Of a stretch of DNA of 64,000 nucleotides, positions 1 to 64,000 are shown in pieces. Below the pieces are notes generated by a model, which worked only from the letters and a program-made list of their open reading frames with translations, was not told where the DNA came from and did not search any database. Numbering within the stretch: position 1 is the first letter of the stretch; each line of letters starts with the position of its first letter. This stretch comes from Scenedesmus sp. PABB004 (lineage: Eukaryota), in the NCBI GenBank assembly GCA_014905635.1, contig JABVCE010000015.1, positions 434,001 through 498,000 of the forward strand. Direction: 5' to 3'. Made by a program: the position numbers and the translations under genes.

Positions 1-180
1 GAAGGCCACGCGCAGGTCGGCGACCGCCCGCTCGCCAGCACGATCGCCGTGCGACGCATGCCCAGACGCTTGATTAACGCGCCCCGCACGCCGGCGATCC
101 GTACAGACGCCCAGACGGCCAGAGGGAGGGGGCGCGATGCGTCCTGCGCCTGCGAGCCCGCTCGAGCTGTGAGCCGCACC

Positions 181-3100
181 ATGCCGCGACCAGCACTTCG
201 GGCGCTGGCTCTCGCGCTGGTGCTGGCGGCAGGAGCGGCGGCCCCGGGCGCGGAGGTGCGGAGTGCCCCGCGCGGCCGGCGCAGCTCGGCAAGCGGCCAG
301 GGCGGCGGACCGGGAGCTCCAGGACGCGGCTAGAGTCGCGATGCGCCGCGGCGCACGGCACCAGCGCCGCGCAGGGCGCCGCCGCGGCCAACCCGCCGCC
401 GCGCCGCGCCGCTGTCGCCGGTGCCGCCGCCGCCGCAGCTGGCGGCCCGCGCCTACCCCGGCTATGCCGTGACGTCCCTTGATCTGCAGCCGGGCGCGGC
501 CAGCACGAGCGCGCTGGCCGCCGCCGTCGCGCGGGCGCGCGCCGCCGCTCCGGGCGCGCCCGGCGTCGTCGCGGTCCTGTCGGGCCGCGCCCTGCTGGTG
601 GACCGCCCCCTGCAGCTGCAGGACGGCGAGAGCCTGGTGCTCGCCACGCCCGCCGCGCTCGCGGCGGCCGCGGCGCCGGCGGCGCCGGGCGCGGCGCCGC
701 CGGGCCCGCGGCTCGCGCCGGGCCAGGCACTGCTGGCGGTCGAGTGCGGGACCTCCAAGGGCGGAGCATTCATCACTGCCAGGTGCGAGCCAGGCGCAGC
801 CGCTGCTGCTGCCGCCCTGAGCCCTGCGGCGGCGCGGCCGGCCGCGCGGCGGCTGCGCCTGGCCGCGGCCGCGCCGCCGGCCAGGCGCAGCCAGCGCCTG
901 CAGCGGCGCCGTGCCGACGCGCGCCGCGCCGCCTCCCCCTCTCCCCGCGCAGCGGCGCCGGCACGCTGGAGCTGCTCGGCCTGTCGGTGCGCGGCTGCGC
1001 GGGCACCGCGGTGGCCGTCGAAGGCGCGAGCCGCGTGGCGCTGCAGGTGCGCGCGCGGCGCGCCCCGCCGGCCCTGCACAGCAGCGTGGGAGCGGCGCTC
1101 GCGCGCGGCCGGCCCGCGCCGGCGCCTGCGCCCCACACCGCCCGCGCGCGCCACACACCGCCGTGGCACGCGCAGGACGTGGAGCTGCTCGGTCACAACC
1201 ACAAGGACGGCGCGGACGCCGGCGGCGCGCTGCTGCTGGAGCGCGTGTCGCGGGTGCGCCCACCGTGCCGCCGGCTTGCGCAAGCCGCGCCCGGCCGCCC
1301 GGTCGCCGCCGGGGCGGCCGCCGAGCCGCGCGGCGCGCCGCGTCCGCGTCCGCGTCCGCGCCGCAGGTGTCCCTGTCGCGCGTTGCCTGCCGCCGCAACG
1401 TCGCCGCGCTTCGGGGCGGCTGCCTGCGCACGCTCTCTGCTGACGAGGTCGACATCGTCGACAGCAGCTTTGCCTTCAACCAGGTGCGTTCAGCCTGGCC
1501 GGCTGTCAGGGCACCGTCGCGCCAGCCGCGGCTGCAGAGCGTTGCTGCTGCCGCCGCCGGCGCCGCCGGCGCGCGCGTGCCTGCCCCGCGCGACGGCGCC
1601 CGCGCGCCCGCCGATTCGCGCCCGCGCCGCAGCAAACCGACGAGGAGGGGGGCAAGTTTGACGGCGGCGGCGCCGCGTACGTGGAGCTGCCGCGGCGCCT
1701 GACCGTGTCGCGCAGCGCGTTTGAGCACAACACCGCGTCCGCGGCCAAGGCGCGCGGCGGCGCGCTCGCGGCGATGCTGAGCGGGCGCGTGGAGCTGGTC
1801 GACTCCGCGTTCACCAACAACAGCGCGATCTGGGAGGTGCGCGCCCCGCGCCGCGTGCTGGCTCGTGCGCGCACCGCGCCCCCGGGCCCCGCTCAAGCCG
1901 CGCCCGCGCGCGCGCGCCGCAGGGCGGCGCGGTGACGGCGGCCGACGTCGAGTCGGTGTCGGTGTCGCGCTGCAACTTCACGGCCAACGGCCTCCTCCCG
2001 GGCGAGGACTTTGACAGCGAGGACGCGGCGCGGACCTTCATCGGCGGCGGCCTCGACCTGTACGGCCCCTTTGCCACGTCCACCAACGGCGTGCGCGCGG
2101 TCGTGGCGGACAGCCGCTTCGTCGGCAACACCGCCGAGGACGGCGCGGGCGTGAACGCCAACCAGTGGGGCCTGCGCTCGGGCGCGCTCGAGGTGGCGCG
2201 CTGCTACTTTGGGAAAAACAAGGTGCGCCGCGCTCACCGCGCGCCGCCTCGTTGCGCCGCGCCGCGCCGCGCCTCGTGCCCCGCTCCTTCTTGCGCCGCG
2301 CCGCGCCGCGCCGCGCCGCTCCTTGTTGCGCCGCGCCGCGCCGGTGCCGACACGCGACCGCCACACCCTCAACCCAACCCGCGCAACCCTGAACCCTCAA
2401 CCCTCAACCCAACCAAACCAAACCCCTTTTCAGGCGCTGTACAACGGCGGGGCGATCAACTACGCGACCTACTACAACGCGACCGTGGTGCTGACCGACA
2501 GCGTGTTTGAGGGCAACAGCTGCGATTACGGGTGCGGGCTCGCCGCGATCGACGACTGCACCGTCACCGTGGACAACTGCACCTTTGCAGACAACGAGGT
2601 GCGCTCGTGTGTGTGGGTGTGCGCGCTTGTGTGGTATGTGGTGTTGGGTGTGTTGGGTGTGTGTGTGGCCGCGGGGCGGGGCCGGTGCTGCGCGCTGAGC
2701 TTCGTGGCGCCCCGCCGACCCCGCCGCGACCCCGCCGCTGCGCCGACCCCGCGCAGGCGTCGTCCGACGGCGGCGGCCTGTACGCCGAGGCGAGCGCCGC
2801 GAGCGCGGCGCGCGTGATGCGCGTCACGCGCAGCGCGTTCACCAACAACGCGGCCGGCGCGTTTGGCGGCGCGCTCTCGGCCAACAACGAGGCCCTGGTC
2901 GTCGAGGACTCGTCGTTCGATGGCAACAAGGCGCGCCGCGGCTGGCTCGGGGGCGGTGGTGCTGGTGCTGGTTTGACGCATGTCTGGGCCGGCCGCGCAA
3001 CGAACAGCGCGGGCGCCGGGGCTGCTGGCTCTCCGCCGCCCGACCGCCGCGCCCGCGTCGCCCGCGCCCGCCCTCGCGTCGCCCGCCGGCCGCGCCCAGG

Positions 3101-6100
3101 CGGAGCAGGACGGCGGCGCAATCTACGCGCTGCTGGGCGAGACCGTGTCGCTCACGCGCGTGCGCCTGTCGCGCAACGCCGCCGTCGGCGACGGCGGCGG
3201 CTTCATCGCCGTCGCGGCTGGCAAGGTCGACCTCACTGACCTGGTGGCAGAGGGCAACCAGGCGCGGCGCGGCGCGGCGCGGCGCGGCGCGGCGCCGCCA
3301 CGCGCCCGCCGCGCCCGGGCCGCGACGCTCGGCGGCTGACGCGGCGCCGCCGCCCACCCGCCTCCCGCGCCGCCGCCCCACAGGCGTTCATCGGCGGCGG
3401 CGCCGCGCTGTTCTCGGTGCCGTCGGTGACGCTGACCGACTCGCGCCTGTCCGCGAACAACGCGTCCCAGTCAGGCGGCGGGCTCGCGCTGCTGAGCTGC
3501 GGCGACGTGTCCGTGCGCAACGGCTCGCTCGAGCGCAACAGCGCGCCGCTCGGCGCCGGGCTCGCGGCCGACCGCTGCGGCCTGGAGCTCTCGGCCGTCA
3601 ATTTCACCGCCAACGCCGCCACGCGCGCCGCCGCCAAGCCCGCGCCGGAGGACGAGGTGCGGCAGCGGGGCCCGCGCACGCGCATGCGCGCGCCAGGGCG
3701 GGGCAGGCCCACACGCGCGCGCCACTCTGCTCCGCGAGCGCCGCCCGACGCCCACCGCCTGACGCCCACCGCCTGACGCCCGCCGCCGCCGCCGCGTCCG
3801 CCGCGTCCGCAGCGCCGGCGCCTGCTGCTCGCCGCGCCCGCGGCGCCGGGGCAGGCGCAGCCTGGCATCATGCAGTTTGGCGCGCTCGTGCACGCGCAGG
3901 GCAGCGCCGGCGCGGGCCTGGTGCAGCGCTCGCGGCTGAACGTCACTGACTGCCGCGTCGAGGACAACTCCGCGCTCTGGGACGCGGGCGGCCTGCTGGT
4001 GCAGCAGCCCGACGCGCTCGGCGTCGCGCGGTCGGCGTTTGAGCGCAACGCCGTCGCCAACGGCGCCGGCGGCGCGCTCGTGCTGCGCGGGCCGAGCGCG
4101 GCCGCCGCTCGGCTCGACGGCGCGCGCTTCGACGCCAACGCCGCGGCGAGCGGCAGCGGCGGCGCGCTGCTGCTCGACGCGAGCCTCGGCGCCCTGGAGC
4201 TCGCGTGCCAGGACTGCACGTTTGACAACAACACCGCCGGCCTGGACGGCGGCGCGGTCGTGGGCTCCGGCGGCGGGACGTCGTTCGCGTGCGCCGACTG
4301 CAGCTCGCGCAACAACACCGCCGCGGCGAGCGGCGGCTGGCTCGCGTGCTCGGGCTGCGGCGCGGCGCGGCTCGAGCGCGGGCGCTGCGCAAACAACACC
4401 GCCGGCGCGGCGGGCGGCTCCGTGAGCTGCGCCGGGTGCGGCGAGTTCACCGACGAGCGCGGCGCGTACGACGGCAACACCGCGGCCGCGGGCGGCGGCG
4501 TCGCGGTGACGTCGGCGGGCGCCGTCGCGCTGCGGGGGTCGCGCTTCGCCGACAACGTCGCCGCGCCCGACGCCGCGAGCGCGGCGGCCGGCGGCGGCGC
4601 GACGCCGCTGCCGCCCGACCTCGCGCTCGTCAACGGCCTGCCCGTGGCGTGGCAGGCGATGTATGGCGTCGGCCGCGCCTCCGCGGCGGCGGGCCGCCTC
4701 GCGTGCGCCGGCGGCGGTGCCGGCGGCGGCGCGTGCGTGTCGGGCGCGGGCTCGGCGGACGTGTCGGACGTCGAGCTGCGCCGCAACGCCGCGTCCATCG
4801 GCGCGGGGCTCTACGGCTCGACCGCGTGCGACGCCGGCGCGCCTGGCAGTGGCGGCGCCGGCGGCAACGCCAGCTGCGCGTGGCGCATGGTCGGCACGTC
4901 CGCGACGGGCAACCACGCCGCCGCGGCCGGCGGCGGGCTCTACACCTCCAGCCCCGACTCGCTGCTCATCGGCGAGAGCGCCGACGCGCTCGACGCTGCC
5001 GCGGCGGGCGCGCCGGAGGAGGTGCAGCTGCAGCGGCAGCGCGTGATGCTGCAGCTCTCGGCCGACAACTCGGTCGCCGAGGGCGGCTACGGCCCGGGCG
5101 TCGCGTCGTACCCGGCGATGGTGTCCCTCATGCGCGACCCAACGCTCACAGAGGCGGCCGAGGCCGCCGCGCCACGCCGCGCGCTCTGGGGCTGGGGCGC
5201 CGTGTCGGCGCTGCTCGGCACGCCGCCGGCGCGGCGCGGGCCGGCCGCTGCGGCGACCGCGGCGGGGTCACCCGTCGCGGCGCCGCGCCAGGCCGGGGGC
5301 CGCCGGCTGCTGCAGGGCGGCAGCTGGAGCTACGACGCGGGCCGCGGCATCGTCGAGACTCTCAGCAAGGAGAGCACGTCGCTTTACACTGAGATGTCAG
5401 AGGCCACCGACGCGACCGCCGGCGCGGGTGCGTCGCACCGCCGGCGCCGCCGCCGCGCCCGGCCGCGCGCCGCACGCGTTGCCTCTCCCCACCTCTCTTG
5501 CGCCCGCCGCGCGCCGCCCTGCTGGCTCCCACCCGTGCCGCGCCGCGCCGCGCCGCCCGCGCCATTCCGCGCAGGCGCGGCGCTCGAGGCGACCTGCCCG
5601 CCGCTCGGCGCGACAGTGCTCGCCGCGTCGTCCATCGGCATCGACCCGAACCAGCCCTTCTCCCTGCCGGTGCACCTGCTGGACGCGTTCCGCGCACAGG
5701 TCTCCGCCGGCCCCGGCAGCGCCTGGGCGGTCGAGCTGGGGCAGCCGCGCCTCGCGGGCGACAGCGCCGGCGCCGGCGCCGGCGCGGCGCCGCCGTCGGC
5801 CTCGGGCGCGCTGCGCGGCGTGCTGGGGAGCGGGACGACGGTGCTGAGCGGCATCAGCGTCGCCGCGCCGCCCGACAGCAGCCTGCTGATGCGGCTCACG
5901 GCGCGCGCGGGGCCGGCGGCCGAGGTGCGGCGCGGCGGGGGCGCCGCCGCGCCCGCGCGGCGCGGCCCCGCGCGGCACGGCGCCCGCCCCTCCCCGCGCA
6001 CGGACGGCGCTCACCGCCGCCGCGCCCCGCCGCACCGCCCGCCTCCTGCGCCCGCCCGCGCGCGCAGCCGCTGTCGGCGCTGCTCCGCGTCGCCGTGCGG

Positions 6101-9100
6101 CCCTGCCTGCCGGGGCAGACCGTCGCGCCGGGCGGCGGCGACAACACGACCTGCTACATGTGCGCCGCGCCGTACTACAGTTTTAGTGCATACCCCGCGG
6201 ACGGCGCAAAGGCCTTCCCCGCCGACACGCGGTCCACCGTCTACGGCGCGGCGCTGCTCAACATCACCGGCGTCGCCGCCGGCGCAGGCGGCGCGGGCAC
6301 GGGCGCGTGCCAGCCCTGCCCGCCGCGCGGCGTGTGCGTCGCGGGCATGGTCGTGCCGTCGCAGGGCTGCTGGCAGGCGCACCCGCGCAGCACGACCATC
6401 CGCGCGTGCCCCCACGCGGCGGCGTGCACGCGCGACGCGGCCGCGGTGGCCAACCTGCAGGGCCTGCAGTGCGCCAACCGGCGCCACGTGTCGCCGGCCG
6501 CCGTTGACCCGCGGCCCTTTGGCGCGCTGCAGTGCGCACAAGGCTACGCGGGGCCATTCTGCGCCTCCTGCTATCGCCCCGGGCGCAACGGCTGGATCTC
6601 GGCGCGCCAGCTCGACGCGCAGCGCGCGACCGCCGGCCGCCAGGCGGCGCAGGGCTTCACCGTCGCCGCCGACGGCGCCGTCCTCACGCGCCTGCCGCCC
6701 GGCTTTGACGTCGCCGCGTCGTTCGGCAGCGCGGCGCAGCGCTGCGTGCGCTGCCCGCACCCGGTCGTTGCGTGGCTGCGCTTCCTGCTCGCGCGCGTCG
6801 TCGACATGCTGTTCGTGGCCCTGCTCGCGCTGCTCTGGATGGGCCTCGGCTGGCTGTACGAGAGCCCTGCCGAGACGATGCTGAAGCGCCTCAAGAAGCA
6901 CAAGCACCACGGCCGCACCTACACCTTCCGCACGACCGTCGGCGTGCCCGGCATGGTCGCGCGCCTGCGCAGCCTCGGCGGGGCCCGCCGCGGCGGCGCC
7001 GCCACCACGGCGGCCGCGGCGGCGGCGGTCGCGGCGGCCGACGGCGTCGCCAAGGCGCCGCCGGCGCCGGCGCCGCGCCGCCGGCTCGGCCTCGGCCTGC
7101 TGCGCCGCCGCGACGCCCCGGCGGCGGGCGCCGCGGGCGGCGCGAGCGCCCCGAGCGACTCGTCGGCGGCGCGCCTGGGCACGATCGAGTCGGACGGCAA
7201 GAGCGACGGCGGCGGGCCCCCTCCTCCAAGCAGGACGTGAGCTCCGCGTCCGCGCTGCTCCCCGACGGCGCGCCCAGCGGCGCGAGCGCGGGCGCGCTCG
7301 CGGTGCCCGGCGGCACGGGCGGCGGCGCCGGCGCGCCCGCGGGCGCGCCGCGCGGCGGCAGCCGGCGCTGGGGCCGCAGCGCGAGCGCCGGCCGGCGCGC
7401 CGCCAAGCTGGCGTCCGCCTCGGCCAAGGTCGCCGACGCGCCGTCGCCGTTTGCGGTCGGGCTGGCGGCGTGGCCGCCGGTCGCGCGCTCCGGCCCCTCC
7501 GCCGCCGGCTCGCTGGCGTCGGGCGCCAGCGGCTCGCAGCAGCGCTACAACGGGGCGTTCCACGATCTCAACCGCAGCCTCAGCCTGCGCTGGTCCTCCG
7601 CGGTCAAGCTCGTCAGCCAGCTCGCCGCGACCTCGGCCGCCGCCAACCGCCGCGCCGGCGCCGGCGCGGCGGCCGGCGGCGCCCCGCGGCGCGGCGCCGC
7701 GGCGCAGCGCCTCGCCGCGCGCAAGGCGGCGCTCCTGCTCATGGCGGTGCGCCACCTGGCGTGCATCGTCCAGGTGCGGCGGCGGCGGCGGCGGGCGGCG
7801 GCGGGGGCAGCGGCGCGCGAGCTGCCGGCGGGCTGCCCGAGCGCCTCTGCCGTGCGCGCCCGACCGCCCCCGCCGCCCGCCACCCGCCCGACCACCCCGC
7901 CGCCCGCCCATCCGCCGCTGCCGTCGCGCGCAGGCCCTGCTGGACGGCGCGCAGATCGCCGCGATCATACTGGCGCAGGACCTCATGTGGCTGCTGCCCG
8001 ACTGGGTCGCGGCGGGGCTCTCCGCCGCGCTGTGGACGCAGGCGACGACGTGGGAGTGGGTGGCGATTGATTGCCTCATTCCTGGCGGCAGCCGCGTCTC
8101 CGGGCCGGCGCTGCAGGCGTGGATCGTGCTCCTGCTGCCGCGTGAGCGCCGGCGCCGCCGCCGCTGGCACCAGCGCGGCGCGAAGCTCGCGGCGCGGCCG
8201 GGGGGCCTGCCGCGTTGGCGCGCCTGCAGCAAACGCCCCGCCCGCGCCGCCGCCGCCGCCGCCACCCGCGGCCGCAGTGCTCTACACCGCGGCGCTGCTG
8301 CCGATCGTGCTGGGCGTCAAGGCCTTTTTCGAAAAGTACATGACGAGCGGCACCGACCTGGGGGCCGACGACGGCGCGGCGAGCGCGTCGTCGGTCGGCC
8401 GCGCCGCGAGCTTCGCGTCGGCGCCGTCCGGCAGCTACTCCCGGCCGCCGGCCGCTGCCCACAAGCCCGGCTACGAGCCGGCGGGCGGCGGCGGCGGGAG
8501 CGCGTCGCGGCGCGCGCTGTCGCCGCCGGCGCTCGCGCAGCAGGAGGCCAGCCTCTCGCGCGCGGCCAGCGGCAAGGACAGCGGCGTGCGCGGCTGGCTG
8601 CGCTCGCTGAGCTCGCTGGGGTCGACGCGCAGCAGCCCCTTTGTCGCGAGCGCCGCCGCGGCGGCGGTGGCAGACGCCGACGCCGAGGCGGCCGGCGGCG
8701 CCGCGCGCGCCGCCGCCGGCAACGGCGCGGCGCCGACCGGCAGCGGCCTGCTGCCCTCGGGGTCGCACCTCGACGACCTGCCGCTGCCGCCGGTCGTGCT
8801 GCCCGCCGACGCGGCGGCGCCGCTGCCTGGCAAGCCGCAGCGCTCCGCCGACAGCACCGCGAGCAGCGCCACCGCCGCGCCGCGCAGCCGGCGCGGCTGG
8901 GTGCGGCGCTTCTGGCCCGAGCGCAGCAGCACCTGGGTGCTGCTCACGTCGCTGGGCGTGGCGAGCATGAGCTACTGCTTTGCCATCTACGCACGCACAG
9001 TGGTCGGCGCGTTCACCTGCATGCGCCTCGCCGCGCCGCCGCACGTGCCCGGCGAGATCGACCTGCGCGGCACCTTCTGGGTGGACGACCTGCAGATGCG

Positions 9101-11161
9101 GGTGCGCGCCGCGCGCACGCGCCGCCGCCTGCGCGCTGCCCGCGTGCCGCCGCCGCCGCCGCCCGCGCGCTCACGCGCCCGCGCGCGCCGCCGCCGCGCG
9201 CGCCGCCGCCTCGCGCGCCGCCGCCGCGCGCGCTCACGCGCCGCCCGCCGCCGCGCGTGCTTCGCGCGCCGCCGCAGTGCTGGCGCGGGCAGCACATCGG
9301 CGTCGTGGTCATGGCCATCTTCATTGGCATGCCCATGCTGCTCGGCTACTGGTGGCTGCTGCTCGTGCTGGCGTGGCCGCGCGAGCGGCGCCGCGCGGCG
9401 GGGCCGGCCGGCGGCCAGCACTACGCCGGCCACGCCGGCCACCACCACCACCACCACCACGCGGGCGAGCACAAGCACGCGCGCCGCGACGCCGTGATCT
9501 ACACGAGCAGCAGCGGCGAGTGGAGCGAGAGCGAGGAGGAGACGGAGCACCACCTCGCGCTGCCGGGCGGCGGCGCCGACTACCGCGCGTGGGCCAAGAC
9601 GCACACGACGTCGATGCCGCCGCTCCGCGCCGGCGAGGCGAGGCCCAAGGTCCGCGCCCTCTCCATGGCCGCGCCCCGCATCGCCGCCATCGGCAGCTTC
9701 TCGGCCAGCAGCCCGCCGGGCGCGGGCGCGCCGCTCGCCTCGGCCGGCTGGGACCACGAGCCGGCGCCGCCGCCGGCGCCGGCGTCGTCGGCGTCGCCCG
9801 CGCCCGGCGCCGGCTGGGAGGCCCCGAGCCCTGGGCACGACGGCCAGCGGCAGCGGCCGGGCCAGCTGCAGCCGATCGGCAGTGGCGAGAGCCTGGGCGG
9901 CGAGCCGCAGCCGTCGCCCGGCAGCGGCGGCGGCAGCAGTGGCAGCCCGCACTGGGGCGCCTCCGGCGCGCCGCTCAGCGGCGCCGGCAGCCTCGGCTGG
10001 GGCGGGCCCAGCGCGCAGCTCAGCTTGCCGCCGCAGTCGAGCGGCTGGCTCAGCAACGGCAGCACGGGCACGCACCCGCCGCCGCCGGCGAGCAGCCTGC
10101 CTCCGCAGTCGAGCGGCTGGCTCAGCGGCGGTAGCGCGGGCACGCACCCGCCGCCGCCGGCGAGCAGCCTGCCGCCGCAGTCGAGCGGCTGGCTCAGCGG
10201 CAGCAGCGCGGGCACGCACCCGCCGCCGCCGGCAAGCAGCCTGCCGCCGCAGTCGAGCGATTGGGTCAGCGGCGGCAGCCCCCAGGGGCCGCCGCCGGCC
10301 GCCGGCGCTGGCTGGGAGGCGCCCCAGGCGTTTGCTCCCGGCGCCGCGTCGCCGCCGCCGCCGTCGCCCCAGCGCGGCGTCGCGTCGCCCAGGGAGGCGC
10401 GCGGCGGGCCGGCCAGGGCGACGCGCAGTGGGCCGCCCAAAGAGACGCGCGGCGACGAGGTGCCCACCGAGCTTCCCCCCGGCGCCGCGCGGCCCGGCGC
10501 GACGCCGCCGCCGCCGCCCGGCAGCGACAGCGGCAGCAGCACGCACGACGACCTCGGCCTGCACTCGCTGCGCCTGCGCGTCACCGCGTGGCTCGGCCGC
10601 GTCGCGACCGCGCTCGGCATCACCTGGCTGATGGCCCGCCTCGAGCGCAACGTGCGCCACACGCAGCTCTACACCGACGCCGTCGGCGTGAGCGGCATGC
10701 GGTGCGCGGGGCTCGCCGTGTGGAACGTGCGCTACCGCTGGTGGTGGCTCCCGGGCAAGGAGCTGGTCAAGTTTGCGGTCATCTTTATCGCGACGTGCAG
10801 CAGCATGCGCCAGCCGCCGCAGGTGCAGGCGCTGCTGGTGCTGATGGCGGTGTTCATGGCCGCCGCGGTGACGTGGCAGCTGCAGGTCGGCCGCACGACG
10901 AGCATGGAGCGCCTGCTCTTCACGCAGGGCGCGTGGCTGCAGCTGCTCGGTGTCATGGTGCTGGTGCTCACGCTGCCCAACCTGCACTACGCCGCGTACG
11001 GCGGCGTGCTGCTCGGCGTCGTCGCCGCGCTCGCGCTGCAGGCCGCGCTCGTGCTCGCGCTGCTCGTGTGGCGCTGCGTGTCGTCGGGGCACGAGCTCTC
11101 CGGGCTCGCGGGCTTTGAGCTCGGCGGCGCGCACCACGGCCACCACCCCACGCTGGCGTGA
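181..11161 (+). CDS. Large membrane protein: signal peptide, polymorphic-membrane-protein (Pmp)-like right-handed beta-helix repeats, Cys-rich stalk, multi-pass TM domain; 17 exons
   Basis: ATG 181 gives MPRPALRALALALVLAAGAAA (signal peptide). 16 introns splice in frame (first 256-438; GC donors at 2931 and 3262). Recurrent FxxNxA..GGA(I/L/V) motifs over ~1200-5100. Cys-rich CQPCP..C..GY.GPFCASC..CVRCP at ~6100-6760. Hydrophobic helices at ~6770-6850, 7940-8320, 8930-9020, 9300-9375 and 10740-11080. Stop at 11161. Needs a 1-nt correction at 7217-7221. Confidence 0.8.
10021..10280 (+). repeat. 72-bp coding tandem repeat, ~3.5 copies (SLPPQSSGWLSGGSAGTHPPPPAS)
   Basis: Units start at 10021, 10093, 10165 and 10237 and are near-identical at DNA level. 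Confidence 0.9.
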
Positions 11162-12095
11162 GCGCGCCAGCGTCCGCGCTCATGAGCGCGGCCGCCCGGC
11201 TGGGCGGGGACCGGGGGGAGGGGGACGGGGGAAGGGGACAACTCATGCACACAGTCTCATCATAAGCTCACACGAAACGCTCATTCCCGCCGCGCGTGCA
11301 CGCGCACACCAACTTTGACAACGGACCGCGACGGGGCGCTGGCACACTTTTCCATGTGGGCTGTTGTGTTGGGGGAGGGCGCCGCGCCGCGCTGTGTGCT
11401 GGGGGCGCGCGCTGCTGCGCACGACCGCGGCCGCCGTGGTCGCGCCTCGGCGGAACGCATGCGCGGGCTAGTGGGCGGCGCGCGCTGGCGGCGCGTGCCG
11501 CCTCGGGTGCAATGCCTGTGCTGGCGGGGAGCATCATTGCCTGTGCTGGCCGCACCCTCTCCAGCGTGCGTGGGGGGCGGCGCGGTGCTCGCGCGTGGCA
11601 CCACGGGCCCATCACCTCCCGTTGTTCTCGCTCGGCTTGCAGGACTGCTCACACTCGCGCGCTCGGGGCCGCCGAACGGGTCACGCGCACGGCCGGCCGG
11701 CCCCGCCGCCAAGAACTGCGGCAGGTGGGAGAATGATGCAGGAGTGCGTGCGGTGTTGCGCGGCCACGCCGCTGCGCCCTGCTGTAAAGCCCCGCTCGCA
11801 CGTCTCGGCAACGCGCTACCGCGCAGCGCGGCGAGGCGGGAGCGCGTCGGGGTGAGCGCGCCGCGCTCACGGGGTAAGCGCGGCGCGCGTCGGCGGCGCA
11901 GCGCGGCGCGGCGAGTGTCAAACCCGCGAGCGCGCCGCCACCGGGCCCCAGGACCGCTCGACGTCCATCCTGCCGCTTGCGGTCCACGCGCAGCATCACC
12001 GCGCGCGTTCGGACGGCCTCCGCCCGCGGCCGATTTCACTGCGAGGGTCATCTCTCGCGCGCGCCTCAGCTCGCACGCTCGATGCAACGTGCTGC

Positions 12096-15000
12096 ATGAC
12101 GTCGCCGCGACGCAACGCGGCCGGGGCGTGGCTGCTGCTGGCCGCCGCGGCCGCGCTCGCGCAGGAGCAGCATGGCGGTCCCCGTCCCGCCGCTGGGGCC
12201 GGCGCCGCGGCCTGCCGGACCGGCTATGTGTCAAGCGGCATCAGCTGCGGTGAGCGTCGCGCGCTGGCCGCGGGCGCGGCCGCAGCGGCGGCGCGGATGG
12301 GGCGCCGAAGCAGCCCGGCGCCGCGGGCGCCGCCGCCGGCGCCGCCGCCGCATGCGGCGGCCACCCCCCCCCCCCCTCCCCCCGCCGTGCGGGCGCGGGG
12401 CAGTGGGCGGCACGCTGCAGGCGGCGATGGGAGGGGCAGCAGCGCGCGGTGCCGCGCCGCGCGGCGCCCGGCCGCGCGGCCGAGCAGCAGGCGGCGGGCT
12501 GCCGGTGACGCCGCGGCGCGAAGCCCACCTCGCGCCGCCTGACCGCTGCCGGCGCCGCCCGACCGCCGCCGCGTCGTCCCGCAGCGTGCGCGCCGGGCTG
12601 GGGCTCGCACGTGCCCGGCTGGCCCAACGCCACCTACCCGACGCTCCCGCCGACCTGCGCGCTGTTCCGGCCGGGCAAGGACAAGCTGTACAAGGCGGGC
12701 ACGGTCTTCCCGCCCGCCGGCGCGGGCAAGGGCAAGTGCTTCTGCTTCGCCTGCCCGCCCGGCTACACCTCGGCCGGCGGGCAGCTGAGCCGGGCGGACG
12801 CGGCGTGCAAGGCGGCGCCGACGCTGAGCCTGGCGGCGACGTACACCATCCAGACGAGCGGCGCGCTGTGCGACGCCAAGGTCAGCGCGGCGGTGGGCGC
12901 CAAGCTGCTCGCCGCGCTCAAGCGGGCGACCAAGGTCGACGCGCAGCTGGCGCCTGCGAGCTGCCCCGACTCGCCGGTGAGCCAGCGGGGGCGCCCGCGC
13001 GCGCGGCGCATGCGGCCCGCGACGCGTGCACCCTCGGGTCGGCCGCACCGGCCCAACACCGCGCTCGCCTGCCACCGCCGCGCCACAGGCCAGCAGCACC
13101 ACGCCGGCGAGGCACCAGCTGGTGCTGCGGCTGTCGTACACCGGCACGGACGCGCAGAAGCAGCTCAAGCAGTTCCGCACCGTGGCGCGCAAGATCAACG
13201 CACCGCCCAGCAAGACGGCCGGCCCGTGCGCGTTTGGCGTGTGCGATGCCGTGACCAAGGCCTCCCGTGGCGCCGCGAGCGCGACCGCCGCTGCAGCTGA
13301 GGTTGTGTCGTCGGCCAGCAGCTCGCCCGGCGGCGCACCGCCGCCATCTCCAAACTCCTCAGCAGGTGACACGCGTCTGCTCACTGTGCCCTGCCAGCCA
13401 TTGCCAGCGCCCGGGCTGTGGACACCCTCCGCGCAGCGCTCACCCGCCGCTGCCGCTGCACTCGCCCGGACACAGGCTGCCAAGACACCGTCTGCGAGTC
13501 CAGGGCTTGCCAGACCAGCGCCTGCGACACGTCGAGCGGCGTGTGCAGCTACACCAACCTCGCTGACGGCACCGCGTGCAGCGACGGCGTCGTCAGCGGA
13601 CAGTGCAAGGCCGGCACGTGCGCGGGGCTCAACACCAACATCGAGGCGGCCGCGCAGGGCGTGACGGAGCCCGTGATCTTCAAGGCGCGCTTTGCCGGCG
13701 GCGCGAGCCTCGGCAAGGCGGTGACGCTGAACGGCTTGCGCAACGGCAGCGACGTCGGTGAGGTGCTCGGCACGCTCTATGACGACGGCAGCCGCCTGCA
13801 CGAGGACCGCTGTGCCGGCGACGGCGTCTTCTCCAACGTCATCCTCCTCACCTTTGCTGAGAGCGACCAGCCCGTTTACAAGGCGTTCTATGTCTCCCTG
13901 CTCGGCGCGGCCGACAAGAGCCTGCCCGTGAGCATCGCGGCCGTCACGACGCGCATCGACACGCTGCTGGAGCTGTTCCCGACCGAGCAGCTCGTCACCA
14001 CGGCGCAGGCCAAGGTCGCGGAACTGGTCGACGGCGGGGCGAGCCCGGAGCAGGCCATCGCGGCGATCTATGACCTTCTCATCGAGTACAGCGCGGTCGG
14101 CGGCGGCGGGCGGCGCCGCGCGGCTGCGGCTGCGGTGCCGCAGGGGGACGCAAGCGTCAACCTGACCGCCATTTTGTCGCGCGTGGACGCGTCGACGGTC
14201 ACGCGCACCACGGAGCGGCGCGTGGAGTTCAAGACGCTCGAGGGCTTCCCCTGCATGGTCCTCGCACCCACGGAGTACGACCGGTCGATCAGCGGCGGCA
14301 AGTGCAGCGGCGCCGCTGGTGCACGCCGCCGGCTGCAGCGCAGCCACCAGCAGCAGCTGTCGGCGCCGGTCGGCGCTGCTGCAGCAGCCGCTGGCGGCAG
14401 CGCCCGCGCCGGCAGCCGCGGGGGTGTGGGCGTCGCTGCGCAGCTGGAGCTCCTGCGTGAGGCCGCGGCAGCGTCGCCCACCGCCAGCGGCAGCGGCGCT
14501 GGCGGCGAGCAGGAGCAGGCAGAGCCTGCGCCCGGGCCGGCGCCCGACTATGCGAGCCTCGCGCGCGGCGCCGTCAGCAGCTGGCGGCGGCTGCAGCAGG
14601 CGCAGCAGTGCCCGACGTCCAAAGGCGAGGTGCTGGTGCTGGCGCCGTTCCTTCTTGAGAACGAGTGCTCCGGCTTCGGTGACGAGGCGGCCGACGTGGC
14701 CGCGCTCTACAAGGCGGCCGGCTACGACGTGACGTTCAAGTGCAACGACGCCGCCCTGTGCCCGGCCGGCCCGCCGGCGCTGGAGGACTTCACGGGCTGG
14801 TCCAAGTACGTGGCAGTTGTGGTGTCCAGCCGCGGCGACGACGACGCCGACGGCAACAACCCCGTGCTGCTCACGCGGGCGCCCATCGACCTCGATCGCT
14901 ACCAGCTGGACTGGCAGGCGGGGCGCATCGTGCTCTCAGCTGATGGCCACGCGGCGCTGCGGCCCAGCTGGTTTGAAAAGTACCGCAACGCGGCCGGCGC

Positions 15001-18000
15001 CGACCCCGCGCGCACTGTCGTGTTTTTCGCCTCGGATCGCTCTGCAATCAGCCCGCCAGCATCGGCACGCGATGGCGTCGGGGAGAAGGGCTTTGCCGGC
15101 GCGTTCTGGTCCATGGACGGCGCCGCCGGCTACGCGGGCTTCACGGGCTACCTCTCTCGCAGCTTCGACGCGCCCTCGCCCGGCGTGGCGATGGCGCAGA
15201 GCCTGCTGGCGGGCAGGTCCGTGGACAGCTACGTCGGCACGGACGGCAAGGACAAGCTGACGGGCGCCGCGTTCCGCTCGTACCCCTACCGCCGCACGTC
15301 GACGCTGCTGGACCGCTGTGCGTTCAAGTGCGACCGCGTGACGTGCAGCCCGCCCCAGTGCGCGCTGAGCGAGGTCATCTGCAACACCCTCACCGGCTCG
15401 TGCGACATCAGCTGCTGCAACAGGAAGGACGGCGACTCATGCCGCCTGCGTGGGCGCCCCAGCACGTGCAGTGGCGGGAAGTGTGTGGGTGAGTAGTGGG
15501 CGGCTGGAGACTGGGCGGCCCCGCTGCGCTCAGTGTGCGCTCTGCAGCCGGCTGGCCGCGCCGTTGCGGTTGCATTGCTGAGCCGTGTGCCGCCGCCTCT
15601 ACCGCTGCCACGCTTGCGCCGCAGACAACTGCGCCAGCGCGCTGTGCTCCGCGCCGCCCTGCCAGGCGTTGGTGGGCGAGCAGGGCGCGATCTGTGACCC
15701 CCTTACCGGCCGCTGCCCCACCACCAACCTGCCCGACGGCACCAGCTGCAGCTTCCAGGGCGGCCGCGGGAGCTGCGTGGCGGGCGCCTGCAAGGGTGAG
15801 CGCCCGGGCGGCCCCGGCGGCGCCAGGCGCGCCGGCGCGCGGCGCCTGTCACAGCGGCGCAAGCTGCATTGCCGTCCCTCACCCCGCTGCGCCCTGCGGC
15901 GCCTTTGCAGGCCTGCTGCGGCTCTTCTACAGGCTGCGCGGCCCCGCCGACAGCTTCCCGGACGCTCTCGACAGCCCCGCGCTGTCCGCGTTTGCCGCCG
16001 GCGTGCATCGGTCGCTCGACCTGCCGCCGTCGTACCCCACGTCAAGCATCAGCGTGTCGGTGCTGCAGCCGCTGCTGGCGCGGGCGGCGCGCGGCCTGCG
16101 GGCGGCGCCCGCGGCGGACACGACCGCGCGGCTGACCGCGGAGCTGCTGGACGACCCACCGCTGCCGCAAAGCATGAACTTCAGGGTTCTGGGCTCCGCG
16201 GCGAAGCTGCAGCTCGGCGACCCGTTTGGCCCCGGGCTGACGGTCGAGCGCACGGACGAGAGCGGCAACGTGCTCGTAGCCTCGCGCGACGACGCGGGTG
16301 CGGTGACCCTGGGCGCGGCACGTCGAGCGTGCGGTGCGGCGGCTCGCCCCGCTCGCCGGGCCGCTGAGCCGCCCGCGCGGCGCGCGGCTGCAGATCTGTG
16401 TGCCTACAAGGAGTGCCCCGCAAAGACCGCGTGCACCACGCCATCGTGCGTGCGCAGCACTGGGGCCTGCAGTTACGCCCCCGCCAACGACGGCGCCGCC
16501 TGCAGCGCCGCTGGCGGCGTTGGTGGCGCCAGCACCAACGGCACCTGCAGCGTTGGCGTGTGTGTGCTACCGGGTAAGGCGCTGCATGGGCAGCTGCAGG
16601 AAGGGCGGTGCCCTGCTCTGCATGCGCCGCCGACCTGCGTGCCATGCCCGCCCTCCGCACCGCAGATGACCCCTGCGCAACCAGCCCCTGCTCTCAGGTG
16701 GCCAACGCCGTGCCCGGCACCTGCGTGCGCACGGGCGACAACACGACGCTGGCCGCCTCGTTCCGCTGCTCCTGCGCTGCGGGCTTCAGCTGGGTCAATG
16801 ACACCTGCACGGGTGCGAAGGGCCGCAGTGATGCTGGGCGGCACCTGGCGGCTGGGGTGGTCGCATGCCGTGCTGACCCAGCCGTGCTGACCAGGCCGCT
16901 CGTCTGCGCCGCCCTCCAACCCAGACACCGACGGTTGCGCGGGCGAGCCTTGCGCCAGCATTGCAGGGGCTGTGCCCGGCAGCTGCACGGACAGGCGGGC
17001 CCCGAAGACCGGCTTTCGGTGCAACTGCACGGCAGGGCTGGCCTGGGCGGCCAACGCAACGAGCGCCGCCTGCGTGGGTGAGTGCGAGCGGGCAGCCGCC
17101 AGGGCTGCGATGCGATGCCAGTGCACACGGCGGCCTGCGACAGCACGCTCACCACATGCCGCCCGCTGCGCGCACAGATGTTGATGGATGCCGCGGCAAC
17201 CCCTGCGCGACCATCCCTGGCGCGCTGGCGGACAGCTGCCAGGACCTGCCAGCTCCACAGACCGGCTTTGCCTGCCGCTGCAACGCAACCCTCGCATGGC
17301 AGGCGGCCAACGCCACCTGCGTCGGTGAGCCGGGTGTGCAGAGCGTCCGTTGTGCTCGCAGACACACGTGTGGCGCACCCGCGCATCTCACCCCAATCGC
17401 CCGGCATGCCTGCACCGCATCACACACGCAGATGCTCGCAGCTGCCGCAGCAACCCCTGTGCCAACTTCACCGGAACTGTTCCCGGCAGCTGCGTTGAGA
17501 GGCCTGGCACTCAGGCTGGCTTTGCCTGCAACTGCACGGCGGGGCTGGCCTGGGCGGCCAACGCAACGAGCACCGCCTGCGTGGGTGAGTGCGAGCGGGC
17601 AACCGCCTGCTGCGCTGCGATGCCAGTGCACACGGCGGCCTGCGACAGCACGCTCACCACGTGCCGCCCGCTGCGCGCACAGATGCTGACGGATGCCGCG
17701 GCAACCCCTGCGCGACCATCCCTGGCGCGCTGGCGGACAGCTGCGAGGACCTGCCGGCCCCGCAGACCGGCTTTGCCTGCCGCTGCAACGCCAGTCTCGC
17801 GTGGCAGGCGGCCAGCGCCACCTGCGTCGGTGAGTCGCTAGTCGGCCCGGCGCGCTGGCACACTAGGCAAGCTCACCGCAGCGCAGCGCTCAGCTGTGTC
17901 TAAATGTGCGCGCGCTGCATCGCCGCAGACCGCTGCGCCAACGTCACGTGCGCCAGCACCGAGTGCAAACGGGGCAGCTGCAACGCCACGACAGGCGCCT

Positions 18001-21000
18001 GCGCGTCTGCCAGCATCAACGAGAACGGCGCCTGCACGCCCCCGCAGGGCGCGCGCAGGTCAGGGGGCCGCCCGGCCGCCATCGGCGGCCAGGGCGTGTG
18101 CCGAGCTGGCGTGTGCACGGGTGAGCGCCGGCGGGGTTGGCTCTGTGGTGGCGCGCCTGGCCAGCAGCCAGGGGCACGCGCAGACGGCTTAGACGGCCCA
18201 GCGCAGCGCGTTGCTGACGCGCCCGTCCTGCCTCCCCCGCACCCACAGACCTGTGCGCCAACGTGGTGTGTGCGGCGGTCGACTGCCGCACGGGCGCCTG
18301 CAGCCCCACCAACGGCAGCTGCACGTACGCCGACCTGGCCTACGGCACGCCCTGCAGCCTCGCAGGCCAAGCCGGCTCATGCGCCTTTGGCAGCTGCGTG
18401 CCGTTCCCGCCGCCGGGTGAGTGCCCCGGCCTTTGGCGGGCGCGACGGCTGCCGTCAGAGGTGTCGCGCCTCACGGCTGCGTGCGCGCTCGCCCGCCTCC
18501 GCGCGCAGGCCCGTGTGCCGGCGTGACCTGCGACGTGCCGACCAGCGTATGCCGGATCCCGGGCGGCACCTGCAGCTCAGGCACCTGCAGCTTCACGTCC
18601 CGGCCGACGGGCTCGGGCTGCGGCGCGGGCGACGGGAGCTACGGGACCTGCACGGCCGGCGGCGCCTGCCAAGGTGCGGCAGCGCGCGTCAGTCAAGGCG
18701 GGGGCTGCGCCTGTGCCTGCGCCGCGGGCGGTGGCTGGGCGGCTGGGCAGCTGGCCGCCGGCGCGTTGGACAAGGCACGGGGCTGTGCCTGCGCCTGCGC
18801 TGCGGGCCGACTGGGCTGCTGGCCGCCAGCACAGCGGCGCCGCGCCCAGCGCTCGCCGCCGCCGCCGCCGCCGCGCGGCGCAGCCACGGTGATCGACCGC
18901 GTGTGCATCACCTCGCCCGCGGCGTACACGCCGCACGCGGTCGCCGTGGGCGCAAGCGGCGCGGTGTACTTCACGACGCGCGACAACAAGGTCGGCCGGG
19001 TGCTCTCCATTGCGCCGAGCGGGACTCCGGGCGTCGCGTCTGCGGCCGTTCAAATTCTGTACGACGCGATGCTGAGCAACCTCAGCACGCCCGACTACTC
19101 GCTGCCGGGGCTCGCCGTGGACGAGGCCGCGGGCCGGGCGTACGTGGTGCACAGGAGTGAGTCCGCGCCGCGCGGCGCCGCGCGGCGCCCCGGCCGCCGC
19201 GCCCGGCCGCGCCGTGGCTCACGGCTGCGCGGCGCCGCCGCGGCGCGCCCACTTGCCCGCCCGCCGCCGCCCGCGGCAGGCTCGCACTGCGTGCTCGCGG
19301 TCAACACCAGCGGCGCCGACCCCGCCGCCGCGGACGTGCTGCTCGGCGCCTGCGACCCAAGCTCGCCGTGCTCGCCCGGGGCCTCGCCGGCGGTGTGCCT
19401 CGGGAGCGACAACTTTACGGCGCCGGCCAGCGTGCGGCTCTACGCGCCGTCGGCGGTCGCGCTCGGCCCGCCCGGCGGCGGCGCCGCGGTGCTGTACATC
19501 TCAGACACTGGGCTTGGCTGCGTGCGCGAGCTGGACCTCGCCCGCGGCGTGCGCACGATCTACGGTGAGTGCGATGTGACGGTCGGCGTCGCGCCCGTCG
19601 CCGGCAGCGACCCCGCGCCGGGGGCCGCCTTCTCCTGGTGGGTCGCCACCGGCACGGGCGCGCTCGAATACTTCACCGGCCCCGCCGGCGCGACGACGGG
19701 CAACAACGCGACTGAGCTGTGGGCGTGGGCGTCCGACGGCAACCTTCCGCTCTGGGGCGCGGCCGACGGCAGTCAGCTGCGCGTCTCGTCGACCGCGCGC
19801 CTCCCCGGCGGCGGCGCGCTCTTGCTCGGCAGCGACGCGGCGGTGCACAACGACACCTTCCCCACACGCGCGCACACGCTGCTGGTCACGCCGACGCCCG
19901 GCGACGACGCGGGCGCCTACTTTGCAGTCCCCCTCGGCGGCGGCTCAGCGTCAGGCGGGCCCTCGACCCGGTGCTCACGCGCGTCGGCGGCCTCGCCGTT
20001 GCCAACGGCACGCTCTGGGTCGCGGACGGCGACAACGACGACGGCGCGCCAGCCTCGACCGTGCCCGGCCAGTTCACGCTGCTCCGCCTCGACGCGCTGC
20101 CGGCGGTGCCGGCCTACTTTGCGCCCGGCCTGGTCTTTGCGGGCGCGCGGCACACGTGCGGCGTGCCCGCGCGCGGCGCGCTCGCCGCGCCGCCGCTGCC
20201 GCCCGTGTGCTGGGGCGCCGGCGGCGCCGCGGTGCTGACGCCGCCCAGCCCGGTGAGCTGGGCTTACTACGACCGCTCGGGCTTTGCCGGCGGGCAGCAC
20301 ACCTGCATGCGGGATACCGCGCCGTCATACCGGTGCTGGGTGAGCGCGCGGCGCGCGGCGCGCTGCGGCTGCGTCGCGCGCGCCCCGCCGCGCCACCGCG
20401 CCGCTGCGCCACCTTGCCACCCCACGCACCCCCCCCCCCACCCTCCCCACACACACACACCACCCCACCCACCCACCCCGCGCGCAGGGCGACAACTCCA
20501 CGGGCCAGCTCGCCGTGCCGTCCGCGCTGCAGGGCAACTCGCGGCTCATGGTGCTGGGCGCGTGCGCGGGGCGCTTCCACAGCTGCGTGCTGAGCTCCGC
20601 GTTTGGGGCGAAGCGCCTCGACTGCTGGGGCTGCGAGCCGGGCAACGCGCTGTGCGCGTACGTGGCGGCCAACCCCTCCCTCGCAGCCACGGCGTCGCCG
20701 CAGCTGCTCTGCGGGCCGGGGCACCTCTGCCTCTTCAGCACGGCGGGGACCCTGACCTGCTTCGACGGCTCGGCCGCGGGCTGCGGCGCCAAGTGCGCGC
20801 AGCCGGGCGGCGTCTCCTGGCCGGGCGGCGCCGCGCGCGGCGCGGCGGGGCCGCGGCACACGTGCGCCGTCGACGCCGGCGGCACGCTGCGGTGCTGGCC
20901 GCCCGCGGAGCCGGCCGCCGGCCCGCTGCCGGCCGTGGCGGCCAGCGCGGCCGCGGTCCAGGTCTGCGCCGGCGACGACTTCACGTGCGCGACCTTTGAC

Positions 21001-21255
21001 GCCGGCGTCCAGCCGCTGCAGGCGTCGGCCGTGCTGCGCTGCTGGCCGCCGGGCGTGCTCGCGCTACCTCCGGGCCTCGAGCGCTGGCAGGCCAACGTCA
21101 CGTCCATCACCTGCGGCGCCAGGCACGTGTGCGCGTCCAAGGGCAACGGGCAGACCGTGTGCATCGGCGCCGGCGACGGCTGCGCAGCCGGCGCGTGCAA
21201 CGTGCCCACCGCCGACCGCGCCAAGTGGCCGTTCCGCCCCGACGTCTACCCTTGA
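12096..21255 (+). CDS. Giant secreted Cys-rich mosaic protein (SEA-like, LYDDG/choice-of-anchor-X-like, pseudo clan-CD peptidase, EGF-like repeats, NHL-like propeller, RCC1/BLIP-II-like repeats); 18 exons
   Basis: ATG 12096 gives MTSPRRNAAGAWLLLAAAAALAQ (signal peptide). 17 GT-AG introns, mostly phase 1. EGF-like exons at 16666-17829 (DGCRGNPCA..C.D...GFACRCN). NHL-like PHAVAVGASGAVYFT, GLAVDEAAGRAYVV, PSAVALGP..LYISDTG. RCC1-like AGARHTCG, CAGRFHSCVL, CAGDDFTCA, TCGARHVCA. Stop at 21255 followed by TGTAA. Needs a 1-nt correction at 19960-19962. Confidence 0.75.
17010..17834 (+). repeat. Internal direct duplication of exon-intron-exon block (~17010-17329 vs ~17517-17834)
   Basis: Introns 17078-17177 and 17585-17683 and the following EGF-like exons are nearly identical. 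Confidence 0.9.
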
Positions 21256-21261
21256 GCGGCT

Positions 21262-21266
21262 TGTAA
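21262..21266 (+). promoter_or_regulatory. TGTAA chlorophyte polyadenylation signal of the secreted mosaic gene
   Basis: TGTAA begins 7 nt after the stop at 21255. UGUAA is the established Chlamydomonas-type signal. Confidence 0.65.
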
Positions 21267-21825
21267 GCCGATCTAATTAGAACTGCATCGTCTGCCTGGA
21301 TGTGAACTGCGTCTGGTGCGCGCGGGACGTGGACGGCGCGGCAGGCGGGGAGGGGGTGGGTGTGGGCGGGTCGGGGGAGGCGCCGCGCGGCGCGGCGCCC
21401 GCTGCCGCTGAGCGCGCGGCGTGACCTGACGCGTGGGATGTCGGTGCGAGCCCCGTGACGGCCGTAGGTGCGCACCTGAGCGCTGCGACGCCTGGCGTCA
21501 TGATTGATTTGTATTCGAGTTGTTTGACGCTGACGAGTTTGATTCTCGCATGCGGGCGGGGAGGCCCCCCACCCGCACAGCACCGCGGGACGCTGATCGG
21601 AGTTCGTCGTCGTTGGTCGGGCGCACGTACACCCGGCTGAGCACTGCGCTGCCGCAGCAGGCACCCTGAATGGCACGTGAGCCTTTCCCTGTCGGTTTTC
21701 CATTCTTTGGGGGCCCGGCGCGCCCGACATCGCTCAGCCCTGCTTCTGAGCATCGTTTGCCGTCCCATTCTTTGCGAGCCCGGCGGGCGCCCCGACGTGC
21801 TGAGCATGCACTGATCCCTGTTGTC

Positions 21826-23350
21826 GAGCCCTGTCGCTTCGCCGCGGCAGGGCTGCGTGCTGCTGCTGCGGCCGGCGGCGGGGGCGCGGCTGCGCTCGTC
21901 GCAAAGGTGACGCAAGTTCAAGGCACAAACACACTCCCCGCCCCCGCACACGGCTGCCCTTCCTCAGCATGTCGACAGGGCTCAGCATGGCAACCGCTGC
22001 GCCCGCTGCGCCCGCCGCTGCGCGCGTCTCCGCCGCCGCCGCCGTGGCAAGGGGTTGCTGCGGCCGCCGCCGCCGCCGCCTGCACTCGCTGCGCCGCGCC
22101 CGCCAGCCGCGGCGCCGCGTGGAGCTCGCGCAGCAGATTTTGCTCGGCCGCGCCCCTCCCCGGCGTCTGCCGGCTCCCCAGCGCGCCTCGCCGCCTGCGT
22201 GCCCGACCATCGCCCACGCCATTGGAGCCCGCGACGATGTGACATCCTCGCGGGTCTCGACGGCGTGGGCGCTGGAGGCGCAGATGAGTGCCGCGCGCGC
22301 GCGTTTGTGTGCTGGGTGCGGTGTGGAGCCCGCGCAGGCGCGCGACCTTGGCGCGCACGGGCGGCGCCGCTGCCGCGCCAGCGCCGCGCGCGCCGTGCCG
22401 CGCGCGCCGTGCCGCGCGCGCCGTCCGCGTCGGGCGGGGCGCCCCTCCCGCACTGCCCCGGCACACCATGGTGCGTCGCCTGCAAGCAGGTGCACTCGCG
22501 GCGCGACCAAGGTGCACCGGCCAGCGCAGTGCAGACGCGTCCATGGCCGTGTGCTGGCGGGCAGCACACGGGCATGGACGCGCCCGCACACGCGGCCGCC
22601 GGGCCTGACCTCGACGCCCGCGGCGCGCCCGAGCGCGACGGCCCCGCCGCCGGCGCCCGGCAGCTTGCAGGCGCGGCGAGCGGGCGGCCAGGGCGGGCGG
22701 CTCGGGGGCGCGCGCGACGCGCCCTCCTCCTACCGCTTTCCCCCGGGCCGCGCCGCGCCGCGGCTCGCTGCCGCCGCTCGCCCGCGCTCGCGCTCGCGCA
22801 GCGCGCGGCCCGCGCAGCGCGCGCCGGGGTCGCTGCCCGCCGCGACTGCTCCGCGGCGCCGCCCGCTGCGCCTCTCGCTCCCTGGGATCGCGGGGCGCAC
22901 GCCCACAGCTGGCCGGCCCGCGCGCGCTGCTGTGCCCCGCCGCGCCGCGGTCAGCGCCGCCTGCGCCGCCTGTGCGCCGCGCCAGCGCGCCCTGGCGCGC
23001 CCCGGCAGCTGATCGCAGCCCACCTGCTGGGCCGCGGCGCTGCGCGGCCTGGAGGCGCGGGGTGGCGAGCGCCGGGAATCTGCTCGAGCTCGAAGCGCCG
23101 CGCTGCTGTCGTCAGCTTCGCGCAGTCGTGGCGGCGGCCGGGAGCTGCCGAGCAGCGAAGCGGGAACCTCGCAGTGCACACCGCCGGCTGAGTGCGCCGG
23201 GAGGGAGCACGCCCTCGCACGTGTGCACGCTGAGACCTGGCGCTGCGCCGCGGGCGGCCAAGTGCAGCTGCTGCCGGGGCTGCGGCGGCGGCTGCGCTCG
23301 CCGCAGACGTGAACGCAATTTCAAGGCACAAACAGACTCCCCGGCCGCCC
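21826..23350. repeat. Diverged ~120-bp direct repeat pair (~21826-21945 and ~23233-23350)
   Basis: Core 21888-21939 ggctgcgctcgtcgcaaaggtga-cgcaagttcaaggcacaaacacactcccc vs 23290-23342 ggctgcgctcgccgcagacgtgaacgcaatttcaaggcacaaacagactcccc (5 mismatches, 1 gap). Confidence 0.85.
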
Positions 23351-23362
23351 ACCCGCGCTTCC

Positions 23363-26182
23363 TCATGCGCCGCCGTCCCGCTCCGCCGCGTCCGGGCCGC
23401 GCTCGTCGTCCCGCTCCGCAGAGTCGGGGCGCCACCTGTCCCGCCAGCCGGGCGAGCGCGGGCCGCGCCCGCCGTCGCCGCGCTCCGCCGCCGCCGAGTC
23501 GGGGCGCGCCCCGTCGCGCCGGCCGCGCCCGCCGCTGCCGCCGCCGCGCGCGCGCGCGCCGCCGACCTGCCGCCGCGGCGGCGGCGGCGGCGGCGGCGCC
23601 GCGCCCAGGTCGGCGCCGGGGGCGACGCCGACCCCCTTGTTGATGCCGTTGAACCTGATCCACGGGTGCTGCTTGACGAACGCGTACGGCCCGCCCCAGG
23701 CCTGCACGCAGGCGGCCGGGATGGGCAGGCGCGCCCGCAGCGTCGACAGCCGCACCAGCCCCTCCTCGACGCACAGCCGGCGCTCCGCCGACACCAGCGC
23801 GGCGAGCGACCGAACCCACGAGCCCGCCTCGGCTGCCGGCCCCGCCGACGCCCCCGGCGGTGGCGAGCGGCCGGCGGACAGCAGCCGCTCGGCGCCCTCC
23901 AGACGGTCGGCGAATCGAGGTTTAGGGCCGGGGCTGCGCCGCCGGCGCCGCCGCGCCCGAGCGGCTCCGCGTTGGGGCCGGTGAGCGGCGGCGAGCGCGC
24001 GCGCTTGGCCGGCCAGTCGCTGCCGCGCGGGCTGGTGCTGCGCCGCCGGCTGCCACCCCGTGGGCTGGCGCTGCGCCGCCGGCCGCCGTCGCGTGGGCTG
24101 GCGCTGCGCCGCCGGCTGCCGCCGCGCGGGCTGGCGCTGCGCCGCCGGCCGCCGTCGCGTGGGCTGGCACTGCGCCGCCGGCTGCCGCCCCGTGGGCTGG
24201 CGCTGCGCCGCCGGCTGCCGCCGCGCGGGCTGGCGCTGCGCCGCCGGCTGCCGCCGCGCGGGCTGGCGCTGCGCCGCCGGCCGCCGTCGCGCGGGCTGGA
24301 GCTGCGCCGCCGGCCGCCGCGCAGGCTGGAGCTGAGCCGCCGACCACCGCCGTGCGGGCTGGAGCTGCGCTGCCGCCGGCCGCTGCGCGGGCTGGCGCTG
24401 CGCAGCGCGGGGCTGCAGCCCCGGCCGCGGCTGCGGCTGCGGCGCGCTTGCCACGCGCCCCTGCTCTTGCTGCCGTCCCTGCCCCTGCTGCGGCTCCTGC
24501 GGCTGCTGCGGCCGGCCTGCTCGCTTCGCCGCCGGCTTTCCCCGTGCGGCCGCTCCAGGACCGGCCGCCGCGCGGCGGCGCCGCGCGGGCGCGCCGAGCC
24601 GCCCTGCGCGGCGCCACGGCGCATGCGCCATGCCATGTTGCCCGCCGCTGCGTGCTTGTTGCCTTGTGTCACCCAGTACTCATAGCCCGGCGCGTCGCCG
24701 CCGCCGGCACTGCCGCCGTTGGTGCCCGGGGCGCCGACGGCGGGCGGCGCGCGCGCCGCCGCGCCCCCGCCGGCCGCGCCGCCGGCGGCCATGCCGGCGC
24801 CCAGCCCGAGGCCGGCGCCCAGCCCGAGGCCGAGGCCGCCTCTGGCGAGCGGCGCCGCGCCAAAGGCGAGGCCGCCCGGCGAGCACGGCGAGAGCGCGGC
24901 GCAGCCCGGGCCCTGCGCGGCCGTGTGGGCAAAGGCAGTCGGCGAGAGTCCGCCCAAGCCTGTGGGGTCGTCCAGGCCGTCGTCGTCGTCCGCCAGCCAC
25001 CGCAGCACCAGCGCCAGGTCAGCGTGCTCCGAGCCGCACGCGCCGCCCGGCAGCGACGGCGGAGGGGCGCCCGCCGGCACGGCCGTCGCCGCCGGCGGCG
25101 GCGCCGCGAGCGCGGCGGCCACGTGCGCGTGCCAGCGCGCGGCTGCGGCCTCCAGCTGCGCCGACAGGTCGCCGACGCCGCTGCGCTGCACGCGCGCCAG
25201 AATCTGTGCGCGGCGGCGGCGTGCGGTTCGCGCGCTCGTGCGTGCGCGTGCGCACGGGCGGCGCCCGCGCCGGGCCGGCCTCGCGCCCCACGCGCGCGGC
25301 ACGGCACCCCCGGCGCGCGCACCTGGCCGGCGTAGTCCGGGCGTGGGAGCTGCGCGATGCGCGCGCGCGCGCGGCGTCCGCGGCCGCCGCCGCGGCCGCC
25401 TCGAGGTCCTCCCCGTCAAACCCCTCTGCCGCCAGCCGCGCCTGGTCCTCCGCGTGCTCCCGAATCAGCGCCTCCAGCGCCGAGCCCACCCCCAGGCGCC
25501 ACGCGGCGCGCGCCAGGTCGACGGCGCGCAGCGGCGGCGCGCCGCTGCTCGCCTGGAGGTCCGCCAGCTCGCAGGCGAGGGGCTCGGCGTCGCGCAGGTC
25601 GTCCGGCGCCGCGTTGCCCAGCTGCGCCACGGCGACGTCGCCGCCGCCGACGAGCGACAGCCACGCGGCCTCGCGGCCGGCCCCCGCGCCTGGCAGCTCC
25701 GCGCGAGCGACCTGGCGCAGCCGCAGCGGCACCGCCGCGCCGAGCGCCGCGCCGTCCGCGCAGCGCGCCTGCTGCCCCGGCGGCAGCGCGGCGGTGGGCA
25801 CCGCGACGACCGCGCCCGTCAGCAGCTCCAGGCTCTGGCCTAGGTGCTGATGCACCCAGGCCTGCGCCGCGAGGCAGGAGGCCACGCCGTCGCGCGGCAG
25901 GAAGACCATGCCCACGTTGCCCCACGTGGGCAGCAGCAGCTCCTGCAGCACCGCCTGCTTGGCGAGCAGCTTCTCCGCCGCCAGCAGGGGCTGCTGCTTG
26001 CCGCCGCCGCAGCTCGCGGCGGTCGCCGCGCCGCCGGTCGCGCTGCTGCTCGCTGGCGCGTCGCTGCCGCCGCCCGGCCGGCCGCGCTGCCAGTGCCCTT
26101 GGTCGGCCGCAGGCGAGCCGTCGCGCCGAGGCGCGCCCTCGGGCGGCCACGCCGCGCCGGGGGCGCCGCCGCCGCCCGTCAT
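23363..26182 (-). CDS. Hypothetical protein with RRRSASPRGG repeats and a C-terminal LOTUS/OST-HTH-like domain; 2 exons, two frameshifts as assembled
   Basis: ATG at 26182 (MTGGGGAPG..). Globular-looking N-terminal part (LLAKQAVLQELLLPTWGNVGMVFLP). GT-AG intron 25322-25204. RS-like repeats at 24025-24405. VRLSTLRARLPIP..WGGPYAFVKQHPWIRF at ~23630-23820. Stop at 23363. Frameshifts at 25359-25372 and ~23938. Confidence 0.6.
24025..24405 (-). repeat. 33-bp coding tandem repeat (~11 copies, degenerate at one end) encoding RRRSASPR(G/D)G(S/G)
   Basis: gcgcgggctggcgctgcgccgccggctgccgcc-type units on the + strand. Confidence 0.9.
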
Positions 26183-26190
26183 GGGCGGCG

Positions 26191-26191
26191 C

Positions 26192-26283
<92 letters not shown>
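26191..26283. repeat. (CAA)31 microsatellite
   Basis: Perfect CAA run starting 9 nt upstream of the minus-strand ATG at 26182. Confidence 0.97.
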
Positions 26284-26802
26284 CCGGGCGCGGCGCGGAC
26301 AGCGGCGCGGCACGGCGCGCGCGCGCTGCCTGCCGCGCCGCTGCGCCCGGCGGCGGAAGGCTCGCCGCTCGCGCCGCGCGCAGAGACCACGCTGGAGGGC
26401 CGAGGGTCTGGCGCCCCGCCGTCGGCGCGGCGCGGCGCGGCCGGCGGGCGCACACGCGGCGGAGCGGCGGCGACGGGGCGAACGTCGCCGCTGCTGTGCG
26501 CGGCGCGCTGCGTCGGCAATGCGCCTGTGTCGTCCCTCGATCACGTGCCGGTCGGGAGGCGTGTCCGGACCAGGTGGAGAGTGCCGCGGCTGGGCGCCCA
26601 GGCCGCGTCAGTCCATTTTGGCGCCCTGCGCCCTGCGCCCTGCTCGTCGCGCTCCCGCTCCCCCGCGGCCCTCGTCCCGCCACAAGCGCGCCGCTGCCAC
26701 AGGCGTGATCACGCCACGCCGCGCCGCCCCCGCTCGCCGCGGCCTCGCCTGGAGCAGCAAGGCGCATCAGCCTTCGCGGGCGAGAGCTCCGGATCCGGGG
26801 CC

Positions 26803-27197
26803 ATGGCGGGCGACAGCAAGCTCGACATGAGTTTGGACGCGCTGATCAAGAACGCGCGCAAGCCGGGCGCCAAGCCCGGCCCGAAGGGCAAGCCGGGCGC
26901 GGGCGCCAAGCCGGGCGCCAAGGGCAAGGCCGCGCCGGGCAAGAAGGGCGGCGTCGTGCTCAAGGCCAAGGGCGGTGTGGCCAAGGCCGGCGCAGGCGGC
27001 GCCAAGGGCGGCCCCAAGGTGCGACGGCGGGCCCGCGCGCGCCGCCGCTGCTGCTGCCACAACAACGCGCCCCCGCGTGCGCGCCGCCAGCATCGCGCCG
27101 GCCGGCCGCGTGCGCGGCGGCGGCGGCGGGCGGCGGCGCAGCAGCCCGGCGCGCGGCGCGCTCGCTGCAGGCAGCCGCGTGGGCGTGGCACGCAGCG

Positions 27198-27245
<48 letters not shown>

Positions 27246-28859
27246 GGGCCGCGCCCGCCCGCGCCCGCCCACGACGCCGCCGCCGCGCCGCCCGCGCGCC
27301 GCCGCCGCGCCCGCAGCAGCAGCAGCAGCGGCCAGGCGGGCGGCCCGACGTGCGCGTCGTGCCGCGCCCCGGCGCCGCGCCGCGCCCCGGCGGCGGCCAC
27401 GCGCTGCGCGGCGTGCCGCCGGCGCGCGGCGGCTACGGCGGCGGCGGCTACGGCGGCGGCTACGGCGGCGGCGGCGGCGGCTACGGCGGCGGCTACGGCG
27501 GCGGCCCCATGGGCGGCGGCTACGGCCAGGCGCCGCCGCGCATGGCGCAGCCCGCGCCGGCCGGCGAGCTCTTTGACGGCTCCCTGGTTGCGAGCTCCAC
27601 GAGCTCCAAGCTGTGAGCGGCGGCGCGCGCGCGCGCGGGCATGCGTGGCACACACACCGGGGCGCCGCGCGGCCGCACGGCGGCGACTGTGGACCTCGCG
27701 CCGGCTGGCGCACGCAACGTTGTCTCCGCCTCGCGCCAACCGCTCCACACGCACCCACCCACGCGCACCGCTGCCGCCACGCCGTGCCCGCCCCGCGGCG
27801 CAGGCTGATCTCCAACCTGGACCTCAAGGTCACGGACGAGGACATCCGGGTGCGCGCCGGCGCGGCGCCCCTGCGGCGCCGCCACGCACCGCAGCGCCAC
27901 GGCGCGGCGCCGCTGCCGCGCGGCGCCGGCGGCGGCCGGGCCCGGCCGCCGGGCGCGCACCGCCGCGCTGCTGCCGCAAAACGCCGCCGCCGCCGCCGCG
28001 CGCAGGAGCTGTTTGGCACGATGGGCACGGTCAAGGAGGCGTACATCCACTACGACAAGAGGTGCGGGGCGCTTGGGGTTCAGGGTTCAGGGCGCGGGGC
28101 CGGGGTTCAGGGCGCGGGGCCGGGGTTCAGGGCTGTGCTGGCGCTGGGGCTCGGGGCGCGGCGCACGGCGCGGGACGCCGCCGCGCGCCGCCGACGCCGC
28201 CCCCCGCGCGTCCGCCCGGCGCCTGCGCGCGCGGCGCGCCGCGCGCAGCGGGCGCAGCATGGGCGCCGCGACGGTGCTGTTTGAGCGGCGCAAGGACGCG
28301 CTGTCTGCGTTCAACCGCTACAACAACGTCGCGCTGGACAACAAGAAGATGAGCATCGAGGTGAGCGGGAGAGGGAGGGAGGGAGAGGGAGGGAGAGAGA
28401 GGGAGGGAGGGAGGGAGGGAGAGGGAGGGAGGGAGGGAGGGAGGGAGGGAGGGAGGGAGGGAGGGAGGGAGAGGCGCGCCGCTGCGGCGCGCGGGGCCGG
28501 CGGCGCGCGCGCAGCCTCCGGGCGCAGGCGGGGCGCCAGCGGCGGCCGAGCGCCCGCGCCGTGCCGTGCCGCGCCGCGCCGCGCAGGTGGTGGAGCAGGC
28601 GGTGCCGCGCGGCACGTTCAAGACGCTCTCGAGCGGCATAAAGTGAGTGGGGCCGCACGCCGCCGCACGCGGGCGCACCGCACGCGGCCCGCGGGGGCAC
28701 CGCAGCACGCCGCGCGCAGTCCCCGCCGATGCGCGCGCCCCGCCCGCGCCCCGCGCCCCGCGCCGCAGCGTGAGCCGGACCGGGGGCGGCGGCCCGGGCG
28801 CGCGCGGCCGCGGCCGCGGCGCGGCCGGCGGCGGCGGCGGCGACTTCATGCAGGAGTGA
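26803..28859 (+). CDS. ALYREF: ALY/REF (THO complex subunit 4) mRNA export adaptor; 7 exons
   Basis: N-terminal motif SKLDMSLDALIK; RGG/YGG-rich linker; RRM KLLISNLDLKVTDEDIRELFGTMG..YIHYDKSGRSMGAATVLFERRKDALSAFNRYNNVALDNKKMSIE across 6 GT-AG introns. Confidence 0.92.
27199..27243. repeat. (CAG)n microsatellite in ALYREF intron 1
   Basis: About 15 CAG units. Confidence 0.9.
28367..28472. repeat. (GGGA)n purine tract at the 5' end of an ALYREF intron
   Basis: gagggaggga... run directly after the GT donor at 28361. Confidence 0.9.
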
Positions 28860-28987
28860 GGCGCTGCGCGGCGGCAGGCCCGTGGCGCCGCGGCGGCCGC
28901 GGCTGCGCTGCGATCTTTTGGGGTGGCGGGGGGGGGGGGGGGGGTCGGGTAATGTCCCTGGCCGGCGGGCTCGCGTGTGACTGCTCG

Positions 28988-28992
28988 TTACA
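28988..28992 (-). promoter_or_regulatory. TGTAA polyadenylation signal of ZNF207
   Basis: TTACA on the + strand, ~180 nt downstream of the inferred stop at 29170. Confidence 0.55.
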
Positions 28993-29169
28993 CGTGCAGC
29001 CGTCCGAAGGGTCGTCCGAAGGGTCGTCCGAAGGGTCGTCGCACGCGGCGCGGGGACCGGGCGCGCCTACGCCACATGTGTCCTGTACAGGACAAACCAC
29101 GACGGCCGCCCCGCTCTGCCCGAACGGCCGTCCCAGCGCGCGCGCCCCAGCCCCTTGCCGCCGCACGGG

Positions 29170-30982
29170 TCACTGCTGCAGCTGCTGCTGCGCGCCCGGC
29201 TCCGCGTCCGGCACCCCCGCCCCGGCTGCGGCGGCACCGCAGCGCTCGCCAGCGGCTCCTGGCGCGGCGCCTCCGCGGGCGCCTGCTGCCCCGGCTGCTG
29301 CGCCTCTGCCGGCGCCGCACCGCCCTCGCCCGCCGGCGCCGCCTCGCCCGCCGCCGCGGGCGCGGCGTGGGCGCCGTCCGCCGCCGGCGGCGCGGCGTCG
29401 CCGCCGTTTGCCGCCGCCGCCGCGGGCGCGGCGTCGCCGCCGTCGGTCGCCGCCGCCGCGCCCTCCGCGCGCGCCCGCGCGGCGGCAAACTGGGGCAGCA
29501 TCGCGCGCCGCTCCTCGGGGCTGAACTCCTCGTCCGTCCACACCAGCTCCTCGTCCGCGGCGCCGTCGGCGGCGCCGCCGCTCGCGGGGCCCGCGCCGGG
29601 GAACGGCGGCGGCGCGCCAGCGACGCCCGCGTACGGCGGCGGCGCGGCGGCGCCCGGGTACGGCGGCGCGGCGCCGGCGATGGGGAACAGGGGCGCGCTC
29701 GGCGGCCGCACGGCGCCTGCGGTGGCGGTGGCGCGGCGCCGGGGTCAGAGGCGGCGGAGGCGGCAGTGTCGGCGGGCTGCGCCGGCGGGCCTGCCAGGGA
29801 GCCGTGCCGGCCGCGCGCGCGCGCACCTGGCGGCGGCGCCCCCATGCCCGGCGGCGGGGCGGCCATGTAGGGCGGCGGGGCGCCGTAGCCGTACGCGCCG
29901 GGCGGCGGCGGGCCGTAGCCGCTGCGCGGCGGCGGGCGGGCGCGAGGGCGCGTCGGCGCGTTGGCGCGCGCTGGGGCCTGAAAAGCGCGCGCGCGTGCCG
30001 CCGCCGCCGCCGCTGCCGCCGCCGCGGCGCGAGCCCCCGGCGCGGCGCGCACGGGTACTGCTGCGGCGGCGGCATGCCCGGCGGTGCGTAGCCGGCGTAG
30101 TGGGCGCCCGGGTAGCCCGGCGGAGCGCCATAGCCCGGCATGGCCATGCCCATGGGGTGAGGGTACTGCGGAGCGTACTGCCCTGGCGGCGCGTACTGCC
30201 CGGGCGGCACGTACTGCCCGGGCAGCGCGTACTGCCCGGGCGGCGCGTACTGCCCCGGCGGCGGGTACGCGCCGTAGCCGCTGCCGCCAGGGAGGCCCAT
30301 GGGGCCGCCCATGGGCGGCGGCGCGCCAGCGGGCGCGCCCGGCCACGGCGCGGCGCCGCCCGGCGCCGCGCCCAGCTGCTGCTGCTCCTCCGCGCGCGCC
30401 CGCTTGCCGTCCGGCTCCTCTGCGCGCGCGGCGGGCGCGACTGGTGGGCGCGCGCGCGTGCGCGCGCGCACGGCTGAGGCCGCCGGCGCCGGCGCCGCGC
30501 CGCACCCTCGCCAAAGGGGTCGCCCGGCCGCGCGCCCGCCGGCACGCCGGCCATGCCAAAGATTTCGCGGTCCATGCCAGTGCGCCCCGGCAGCGCGCCG
30601 GGGATCCTGCGCCGTGGCGGCGGCCGGCGGCCGGCGGCGGTCTGCGGTCTGCGGCCGGCCGGCGGCCGGCGGCTGCCACGCCGCGGTCGCCGCCCCGCAG
30701 TCGGCTCACTCGCTCACGGTCGTCTTGTGGACCTGCTGTGCGTGCACGGCCAGGCCCTGCGCTGTGTTCAGCTTGCGGTTGCACTCGACGCACTTGAAGT
30801 GCGTGCCCTTCTGGTGCTGCACCAGCGACGGCTCGTCTGCGAGCGCGCGCGGCGGCGGCGTGCGTGGGGCTGCGCGGCACGGCGCGCCCGCCGCCCCGCG
30901 CCGCAGGCGCACCAGCGAACTCGCGGTCACAGTACCAGCACCACGGCTTCACCTTCTCGCGGTTCTTTTTCTTGCGCACCAT
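29170..30982 (-). CDS. ZNF207: BuGZ/ZNF207/SUF4-family C2H2 zinc-finger protein; 6 exons
   Basis: [78 protein letters not shown]; Pro/Tyr-rich middle; C-terminal [20 protein letters not shown]. Stop is 29170 if a 1-nt indel at 29220-29223 is corrected, otherwise 29067. Confidence 0.92.
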
Positions 30983-31692
30983 GGCTGCTGCGTCTGCGTC
31001 TGCGTCTGCGCCTGCGTCTGCGGGCAGCGGGCGCGCGTCGGCGGCGCCGCTGCTGCCGCGCGCGCCGCGCCGCCGCGCCGGTCCGCCGTCGCGCTGCCGG
31101 CGAGTGAAGTGCGCGGCCCGGAGCCCCCCGAGCAACCCGGTGTCAGTCGCTGGCTGCGGCGCCGTCGATCGCGCGGGGGCGCCGATGCGAGCGCACGTCT
31201 GCTGCCCCCGCGCGCCGGCGCCGCTGGGCGCCGCGCTCTCGCACCCGGTGAGTGGCGATCGGCGTCACGCTGCACAATCCAGCGCGGGGCCGTGCGAGCG
31301 CCGGGTGCGCCGTGGAGGCCCTGCGCGCGCCAAAGCAGCAGCCCCTCTGCTCGCGGCGCGTCCGACCGACCCCAGGAAGGGTCGCTGGGGCGTCCCGTGG
31401 AGGGTCGCTGGGGCGTCCCGTGGAGGTTAAGTTCGCGGCTGCGGCGCGCCGCCGAGCCGTGCGGCGCCGCCGGGGCTCATGCAGAAGCGCCGCCCGACCC
31501 CGCCTGCCCGGTGAGCGCCGCCTGCAGCCGGCAGACCAGCCAGCCCACAGCCGAGCCCAGAAGCCCAGACCAGCAGCCCGGCCTCCCACGAGCGCGCCTC
31601 GGCGGCTCGCTGAGTGCGCGCCCACAGCACGCGCCCAGCACGGCCCACCGCGCGCACAGCACGCGCGCAGCACGGCCTCGCGCGCTCACGGC

Positions 31693-32489
31693 TCACAGCT
31701 CGCCCGCGAGCGGCACGCCGAGCGGGATGTCGGGGTGCGCGAGGCAGAGCATGAGCTTGACCACCGCGCACTCGGGCGTCATCTGGGGCCCCGCCTGTGC
31801 GCGCGCGGGCGCCGCGTGGCCCAGCGCGCGCGGCGCTCCCGCGCGCTCGCCGGGCCCGCGCCCCCCCCCCCCCCCGCCGCTGCTGATCACGCTGCGCCTC
31901 ACCTCGACGCCCATCTCGAGCGCGAGGGCGCCCGCGCGGTAGAGCTCCGGCCGCAGCGGCCCCAGGTGGCACTGCGACGCCAGGTAGACCTGGCGGCGGC
32001 GGCGGCGGGGCGGGGTGACGGGCTGACGGGCGAGGCCGGGCGGGCGGGCCGCCGCCGCGCCGCGCCGCCGCCGCCGCCGCGCCTGCAGGCCCTTGCGCGT
32101 CTGCTGGCGCAGCCACGCCATCCAGCCCTGGGCGGGCAGGTCGGGCATGTTGCCCACGCCTGCGGCGCGGCGCGGCGCGCGCGAACGGACGACACGGGCG
32201 CCGCGCGTCAGGCCCCCCCCTCCCAGCCGTTCCGCCGGCGGCCGCGGCGCAGCGCCCCTGTGCGCGCCGCGCGCCGCCGCACCAAAGGCCTCCAGCACCA
32301 CGCCGCGCACGCCGCGGTCGACCAGGTCGCCGTAGGCGATGCGTGGGTCGCTGCCGGGCACGATCGGCACGCGGATGACAGCGGGGTCCAGCTTAAACCT
32401 GAGCAGCAGCAGGGTTTAGGGGTTGTGGGGCCGCGAGCGGGAGGGCGGGCGCGGGTGCGGCGGCGGCGGCGTCACGGCCGGCGCGGCGC

Positions 32490-32525
<36 letters not shown>

Positions 32526-32704
32526 GCCCCGGAGGGGGAGGCACGCAGAACAAGCAAAGGAACGCAGAGGCAGGAGCGAATGGCGCGACGCACCGCGGGC
32601 GGTAGCCGCCCTCGACTTTGAGCAGGTAGCGCTCGTTAAACTCCACGTCCACGCCCAGCGACGCGAGGTGGGGGTAGCCGGGCGAGTCAAACGCCTGAGG
32701 TTTA

Positions 32705-32739
<35 letters not shown>

Positions 32740-34610
32740 GTCGGGCGCGCGCGGCTGCAGGCTGGGCGGCGCCCGCCGGCGGCGGCGGCGCCCGGCGGCC
32801 GGCGCCGGACCTGGTAGTTGCTGGAGTTGACCTTCTGAGCGCGGTTGCCGCGCATCTGCGTCGGCGGCGGCGGCGGCGGCGGCGGAGGCGCAGCGGCCGG
32901 CGGGGGCGCCCGTCGGGCGCTGACTGGCTCCGGGCGCCGCGCCGCGCCTAACCCGGCGCCCGTGCCGCACCAGCTTGCCGCCGAAGCAGACCGCGACCTC
33001 GGATAGCGCCGCCGCGTGCGTCGCGCCGCGCGCGTACGGCGCGGTCGCGCAGGTGAGCGCGTCGATCAGGTTTTGCCGCGCGTCGCTGCGCGGGCTCGAC
33101 AGCGGCAGCTGGCTGCCTGCGCGGCGGCGCGGGGACACGGCGGGCGGGCGGGCGCTCAATCCCGTTGCCACCGAAGCAGCCAGCACGGCCTTGCGCGCGG
33201 CGAGCGGAACGCTGGGCCGGGCCAGCGCCGCACCCGTGAGGACGATGGGCTTGCGGAAGCCCTGCAGCAGCAGCGAGAGCGCGGACGCCGTGTACGCGAG
33301 CGTGTCGGTGCCGTGCACAATGAGGAACGCGTCGTACGCCGCCCTGCGCGCGGCGCGCGGCGGACGCGGGCGGCGCACGGCGGACGCGGCGGACGCGGAC
33401 GCGGACGCGGCGGTGGGGTGTGTTGTTCGTTGCCGGGGCGCCGGCGCGGCGCGCGGCCGGGCGTGCGCAAGCGTCGGCGGGCGGGCGGCGGGGCGCCGCG
33501 GGCGGGCGGCCGGGCCCTGCGCGCCCGCCCTCGCCTGTTCCTGTCGAGAAGCTTCGCGATTTGGATCCACTCCCGCGGCCCCACGCGGCTGCTGTCCTTG
33601 TTGAACACGACCTGATGCCGCCGCCGGCGCGGCGGTGCGGCGCGGGGCGGGGCGGCGCGGGGCGTCCGCGCGGCCGGGAGGGCCGCGGCGGCGGCGCCGC
33701 GCGCTGGCCGCGCCCGTGTGCGAGCCCCGCGTGCGTGTGCGCGCGAGCCCGCGGCCGGCGGCGCCGCGAGCGCACCTGCAGGTCGAGGTTGGCAAAGGTG
33801 CAGAGCTCGGGCACCTGCGGGGCAGGGCGGCGCCGCGGGGCGTCGGAGCGAGCGCGGCGCGGCGCCGCGCTCGGCGGCGAATCAGCGACGCGCTGCCGCA
33901 CCTGGGTGAACAGGTTTGCCAGCATGTCACCGGGCACCAGCGCACCTGGCGGCGGCGGCGGCAGCGGCCGTTCAGCGCGCAGGCGGCTGCGCGGCGCCAC
34001 GCGCGGCCGGCGGCGCGCCGCACCCGGGTCCCGGTAGGTGCCGCCGGTGCCCCGCTTGATGTGCAGCTGGTGGGGGTCGTCTGGGTCGGCCTCAAAGCTG
34101 GTCAGCGGCGGCGGGGTCGGCCCTCACGCGCGTCAGCGTCGCGGCGGCAGGCTGCGTGGGGCGCGCTCGCTGCGCCGCGCACCTCTGGCCGACATCCATG
34201 CCCAGCGTGCCGCCCGTGTGCAGGATGAGGACGTGCGGCAGCGGCTGCGGCACGGACGTGTGCGGCCCGACGACGACCGGGCTCGGTCCGGACGGGCCGC
34301 CGCCGCCGGCCGCAGTCGCCGCGCGCGTGCGCCGTGCGGTCGGGCCGCCGCCGCCGGCCGCCGTCGCCGCGCGCGTGCGCCGCGCGGTCGGCGGCGGCGG
34401 CGGCCGCTGCTGCTCCTGCTGCTGCTGCTGCTCCTGCTCCTGCTGCTGCTGCTGCTGCTCAGGCGGTGGCTGCGCCTGGCGCGTGGTGGCGCGGCGCCGG
34501 CGCGCCGGCGCGGCGTCGCCTGCGCCAGCAGCGGCAGCCAGAACTGCCGCTCCGCGCCGCCGCGGCGCCCCGCGCGCGCAGGCGCCGCGCGCGGGCAGCC
34601 GCGCCAGCAT
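31693..34610 (-). CDS. ansA: Type I (AnsA-like) L-asparaginase with N-terminal transit-peptide-like extension; 13 exons
   Basis: [88 protein letters not shown]. 12 introns, with GC donors at 33534 and 32082. Confidence 0.9.
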
Positions 34611-35044
34611 GCTGCTTGAAGCACGGGGGAGCTGCCGGGCGCCCTGCCGGGCCTGCGCGGGGCCGCGGCGGCCGAGCGGCAGCGGCGGCGTTGGAGTGAG
34701 ACTTGGCGCCGGCTGCGGCTGTGCTGGCTGGCGGCTGCCGCAGGCGGTCTGGATCGGGAGAGCAGCGGCAGCACGCGGCGGACTGGTGGACGACACAGGC
34801 GGAGCGAGGGCAGCAGCTCTCGCACGAACGGCGTCGTTCGCGTCGTCAAAACGCCGCCGCGGTGCGCCGCAGCACCGCCGCCGGCATGGGCCGCACGCCC
34901 AGACGTCCACCGAGCGCGCCCCCGATCAACCCCCTCCTGTTCCCACGCACCGGGACGAGGCCGCCTCGTGTAAGCCCGCTCCCCGCTGCCTGGGCGCGCG
35001 GAAAGACCGCGGGACGGCGGCCGGCTGCGAGCGGGTTGCCCGTC

Positions 35045-37812
<2,768 letters not shown>

Positions 37813-37903
37813 GCGGCCTCCTCGGGGACGCCGCGCGCGGCGTGGTTGCGAGCGCGGCGCGCGTCGGCTGCCGAGTCGGCTGCGGCGGCGGCGGCGGCGG
37901 CCC

Positions 37904-37908
37904 TGTAA
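37904..37908 (+). promoter_or_regulatory. TGTAA polyadenylation signal of RPN7
   Basis: About 90 nt downstream of the stop at 37812. Confidence 0.65.
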
Positions 37909-38103
37909 CTCTGCGCCTCAGATTGGCGGCGGCGAGCCAGCGGTTGCAGAAGCGCGGCCGCCCGCGTTTGAATGTCTTGGCCGCTTCGACCCTGCTCGCC
38001 CGGCCCGCAGCTACCTCGCGCGCTCGCGACTCGCTCACCGACGGCGCGGGCGGGCCCCGCGCCATGTGAGCCCGCGAGGCGCGACCACCATCCCGCTCGA
38101 GCG

Positions 38104-41015
38104 ATGGACGCCCCGGCCCGCAGCCCGGGGCGCGACCTGGCGCCCACCGCGCTGCCGGATGTGCACGAGGACGTGGTCTGGTGCCAGCTTCACCGGGTGC
38201 GGGCGGCGGCGGCGGCGCGGCGCGCGAGCAGCGGCGGCGCCGCGGTCCGCTCGCCGGCCCGCTGACCCGCCGCCCCCCGGCCGCCGCAGCTTGCCAAGAG
38301 CAACAGCGCGTCCGCAGACAAGCGCGAGCGCAGCGAGTTCGCCGCGCTGCTTGCGTCGGTGGAGGTGCGCCGCGTGCAGAGCGGCCGCGGCGCGCGCTGC
38401 CCGGCGCTCACGCGCCTCTGCCCCCTCGCGCCTCGCCAGAGCTCGCTGGGCGGCCTGCGGCGGGAGGTGGACGCCGTGAAGCAGCTCAGCGCCGGCGCCG
38501 GGGGCGGCTGGCCCCTCGCCGGCGCGCTGCCGCCCAGCTGGCCGCCCGGCGGCGCGCAGCCGGCGCTCGGCTCGTCGCGCCGCTCCTCTCTGGCGCCGCC
38601 GCGCGGCTTGATCGACCTCAGCAGCGACGGTGCGCGGCGCGCGGCGGCCGGCCGCGGCGGCCGCCGGCGGCCCGCGCATGCACGCCCGCCGCTGACCGCC
38701 GCGCCCCTTCCCGCCCGCCCGCGCTGGCCCGCACGCAGGCTCGCGCCGCTCCAGCCTCGGCGGCATGGGCAGCCGCTACCTCTCCGCCGGCACGTGCGAC
38801 CCGCTGGCGAGCCACCTGGACACGCTGAGCGCGGGTGCGCCGCCCGCGCGCCGCCCGCGCGCCGCGGGCGCGCCGCCCGCGCGCAGCCTCACCACCCCCG
38901 CGCCCCCGCGCCCGCCCGCGACGCCGCAGCCACCACCTCGCTGCAGGAGCGCATCTACGCAGCCATTGAGGCGGCGCTGGCCAACGCGGCGGCGGCCGCC
39001 GCCGCCAAGGGCGATGCCGCCGCCGCCAAGGCCGCGCCGGCGGCGGCCGCGCCGTGCGCCGCCGGCGGCGACCAGGGCGGCGCGCCACCGCGGCCGAGCG
39101 CGGCCGCCGGCGAGGCAGCCGACGCGGCCGGCGCGGCCGCGGCGGCCGCGGAGCAGCGCGCCGCGGCCGCCGAGGCGCGCGCGGCGCAGCTGGAGCAGCG
39201 GCTCGCAGCGCTCGAGGCGCGCGTCGAGCAGGCGGACGCGAGCAGGGCGGCCGACGCCGCCGCGGCGGGCGCGGCGCTGGACGCGCAGGCGGCGCAGCTG
39301 GCGAGCCTCGCGGCGGCGCAGCGGGCGGCGGAGGATGCGGTCGGCGCGGCGGCGGCGGAGCAGCAGGACGCGCTGCAGAGCCTCGAGCTGCGCTGCGACC
39401 GCCAGGCGCGTGTGTGGTGGGGGAGGAGGGGGCCAGGACTGCCGCGCTGTTGCCGGGCGGCTCCGCCCGTGCGCCCCCGCGAGCGCCCCGCCGCCCCTGC
39501 GCCGCAGGAGATGGCGCTGCAGGACGCGCAGGAGTCGCTGCTGGGCCGGCTGCAGGGCGTGCAGCTGCGGCCGCAGTCGGTCGAGCAGGAGCAGGAGGCG
39601 CTCGCCGACGCGACGCAGCGGCACGGCGCCGCGCTTGCCGCCCTGGAGGCGCGGCCGCAGCCGCCGGAGCGGTCGGCGCCAGACGCAAGCAACGCGCCCG
39701 GCGCCGCCGGCCTGCCATTTGCCCTGCCGCCGGAGCAGCCTATGCTGGCGAGCGGAGAGGCGGGCGCGGAGCCGGGCGGCCCGAGCGCGCAGGCGAGCGC
39801 TGCCAGCAGCGACTGGGCCGCGGTCGGGCGTGAGCCCAGCCAGGCGCGCGCGCCGACGCCGCAGCTGCCGTTCGTGCTGCCGGAGCCGGCTGCCATGGCG
39901 CCGTCCGGCTGCTGCGACGATGAGCCGGAGGTGCGCCCAGCCGCGCCGCGCTGCCGGCCGGCAGCGCCCGCCGCCGCGCCGTGATGCGCCGCGCGCGCCT
40001 GCGCGCCCACCTCGCCGACCGCCGGCGCGCCCCGCAGGCGCAGCCGCCCCTGGCGGCCCTGGCCGCGCGCGTGGCGGCGCTGGAGCGCGACGCGCGCGAC
40101 GCGGCGCCGCTCGGCGGCATGCGCGCCGGCGCGGTCGAGGCGCGGCTGTCGGTCCTGGAGGAGCAGCTCGCCGCGCAGCAGCAGCAGAAGCCGCACGAGG
40201 CCGACCGCGACGACAGCGGCCGGCGGGGCGGGCTCGCCGCGCTCGCCGCGCGCGTCGCCGCGCTCGAGGCGGGCCAGGCCGCGGCGAGCGCGCAGGCGTC
40301 GTCGGTGTTGCTCGACATGCAGCCCGACGTGCGGACGCGGTGAGCGCTCAGGGCACGCCGCGCCGCCGCCGGCCGCGTCCTGCTGGCCGCAGGGCCCTCC
40401 CTGGGCTCGCGCCGCGCGCCCGGCGAGCCCGCGCCGCTTCCACGCCGTGCGCCCGTTCAACCCGCGCCGCGCCACGCGCCCGCAGGATCGAAGCGTTCGA
40501 GGAGCAGCTGAACGCTGCGATCAGCAGGTTTGCGCCCGCCGGCAGCCGCGGCGGCACGCCCAAGGCCTCGGCCAACGGCGCCGGCGGCGGCGGCGCGTTT
40601 GGCGGCGCGGCGGCGCCCGCCGGCGCCGCGCCCGGGGAGGGCGCGCCGCCGCCGCAGCTCGCCGCGCTTGCCGCACGGCTGGCGGCGGTCGAGGAGGCGC
40701 AGCAGGGCGTGCGGCCGGCGGCGCTCGCGGCCGCGGAGGCGCGGCTGGCCGCGGGCGCGGCGGAGCTGGGCGAGCAGGTGCTCGCGCTGGAGCTACAGCT
40801 GCGCCAGGTGCGGGGCGGGGCGGCTTGCGGCGCAGCCCGCTTCCCCGTCTGCGCCCCGCTGGCGGCGCCGCCAGCGGCCGACCCTCCGCGCCCCGTCTCT
40901 CTCTCAGGTCGAGGACCGGCTGGGCCACCAGCGCCAGCAGGCGCAGGCGGCCGCGAGCGCGGCCGAGGCCGCGGCGGAGCAGGCGGCGGCCGCGGTGGCG
41001 GGCGTGGCGCGGCTC

Positions 41016-41050
<35 letters not shown>

Positions 41051-42409
41051 TGCGGGCAGCGTGCAGGGCACGCCGCGCGCGGGCAGCACGCCCGGCACGC
41101 CGCGCGCGCTGCCCGAGCACGCGGCCGCGATCGAGCGGCTGCAGGAGGGGCTGCAGCAGGCGCTCGGCGCGGCCGCGGCGGCGCAGGCGGCCGCGGCGGC
41201 GGGCGCCGCCGACACGGCTGAGGAGCTCGAGTCGCTGCGCCAGCAGGTCGCGGGCGCGGTCGCCGCCGCCACCGCGGCCGAGGCGGCCGCCGCGCACAGC
41301 CGCAGCGTGGCGGGCGCGATCGAACAGCTGCAGGCGGGCGTGCAGGCGGCGGCCGCGGCGGCAAAGGGCGCCGAGGCCGCGGCGCGCGGCGGCGAGGGGC
41401 TGGCGGGCGCTGTGGCGCAGCTGCAGGAGGACGTTGCGCACGCGCTGGACGCGGCGGAGGCGGCGCAGGCGGCCGCGGCCGCGGCGGCCGAGGGCGCGCT
41501 GGCGGGCAGCGCCGGCGCGGCGGAGGGCCTGCAGGCGCTGCGCGACGACGTGGCGCGCGCGCTCGACGCGGCGGCGCAGGCGGCGCAGGCGGCGGAGGCG
41601 GCGTGCGGGCCGGGCGCCGAGGACGGGCCGCCGGCCTGGGTGGCGCCGCTCGACGAGCTGCGCGGCCAGGTGGCGCAGGCGCTCGAGGCAGCGGCCGCGG
41701 CGCGCGGCGCGGCGGAGCACGGCAGGCAGGCGGCCGAAATCCTGGAGGCGCAGCTGCAGGCGGAGCTCGCGCAGCTGCAGCCACGCTCGCCCCCGCGCAG
41801 CCCGCGGCCGGCGCAGGCGGACGCCGAGGCGCTGCACGAGGCGGTGGCGGCGCTGCGCCAGGACGTGGCGGCGCTGCAGGCGGGCCAGGCGGCGCCGCAG
41901 CCGGCGGCGGCAGTGGCTGCAGGCGCCAGCGCGGCGCCAGCAGGCGCGCCGCCGCCGGCCGGCGACGCGCTGGAGCAGCTGCAGCGTGACGTCGACGCCG
42001 CGCTGGCGGCCGCGGCCGCGGCGACGGCCGCAGTCACGCCCAGCCGCCTGGCGGCGCAGGAGGTGGAGGCGCTGCAGGACGAGGTGCGCCGCCTGGCGGC
42101 CGGCTTGGCGGAGGTGTGGGGCGTCGCCGAGGCGGCGCGCGCCTGCGCGGAGCCCCTGCGCGCCGAGCTGGAGCAGCGGCTCGCGGCCGCCGAGGCGGAG
42201 GCCGCCGAGCGCGGGGCGCAGCTGCGGGCGGAGGTCGAGCGCGCGGCCGCATCGGTCGAGGCCGCCGCGCAGGAGGGCGCGCTCGCCGCGGCCGCGGCGA
42301 TGGAGCAGGCGGCGGCAGCGGCCGCAGCACTCGGCGCCGCCGCGCTGGAGCCGCTGCGCGCGCAGGTCGCGGCGCTCGCCGCCGCCGCCGCCGCCGGCGG
42401 CGGCGCGGG

Positions 42410-42455
<46 letters not shown>

Positions 42456-45400
42456 CAGCTGGACGAGCTGGCTCAGCAGGTGTTTGAGCTGCGCGTCGAG
42501 CTGCAAAACGGCCTGGCTGACGCGGCGGGGCGGCTGGCTGACTATGACATCGTCGAGGCCAGCCGGCGTGCAGCGGCGGGCCGCGCCGAGGCGGCCGCCG
42601 CGGACGCGCTTGAGAGGGTCGAGGCGCTCGCCGCGGCGCCGCCGGCGGCGGGCGCGGCCGAGCTGCGGGAGCTGCAGGCGCAGCTGCTGCTGCTGCAGGC
42701 GCAGCAGCAGGAGGGCGCGGGCGCGGGCGCGCGCGTGGCCGCGCTCGCGGACGCGGTCGCGGCGCTGCAGGTCGCCGCCGCGGCGGGCGAGGGCCTGCCG
42801 GCGCTGCAGTCGCAGGTGCTGTCGCTTGCCGCCGGCCTCGAACGGGCGCGCGCGGACGCCGCCGCGGCGCTGCTTGAGGCGGCCGCCTCGACCGAGCAGG
42901 TGCGCCGCGGTGGGGGGAGGCGGGCCGCGTGTGCCGCACAGCCGACGCCGACGCCCACACCTGTGCCCCCCCCCCATCTTCACGTCCGCAGGCGAAGAGC
43001 TTGAGGGAAGATCTGGAGGCGGCTCTGGCGAGCATGGGCGCGCCCAGCCCCGGCGGCGCGTCCACGCTGAGCTCGCCCGGGCTCACGCCCGACCGGCTGC
43101 TCTCGGGCGGCGCGTTTGGCGGCGGCCGCGTAGAGGCGCTGGCGCCGCCGGCCGACCCCACGCAGCCCGCGCTCGCTGCGGCGCTGCGCGCGAGCGCGGC
43201 GGCTGCGGCGGGCGGTCAGGGCGGCGCGGCGCTCGACGCGCTGCGCCTGCGCGGCCTGCTGCTGACGCCGCAGGCCTCGCCGGCCAAGGCGCAGCCGCAG
43301 CACGCGGGCGGCGCGGGCCTGCCGGCGAGCCCGCCGCAGCTGGGGCGGCGCAGCCGCAGCGCCGGCAGCGGCGCGCAGCTGGCGGCGGCGTCGTCGGGCC
43401 GCGCGCGCGGCAGCGACGACAGCCTGGGCAGCCCGTCGTTCCGCGAGGCGGCGGCGCACGTAGGCGCTCATGCGTACGGGGGGCCCGCGGGCGCCACCGC
43501 CGCGCCGGCCGACTCGGGCGACGACGCGGTGACCATGGGCCACCGCGTGACTGCGAGCGGCGTGTGGCTCAGCCGCGACGGCGGCCTGGGGCTGCCGCCG
43601 CCGCACGGCGCCGCCGCGGCCGGCGGCGGCCCGCAGGATGCCTCTACGGAGTTTGTCGGCCCCGCCGCGAGCGAGGCCGGCTCGTGCGCCGGCAGCGACG
43701 GCGGCGGCGCGGCGGCGGCGCTGCGGGCGCGGGGGCGCCTTGGCGACAGCGCCGTGTTTGATAACAGCCTCTTTGCCGGCGAGGACGGCGAGGACGCCGG
43801 CGGGGGTGCGCACGAGCTGCGCGGCTCGCTTGCGGCACCCCCCGCGCCGCCGGGCAGCGGCGCCGCTGGCCTGGCGGGCCTGGGCGGCAGCGCGGTGAGC
43901 CTGTCGCCCTGCGCGAGCCGCGCCAGCCTGCTGCACACGCCGCGCGCGAGCCTGGCGGCGCAGCGCTCTCAGAGCGGCGCGGGCTTTGCCGCCGTCGCGG
44001 CGGCGGCGGCGGCGGCCGAGGTGGCCGAGGGGCTGGGCCTCGGCGGGGCCGGGCCGCCCGCCAGCCCGCTGCTGCCGACGCCGCTGTCGGTCTATCGCAA
44101 CGCCGCGTTTGAGGAGGGCGAGAGCGCCGGCGCCGGCGCCGGCGCGCCCGCCAGCGGCGGCAGCGCCAGCAGCGGCGACAGCGCCGGCGGCGACGGCCGC
44201 GCCGCACGGCGCGCGCTGCAGGGCGGCCTGCCGCCCATGCCGGCGTCGCCGTGGTCGCCGCCGGTCGCGGCGCGCGCCGCGCCGGCTGTCACGCCCATTA
44301 AGTCGGTCGCGGCGGCGCTCGCGGCCGCGGCGGGGCCGGGCGGCGGGCTGCCGCCGCCCGCGCCCGCGTCGGCGCCGCCGGCCGCGCGGCGCGGCCGCGA
44401 GCGCCGCAGCCCCGGCCGCTCGCCGCCGCATCCGCCCGCGCCGTGCCTGCCCAGCCCCGGGCTGTCGATGGTGGAGCTGTCGGCCGGCGCGCTGCTGGAC
44501 CTGCACGGCAGTGAGGGAGACAGTGACCTGCTGGATGACATGCTCAGCAGCGCCAGCGGAAGCACCGGGGGCAGCGACCCGGGCACCGCGGGCGGCGACC
44601 CGGGCGCAACCCAGGGCAGCGGCGGCCTCTCGGCGCGGTTCGCCGTCACCGTGCACCACAGCGGCAGCAGCGAGGCGCGCAGCGCCAGCAGCGCCGGCGG
44701 CAGCAGCGGCGAGAGCGGCGAGGGCGAGGAGGGCGGGCGCGCGCGTGCACACAGCGAGGCGGGGCTGCGCGGCGGCGCGGGCGGCGGCTACGTGCACAGC
44801 TGGCTCGAGACGTCGTCAGAGGGCGAGGCGGAGGAGGGCGAGGAGGCCGGCAGCAGCGGCGGCGAGCCGCTGCGGCTGAAGGGCGGCGCCGGCTTCGAGC
44901 CCTGGGACCCGGCCGACGGCGGCAGCAGTGACGAGGAGGCGGTGGAGGAGGAGGCGGGCCAGGGCGGCGGCTTGCCGGGAGCGCCAGCCGCGGCCAAGCT
45001 GGCGTCGACGGCGCGCGCCGGCGGCGACGCGCCCGGCGGCGGCTGGAGCATCGCCGCGGCGGGCGGCGCGGAGCAGCTGCGGCGCAGCCGCAACAGCGGC
45101 TCCAACGCCGACTCGGACGCCGGCGGCGGCAGCGGGCCGGGCACCGCCACGCCGGGCTCCAGCTGCTGCTCGGACGACGACGGCGAGCCCGCAGGCGGCA
45201 CCGCGGCGGCCGACGCGCCCGCCTGGGCGCGCGGGCCGCCGCCCGCCGGCTGGAGCGCGGCGCCTGGCGCGTACCGGCTGGCGGCGCGGACGAGCGCCAA
45301 GCCCGGCTCCGGCGCAGACACGCAAGTGAGCTGACTGACCTGGCTCCGCATTTCGTTGGCCGACACAGCTGTTTGGGAGAGGGCCGGGAGGGAGGGACGG

Positions 45401-47055
45401 GGCGCCGCGCAGCGCGCCTGTAACGCGTGCTGCCTGCGTGGTGCTGCTGGGCCGCCGCCGCGCTCAGCCCTGCCGCCGCGCTCCCTGGCTGGGCTGCCGC
45501 CACCAGGTCACTGTCTGCCTCGGCGCCGGCGGCGGCGGGGCGAGCCACGAGCACTTGCTCGCCGGCGCTGGCGGGCGCACCTGCAGCCTGCGGCCGGGCG
45601 GCACGCTGCAGGACTGGCTGCTGCTGCCGGACGCCGAGCCGTGGGGCTTTGCGGGCTGCAGCCTGTGGCAGGCGGGCCCGCGCGGCGCGTACACGAGCGC
45701 GTGGCTGCCCGAGTGGGTGCTGGTGCAGCACACGCGCTCGGGCGACTGGTGGCAGTTTGCCGCCGGCGGCGGCGCCTGGGTCCGGGGCGGCGGCGCCGCG
45801 CACGCGACGCGGCTGCGCCTGGCGGCCAGCGGCATCAGAGAGAATTGCCCGCTGGCCGGCGCTGCCTGCGACAGTGCGGCGCCGACCGCAAGCCAGGCGG
45901 GCGCCGCGGGGGCGCCCGGGCCGCCTGGGCCGGTGCCGCCGCCGCCGCGCGCGGCGCTGCGGCTGCAGCGCCGAGACGCGTCGCCCGACGGCGCGGCGGC
46001 GGGCTGGAGCCCGCTGGCGGTCAGGCGGGGGCGGGAGGGGCTGCAGGAGTGCAACCTCTCAGCCGAGGCGCTGCGCGAGCAGGACGCGCAGCCATGGCCC
46101 CGCGGCCCGGGCGGCGGAGCCGCGGTGGCGGCCGCGGCCGCGCCGGCGCCGACCGCTGAGGCTGCCCTCGCTGCGGCAGGCATGGCGGCTGCTCCGCCGC
46201 TAGACGACGTGGAGCTGCTGCACCGCGGCTCGCCGCGCCACTGCTCCCTGGCGGCGGCGGGCGGCTCGCCGCCGCGCCGCACGCACAGCCAGGATGCGCC
46301 GGGCTCGCCGCCGCTGGCGCGTGGCGGCGGCGGCGCCGGCGGCGGCGGCGCGTCGCAGACGAGCAGCTGCCAGCCGCGGTCGCCGGTGCCGCCGAGCCCG
46401 CCGGCCGGCCGCCTGCTGCAGCAGCTGACAAGGCCGTTCCTGCAGCCAGGCGGCCTGGCGCGCAGCACCTCGCTTTTGCCGCTGCCGGGGTGCGGCGCGC
46501 GGGCGGGGCGGCGCGTGTCGGGCAGCGCCGGCGGCGTGCGGCAGGTGCCGCTGCGCCGCGGGGACGGCAGCGACAACGGCGGGAGCAGCTCGGGCGAGGA
46601 CGGCGCGCAGCCCGTCGCGCCGCGCCGCCATCGCCGCCTGCCGACTCCCAAGGCCTTGCTCACTGGCGACAGCGACGAGGAGGGCGGCGGCGCCGGCGGC
46701 GGCGGCGCCGACGCGGCGCAGCCGCCGGCCAGCCGCCTGGGTGCAGCTGAGGGGGCTGGCGGCGCCGACCACGGCAGCGGTGCGCCTGGTTCGGGGGCGC
46801 CGCCGCCCGCCGCAAAGGAGGTTCGCTTCGCCTCCCTGGCGGAGCAGCTCGAGTTTGGCGCGCGCGGCTGGGGCAGCGCCGGCGCCGGCGGCCGAGGCGG
46901 CGGCGGCAGCAGCGACGACGGCGGCAGCAGCGTGGAGAGCTTCACGCCTGAGCAGCTGCTCGAGGCGCAGGGCGGCGGCGAGTTTGTGACGCTCGCCGCG
47001 GCGCCGGCGGCGGCGAGCTATCGCAGCCTGCTGCGCGGCGCCGAGCGCAGCAGCA

Positions 47056-47093
<38 letters not shown>

Positions 47094-47979
47094 ATGGAGC
47101 CAGCGCCGGCGGCGCCGCCGCGGGGCCGGTGCGGCAGCGACGGCGGCGGCGGCGGCGGCGGCGGTGTGGTGCTGGAGCGCGAGCTGCAGCCGGTCGCGCT
47201 CGTCGCGGGGCGGCCGACGGCCAAGGCCGCGGAGTTTGGGCTGGCGCTGACCACGGCCGACCGGCTCGGCGCGGGCCTGCCACCGGGGCAGGCGGTGCAC
47301 GTGGAGGCGCTTGGCCCGGACGGCGCCGTGCTGCTCGCCGCGACGCTGCCGCGGTGCGGCGCGCGGGCCTGGCACGCGCTGTGAGCGCGCGCGCGCGCGC
47401 ACTCACTCCTGAGCTTGAGCCTCACTCGCTCCGCCGCCGCCACCGCCGACGGGCGCGCGCGCAGGGCGCGCGGCGCGTTTGCGCGCGGCTGCACCGACCG
47501 CTTCACGCTCGCGGCGCCCGGCGGCGACGTGGGCAGCGTGTCCGCGCTGCGCGTGTGGCACACGCCCGACGGCGCCGCGCTCGGGGCGGCTGGTGCCTGG
47601 AGCGCGCGGAGCTGGACGCGCGGCTGCGGGGTGAGCGCGGCGTGCAGTCGGGCCGCCCGGGCCGGCCCCCGGCGCCGCGCAGGGCCGCTGGGTCGCGCCG
47701 CGCCGCGCTGAGGCTGCCCCCCCCCCAGGCGTGACGTATCGCTTCGACAACGCCGCCGGCGACGGCTGGGTGCGGCGCGGCGCCGCGTCCGCGGTGCGGC
47801 TGTCGCGGCCGCGCGTGACGCGGCGCGGCGACGGCGAGGCGCTGTCGGCCGAGGCGGCTGAGCTCGAGCGGCAGCTGGCCGTCAACGCGGCGCTGGGCGA
47901 CGGCGACCGGCGGTCGCTGGAGGCGCGGCTGGCGCGCCTGCGCGAGCGGCTGGCCGCAGCGCGCGGGGGCGGCGAGTAG
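38104..47979 (+). CDS. Very large Ala/Glu/Gln-rich coiled-coil protein with disordered linker and two divergent PLAT/LH2 domains; ~13 exons
   Basis: ATG at 38104 (MDAPARSPGRD..). Heptad-like LAALAARVAALE repeats at ~39100-43030. PLAT1 YRLAARTSAKPGSGADTQ|VTVCLG..AWLPEWVLVQHTRSGDWWQF. PLAT2 FGLALTTADRLGAG..FARGCTDRFTL..VGSVSALRVWH..WCLERAEL..VTYRF. Stop at 47979. Needs a 1-nt correction at 47583-47586. Confidence 0.65.
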
Positions 47980-48169
47980 CGCAGCGCGCGTTGGTGCGCG
48001 TCGGCCGGCGCGGGGCGCGTCGGTCACACGCACCCGCCGGCGGTCCGTCCGCGCCAGCGCAACGCTCCTGCCCGCAGCCCCCCCCTCCCCTCTTCCCCGC
48101 CCCTCCTCCCCGCGCCTCGGGCCGCCGCGGCAGCGCCCGGACGCGGCCCGCCCCCTCTCCGCCTCCCGG

Positions 48170-49570
48170 TCAGCGCGCGAGCTTCTGCCGGATCTTCTTG
48201 GCGCGCGCCGCGCGCTCCGCCTTGGCCACCGCGCCCTGCGGCCCGCTCAGCTGCGCGGGCCCGCCGCCGCCGCCGCCGCCGGCGCCGCGGTCCCACTCGG
48301 CGTACACAAACTCTCCGCCGCCGGTCGCGACGCCGAGGCTGCGCGCGCCGAGGCGGCGCCCGCCGCCGCGGCCGCGGCCGGGCCCGCCGCCGCCGCGGCC
48401 GGGCGCGTGGCCGCGCCAGCCCTTCTGCGCGGCCACCAGGTCGTCCTTGTCCCCGGCCTCGTCGCGGTCGCGGCCGCACTCGCGCGCGAGCGACTCGGCG
48501 AGCTCGCGCGAGTGCAGCACCTGGCTCAGCAGCTCGAGCTGCTCGCGCTGCGTGCGGTACAGCACCCACGGCTCCGCCTGGTCCGGCGCGCGCGCGGGCG
48601 TGCGTCCACAGGCTCAGGCGTGGACGAGCTCCCCCGCACGCCCCTGCCGCGCGCGCGCCGCGCCCGCGCCCGCGCCGCGCCCGCGCCGCGCCCGTGCCCC
48701 GCCCGCGCGGCCAGCGGCACGCCGGCCGCGCTGCTCACCGCCGCGGTGGTGTGCAGCGCGGGCAGCACCTTGAACGCGTAGCCCTGGTCCACCAGGAACT
48801 GCTGGCGCTTGGCGCTGTAGTACATCTCCTGCAGGGTTTTGAGGGGGTTCAGCGCGGGTTTTGGGTTAGGCGGCCGGGCGGTTCAGGGTTTCCAGCCGAG
48901 GGCCGACGGTGTGAGCGTGTTCTTGCTGCGCTGCTCAGGGGAGCGAGGCGCTGGGGTGCGGCGCGCGCGCGCGCGCGGCGCGGCGCAGTGCGGCGCGCGC
49001 GCAGGGGGTGCGGCGCGAGGGCGGGGCGGGGCGCGCCGCGCGCCTGGGTGTCGCGGCTGACGAGGGTGTAGAAAAAGGCACTGAACTCCTCCTCCTGCAA
49101 AAGGGCGGGTGTGTGTGGGTGGGTGGGTGGGTGGGGGGGTGGGGAGGGTGTTCTGCAGGGGGCAAGGCGCGAGCCCACGCACGCGCGCGCGCACCCGCCC
49201 ACACACACACGCGCACCGTCGACGGCGCCCCCGCGCGCCACCCCCCCCCCCCCCCACACACACACACACACACCTCGCCGCTCCCGGGGCGGCCCTTCTT
49301 GGCGCGCAGGATGCGGCCCAGGCGCTGCGCCTCCTGGCGGCGGCTGCCGGCGTGGCTGCTGATCTGAATGAGCACGTTGGCCTCGGGGATGTCCAGCGAG
49401 TTGTCGCCGACCTGCGCCGCGGCGGCGTGGGTGCGCGTGGGCGGGGCGGGGGCGAGGCGAGCGGGCGGGCCGTCATCGTTTGCTGCCAAACGCTGCCATT
49501 CGACAAGTTTGCCGTGTGAAGAGGCGCTGCGTGCGTGACGAGGGCGAAGAAAAGCGCGGCGCGCGGCCGC

Positions 49571-49619
<49 letters not shown>

Positions 49620-52600
49620 GGCGGCGCGCGCGCTTGCCTTTGAGAGGAAGACGGTGTTAATGCGGTTTGTGTTTTTGAAGATCGACAGCACCTTTGAGAG
49701 AGGGGGGGGCGCAGGGGGCGGGCGGCGGGGTCGGGCGGCGACGGGGCGTGGGCGCGCGCGCGCGCGGGGCACGGCCCAGCGCCTGGGAGCGGCCGAGGCG
49801 GCGACGACGACGCCGCCGCGGCCGCGGCCGCGTGCCTGGGTGCGCTCTGCGTGGCTGGTCTTGCCGTAGATGAAGGGCTTGCCCAGCGCCTTGGCGTACG
49901 CCTGGGGTTTGAACAGCAGCGGGGTTTAGGGGCGGGCCGGGGCGGGGTTTAGGGGGAGCAGGGTTTAGGGTCTGGGGCTGCGGAGGTTTAGGGGGCGGCG
50001 GCGGGGGTTCACCTCGAGGGCGTAGACGTTGTCGCTGAACACGATGACCTGGCGGGGGCAGTGGGCGGGGCGGGGGGGGGGGGGGGGAGAGGAGGGGATG
50101 TGAGGCGAGGGAGGGGCGGGCAGTGGGCAGGGCGGGCAGATGGACGCCGCGCAGCGCGGCGCGGCGCTTGCGGGCACGTGGTCGGTGCGCGCGGCCACGC
50201 CTAAACCCACCTTGTCGCCGCGCACGCGCTCGTGCCAGTCGATGAGGTACTGGGCGACCATGAACTTGTGGGGGTTCATAACGTACAGCAGCTGCCTGCG
50301 CGGGGTTGCGGGGTTTAGGGTTTAGGGCGGGAGGGGTCGGGGCAGGGTTTAGGGGTGAAGACGGAGCGGGGGCGAGCAGGGGCGGGCGCGGCCGCAGAGA
50401 TCAAACAACGACGACGAGGGGTCAGCCAGGCAGCCAGCAACAAAAAGGCGGCGCGCAGAAAGGAGCCGACCGACGGCGGCCGCGGCGGGCGGCGGGCGGC
50501 GCCGCACTTGACCGAGTCGTGCGCCGCCTCGCGGTTGAGGTACTCGGCGTAAAACTCGCGCGTCATGGGGCACCACACCTGCGCGGCGTGTGTTATTGTG
50601 TTAGTTATGTGTCAAATTGATGCAGCTTGACGTCGTCATCGCTGATCGTGTGTGTTGCCAAGGGGGCGGGCCGCGAGGGCTGGGGCGCGCGCGCCGGGGC
50701 GGGGCCCCCTCCCTCCACGCGCACACGCGCAGCGCGGGCGCCTGAACCCTGAGCCGCCGCACCTCGACGCACTGCACGTTTGCGATGTGCCCCGCGCGCG
50801 TGAGGTCGAGCCAGTTGGCCTCGTACAGCTTGGGGCCTGCCGGGGGGAGAGGGGTGTGCGTGGGGGGAGAGGTTGGTGGGGAGGGAGCGCGGGAGGGTTC
50901 AGGGCGTGCGGGAGGCCGGGCGTGGGTCGGGGCGAGGGGGAGGGACGCCGGCCCCCTGCCCTGACCCGCGCTGCCGCCGACAACCCTCGCGCCCCCTAAG
51001 CCCCTCCGCGCCCCCCGCTACACCCCAAGCTGCCCTTCCCTTACACCCAACCCCCCGCTTAACCCTTGCTCCCTAAACCCTAAGCCCTTGCTCCCTAAAC
51101 CCTTGCTGAGCCCCCCCCCCCGCCCGCACCTATGAGGAAGTTTAGGTCCCCGATCAGCTCGTCCTCGCGCACGAGCGTCGCGGTCAGGCCGAGCTTGGTG
51201 TGCGCCTTGACGATGCCGATGACCTGGCGGGGTTGAGGGGGGCGTGGGCGGGCGGGGTTCAGGGGGGCGCGAGGGTTGTTGAAGGCCGCGGGCGGCGCGG
51301 CGCGGCGTGGCGCGGCGCGCACAGCACGGACCACCCTCCTGGGGCCCGCCCCCGCCCCCGCGCCCGCGCCGTGGCGGCGCGGCTCCCTAAAAACGTCCTA
51401 AAACCCCCGTCACCTGGCGGAACATGCGCGCCGGCACGACGTGCACCTCGTCCAGCAGCAGCAGGCCCCACTCCTGCCCGCCGATCAGCGCCATGACCTG
51501 CGGCGGCGGCGGCGGCGGGGGTTTAGGGGGGCTCAGGGGTTTAGTGGGGGCTCAGGGATTGAGGGACTTCAAAAGGGAGGGGGCAGCGGCGGGGCCTGGA
51601 GCGCGGCGCGCCCCGCGCGCAACGCAACCAGAGAACTGACGCCCGCCTGCGCCCCGCCATCTTCACCCCGCCCCGCCCCACCCCGCCCCGCCCCGCGCCC
51701 CACGCCCCGCCTAAACCCAACCCTGCACCCCGCGCGCGCGCGACCGCGCACCGCCTTGCCGTAGTCGCTGCGCTTGCCGCCGTGGGCGATCATGTTGAAT
51801 GTCGTCACGCACACGCACGGCGACGACAGGCGCGCGAGGTTGGCCGCCGCCTGCGCCTCGTTGGCGCTCGTGCCGGCGACGAACCTGGACAGGGGGTTGG
51901 TTTTGCGGGGGGCGGGGCGGGGAGGTGAGGTTCAGGGGGCCGCCGGGCTCAGGAAGGGGGCTGGGAGGGCGCTGCGGGGCCGGCGCCGGCCCACGCCCCC
52001 CAGAATAAAAGTGACACAAAAAGTGACGCAAAAACTAACACCTAAACACCCGCCACGCCGCGCGCGGCCGCCGCCGCACTTTACGACGTCGCCCTCGGTG
52101 AGCGTCGTCCACAGCGCAAACTGGTGCGCCCACTGGTCGACGCTGACGGAGGAGGTGCAGAGCACGAGCACGCTGCGCTTGATGCGCGCCGCCGCGGCGA
52201 CGCCGACGAGGCTCTTGCCCGCGCCGCAGGGCAGCACGATGATGCCTGGCGGCGGGGTTTAGGGTTTAGGGGGTGGGCGGGTGGGAGGGTGTGTGTTGCG
52301 TGGGTGGGTTGTCTGAGCGCCCCGCGCGAGCGCACGCGCGCCGGCCCACGCGCGCCCCGAGCGCCCTGCCAGCGCTCAGCTAGGCCTGCGTCCCCGGCCC
52401 TCGCCCTGCAACCCCTCCTTCAAACCCTCAACCCTGAACCCCAAAACCCCGCAAAACCGCGCCGCCGCACCCGAGCGCGCGCGGCCGTTGCCAAACATCT
52501 TGGCGAGGCTCTTCTCCTGGTAGGGCCGCAGCGCCACGCCGCGGCGCAGGCTCACGTCGAGCGGGGGCAGGCTCGCGTCGTGGGCAAAGTCATACTCCTC

Positions 52601-55600
52601 CAGCAGCGGGCAGTCGAGGCCCGAGTGGCCGGGCAGGCACTCGCGCTTCACGCGCTCCACCTGGCGCGGCGGGGCGTTGCGCGGGGAGGGCGTTGCGAGG
52701 GGAGGGCGTTGAGGGTTTGGGGGGTGGGTGTCGCGAGGGGAGGAGGGGAGGGTTGAGGGGAGCGGCGGCGCGCGCCGGCCGCGTCCCTCCCGCTCGCCCT
52801 CTCCCTCGCGCGCACGGCGGCGGCCCCCGGCGGGCCGGCACCCGAAGCCCGGCGGCGCCTGAACCCCGCCGCCGCCGGCGGCGCCTAAACCCCACCTCGC
52901 TGGGCCGGATCTCAAACGCGACCACCTCGCGCTCCGGGTCCTCCTCCTCCTCCTGCTCCTCGTAGCCCCCGTCGCCGCCGCCGAGCGCCGCGCCCGCGAG
53001 CGCCGCCCACGCGCCGCCGGGCGCGCCGCCGGCGGGCGCGCCCGTCGCGGCGGCGAGCGCCGCGGTCGCGGCGAGGCGGCCGCGCCGCGCGGGCGGCTCA
53101 GGCGCGGCGCCGGCGCCGGCGCCGGCGCCGGCGCCGCCGTCCGCCGCCAGCGCGCCCTCCACATCCTCCTCCGACTCTGACGACCCCCCGCCGCCGCCGG
53201 GGCCGCCGCCGTCGCCGTCGCCGTCGGACGCCGCCGCCGACGCGGGGCGCTTCGGCCGCCGCCGCCGCCCGCCGACGAGCGGCGAGTCGCCGCCGCTCTC
53301 GGCGCCGGCGTCCGCGCCGGCCTCTGCGCTGGCGCCGCCGGCCGGGGGCGCGTCGGGCATGTCGGCGTCGGCCGGCTCGCCTGCCGCCGCGCCGTCGGCT
53401 GCCGCCGCGGCGCGGCGCCGCGCGCGGGGCACGCCCAGCAGCTCCTCATCCTCGTCGTCGCTGCCCCCCGCCTGCTGCTGCAGCGGCTGCTGCTGCTGCC
53501 CCGCCTGCCCCGCCTGCTTCCCCGCCTGCTCCGCCTGCTGCTGCTGCTGCTGCGGCGCGCCCGCCGGCGGCGCCGGCCGCGGCCGCGCGCGCGCGACGAC
53601 GCCGGTGAAGTCCTCCGGGTCGGACTCGCTGTCAGAGTCGCCAAAGGGATCAAAGAAGCGCCCCCCGCCCGCCGCCGGGGCCGGCGCCGGCGCCGCCGCC
53701 GGCGCGGGCGCCGCCGTCGGCTGCGCAGCAGCCGCTGCGGCCGCTGCCGCCGCCGCGCGCGCGGCGCCCGCCGCCGCGACCGCGCGCGCCGCGTCGACGG
53801 CGGGCCCGCCCGCCGCGGCGCCCGCGACCGCGGCGGCCGCCTCGGCTGCGAGCCCGCCGCCGGCGCCGCCAGCCGCTGGTCCGCCCGCGGCGGCGCCGCC
53901 GGCCGCCGCCGCACCCTCGGCCGCGGCGGCCATGGTTGCCTGGAAGAGGCGCGCCGCCGCGTGCTCCTTCACCGCCGCGCGGCGCACCAGGCCGCGCGCG
54001 TCCGCGCCTGTCGCGTGCAGTCCGGCGGCGGCGGCGGCGGCGGCGGTCAGTCCAGCGCCGCGCCGGGCACGCCGCCCTCCCGAGCAGCACCAGCAGGGGC
54101 AGCACGCGGCGCGGCCTCAACCCCTCGCCCGCGCGCGCGCACCCGGCGTGTCGAGCGCGCGCGCCGCCGCGATGACGGGGTTAGCGAGCAGCCGCTGCAG
54201 CACCTCGGCGTCGCCGGTCTCGACCCAGAAGCGGTTGTGCTTGAGCACCAGCTTGACCTTGCCGTAGCTCTTGGTCGCGCCGGCGATGAAGCGGCGCAGC
54301 TTGTTGCTCAGCCGCACCTGCGCGCGCGGCCGCGGCGGCGGGGCTGGTTTTATGTGTGGCCGCGCAGCCAAGCCGAGCGGCGCGCGCGCACACGGTGCCC
54401 CCCCCCCACACACACACACAAAACACAGAGACAGACAGGCACGCGCCTTTGAGAGCTTGTCCAGCACGCCCAGGATGGTGTCGCGGTCGAGGCCCACGCT
54501 CACGGCGGCGTAGAGGCTCTGCACGCGGGGCGTGCGGGGTCGAGCGGCGCGGCACGGGTTCCAGGGGCGCGGCACGGGGTCCGCGGTTCAGGCGCGCTCG
54601 CGGCCCCTCTGCCGCCTGCCGCTCCCGAGCTCTGGACCCGCGCCGCCGGCGACCCGCCGCCGATGGTGCAAGCCCCGCAGGACCCCTGCTGCGCCCTCAA
54701 CCCTGGCTGCGCCCTAAACCCCGTCTGCGCCGCCGGCGCCTCACCTGGGGCGTGAGCACGTACTCGTGGATTGACTGCGGGCGGCAGACCGGCTCCGCGA
54801 TGGCGATGAGAAAGTCATACGCCTGCAGGGTTGGGGTTTAGGGGGAGGAGGCAGGCGGCAGGGTTTTGTTAGAGGCGAGCGCGTCTCCAGGACGATGCGG
54901 CCAGCCCGGCGGCGTGCCTCGACGCCCAGACTGACGCCGGCAGCCCCCCCTCGACCCCTTAACCCTGCGGCCCGTGGCGACGCTAAACCCCGCCGTGCCT
55001 GCTTGTAGATGGGCGAGTAGGTCTCCAGGAAGATGCGGCCGTCGCTGCACACCCACAGCGGGCGGGCCCAGTGGTCGGGCTTGAGCGAGAGCGAGCTGTA
55101 GTCGTTGTGCGCGTAGCCACCGCCGATGACCTGAGGCGCGGCGCGGCGCGCGCGGGCCGGCGCGGCGCGCGGGGACCAGCACGCGGTTCAGCAGGGCGGG
55201 CGTCGGCGGCGGCGCTGGCGTGCGTTCCCGGGTCGCCCCTGCGCAGCGCCCGCGGCAGGGTTGGTTTAGGGGAGAAGAAGCAGTCAGACGCACCGTGCCG
55301 AAGCCGCACGCGCCGCCCTCGTCCTCGTCGTCGCCGCGCCAGCCGTCGTCGCCGGCGCCGCCGTACTCGTCGCTGCCGGCCTCCTCCGCCTCGAGCCCCT
55401 CCTCCCAGTCGCTGCTGCTGCTGCCGCCGCCGCCGCCGCGGCTGCTGGGCGTCGTTCGGCGCGCTGCGCGGCCGCCGCCGCGCCCGCCGCCGCGGCCGCC
55501 GCCGCGGCCGCCGCGGGCGCCGCCGCCGCCGCCGCCGCGGCTGCTGCCGCCCGCGGCGGCGCCGCTGCCGCCGCCGCTCGCGGTGCCCGCGTGCGTGGCG

Positions 55601-57361
55601 GTGCCCGTCGGCGCGGCGCTGCTCGGCGGGCCGGGCGAGGCCGCCTCGCCGCCACCGGTGACGGCCGCCGCCGCCGCAGCCGCCGCCGCCGCGGGGTCGC
55701 CGAGCGCCGCTGCGAGCGCGGCGTCGCCGCCGACCGGCGCGGCCGCGGCCGCCGCCGCGTCGCCGGCGCCGCCGTCGTCCTCCGCGCCGGGCGTGTAATA
55801 CAGGTGCCCCTCGCCCTCCCCCACCGCGGCGGCGGCCGCGACGACCGCGGCGACCCCCGCCGCGGCGGCGCGGCGGCTGCTCTGCCGCGCCGGCGGCGGC
55901 GCCGGCGCGGCGCCGCCGCGCCGGCCGCGCCGCGGCTTGGCCTCCAGCGCGTCGTCGTCCTCCTGGCGACGATCGGGGGCGGGGGGCGGGCACGCGCGTC
56001 AGCGGCCGCGCAGCCCCCCACTCGTCCGCCGCCGCACCACAACACACAATGACTGTTATAACATAAAACACAAAAAGCAACAAAACAACAACACACCTCC
56101 ATGGCGAGGTCGAAGTCCTCGTCGTCGGGGTTGTCCTCCATCGCGAGGTCGCCGTCGTCGTCGTCGTCGTCGCTGAGCACCTCCCACTCGCCCGGGTCGC
56201 GCCGCGGCTTTGGCGGCGCCTTGGGCTTCTTGGGCCGCGGCTCGCGCTTGGGCTGCGGCCGCGGCCGCGGCGGCGCGGCGCGGCGACGCGGGCGGAGGGC
56301 GGCCGACGGCGGCGGCGGGAAGCGTGGGTGCGGGTGCGGCCGCGGCGGCGCCGCGGGCGGGCCGGACGCCGCGTGCCGCCCACGGCCCGCGGCGCGGTCG
56401 CGCGCGCAGCGCGGTCGCGCGCGCAGCGCGGCCGCCGGCCGCCTGGCCTCCTAAACCACCCCGCACCTTTGGCGGCGGCGGCTCGTCGGGCAGCAGCCAG
56501 GCGTCCGGGTTGTCCAGGTCGAGGCCGTCCGGGTCGACGTAGCTCGTGTCGAGCGCCTTGCGCGCCACGGACCGCCCCGAGCGCCGCCCCGCGATGCTGG
56601 GCGAGTCGGGGTCGTCGTACGCGGGCACCGGCACGTACCTGACAGCGGCGTGGCGCGGGTGGGTGGAGCACAGGGCGCTTGGTTGGTTTTTGGTGGTTTG
56701 TTAGTGGTTTTTTGGTTCGCTTGTCTAATTGTGTGTCTAATTGTGCTTGGTTTGGACGGGCTGCTGGCGTGCACGCGCCGGGCAGGGCTGCTGGCGGGCA
56801 GGGCCCAGAGGGGGGGGGGGGCGCGCGCGGCGCGCCGCGCGCACCGGTCGGTCGGCGGCGCTGCGAGCGAGTGGTCCGTCGGCACACCGCCCTCCTCGGC
56901 GATCAGCCGCGCGAGGCCGCGCGACGCGGCGCGCTGCACGCGCCCCGACGCGGTGTAGCGGAGCTCCTGCGCGCCGCCGCAGCGGGCGGGGCGCGGGCGC
57001 GGGCGTCGGCGCGGCGCGGTGCGTGCGTGGGGCGCGAGGGGCGCGCGGCGGAGGGGAGCAAGAGGACGCGGGGGCCGGCGCGCGCCGCCGCCGCCGCCGC
57101 AGCTGCGCGCTTGCCTGCGAGCCGCCGTCGCAGCCGCCACCGCCGAGGCGCGACGCGAGCCGCAGGCGCTGCGCCGCGCCGCCGTCGTGGCCGCCGTACG
57201 ACCCGCCCTGGCTGTAGCCCTGGCTGTAGCTGCGCTGCAGCTGGCCGTACGCGGCGCCGCCCGCCGTGGCCGCCGCAAACGCGCTGTCGTAGTCGTACGC
57301 CGGTGCCGGCGGCGGCGCCGGCGGCAGCGCCTGCGCGTGCGCGTCGGACGCGCCGCCGGGC

Positions 57362-57398
<37 letters not shown>

Positions 57399-57684
57399 GG
57401 ATGCGCAGCTTGAAGCCGCTCGCGCTGCTGCCGCCGCCGAGCGTGCCGTACGTGCCCGTCGACGCCGCCGGCATCGGCGCGCCCATCGGCGCGTCCGACG
57501 CGGCGGGGCGCGGGGGCATGCCGCCGCCGCGGCCAGGCGACGCATGGCCGTCGCCAGCACCGCCGCCGGCGCCGCCACCGGAGACGCCAGCGCCGCCGCC
57601 GCCGCCGCTGGTGCCGCCACCGCCGCCGAGCTTGAGCTTCAGCTTCAGCCCCCCGCCCGCGGTCGTGCCGGTGAGGCTCGACAT
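48170..57684 (-). CDS. XPB: TFIIH translocase/helicase XPB (ERCC3/Ssl2) with long N-terminal extension and internal insertion; ~25 exons
   Basis: [146 protein letters not shown]. The core is certain; joining of the five upstream exons (55294-57684) rests on frame-consistent splice sites only. Confidence 0.93.
49925..55271. repeat. Dispersed telomere-type TTTAGGG/CCCTAAA units within XPB introns
   Basis: 16 exact copies counted by eye: 49925, 49948, 49964, 49987, 50314, 50321, 50348, 51071, 51093, 51385, 51522, 52258, 52265, 54712, 54837, 55265, plus TTCAGGG/TTGAGGG variants. Confidence 0.85.
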
Positions 57685-58698
57685 GCCTCGCCGCCGCCGC
57701 TGCGCCGCCGCCGGCGCGGCGGCGCCGCCGCCCGCCGCCGCGGCGCGGCGCGCGCCGCGCCCCTCACGCGGCGCCTATGGCTGCTGGTGCTGCCGCTGCT
57801 GCCGCTGCCGCCGCCGCGTCGTCGCGGCGGGTGCGCCCACGCCGGCCTGCGACTCCTGCGACCAGGGAGGAGCGGCAGGGGCCGGGCGGGGGCAGGTGCG
57901 GGGTCGGGCGCGCGGCGGGTGCGGCGCTGTGGCGGCGCAGCTGCCGGCAGCGGGCTCGAGCGCGCGCGGGCGCGGCCGTGGCGCTGCCGCTGCGTCAGAG
58001 CAGCGCTGCTCGACTGCCGCGCGTGCCGGGAGGCCGAGGCGACGCGCACGGGCCCGCGCTGCGCCAGGCTGCGTGGGCCTGCTGGGCGATGCTGCTGCTG
58101 CCGCGCGGCGCGGGCGCCCTGGGGCCTGGTCTCCCGGCAGGCGTGTCTGTACCGAGCGTAGATGCTGCCGCGATGCCGACCCGCGCGTCTGCCCCGCCCT
58201 GCTGGCGCCGCGGGGCGTGCTGCTGCTGCGCCCCGCCCGCCCGCACCTGCGCGCCGCCCCGGCGGCTCGCGGTTGTGGTCGGTCCTGCCTCCAGAGCCCG
58301 CCGCGGCGCCTGAAGCGGCTGCGAGAGAGCTTGGGCTCGCGCGCGGGTGCGGCGGCGCGCGCCGCTCGTCGGCCGCTGCTGCTCGCTGTGGTGCGCGACG
58401 CTGCCGCTCGTCTGCAGCGCGCGCGGGTGTGCGGTGTGCAGGCACAGAGCGAACCTGCATGTGCTGGCCACCCGAGCGGCCGCGCTCAACCCCGCGAGCT
58501 GCGCCGCAAGCCACGCCCACCTCAGCGGCGCCCGCACTCACGCTCCCAAACCCACAGCCCGTGCGACGTCTCCCGTGCCTTCATCCGGCCCCACCTGCGG
58601 CCCGTTTGGCCAGGCGCACGCACCGCGGCGGCCGGTCAACGCAACCGCACGCGCCGCCGCCGCTGGCTCCCACGGCTGCCGCCGCCCGGCGCCCCAGC

Positions 58699-59569
58699 AT
58701 GCACTCGCCCCTGTACGGCAGCGAGCGCGGCTCGCCGACCAAGCGCGGCCTGCTCGACTCGCTGCGCCGCGCGATGCCGTCCGGCAGCGGCCGCCCCGAG
58801 TCGCCGGCGTCGTCGTTCGGTGCGCGGCCGCGCGCGCCGCGCCAGGCGCGCCGCACCCCGGCCGCCGCCGCCGCCGCTCCCCGCGCCGCCGCCGCCGCCG
58901 ACGCGCCGCGCCGCGGCGCGCAGGCGGCAGCGAGCTCGGCGGGACGCCCCGGTCACGGCTGTTCCCGTCGTTCAGCAGCGGCCAGCGCAAGCGCGACACC
59001 ATCCGCAAGCTGGAGGAGGAGCTCAACATCGCCCAGGCGCGCGCGGCGCGGCAGCAGCACGAGCGGCAGCGGGGGCAGTCGCGGCGCAGCGCAGCGTCGA
59101 CTTGACATGATTCGCGCCAGCCTGCGCGCCACCCCTCCCGCCTGCGTCCACACCGCGCGCGCAGGTGCAGCTGCAGGGCCAGGGCGTGCAGCTCGCCCGC
59201 GCGCAGGCGGCGCTCGCGGCCGAGGCGGCGGGCCGCGCGGACGCGCTCGAGCGGCTGCACATGCAGGCGCGGCGCGCGCACGCCAGCCAGCTGTCGCGGG
59301 CCGCGTTTGACCGCGCGCATGTTTTGACTAACAACTGGTTTGACCGCACGTGGCCGCCGCAGTACTTCAAGGCCAACCTGCTCGCTGACATGATGGTGGC
59401 CCAGCTGCTCGGCCTCGAAGACACCGCCGCAGCCGCGCTGGACCAGCAGCCGCGCGGCGGCGGCGGCAGCAGCGCGCAGGCGCCGGCGGTGCAGCCGGCC
59501 GCGGCGGCGGCGGCACCAGCGGCGGCGGGCGGCGGCGAGGCGGTGCTGGAAGAGAGCTCGTTTGACTGA
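58699..59569 (+). CDS. Small coiled-coil protein, possibly Chibby-like; 4 exons
   Basis: ATG at 58699 (MHSPLYGSERGSP..). Introns 58820-58923 (GT), 59037-59164 (GC) and probably 59267-59362 (GC, in frame, GACTAAC branch site). Contains IRKLEEELNIAQ..ERLHMQ|YFKANLLADMMVAQLL. Confidence 0.6.
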
Positions 59570-59684
59570 GGCGGGGCGGGCGAGCATCTGAGCAGCGTTG
59601 CAACGCTGCTGCAATGCGGTCGTGAGCCGCGCAGAGCGGCCGGCGGCGCCGCGGACCCCCGCCACTCCGCCGGCCGGCCGGCCG

Positions 59685-63841
<4,157 letters not shown>

Positions 63842-64000
63842 GCCGGACCGTGGCGCATGCCCGCCGGTCCGGAGACCGTGATACGCCTGCGCAGCGGCGC
63901 CTGGCGGGGCTGGGCGCGCCGGCGGCGCCTGCTGCGCACGGCACGGCCCGGTCTTGCTGCTGCTCGTCGTCGAGCGGCGCCCAGCAGACGCAGCCGGCAG

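Follow-up and report, generated by a model that had tools for sequence, protein, structure and literature searches.

How a peptidase fold may persist in a secreted protein when both catalytic residues have been replaced is the question raised by a locus in the alga Scenedesmus sp. PABB004. A sequence-only reading of the 64,000 nucleotides analysed here (the window) had described an apparently dead clan-CD domain in a secreted protein, used outside the cell for binding or as a decoy and perhaps accompanied by active paralogs elsewhere. Here, we report the predicted fold of this domain, the distribution of its substitutions among relatives and an explanation for its retention.

The gene and its N-terminal cassette

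The gene and the major parts of its product are as follows:
12096..12161, + strand: start codon followed by a probable signal peptide with basic N-terminus, a hydrophobic core and ALA/Q, from the sequence by eye
13476..15488, + strand: large exon encoding a Cys-rich repeat, Ig-like domain, pro-region, linker and dead peptidase domain, from AG/GT borders
13625..13948, + strand: Ig-like beta-sandwich with choice-of-anchor-X motif (13772-13840), from NF041940 and model
13949..14263, + strand: helical hairpin and three-strand meander, presumed pro-region, from model and alignments
14600..15319, + strand: clan-CD (CHAT-like) pseudopeptidase domain, P0002, from model, structure matches and profile alignment
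15624..21255, + strand: downstream exons with Cys-rich EGF-like repeats and NHL-like and RCC1-like regions, from tblastn to P0010
19960..19962, + strand: frame shift relative to P0010 at a short C run, from three-frame translation against P0010

The host protein has about 2,000 residues and a putative signal peptide, which supports the earlier description of it as secreted. The same signal-peptide pattern was seen by eye at the N-terminus of P0010, a near-identical annotated protein that is full length and carries Arg and Asp at the dyad sites; the large exon is 96% identical to P0010 270-945 (tblastn). The stop codon is at 21253-21255 (+), no C-terminal membrane anchor was seen in the downstream exons, and the NHL and RCC1 Pfam matches in P0010 are weak and below cut-off. 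The frame shift in the window copy, either an assembly indel or a real lesion, lies 4.6 kb downstream of the pseudopeptidase domain.

Against NF041940 the Ig-like domain scored 16.1 bits, short of the cut-off of 25, with both the motif and an Ig-like fold present; seven loci of the same genome scored 16.8-23.1 bits. The N-terminal model returned generic Ig matches only (Z up to 8.4). The segment that follows is conserved among bacterial and algal relatives and is presumed to be a pro-region; a model structure search, in which the helical part was barely covered, gave no match to the gingipain prodomain.

A clan-CD fold closest to CHAT

Clan CD is characterized by an alpha/beta/alpha caspase fold in which core strands 3 and 4 each lead into one of the dyad sites, as set out in the part of PMC4357240 available. 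The AlphaFold2 model of the domain (pLDDT 91, pTM 0.91) was compared structurally (VIA) with 48,161 chains, and ranks 1-30 were all clan CD, 29 of them by title; one of the 30 is GSU0716, which we take to be clan CD. The best match was SAVED-CHAT (Z 14.1, rmsd 3.6, 182 aligned), and each of the 44 matches listed by Foldseek was a CHAT, caspase, metacaspase or MALT1 structure. Profile-profile alignment (hhalign) to 12 CHAT domains gave E 1.5e-5 and probability 80, and an alignment of intact relatives only gave E 3.9e-5 and probability 70. These approaches agree, and the model thus confirms the predicted clan-CD (caspase-haemoglobinase) fold for 14600-15319, including the caspase-like topology for which AlphaFold and Foldseek had been proposed as a check.

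The family had been left wide, as caspase, gingipain or CHAT-like, and may now be narrowed: CHAT is closest, while Peptidase_C25 reached hhalign probabilities of only 9 (E 0.0036, C-terminal part only) and 2. Pfam gave no match of the domain to CHAT (PF12770) at E 1, to Peptidase_C25 or to Peptidase_C14 (PF00656); its relative P0056 scored 21.1 bits against CHAT (cut-off 24), and relatives reached E 0.047 and 0.21 against PF00656, below cut-off. A match by Atlas features pointed to a cluster in which C25 members make up 29%, and is taken as no more than a lead. No named family was found in Pfam or NCBIfam, and PDB sequence searches gave chance matches only.

Among known systems, CHAT peptidases (SAVED-CHAT 8tl0, DdvA 8rot, Csx29/craspase, separase) give the closest matches in structure (Z 14.1 and 12.6) and are in register with the algal domain over the helix-1 Glu, His and Cys sites. 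The algal domain differs from them in that no TPR or SAVED partner was seen and the dyad is absent, whereas DdvA keeps H862/C907 according to the portion of PMC11506125 available. Gingipains (RgpB 4ief, Kgp 4rbm) resemble it in fold (Z 11.7, 10.7), in the zymogen-like layout of a secreted protein, with a pro-region at the N-terminus and basic sites for processing, and in an acid on helix 1, but the profile match is weak and C-terminal only, the prodomain is unmatched and the algal dyad is lost.

Loss of the catalytic dyad

Three sites within the domain are central:
14681..14686, + strand: Asp28-Glu29, the acidic pair with which helix 1 begins and which intact relatives share, from alignment rows
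14831..14833, + strand: Arg78 (CGC) replacing the catalytic His, from sequence and CHAT profile alignment
15035..15037, + strand: Asp146 (GAT) replacing the catalytic Cys, from sequence and CHAT profile alignment

The motifs quoted earlier are all present, and the two substituted codons were found as described, in frame and within the same exon. In the CHAT profile alignment Arg78 and Asp146 fall on the invariant His and Cys, respectively, and in the model the sites follow core strands 3 (72-76) and 4 (139-144), where clan-CD dyads sit (PMC4357240, in part); this register derives from profile alignment and strand positions rather than side-chain superposition. Both the His after strand 3 and the Cys after strand 4 of an active clan-CD cysteine peptidase are thus absent, and the domain is classed from its sequence as a pseudopeptidase, its dyad lost and the domain conserved under selection. 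That the Arg codon is one base from CAC, as had been pointed out, is correct but no sign of a recent hit, because other clade members have Ile, Val, Leu or Thr at this site.

The helix-1 acids are kept widely (D in 49/52 rows, E in 47/54). Glu29 may be structural, since it matches a CHAT-wide invariant Glu. Asp28 is a candidate S1 acid by analogy to Asp163 of RgpB, which lies on helix 1 and binds P1 Arg (PMC4357240, in part).

Relatives, paralogues and selection

The His and Cys pair is present in 36 of 59 aligned rows. The window domain forms one well-supported clade with Tetradesmus, which has the same Asp, and further relatives. In this clade all 15 rows that cover the Cys site in register have Asp, flanked by a conserved Arg-Ser; R, I, V, L or T occupies the His site, and the acidic loop after it is kept. 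Asp28-Glu29 and Asp146 are fixed throughout, at an identity between members of no more than about 40-60%. When the columns of the two sites were removed, the clade had a support of 100/96 (11/41 rows) in a tree labelled by column and reduced from 59 rows by leaving out 18 fragments, near-copies and long branches; a second tree gave 96/97 (20/58 rows). In the trees, Scenedesmaceae-type sequences fall into a single clade in which the predicted nucleophile site is always Asp.

Intact His-Cys homologs, whose search had been suggested, were found in Planctomycetota, in Patescibacteria and in sequences that are probably algal, and share a choice-of-anchor-X-like Ig domain and the pro-region upstream of the peptidase. 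The bacterial proteins (L013-L018, L023-L026, P0034, P0050, P0055, P0056, P0059, P0060) resemble the algal protein in that an Ig domain is followed by pro-region, linker and peptidase, with 31-39% domain identity for the P rows. They differ in keeping His and Cys, in lacking both RxL boxes and a Cys-x5-Cys loop after strand 2, and in their other N- and C-terminal domains. The intact algal-like sequences had no match in viral contigs, named algal proteins or the Atlas; a single metagenome-contig match was rejected as false.

All five close paralogues have CGC at the His site and GAT or GAC at the Cys site in open frames without stops. The dN/dS of the window copy against three diverged paralogues was 0.26, 0.42 and 0.49, and other pairs gave 0.58-0.83, all ten pairs being below 1. 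The genome also harbours a second dead lineage, two C1 loci without His, Cys, the Asp-Glu pair or RxL boxes. Altogether seven of seven loci found lack both His and Cys, in searches that scored first-look candidates exon by exon and that a split, distant intact copy could escape. The suggestion of active paralogs elsewhere holds for other organisms but is unsupported in the genome itself. Further weak matches were seen at C38 (E 0.5) and C33 (E 0.9); those at C9 and C7:985k were rejected as unrelated ORFs.

Linker boxes and proposed processing

Two boxes bound the linker spacer:
14324..14338, + strand: first RxL box (RRRLQ), where the low-complexity spacer starts, from sequence
14585..14599, + strand: second RxL box (RRLQQ), immediately ahead of the domain as noted earlier, presumed subtilase site, from sequence

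The first has an equivalent in paralogues and Tetradesmus. By eye, among 26 of 30 rows listed, RxL[L/Q] boxes occurred in 10/10 dead algal linkers (two boxes in 8) versus 0/15 His-bearing linkers, only 4 of which are algal-like. RxL boxes may be a habit of chlorophyte secreted proteins in general. Close to their heads, 13/15 His-bearing linkers showed by eye a K/R with G/S/A after it, and K/R is still there in 9/10 dead ones, so that loss of a self-cleavage site is not clean. MARTX-CPD cleaves itself 30 residues before strand 1 (PMC4357240, in part). Processed plant pectin methylesterases have RRLL, RKLL, RVLL or RTLL at the junction of inhibitor and catalytic domains (PMC11494411), and Chlamydomonas has an SKI-1/S1P-like subtilase (PMC6313938). 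The type-1 enzymes are likewise secreted with Basic-x-Leu-Leu boxes between pro-region and following domain; the domains are unrelated and the analogy is one of processing only. By this analogy the motif is consistent with putative S1P-type subtilase cleavage at the RxL[L/Q] boxes.

Explanations for the retained domain

We favour, with moderate confidence, a pseudoprotease that is ancient and under selection, in a protein secreted to the cell surface or wall; it would have been repurposed from a module of bacterial type and be processed by a subtilase, with an acidic pocket binding a basic peptide. The ancestral cassette would have comprised Ig domain, pro-region, basic-residue site and an Arg/Lys-directed, probably self-cleaving peptidase, and similar cassettes are still intact in Planctomycetota and Patescibacteria. 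Catalysis may then have disappeared in an algal lineage, and RxL[L/Q] boxes may have arisen around its spacer; a secretory host subtilase would cut at these boxes, so that the resulting chain, with its Cys-rich and propeller regions, would begin with the dead domain. The former active site (Asp28, Glu29, Asp146), being acidic, could hold a basic peptide uncut, either a partner's or that of its own linker. Since the dyad was replaced long ago yet the domain is conserved, it probably acts outside the cell by binding or organising other proteins instead of cutting, although the role as binding module is itself our inference. The frame shift of the window copy, the higher dN/dS of the other pairs and the K/R in dead linkers weigh against this explanation.

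The domain could instead be purely structural and serve a wall protein as a rigid spacer or for oligomerisation, with a pocket that binds nothing and an Asp146 that supports local folding, for example by pairing with Arg147. The tolerance of the His site, the persistence of the more eroded C1 lineage and dN/dS values up to 0.83 are in keeping with this; the fixation of Asp28-Glu29 and Asp146 in so divergent a clade speaks against it, and we regard it as rather unlikely. The invariant Asp may in any case be one inherited change kept for folding.

It is improbable that Asp146 has become a residue for catalysis or metal binding through which the fold would perform another chemistry at the wall, for instance hydrolysis or transpeptidation. 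Its invariance beside the conserved Arg-Ser and the retained acidic loop are what such an enzyme would display, but the His site offers no conserved polar partner, no other candidate general base was identified, and a single origin is enough to account for the invariance. Equally doubtful is a gain of function by the Asp after entry into green algae from a bacterial family of self-cleaving surface modules, with activation passed to a host subtilase; if true, it would give a clan-CD fold with a non-cysteine mechanism, be it hydrolytic, transpeptidase or metal-dependent.

A role as decoy or regulator towards an active paralogue that the same cell would produce, by the logic of TbMCA4/MCA or c-FLIP/caspase-8, has slightly poorer prospects still. 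Intact relatives do exist, and T. brucei MCA4 is an inactive metacaspase, released and processed, whose release involves interaction with an active metacaspase (PMC3220528, in part), but a decoy for the alga's own partner is unsupported because all seven loci found lack both residues. Proteases of associated bacteria would be another, hypothetical target for a decoy. T. brucei MCA4, c-FLIP-L (structural match Z 9.6) and cyanobacterial delta-orthocaspases likewise have a caspase fold whose dyad was lost while the protein was kept under selection; these are C14-type, whereas the algal domain resides in a signal-peptide protein with no active genomic partner found. The cyanobacterial dyad replacements listed in the available part of PMC7475262 are YS, YN, YR, YY, YQ, HP, HG, YC, CY, YG, YH, FS and YA, with no Asp at the Cys site among them.

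Sequencing error or a decaying pseudogene, to which the frame shift alone would point, is very unlikely and for the domain largely refuted, since five paralogues share Arg/Asp in open frames, P0010 is full length with the same residues, dN/dS is below 1 in all ten pairs and Tetradesmus has the same Asp.

The sequence-only reading knew of no such architecture in chlorophytes, and our literature search likewise found no published report of a clan-CD pseudopeptidase in a secreted algal protein or of the bacterial parent family; accessions of these proteins were absent from an S. obliquus wall proteome paper and one supplement. Clan-CD pseudopeptidases as such are already known, and it is the secreted algal setting for which no report was found. 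Intact bacterial, intact algal-like, Asp-type dead and fully eroded dead domains form a natural series in which the passage from protease to binding module, and from self-processing to host processing, may be studied. In Scenedesmaceae, the algal proteins constitute a small, expanded and uncharacterised extracellular family whose N-terminal cassette is conserved and whose C-terminal repeats vary; wall assembly, adhesion or microbe recognition would be candidate roles for its members.

Identity of the domain

The 240-residue domain P0002 is a genuine clan-CD pseudopeptidase whose putative bacterial parent family appears undescribed. It lies in high-GC DNA of green-algal character, and both dyad codons are as the sequence-only reading had given them.

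12096-21255, + strand: gene hosting P0002, from ATG to TGA
13476-15488, + strand: large exon containing the reported domain stretch
14831-14833, + strand: codon CGC, Arg78 of P0002, in place of the catalytic His
15035-15037, + strand: codon GAT, Asp146 of P0002, in place of the catalytic Cys

Neither Pfam nor NCBIfam supplied a family name, and P0002 falls outside CHAT, C25 and C14 by their model cut-offs. The AlphaFold2 model, built from 36 sequences, reached pLDDT 91 and pTM 0.91; the Foldseek matches listed for it were CHAT, caspase, metacaspase and MALT1 entries, and in the VIA structure search clan CD occupied ranks 1-30 among 48,161 chains. SAVED-CHAT was the best match (Z 14.1, rmsd 3.6, 182 aligned), with DdvA (Z 12.6), legumain (12.4) and RgpB (11.7) among the others; DdvA, the second-best structure, keeps the dyad that P0002 has lost (PMC11506125). 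In a profile alignment with 12 CHAT domains from Planctomycetota-phylum genomes (E 1.5e-5, probability 80), the invariant CHAT His, Cys and Glu fall on Arg78, Asp146 and Glu29; the C25 profile matched weakly. Because the structural matches are clan CD and the dyad sites are in register with CHAT, the proposal of a caspase-like fold with SSRG and ASDRS at the His-Cys positions holds at the level of fold and profile.

In its workings P0002 resembles known clan-CD pseudopeptidases, of which c-FLIP is one. Trypanosoma brucei MCA4 resembles P0002 in having the fold with the dyad lost (PMC3220528), as do the cyanobacterial delta-orthocaspases in being clan-CD pseudopeptidases (PMC7475262). The literature searched, which left most subscription papers and supplements outside its scope, gave no description under the domain name, of clan CD in algae or of the accessions, and the accessions were absent from the portion consulted of an S. 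obliquus wall proteome paper (PMC11839794) and one supplement. The claim that the architecture is undescribed in chlorophytes is thus upheld as far as the search reached.

Relatives with an intact dyad

A phmmer search with the domain returned 48 proteins. Homologues retaining the dyad, for which the sequence-only reading had advised a search, were found at 6 loci in MAGs of Planctomycetota and Patescibacteria, one of these loci being cut short ahead of the Cys, and in 5/301 genomes of the planctomycete's phylum. Upstream of the peptidase these bacterial forms share with the algal protein an Ig-like domain, with a choice-of-anchor-X motif below model threshold, followed by a helical hairpin and meander. 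The order of choice-of-anchor-X Ig domain, pro-region and intact peptidase is seen in L013-L018, L023-L026, P0034, P0050, P0055, P0056 and P0059, and several of these bacterial proteins share an extra, unnamed C-terminal domain that also occurs in the algal-like P0020, P0031 and P0054.

In the 41-row tree the 17 bacterial-type rows are separated from the other 24 by a branch with support 100/98. A second intact group shares a Cys-x5-Cys loop with the dead clade, and 10 of its ORFs end directly after the Cys-Arg codons, where the C1 paralogues of the Scenedesmus genome have a GT-AG intron; for this reason the group appears to be algal. On this unrooted tree a bacterial origin of the algal domain would be plausible. 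P0052, of the bacterial-type clade, has Ala and Pro at the dyad sites and no basic residue ahead of its linker-head Gly run, a loss that by its sequence would be independent of the algal one.

Age of the loss and paralogues

Five close loci in the same genome all carry CGC at the His site and GAT or GAC at the Cys site, with no stop codon inside the domain. In 10/10 paralogue pairs dN/dS was below 1 (0.18-0.83; 0.26, 0.42 and 0.49 for the window copy against the three diverged paralogues); the GC3 of these domains (0.90-0.98) probably depresses dS in the comparison. Six Tetradesmus obliquus proteins and one further close relative have Ile and Asp at the dyad sites. His and Cys are found together in 36 rows of the 59-row family alignment; Asp occupies the Cys site in 15/15 dead-clade rows covering it in register (five more do not reach it), while the His site varies among R, I, V, L and T. 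The Asp rows form one branch in a tree built without both site columns (11/41 rows, support 100/96), and again in a 58-row tree (96/97). This single Asp branch indicates that catalysis was lost once, ahead of the split of these lineages.

Own-genome searches, three of them with intact relatives as query, gave seven loci in total, and no intact His-Cys paralogue was among them in an exon-by-exon search of first-look candidates, which a distant copy could escape. The suggested active paralogues are therefore, within that search, not borne out in this genome, intact relatives being found only in other organisms. Two extra loci on contig C1 are far diverged, without the His, with Leu at the Cys site and with the Asp-Glu pair lost; the one placed in the tree did not join the Asp clade but sat on a branch that is very long and of unsure placement. 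These C1 loci, L028 and L029 (G000:C1:566289-567368 and 596936-598021), lie some 30 kb from each other in inverted orientation, as another such pair besides the window copy and its twin. Both keep the cassette, their peptidase domain has eroded separately, RxL boxes are missing, and the Cys-rich repeats resemble sushi domains to the eye.

The linker and a possible mechanism

Scoring was by eye and covered 26 of the 30 linker rows. An RxL[L/Q/H]-type box was present in 10/10 dead algal linkers, in 8 of them as two boxes around a low-complexity spacer, and in 0/15 His-bearing linkers and 0/1 dead bacterial linker. Lys or Arg followed by Gly, Ser or Ala near the linker head, a candidate self-cleavage site, occurred in 13/15 His-bearing linkers; L015, L023-L026, P0059 and P0060 have the same arrangement. 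A neat exchange of self-cleavage for boxes is opposed by the Lys/Arg still nearby in 9/10 dead linkers, by the low number of algal-like sequences (4) among the His-bearing linkers, and by the C1 pair, dead without boxes.

RgpB binds the P1 Arg through Asp163 on helix 1 and autoprocesses its pro-region at Arg, and MARTX-CPD cleaves itself 30 residues ahead of strand 1 (PMC4357240); by analogy, the intact relatives may be Arg/Lys-directed self-processing modules. Plant PMEs are processed at RRLL-type motifs (PMC11494411), and an SKI-1/S1P-like enzyme exists in Chlamydomonas (PMC6313938). In the dead algal form a secretory subtilase would, as in PMEs, probably cut at the RxL boxes, so that the domain would head a long chain with Cys-rich, NHL-like and RCC1-like parts. 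Asp28, kept in 49/52 rows, together with the fixed Asp146 suggests an acidic pocket that would hold a basic peptide uncut. The fold, the loss of the dyad, the age of that loss, selection on the domain and the common cassette are demonstrated. For the mechanism we lean, with some reserve, towards this subtilase-processed, non-catalytic, peptide-holding domain. That the domain is kept as structure only, an inert scaffold, is a possible but rather doubtful account of the same conservation, and to read the fixed Asp as the basis of a neo-enzyme seems improbable. A decoy for an active paralogue of its own genome is still harder to sustain, all seven loci found lacking the intact dyad. An artefact is barely credible; sequencing error or recent decay was rejected on the five open paralogues with the same residues, dN/dS below 1 and Asp in Tetradesmus obliquus.

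Other features of the gene

By eye, the gene product has an apparent N-terminal signal peptide and no visible C-terminal anchor. Its nearest named protein, P0010 (KAF8061111.1, Scenedesmus sp. PABB004), matches it at 96-100% identity across residues 58-1003 and at 48-71% past them, which suggests a homogenised cassette with variable tails. Relative to P0010 there is a frame shift at a short C run (19960-19962), an assembly indel or a real lesion; if real, it may cut off the last ~390 residues, the C-terminal region, of the window copy. EGF-like exons at 16666-17830 are duplicated in tandem with near-identical introns, a similarity that points to recent internal duplication. About 28 kb before the domain lies an inverted near-identical twin (L002, G000:C8:419477-420196), and the product of the gene upstream (7241-11161, + strand) combines several hydrophobic stretches with a Pro/Ser/Gly/Trp-rich repeat of ~23 residues that is present four times.
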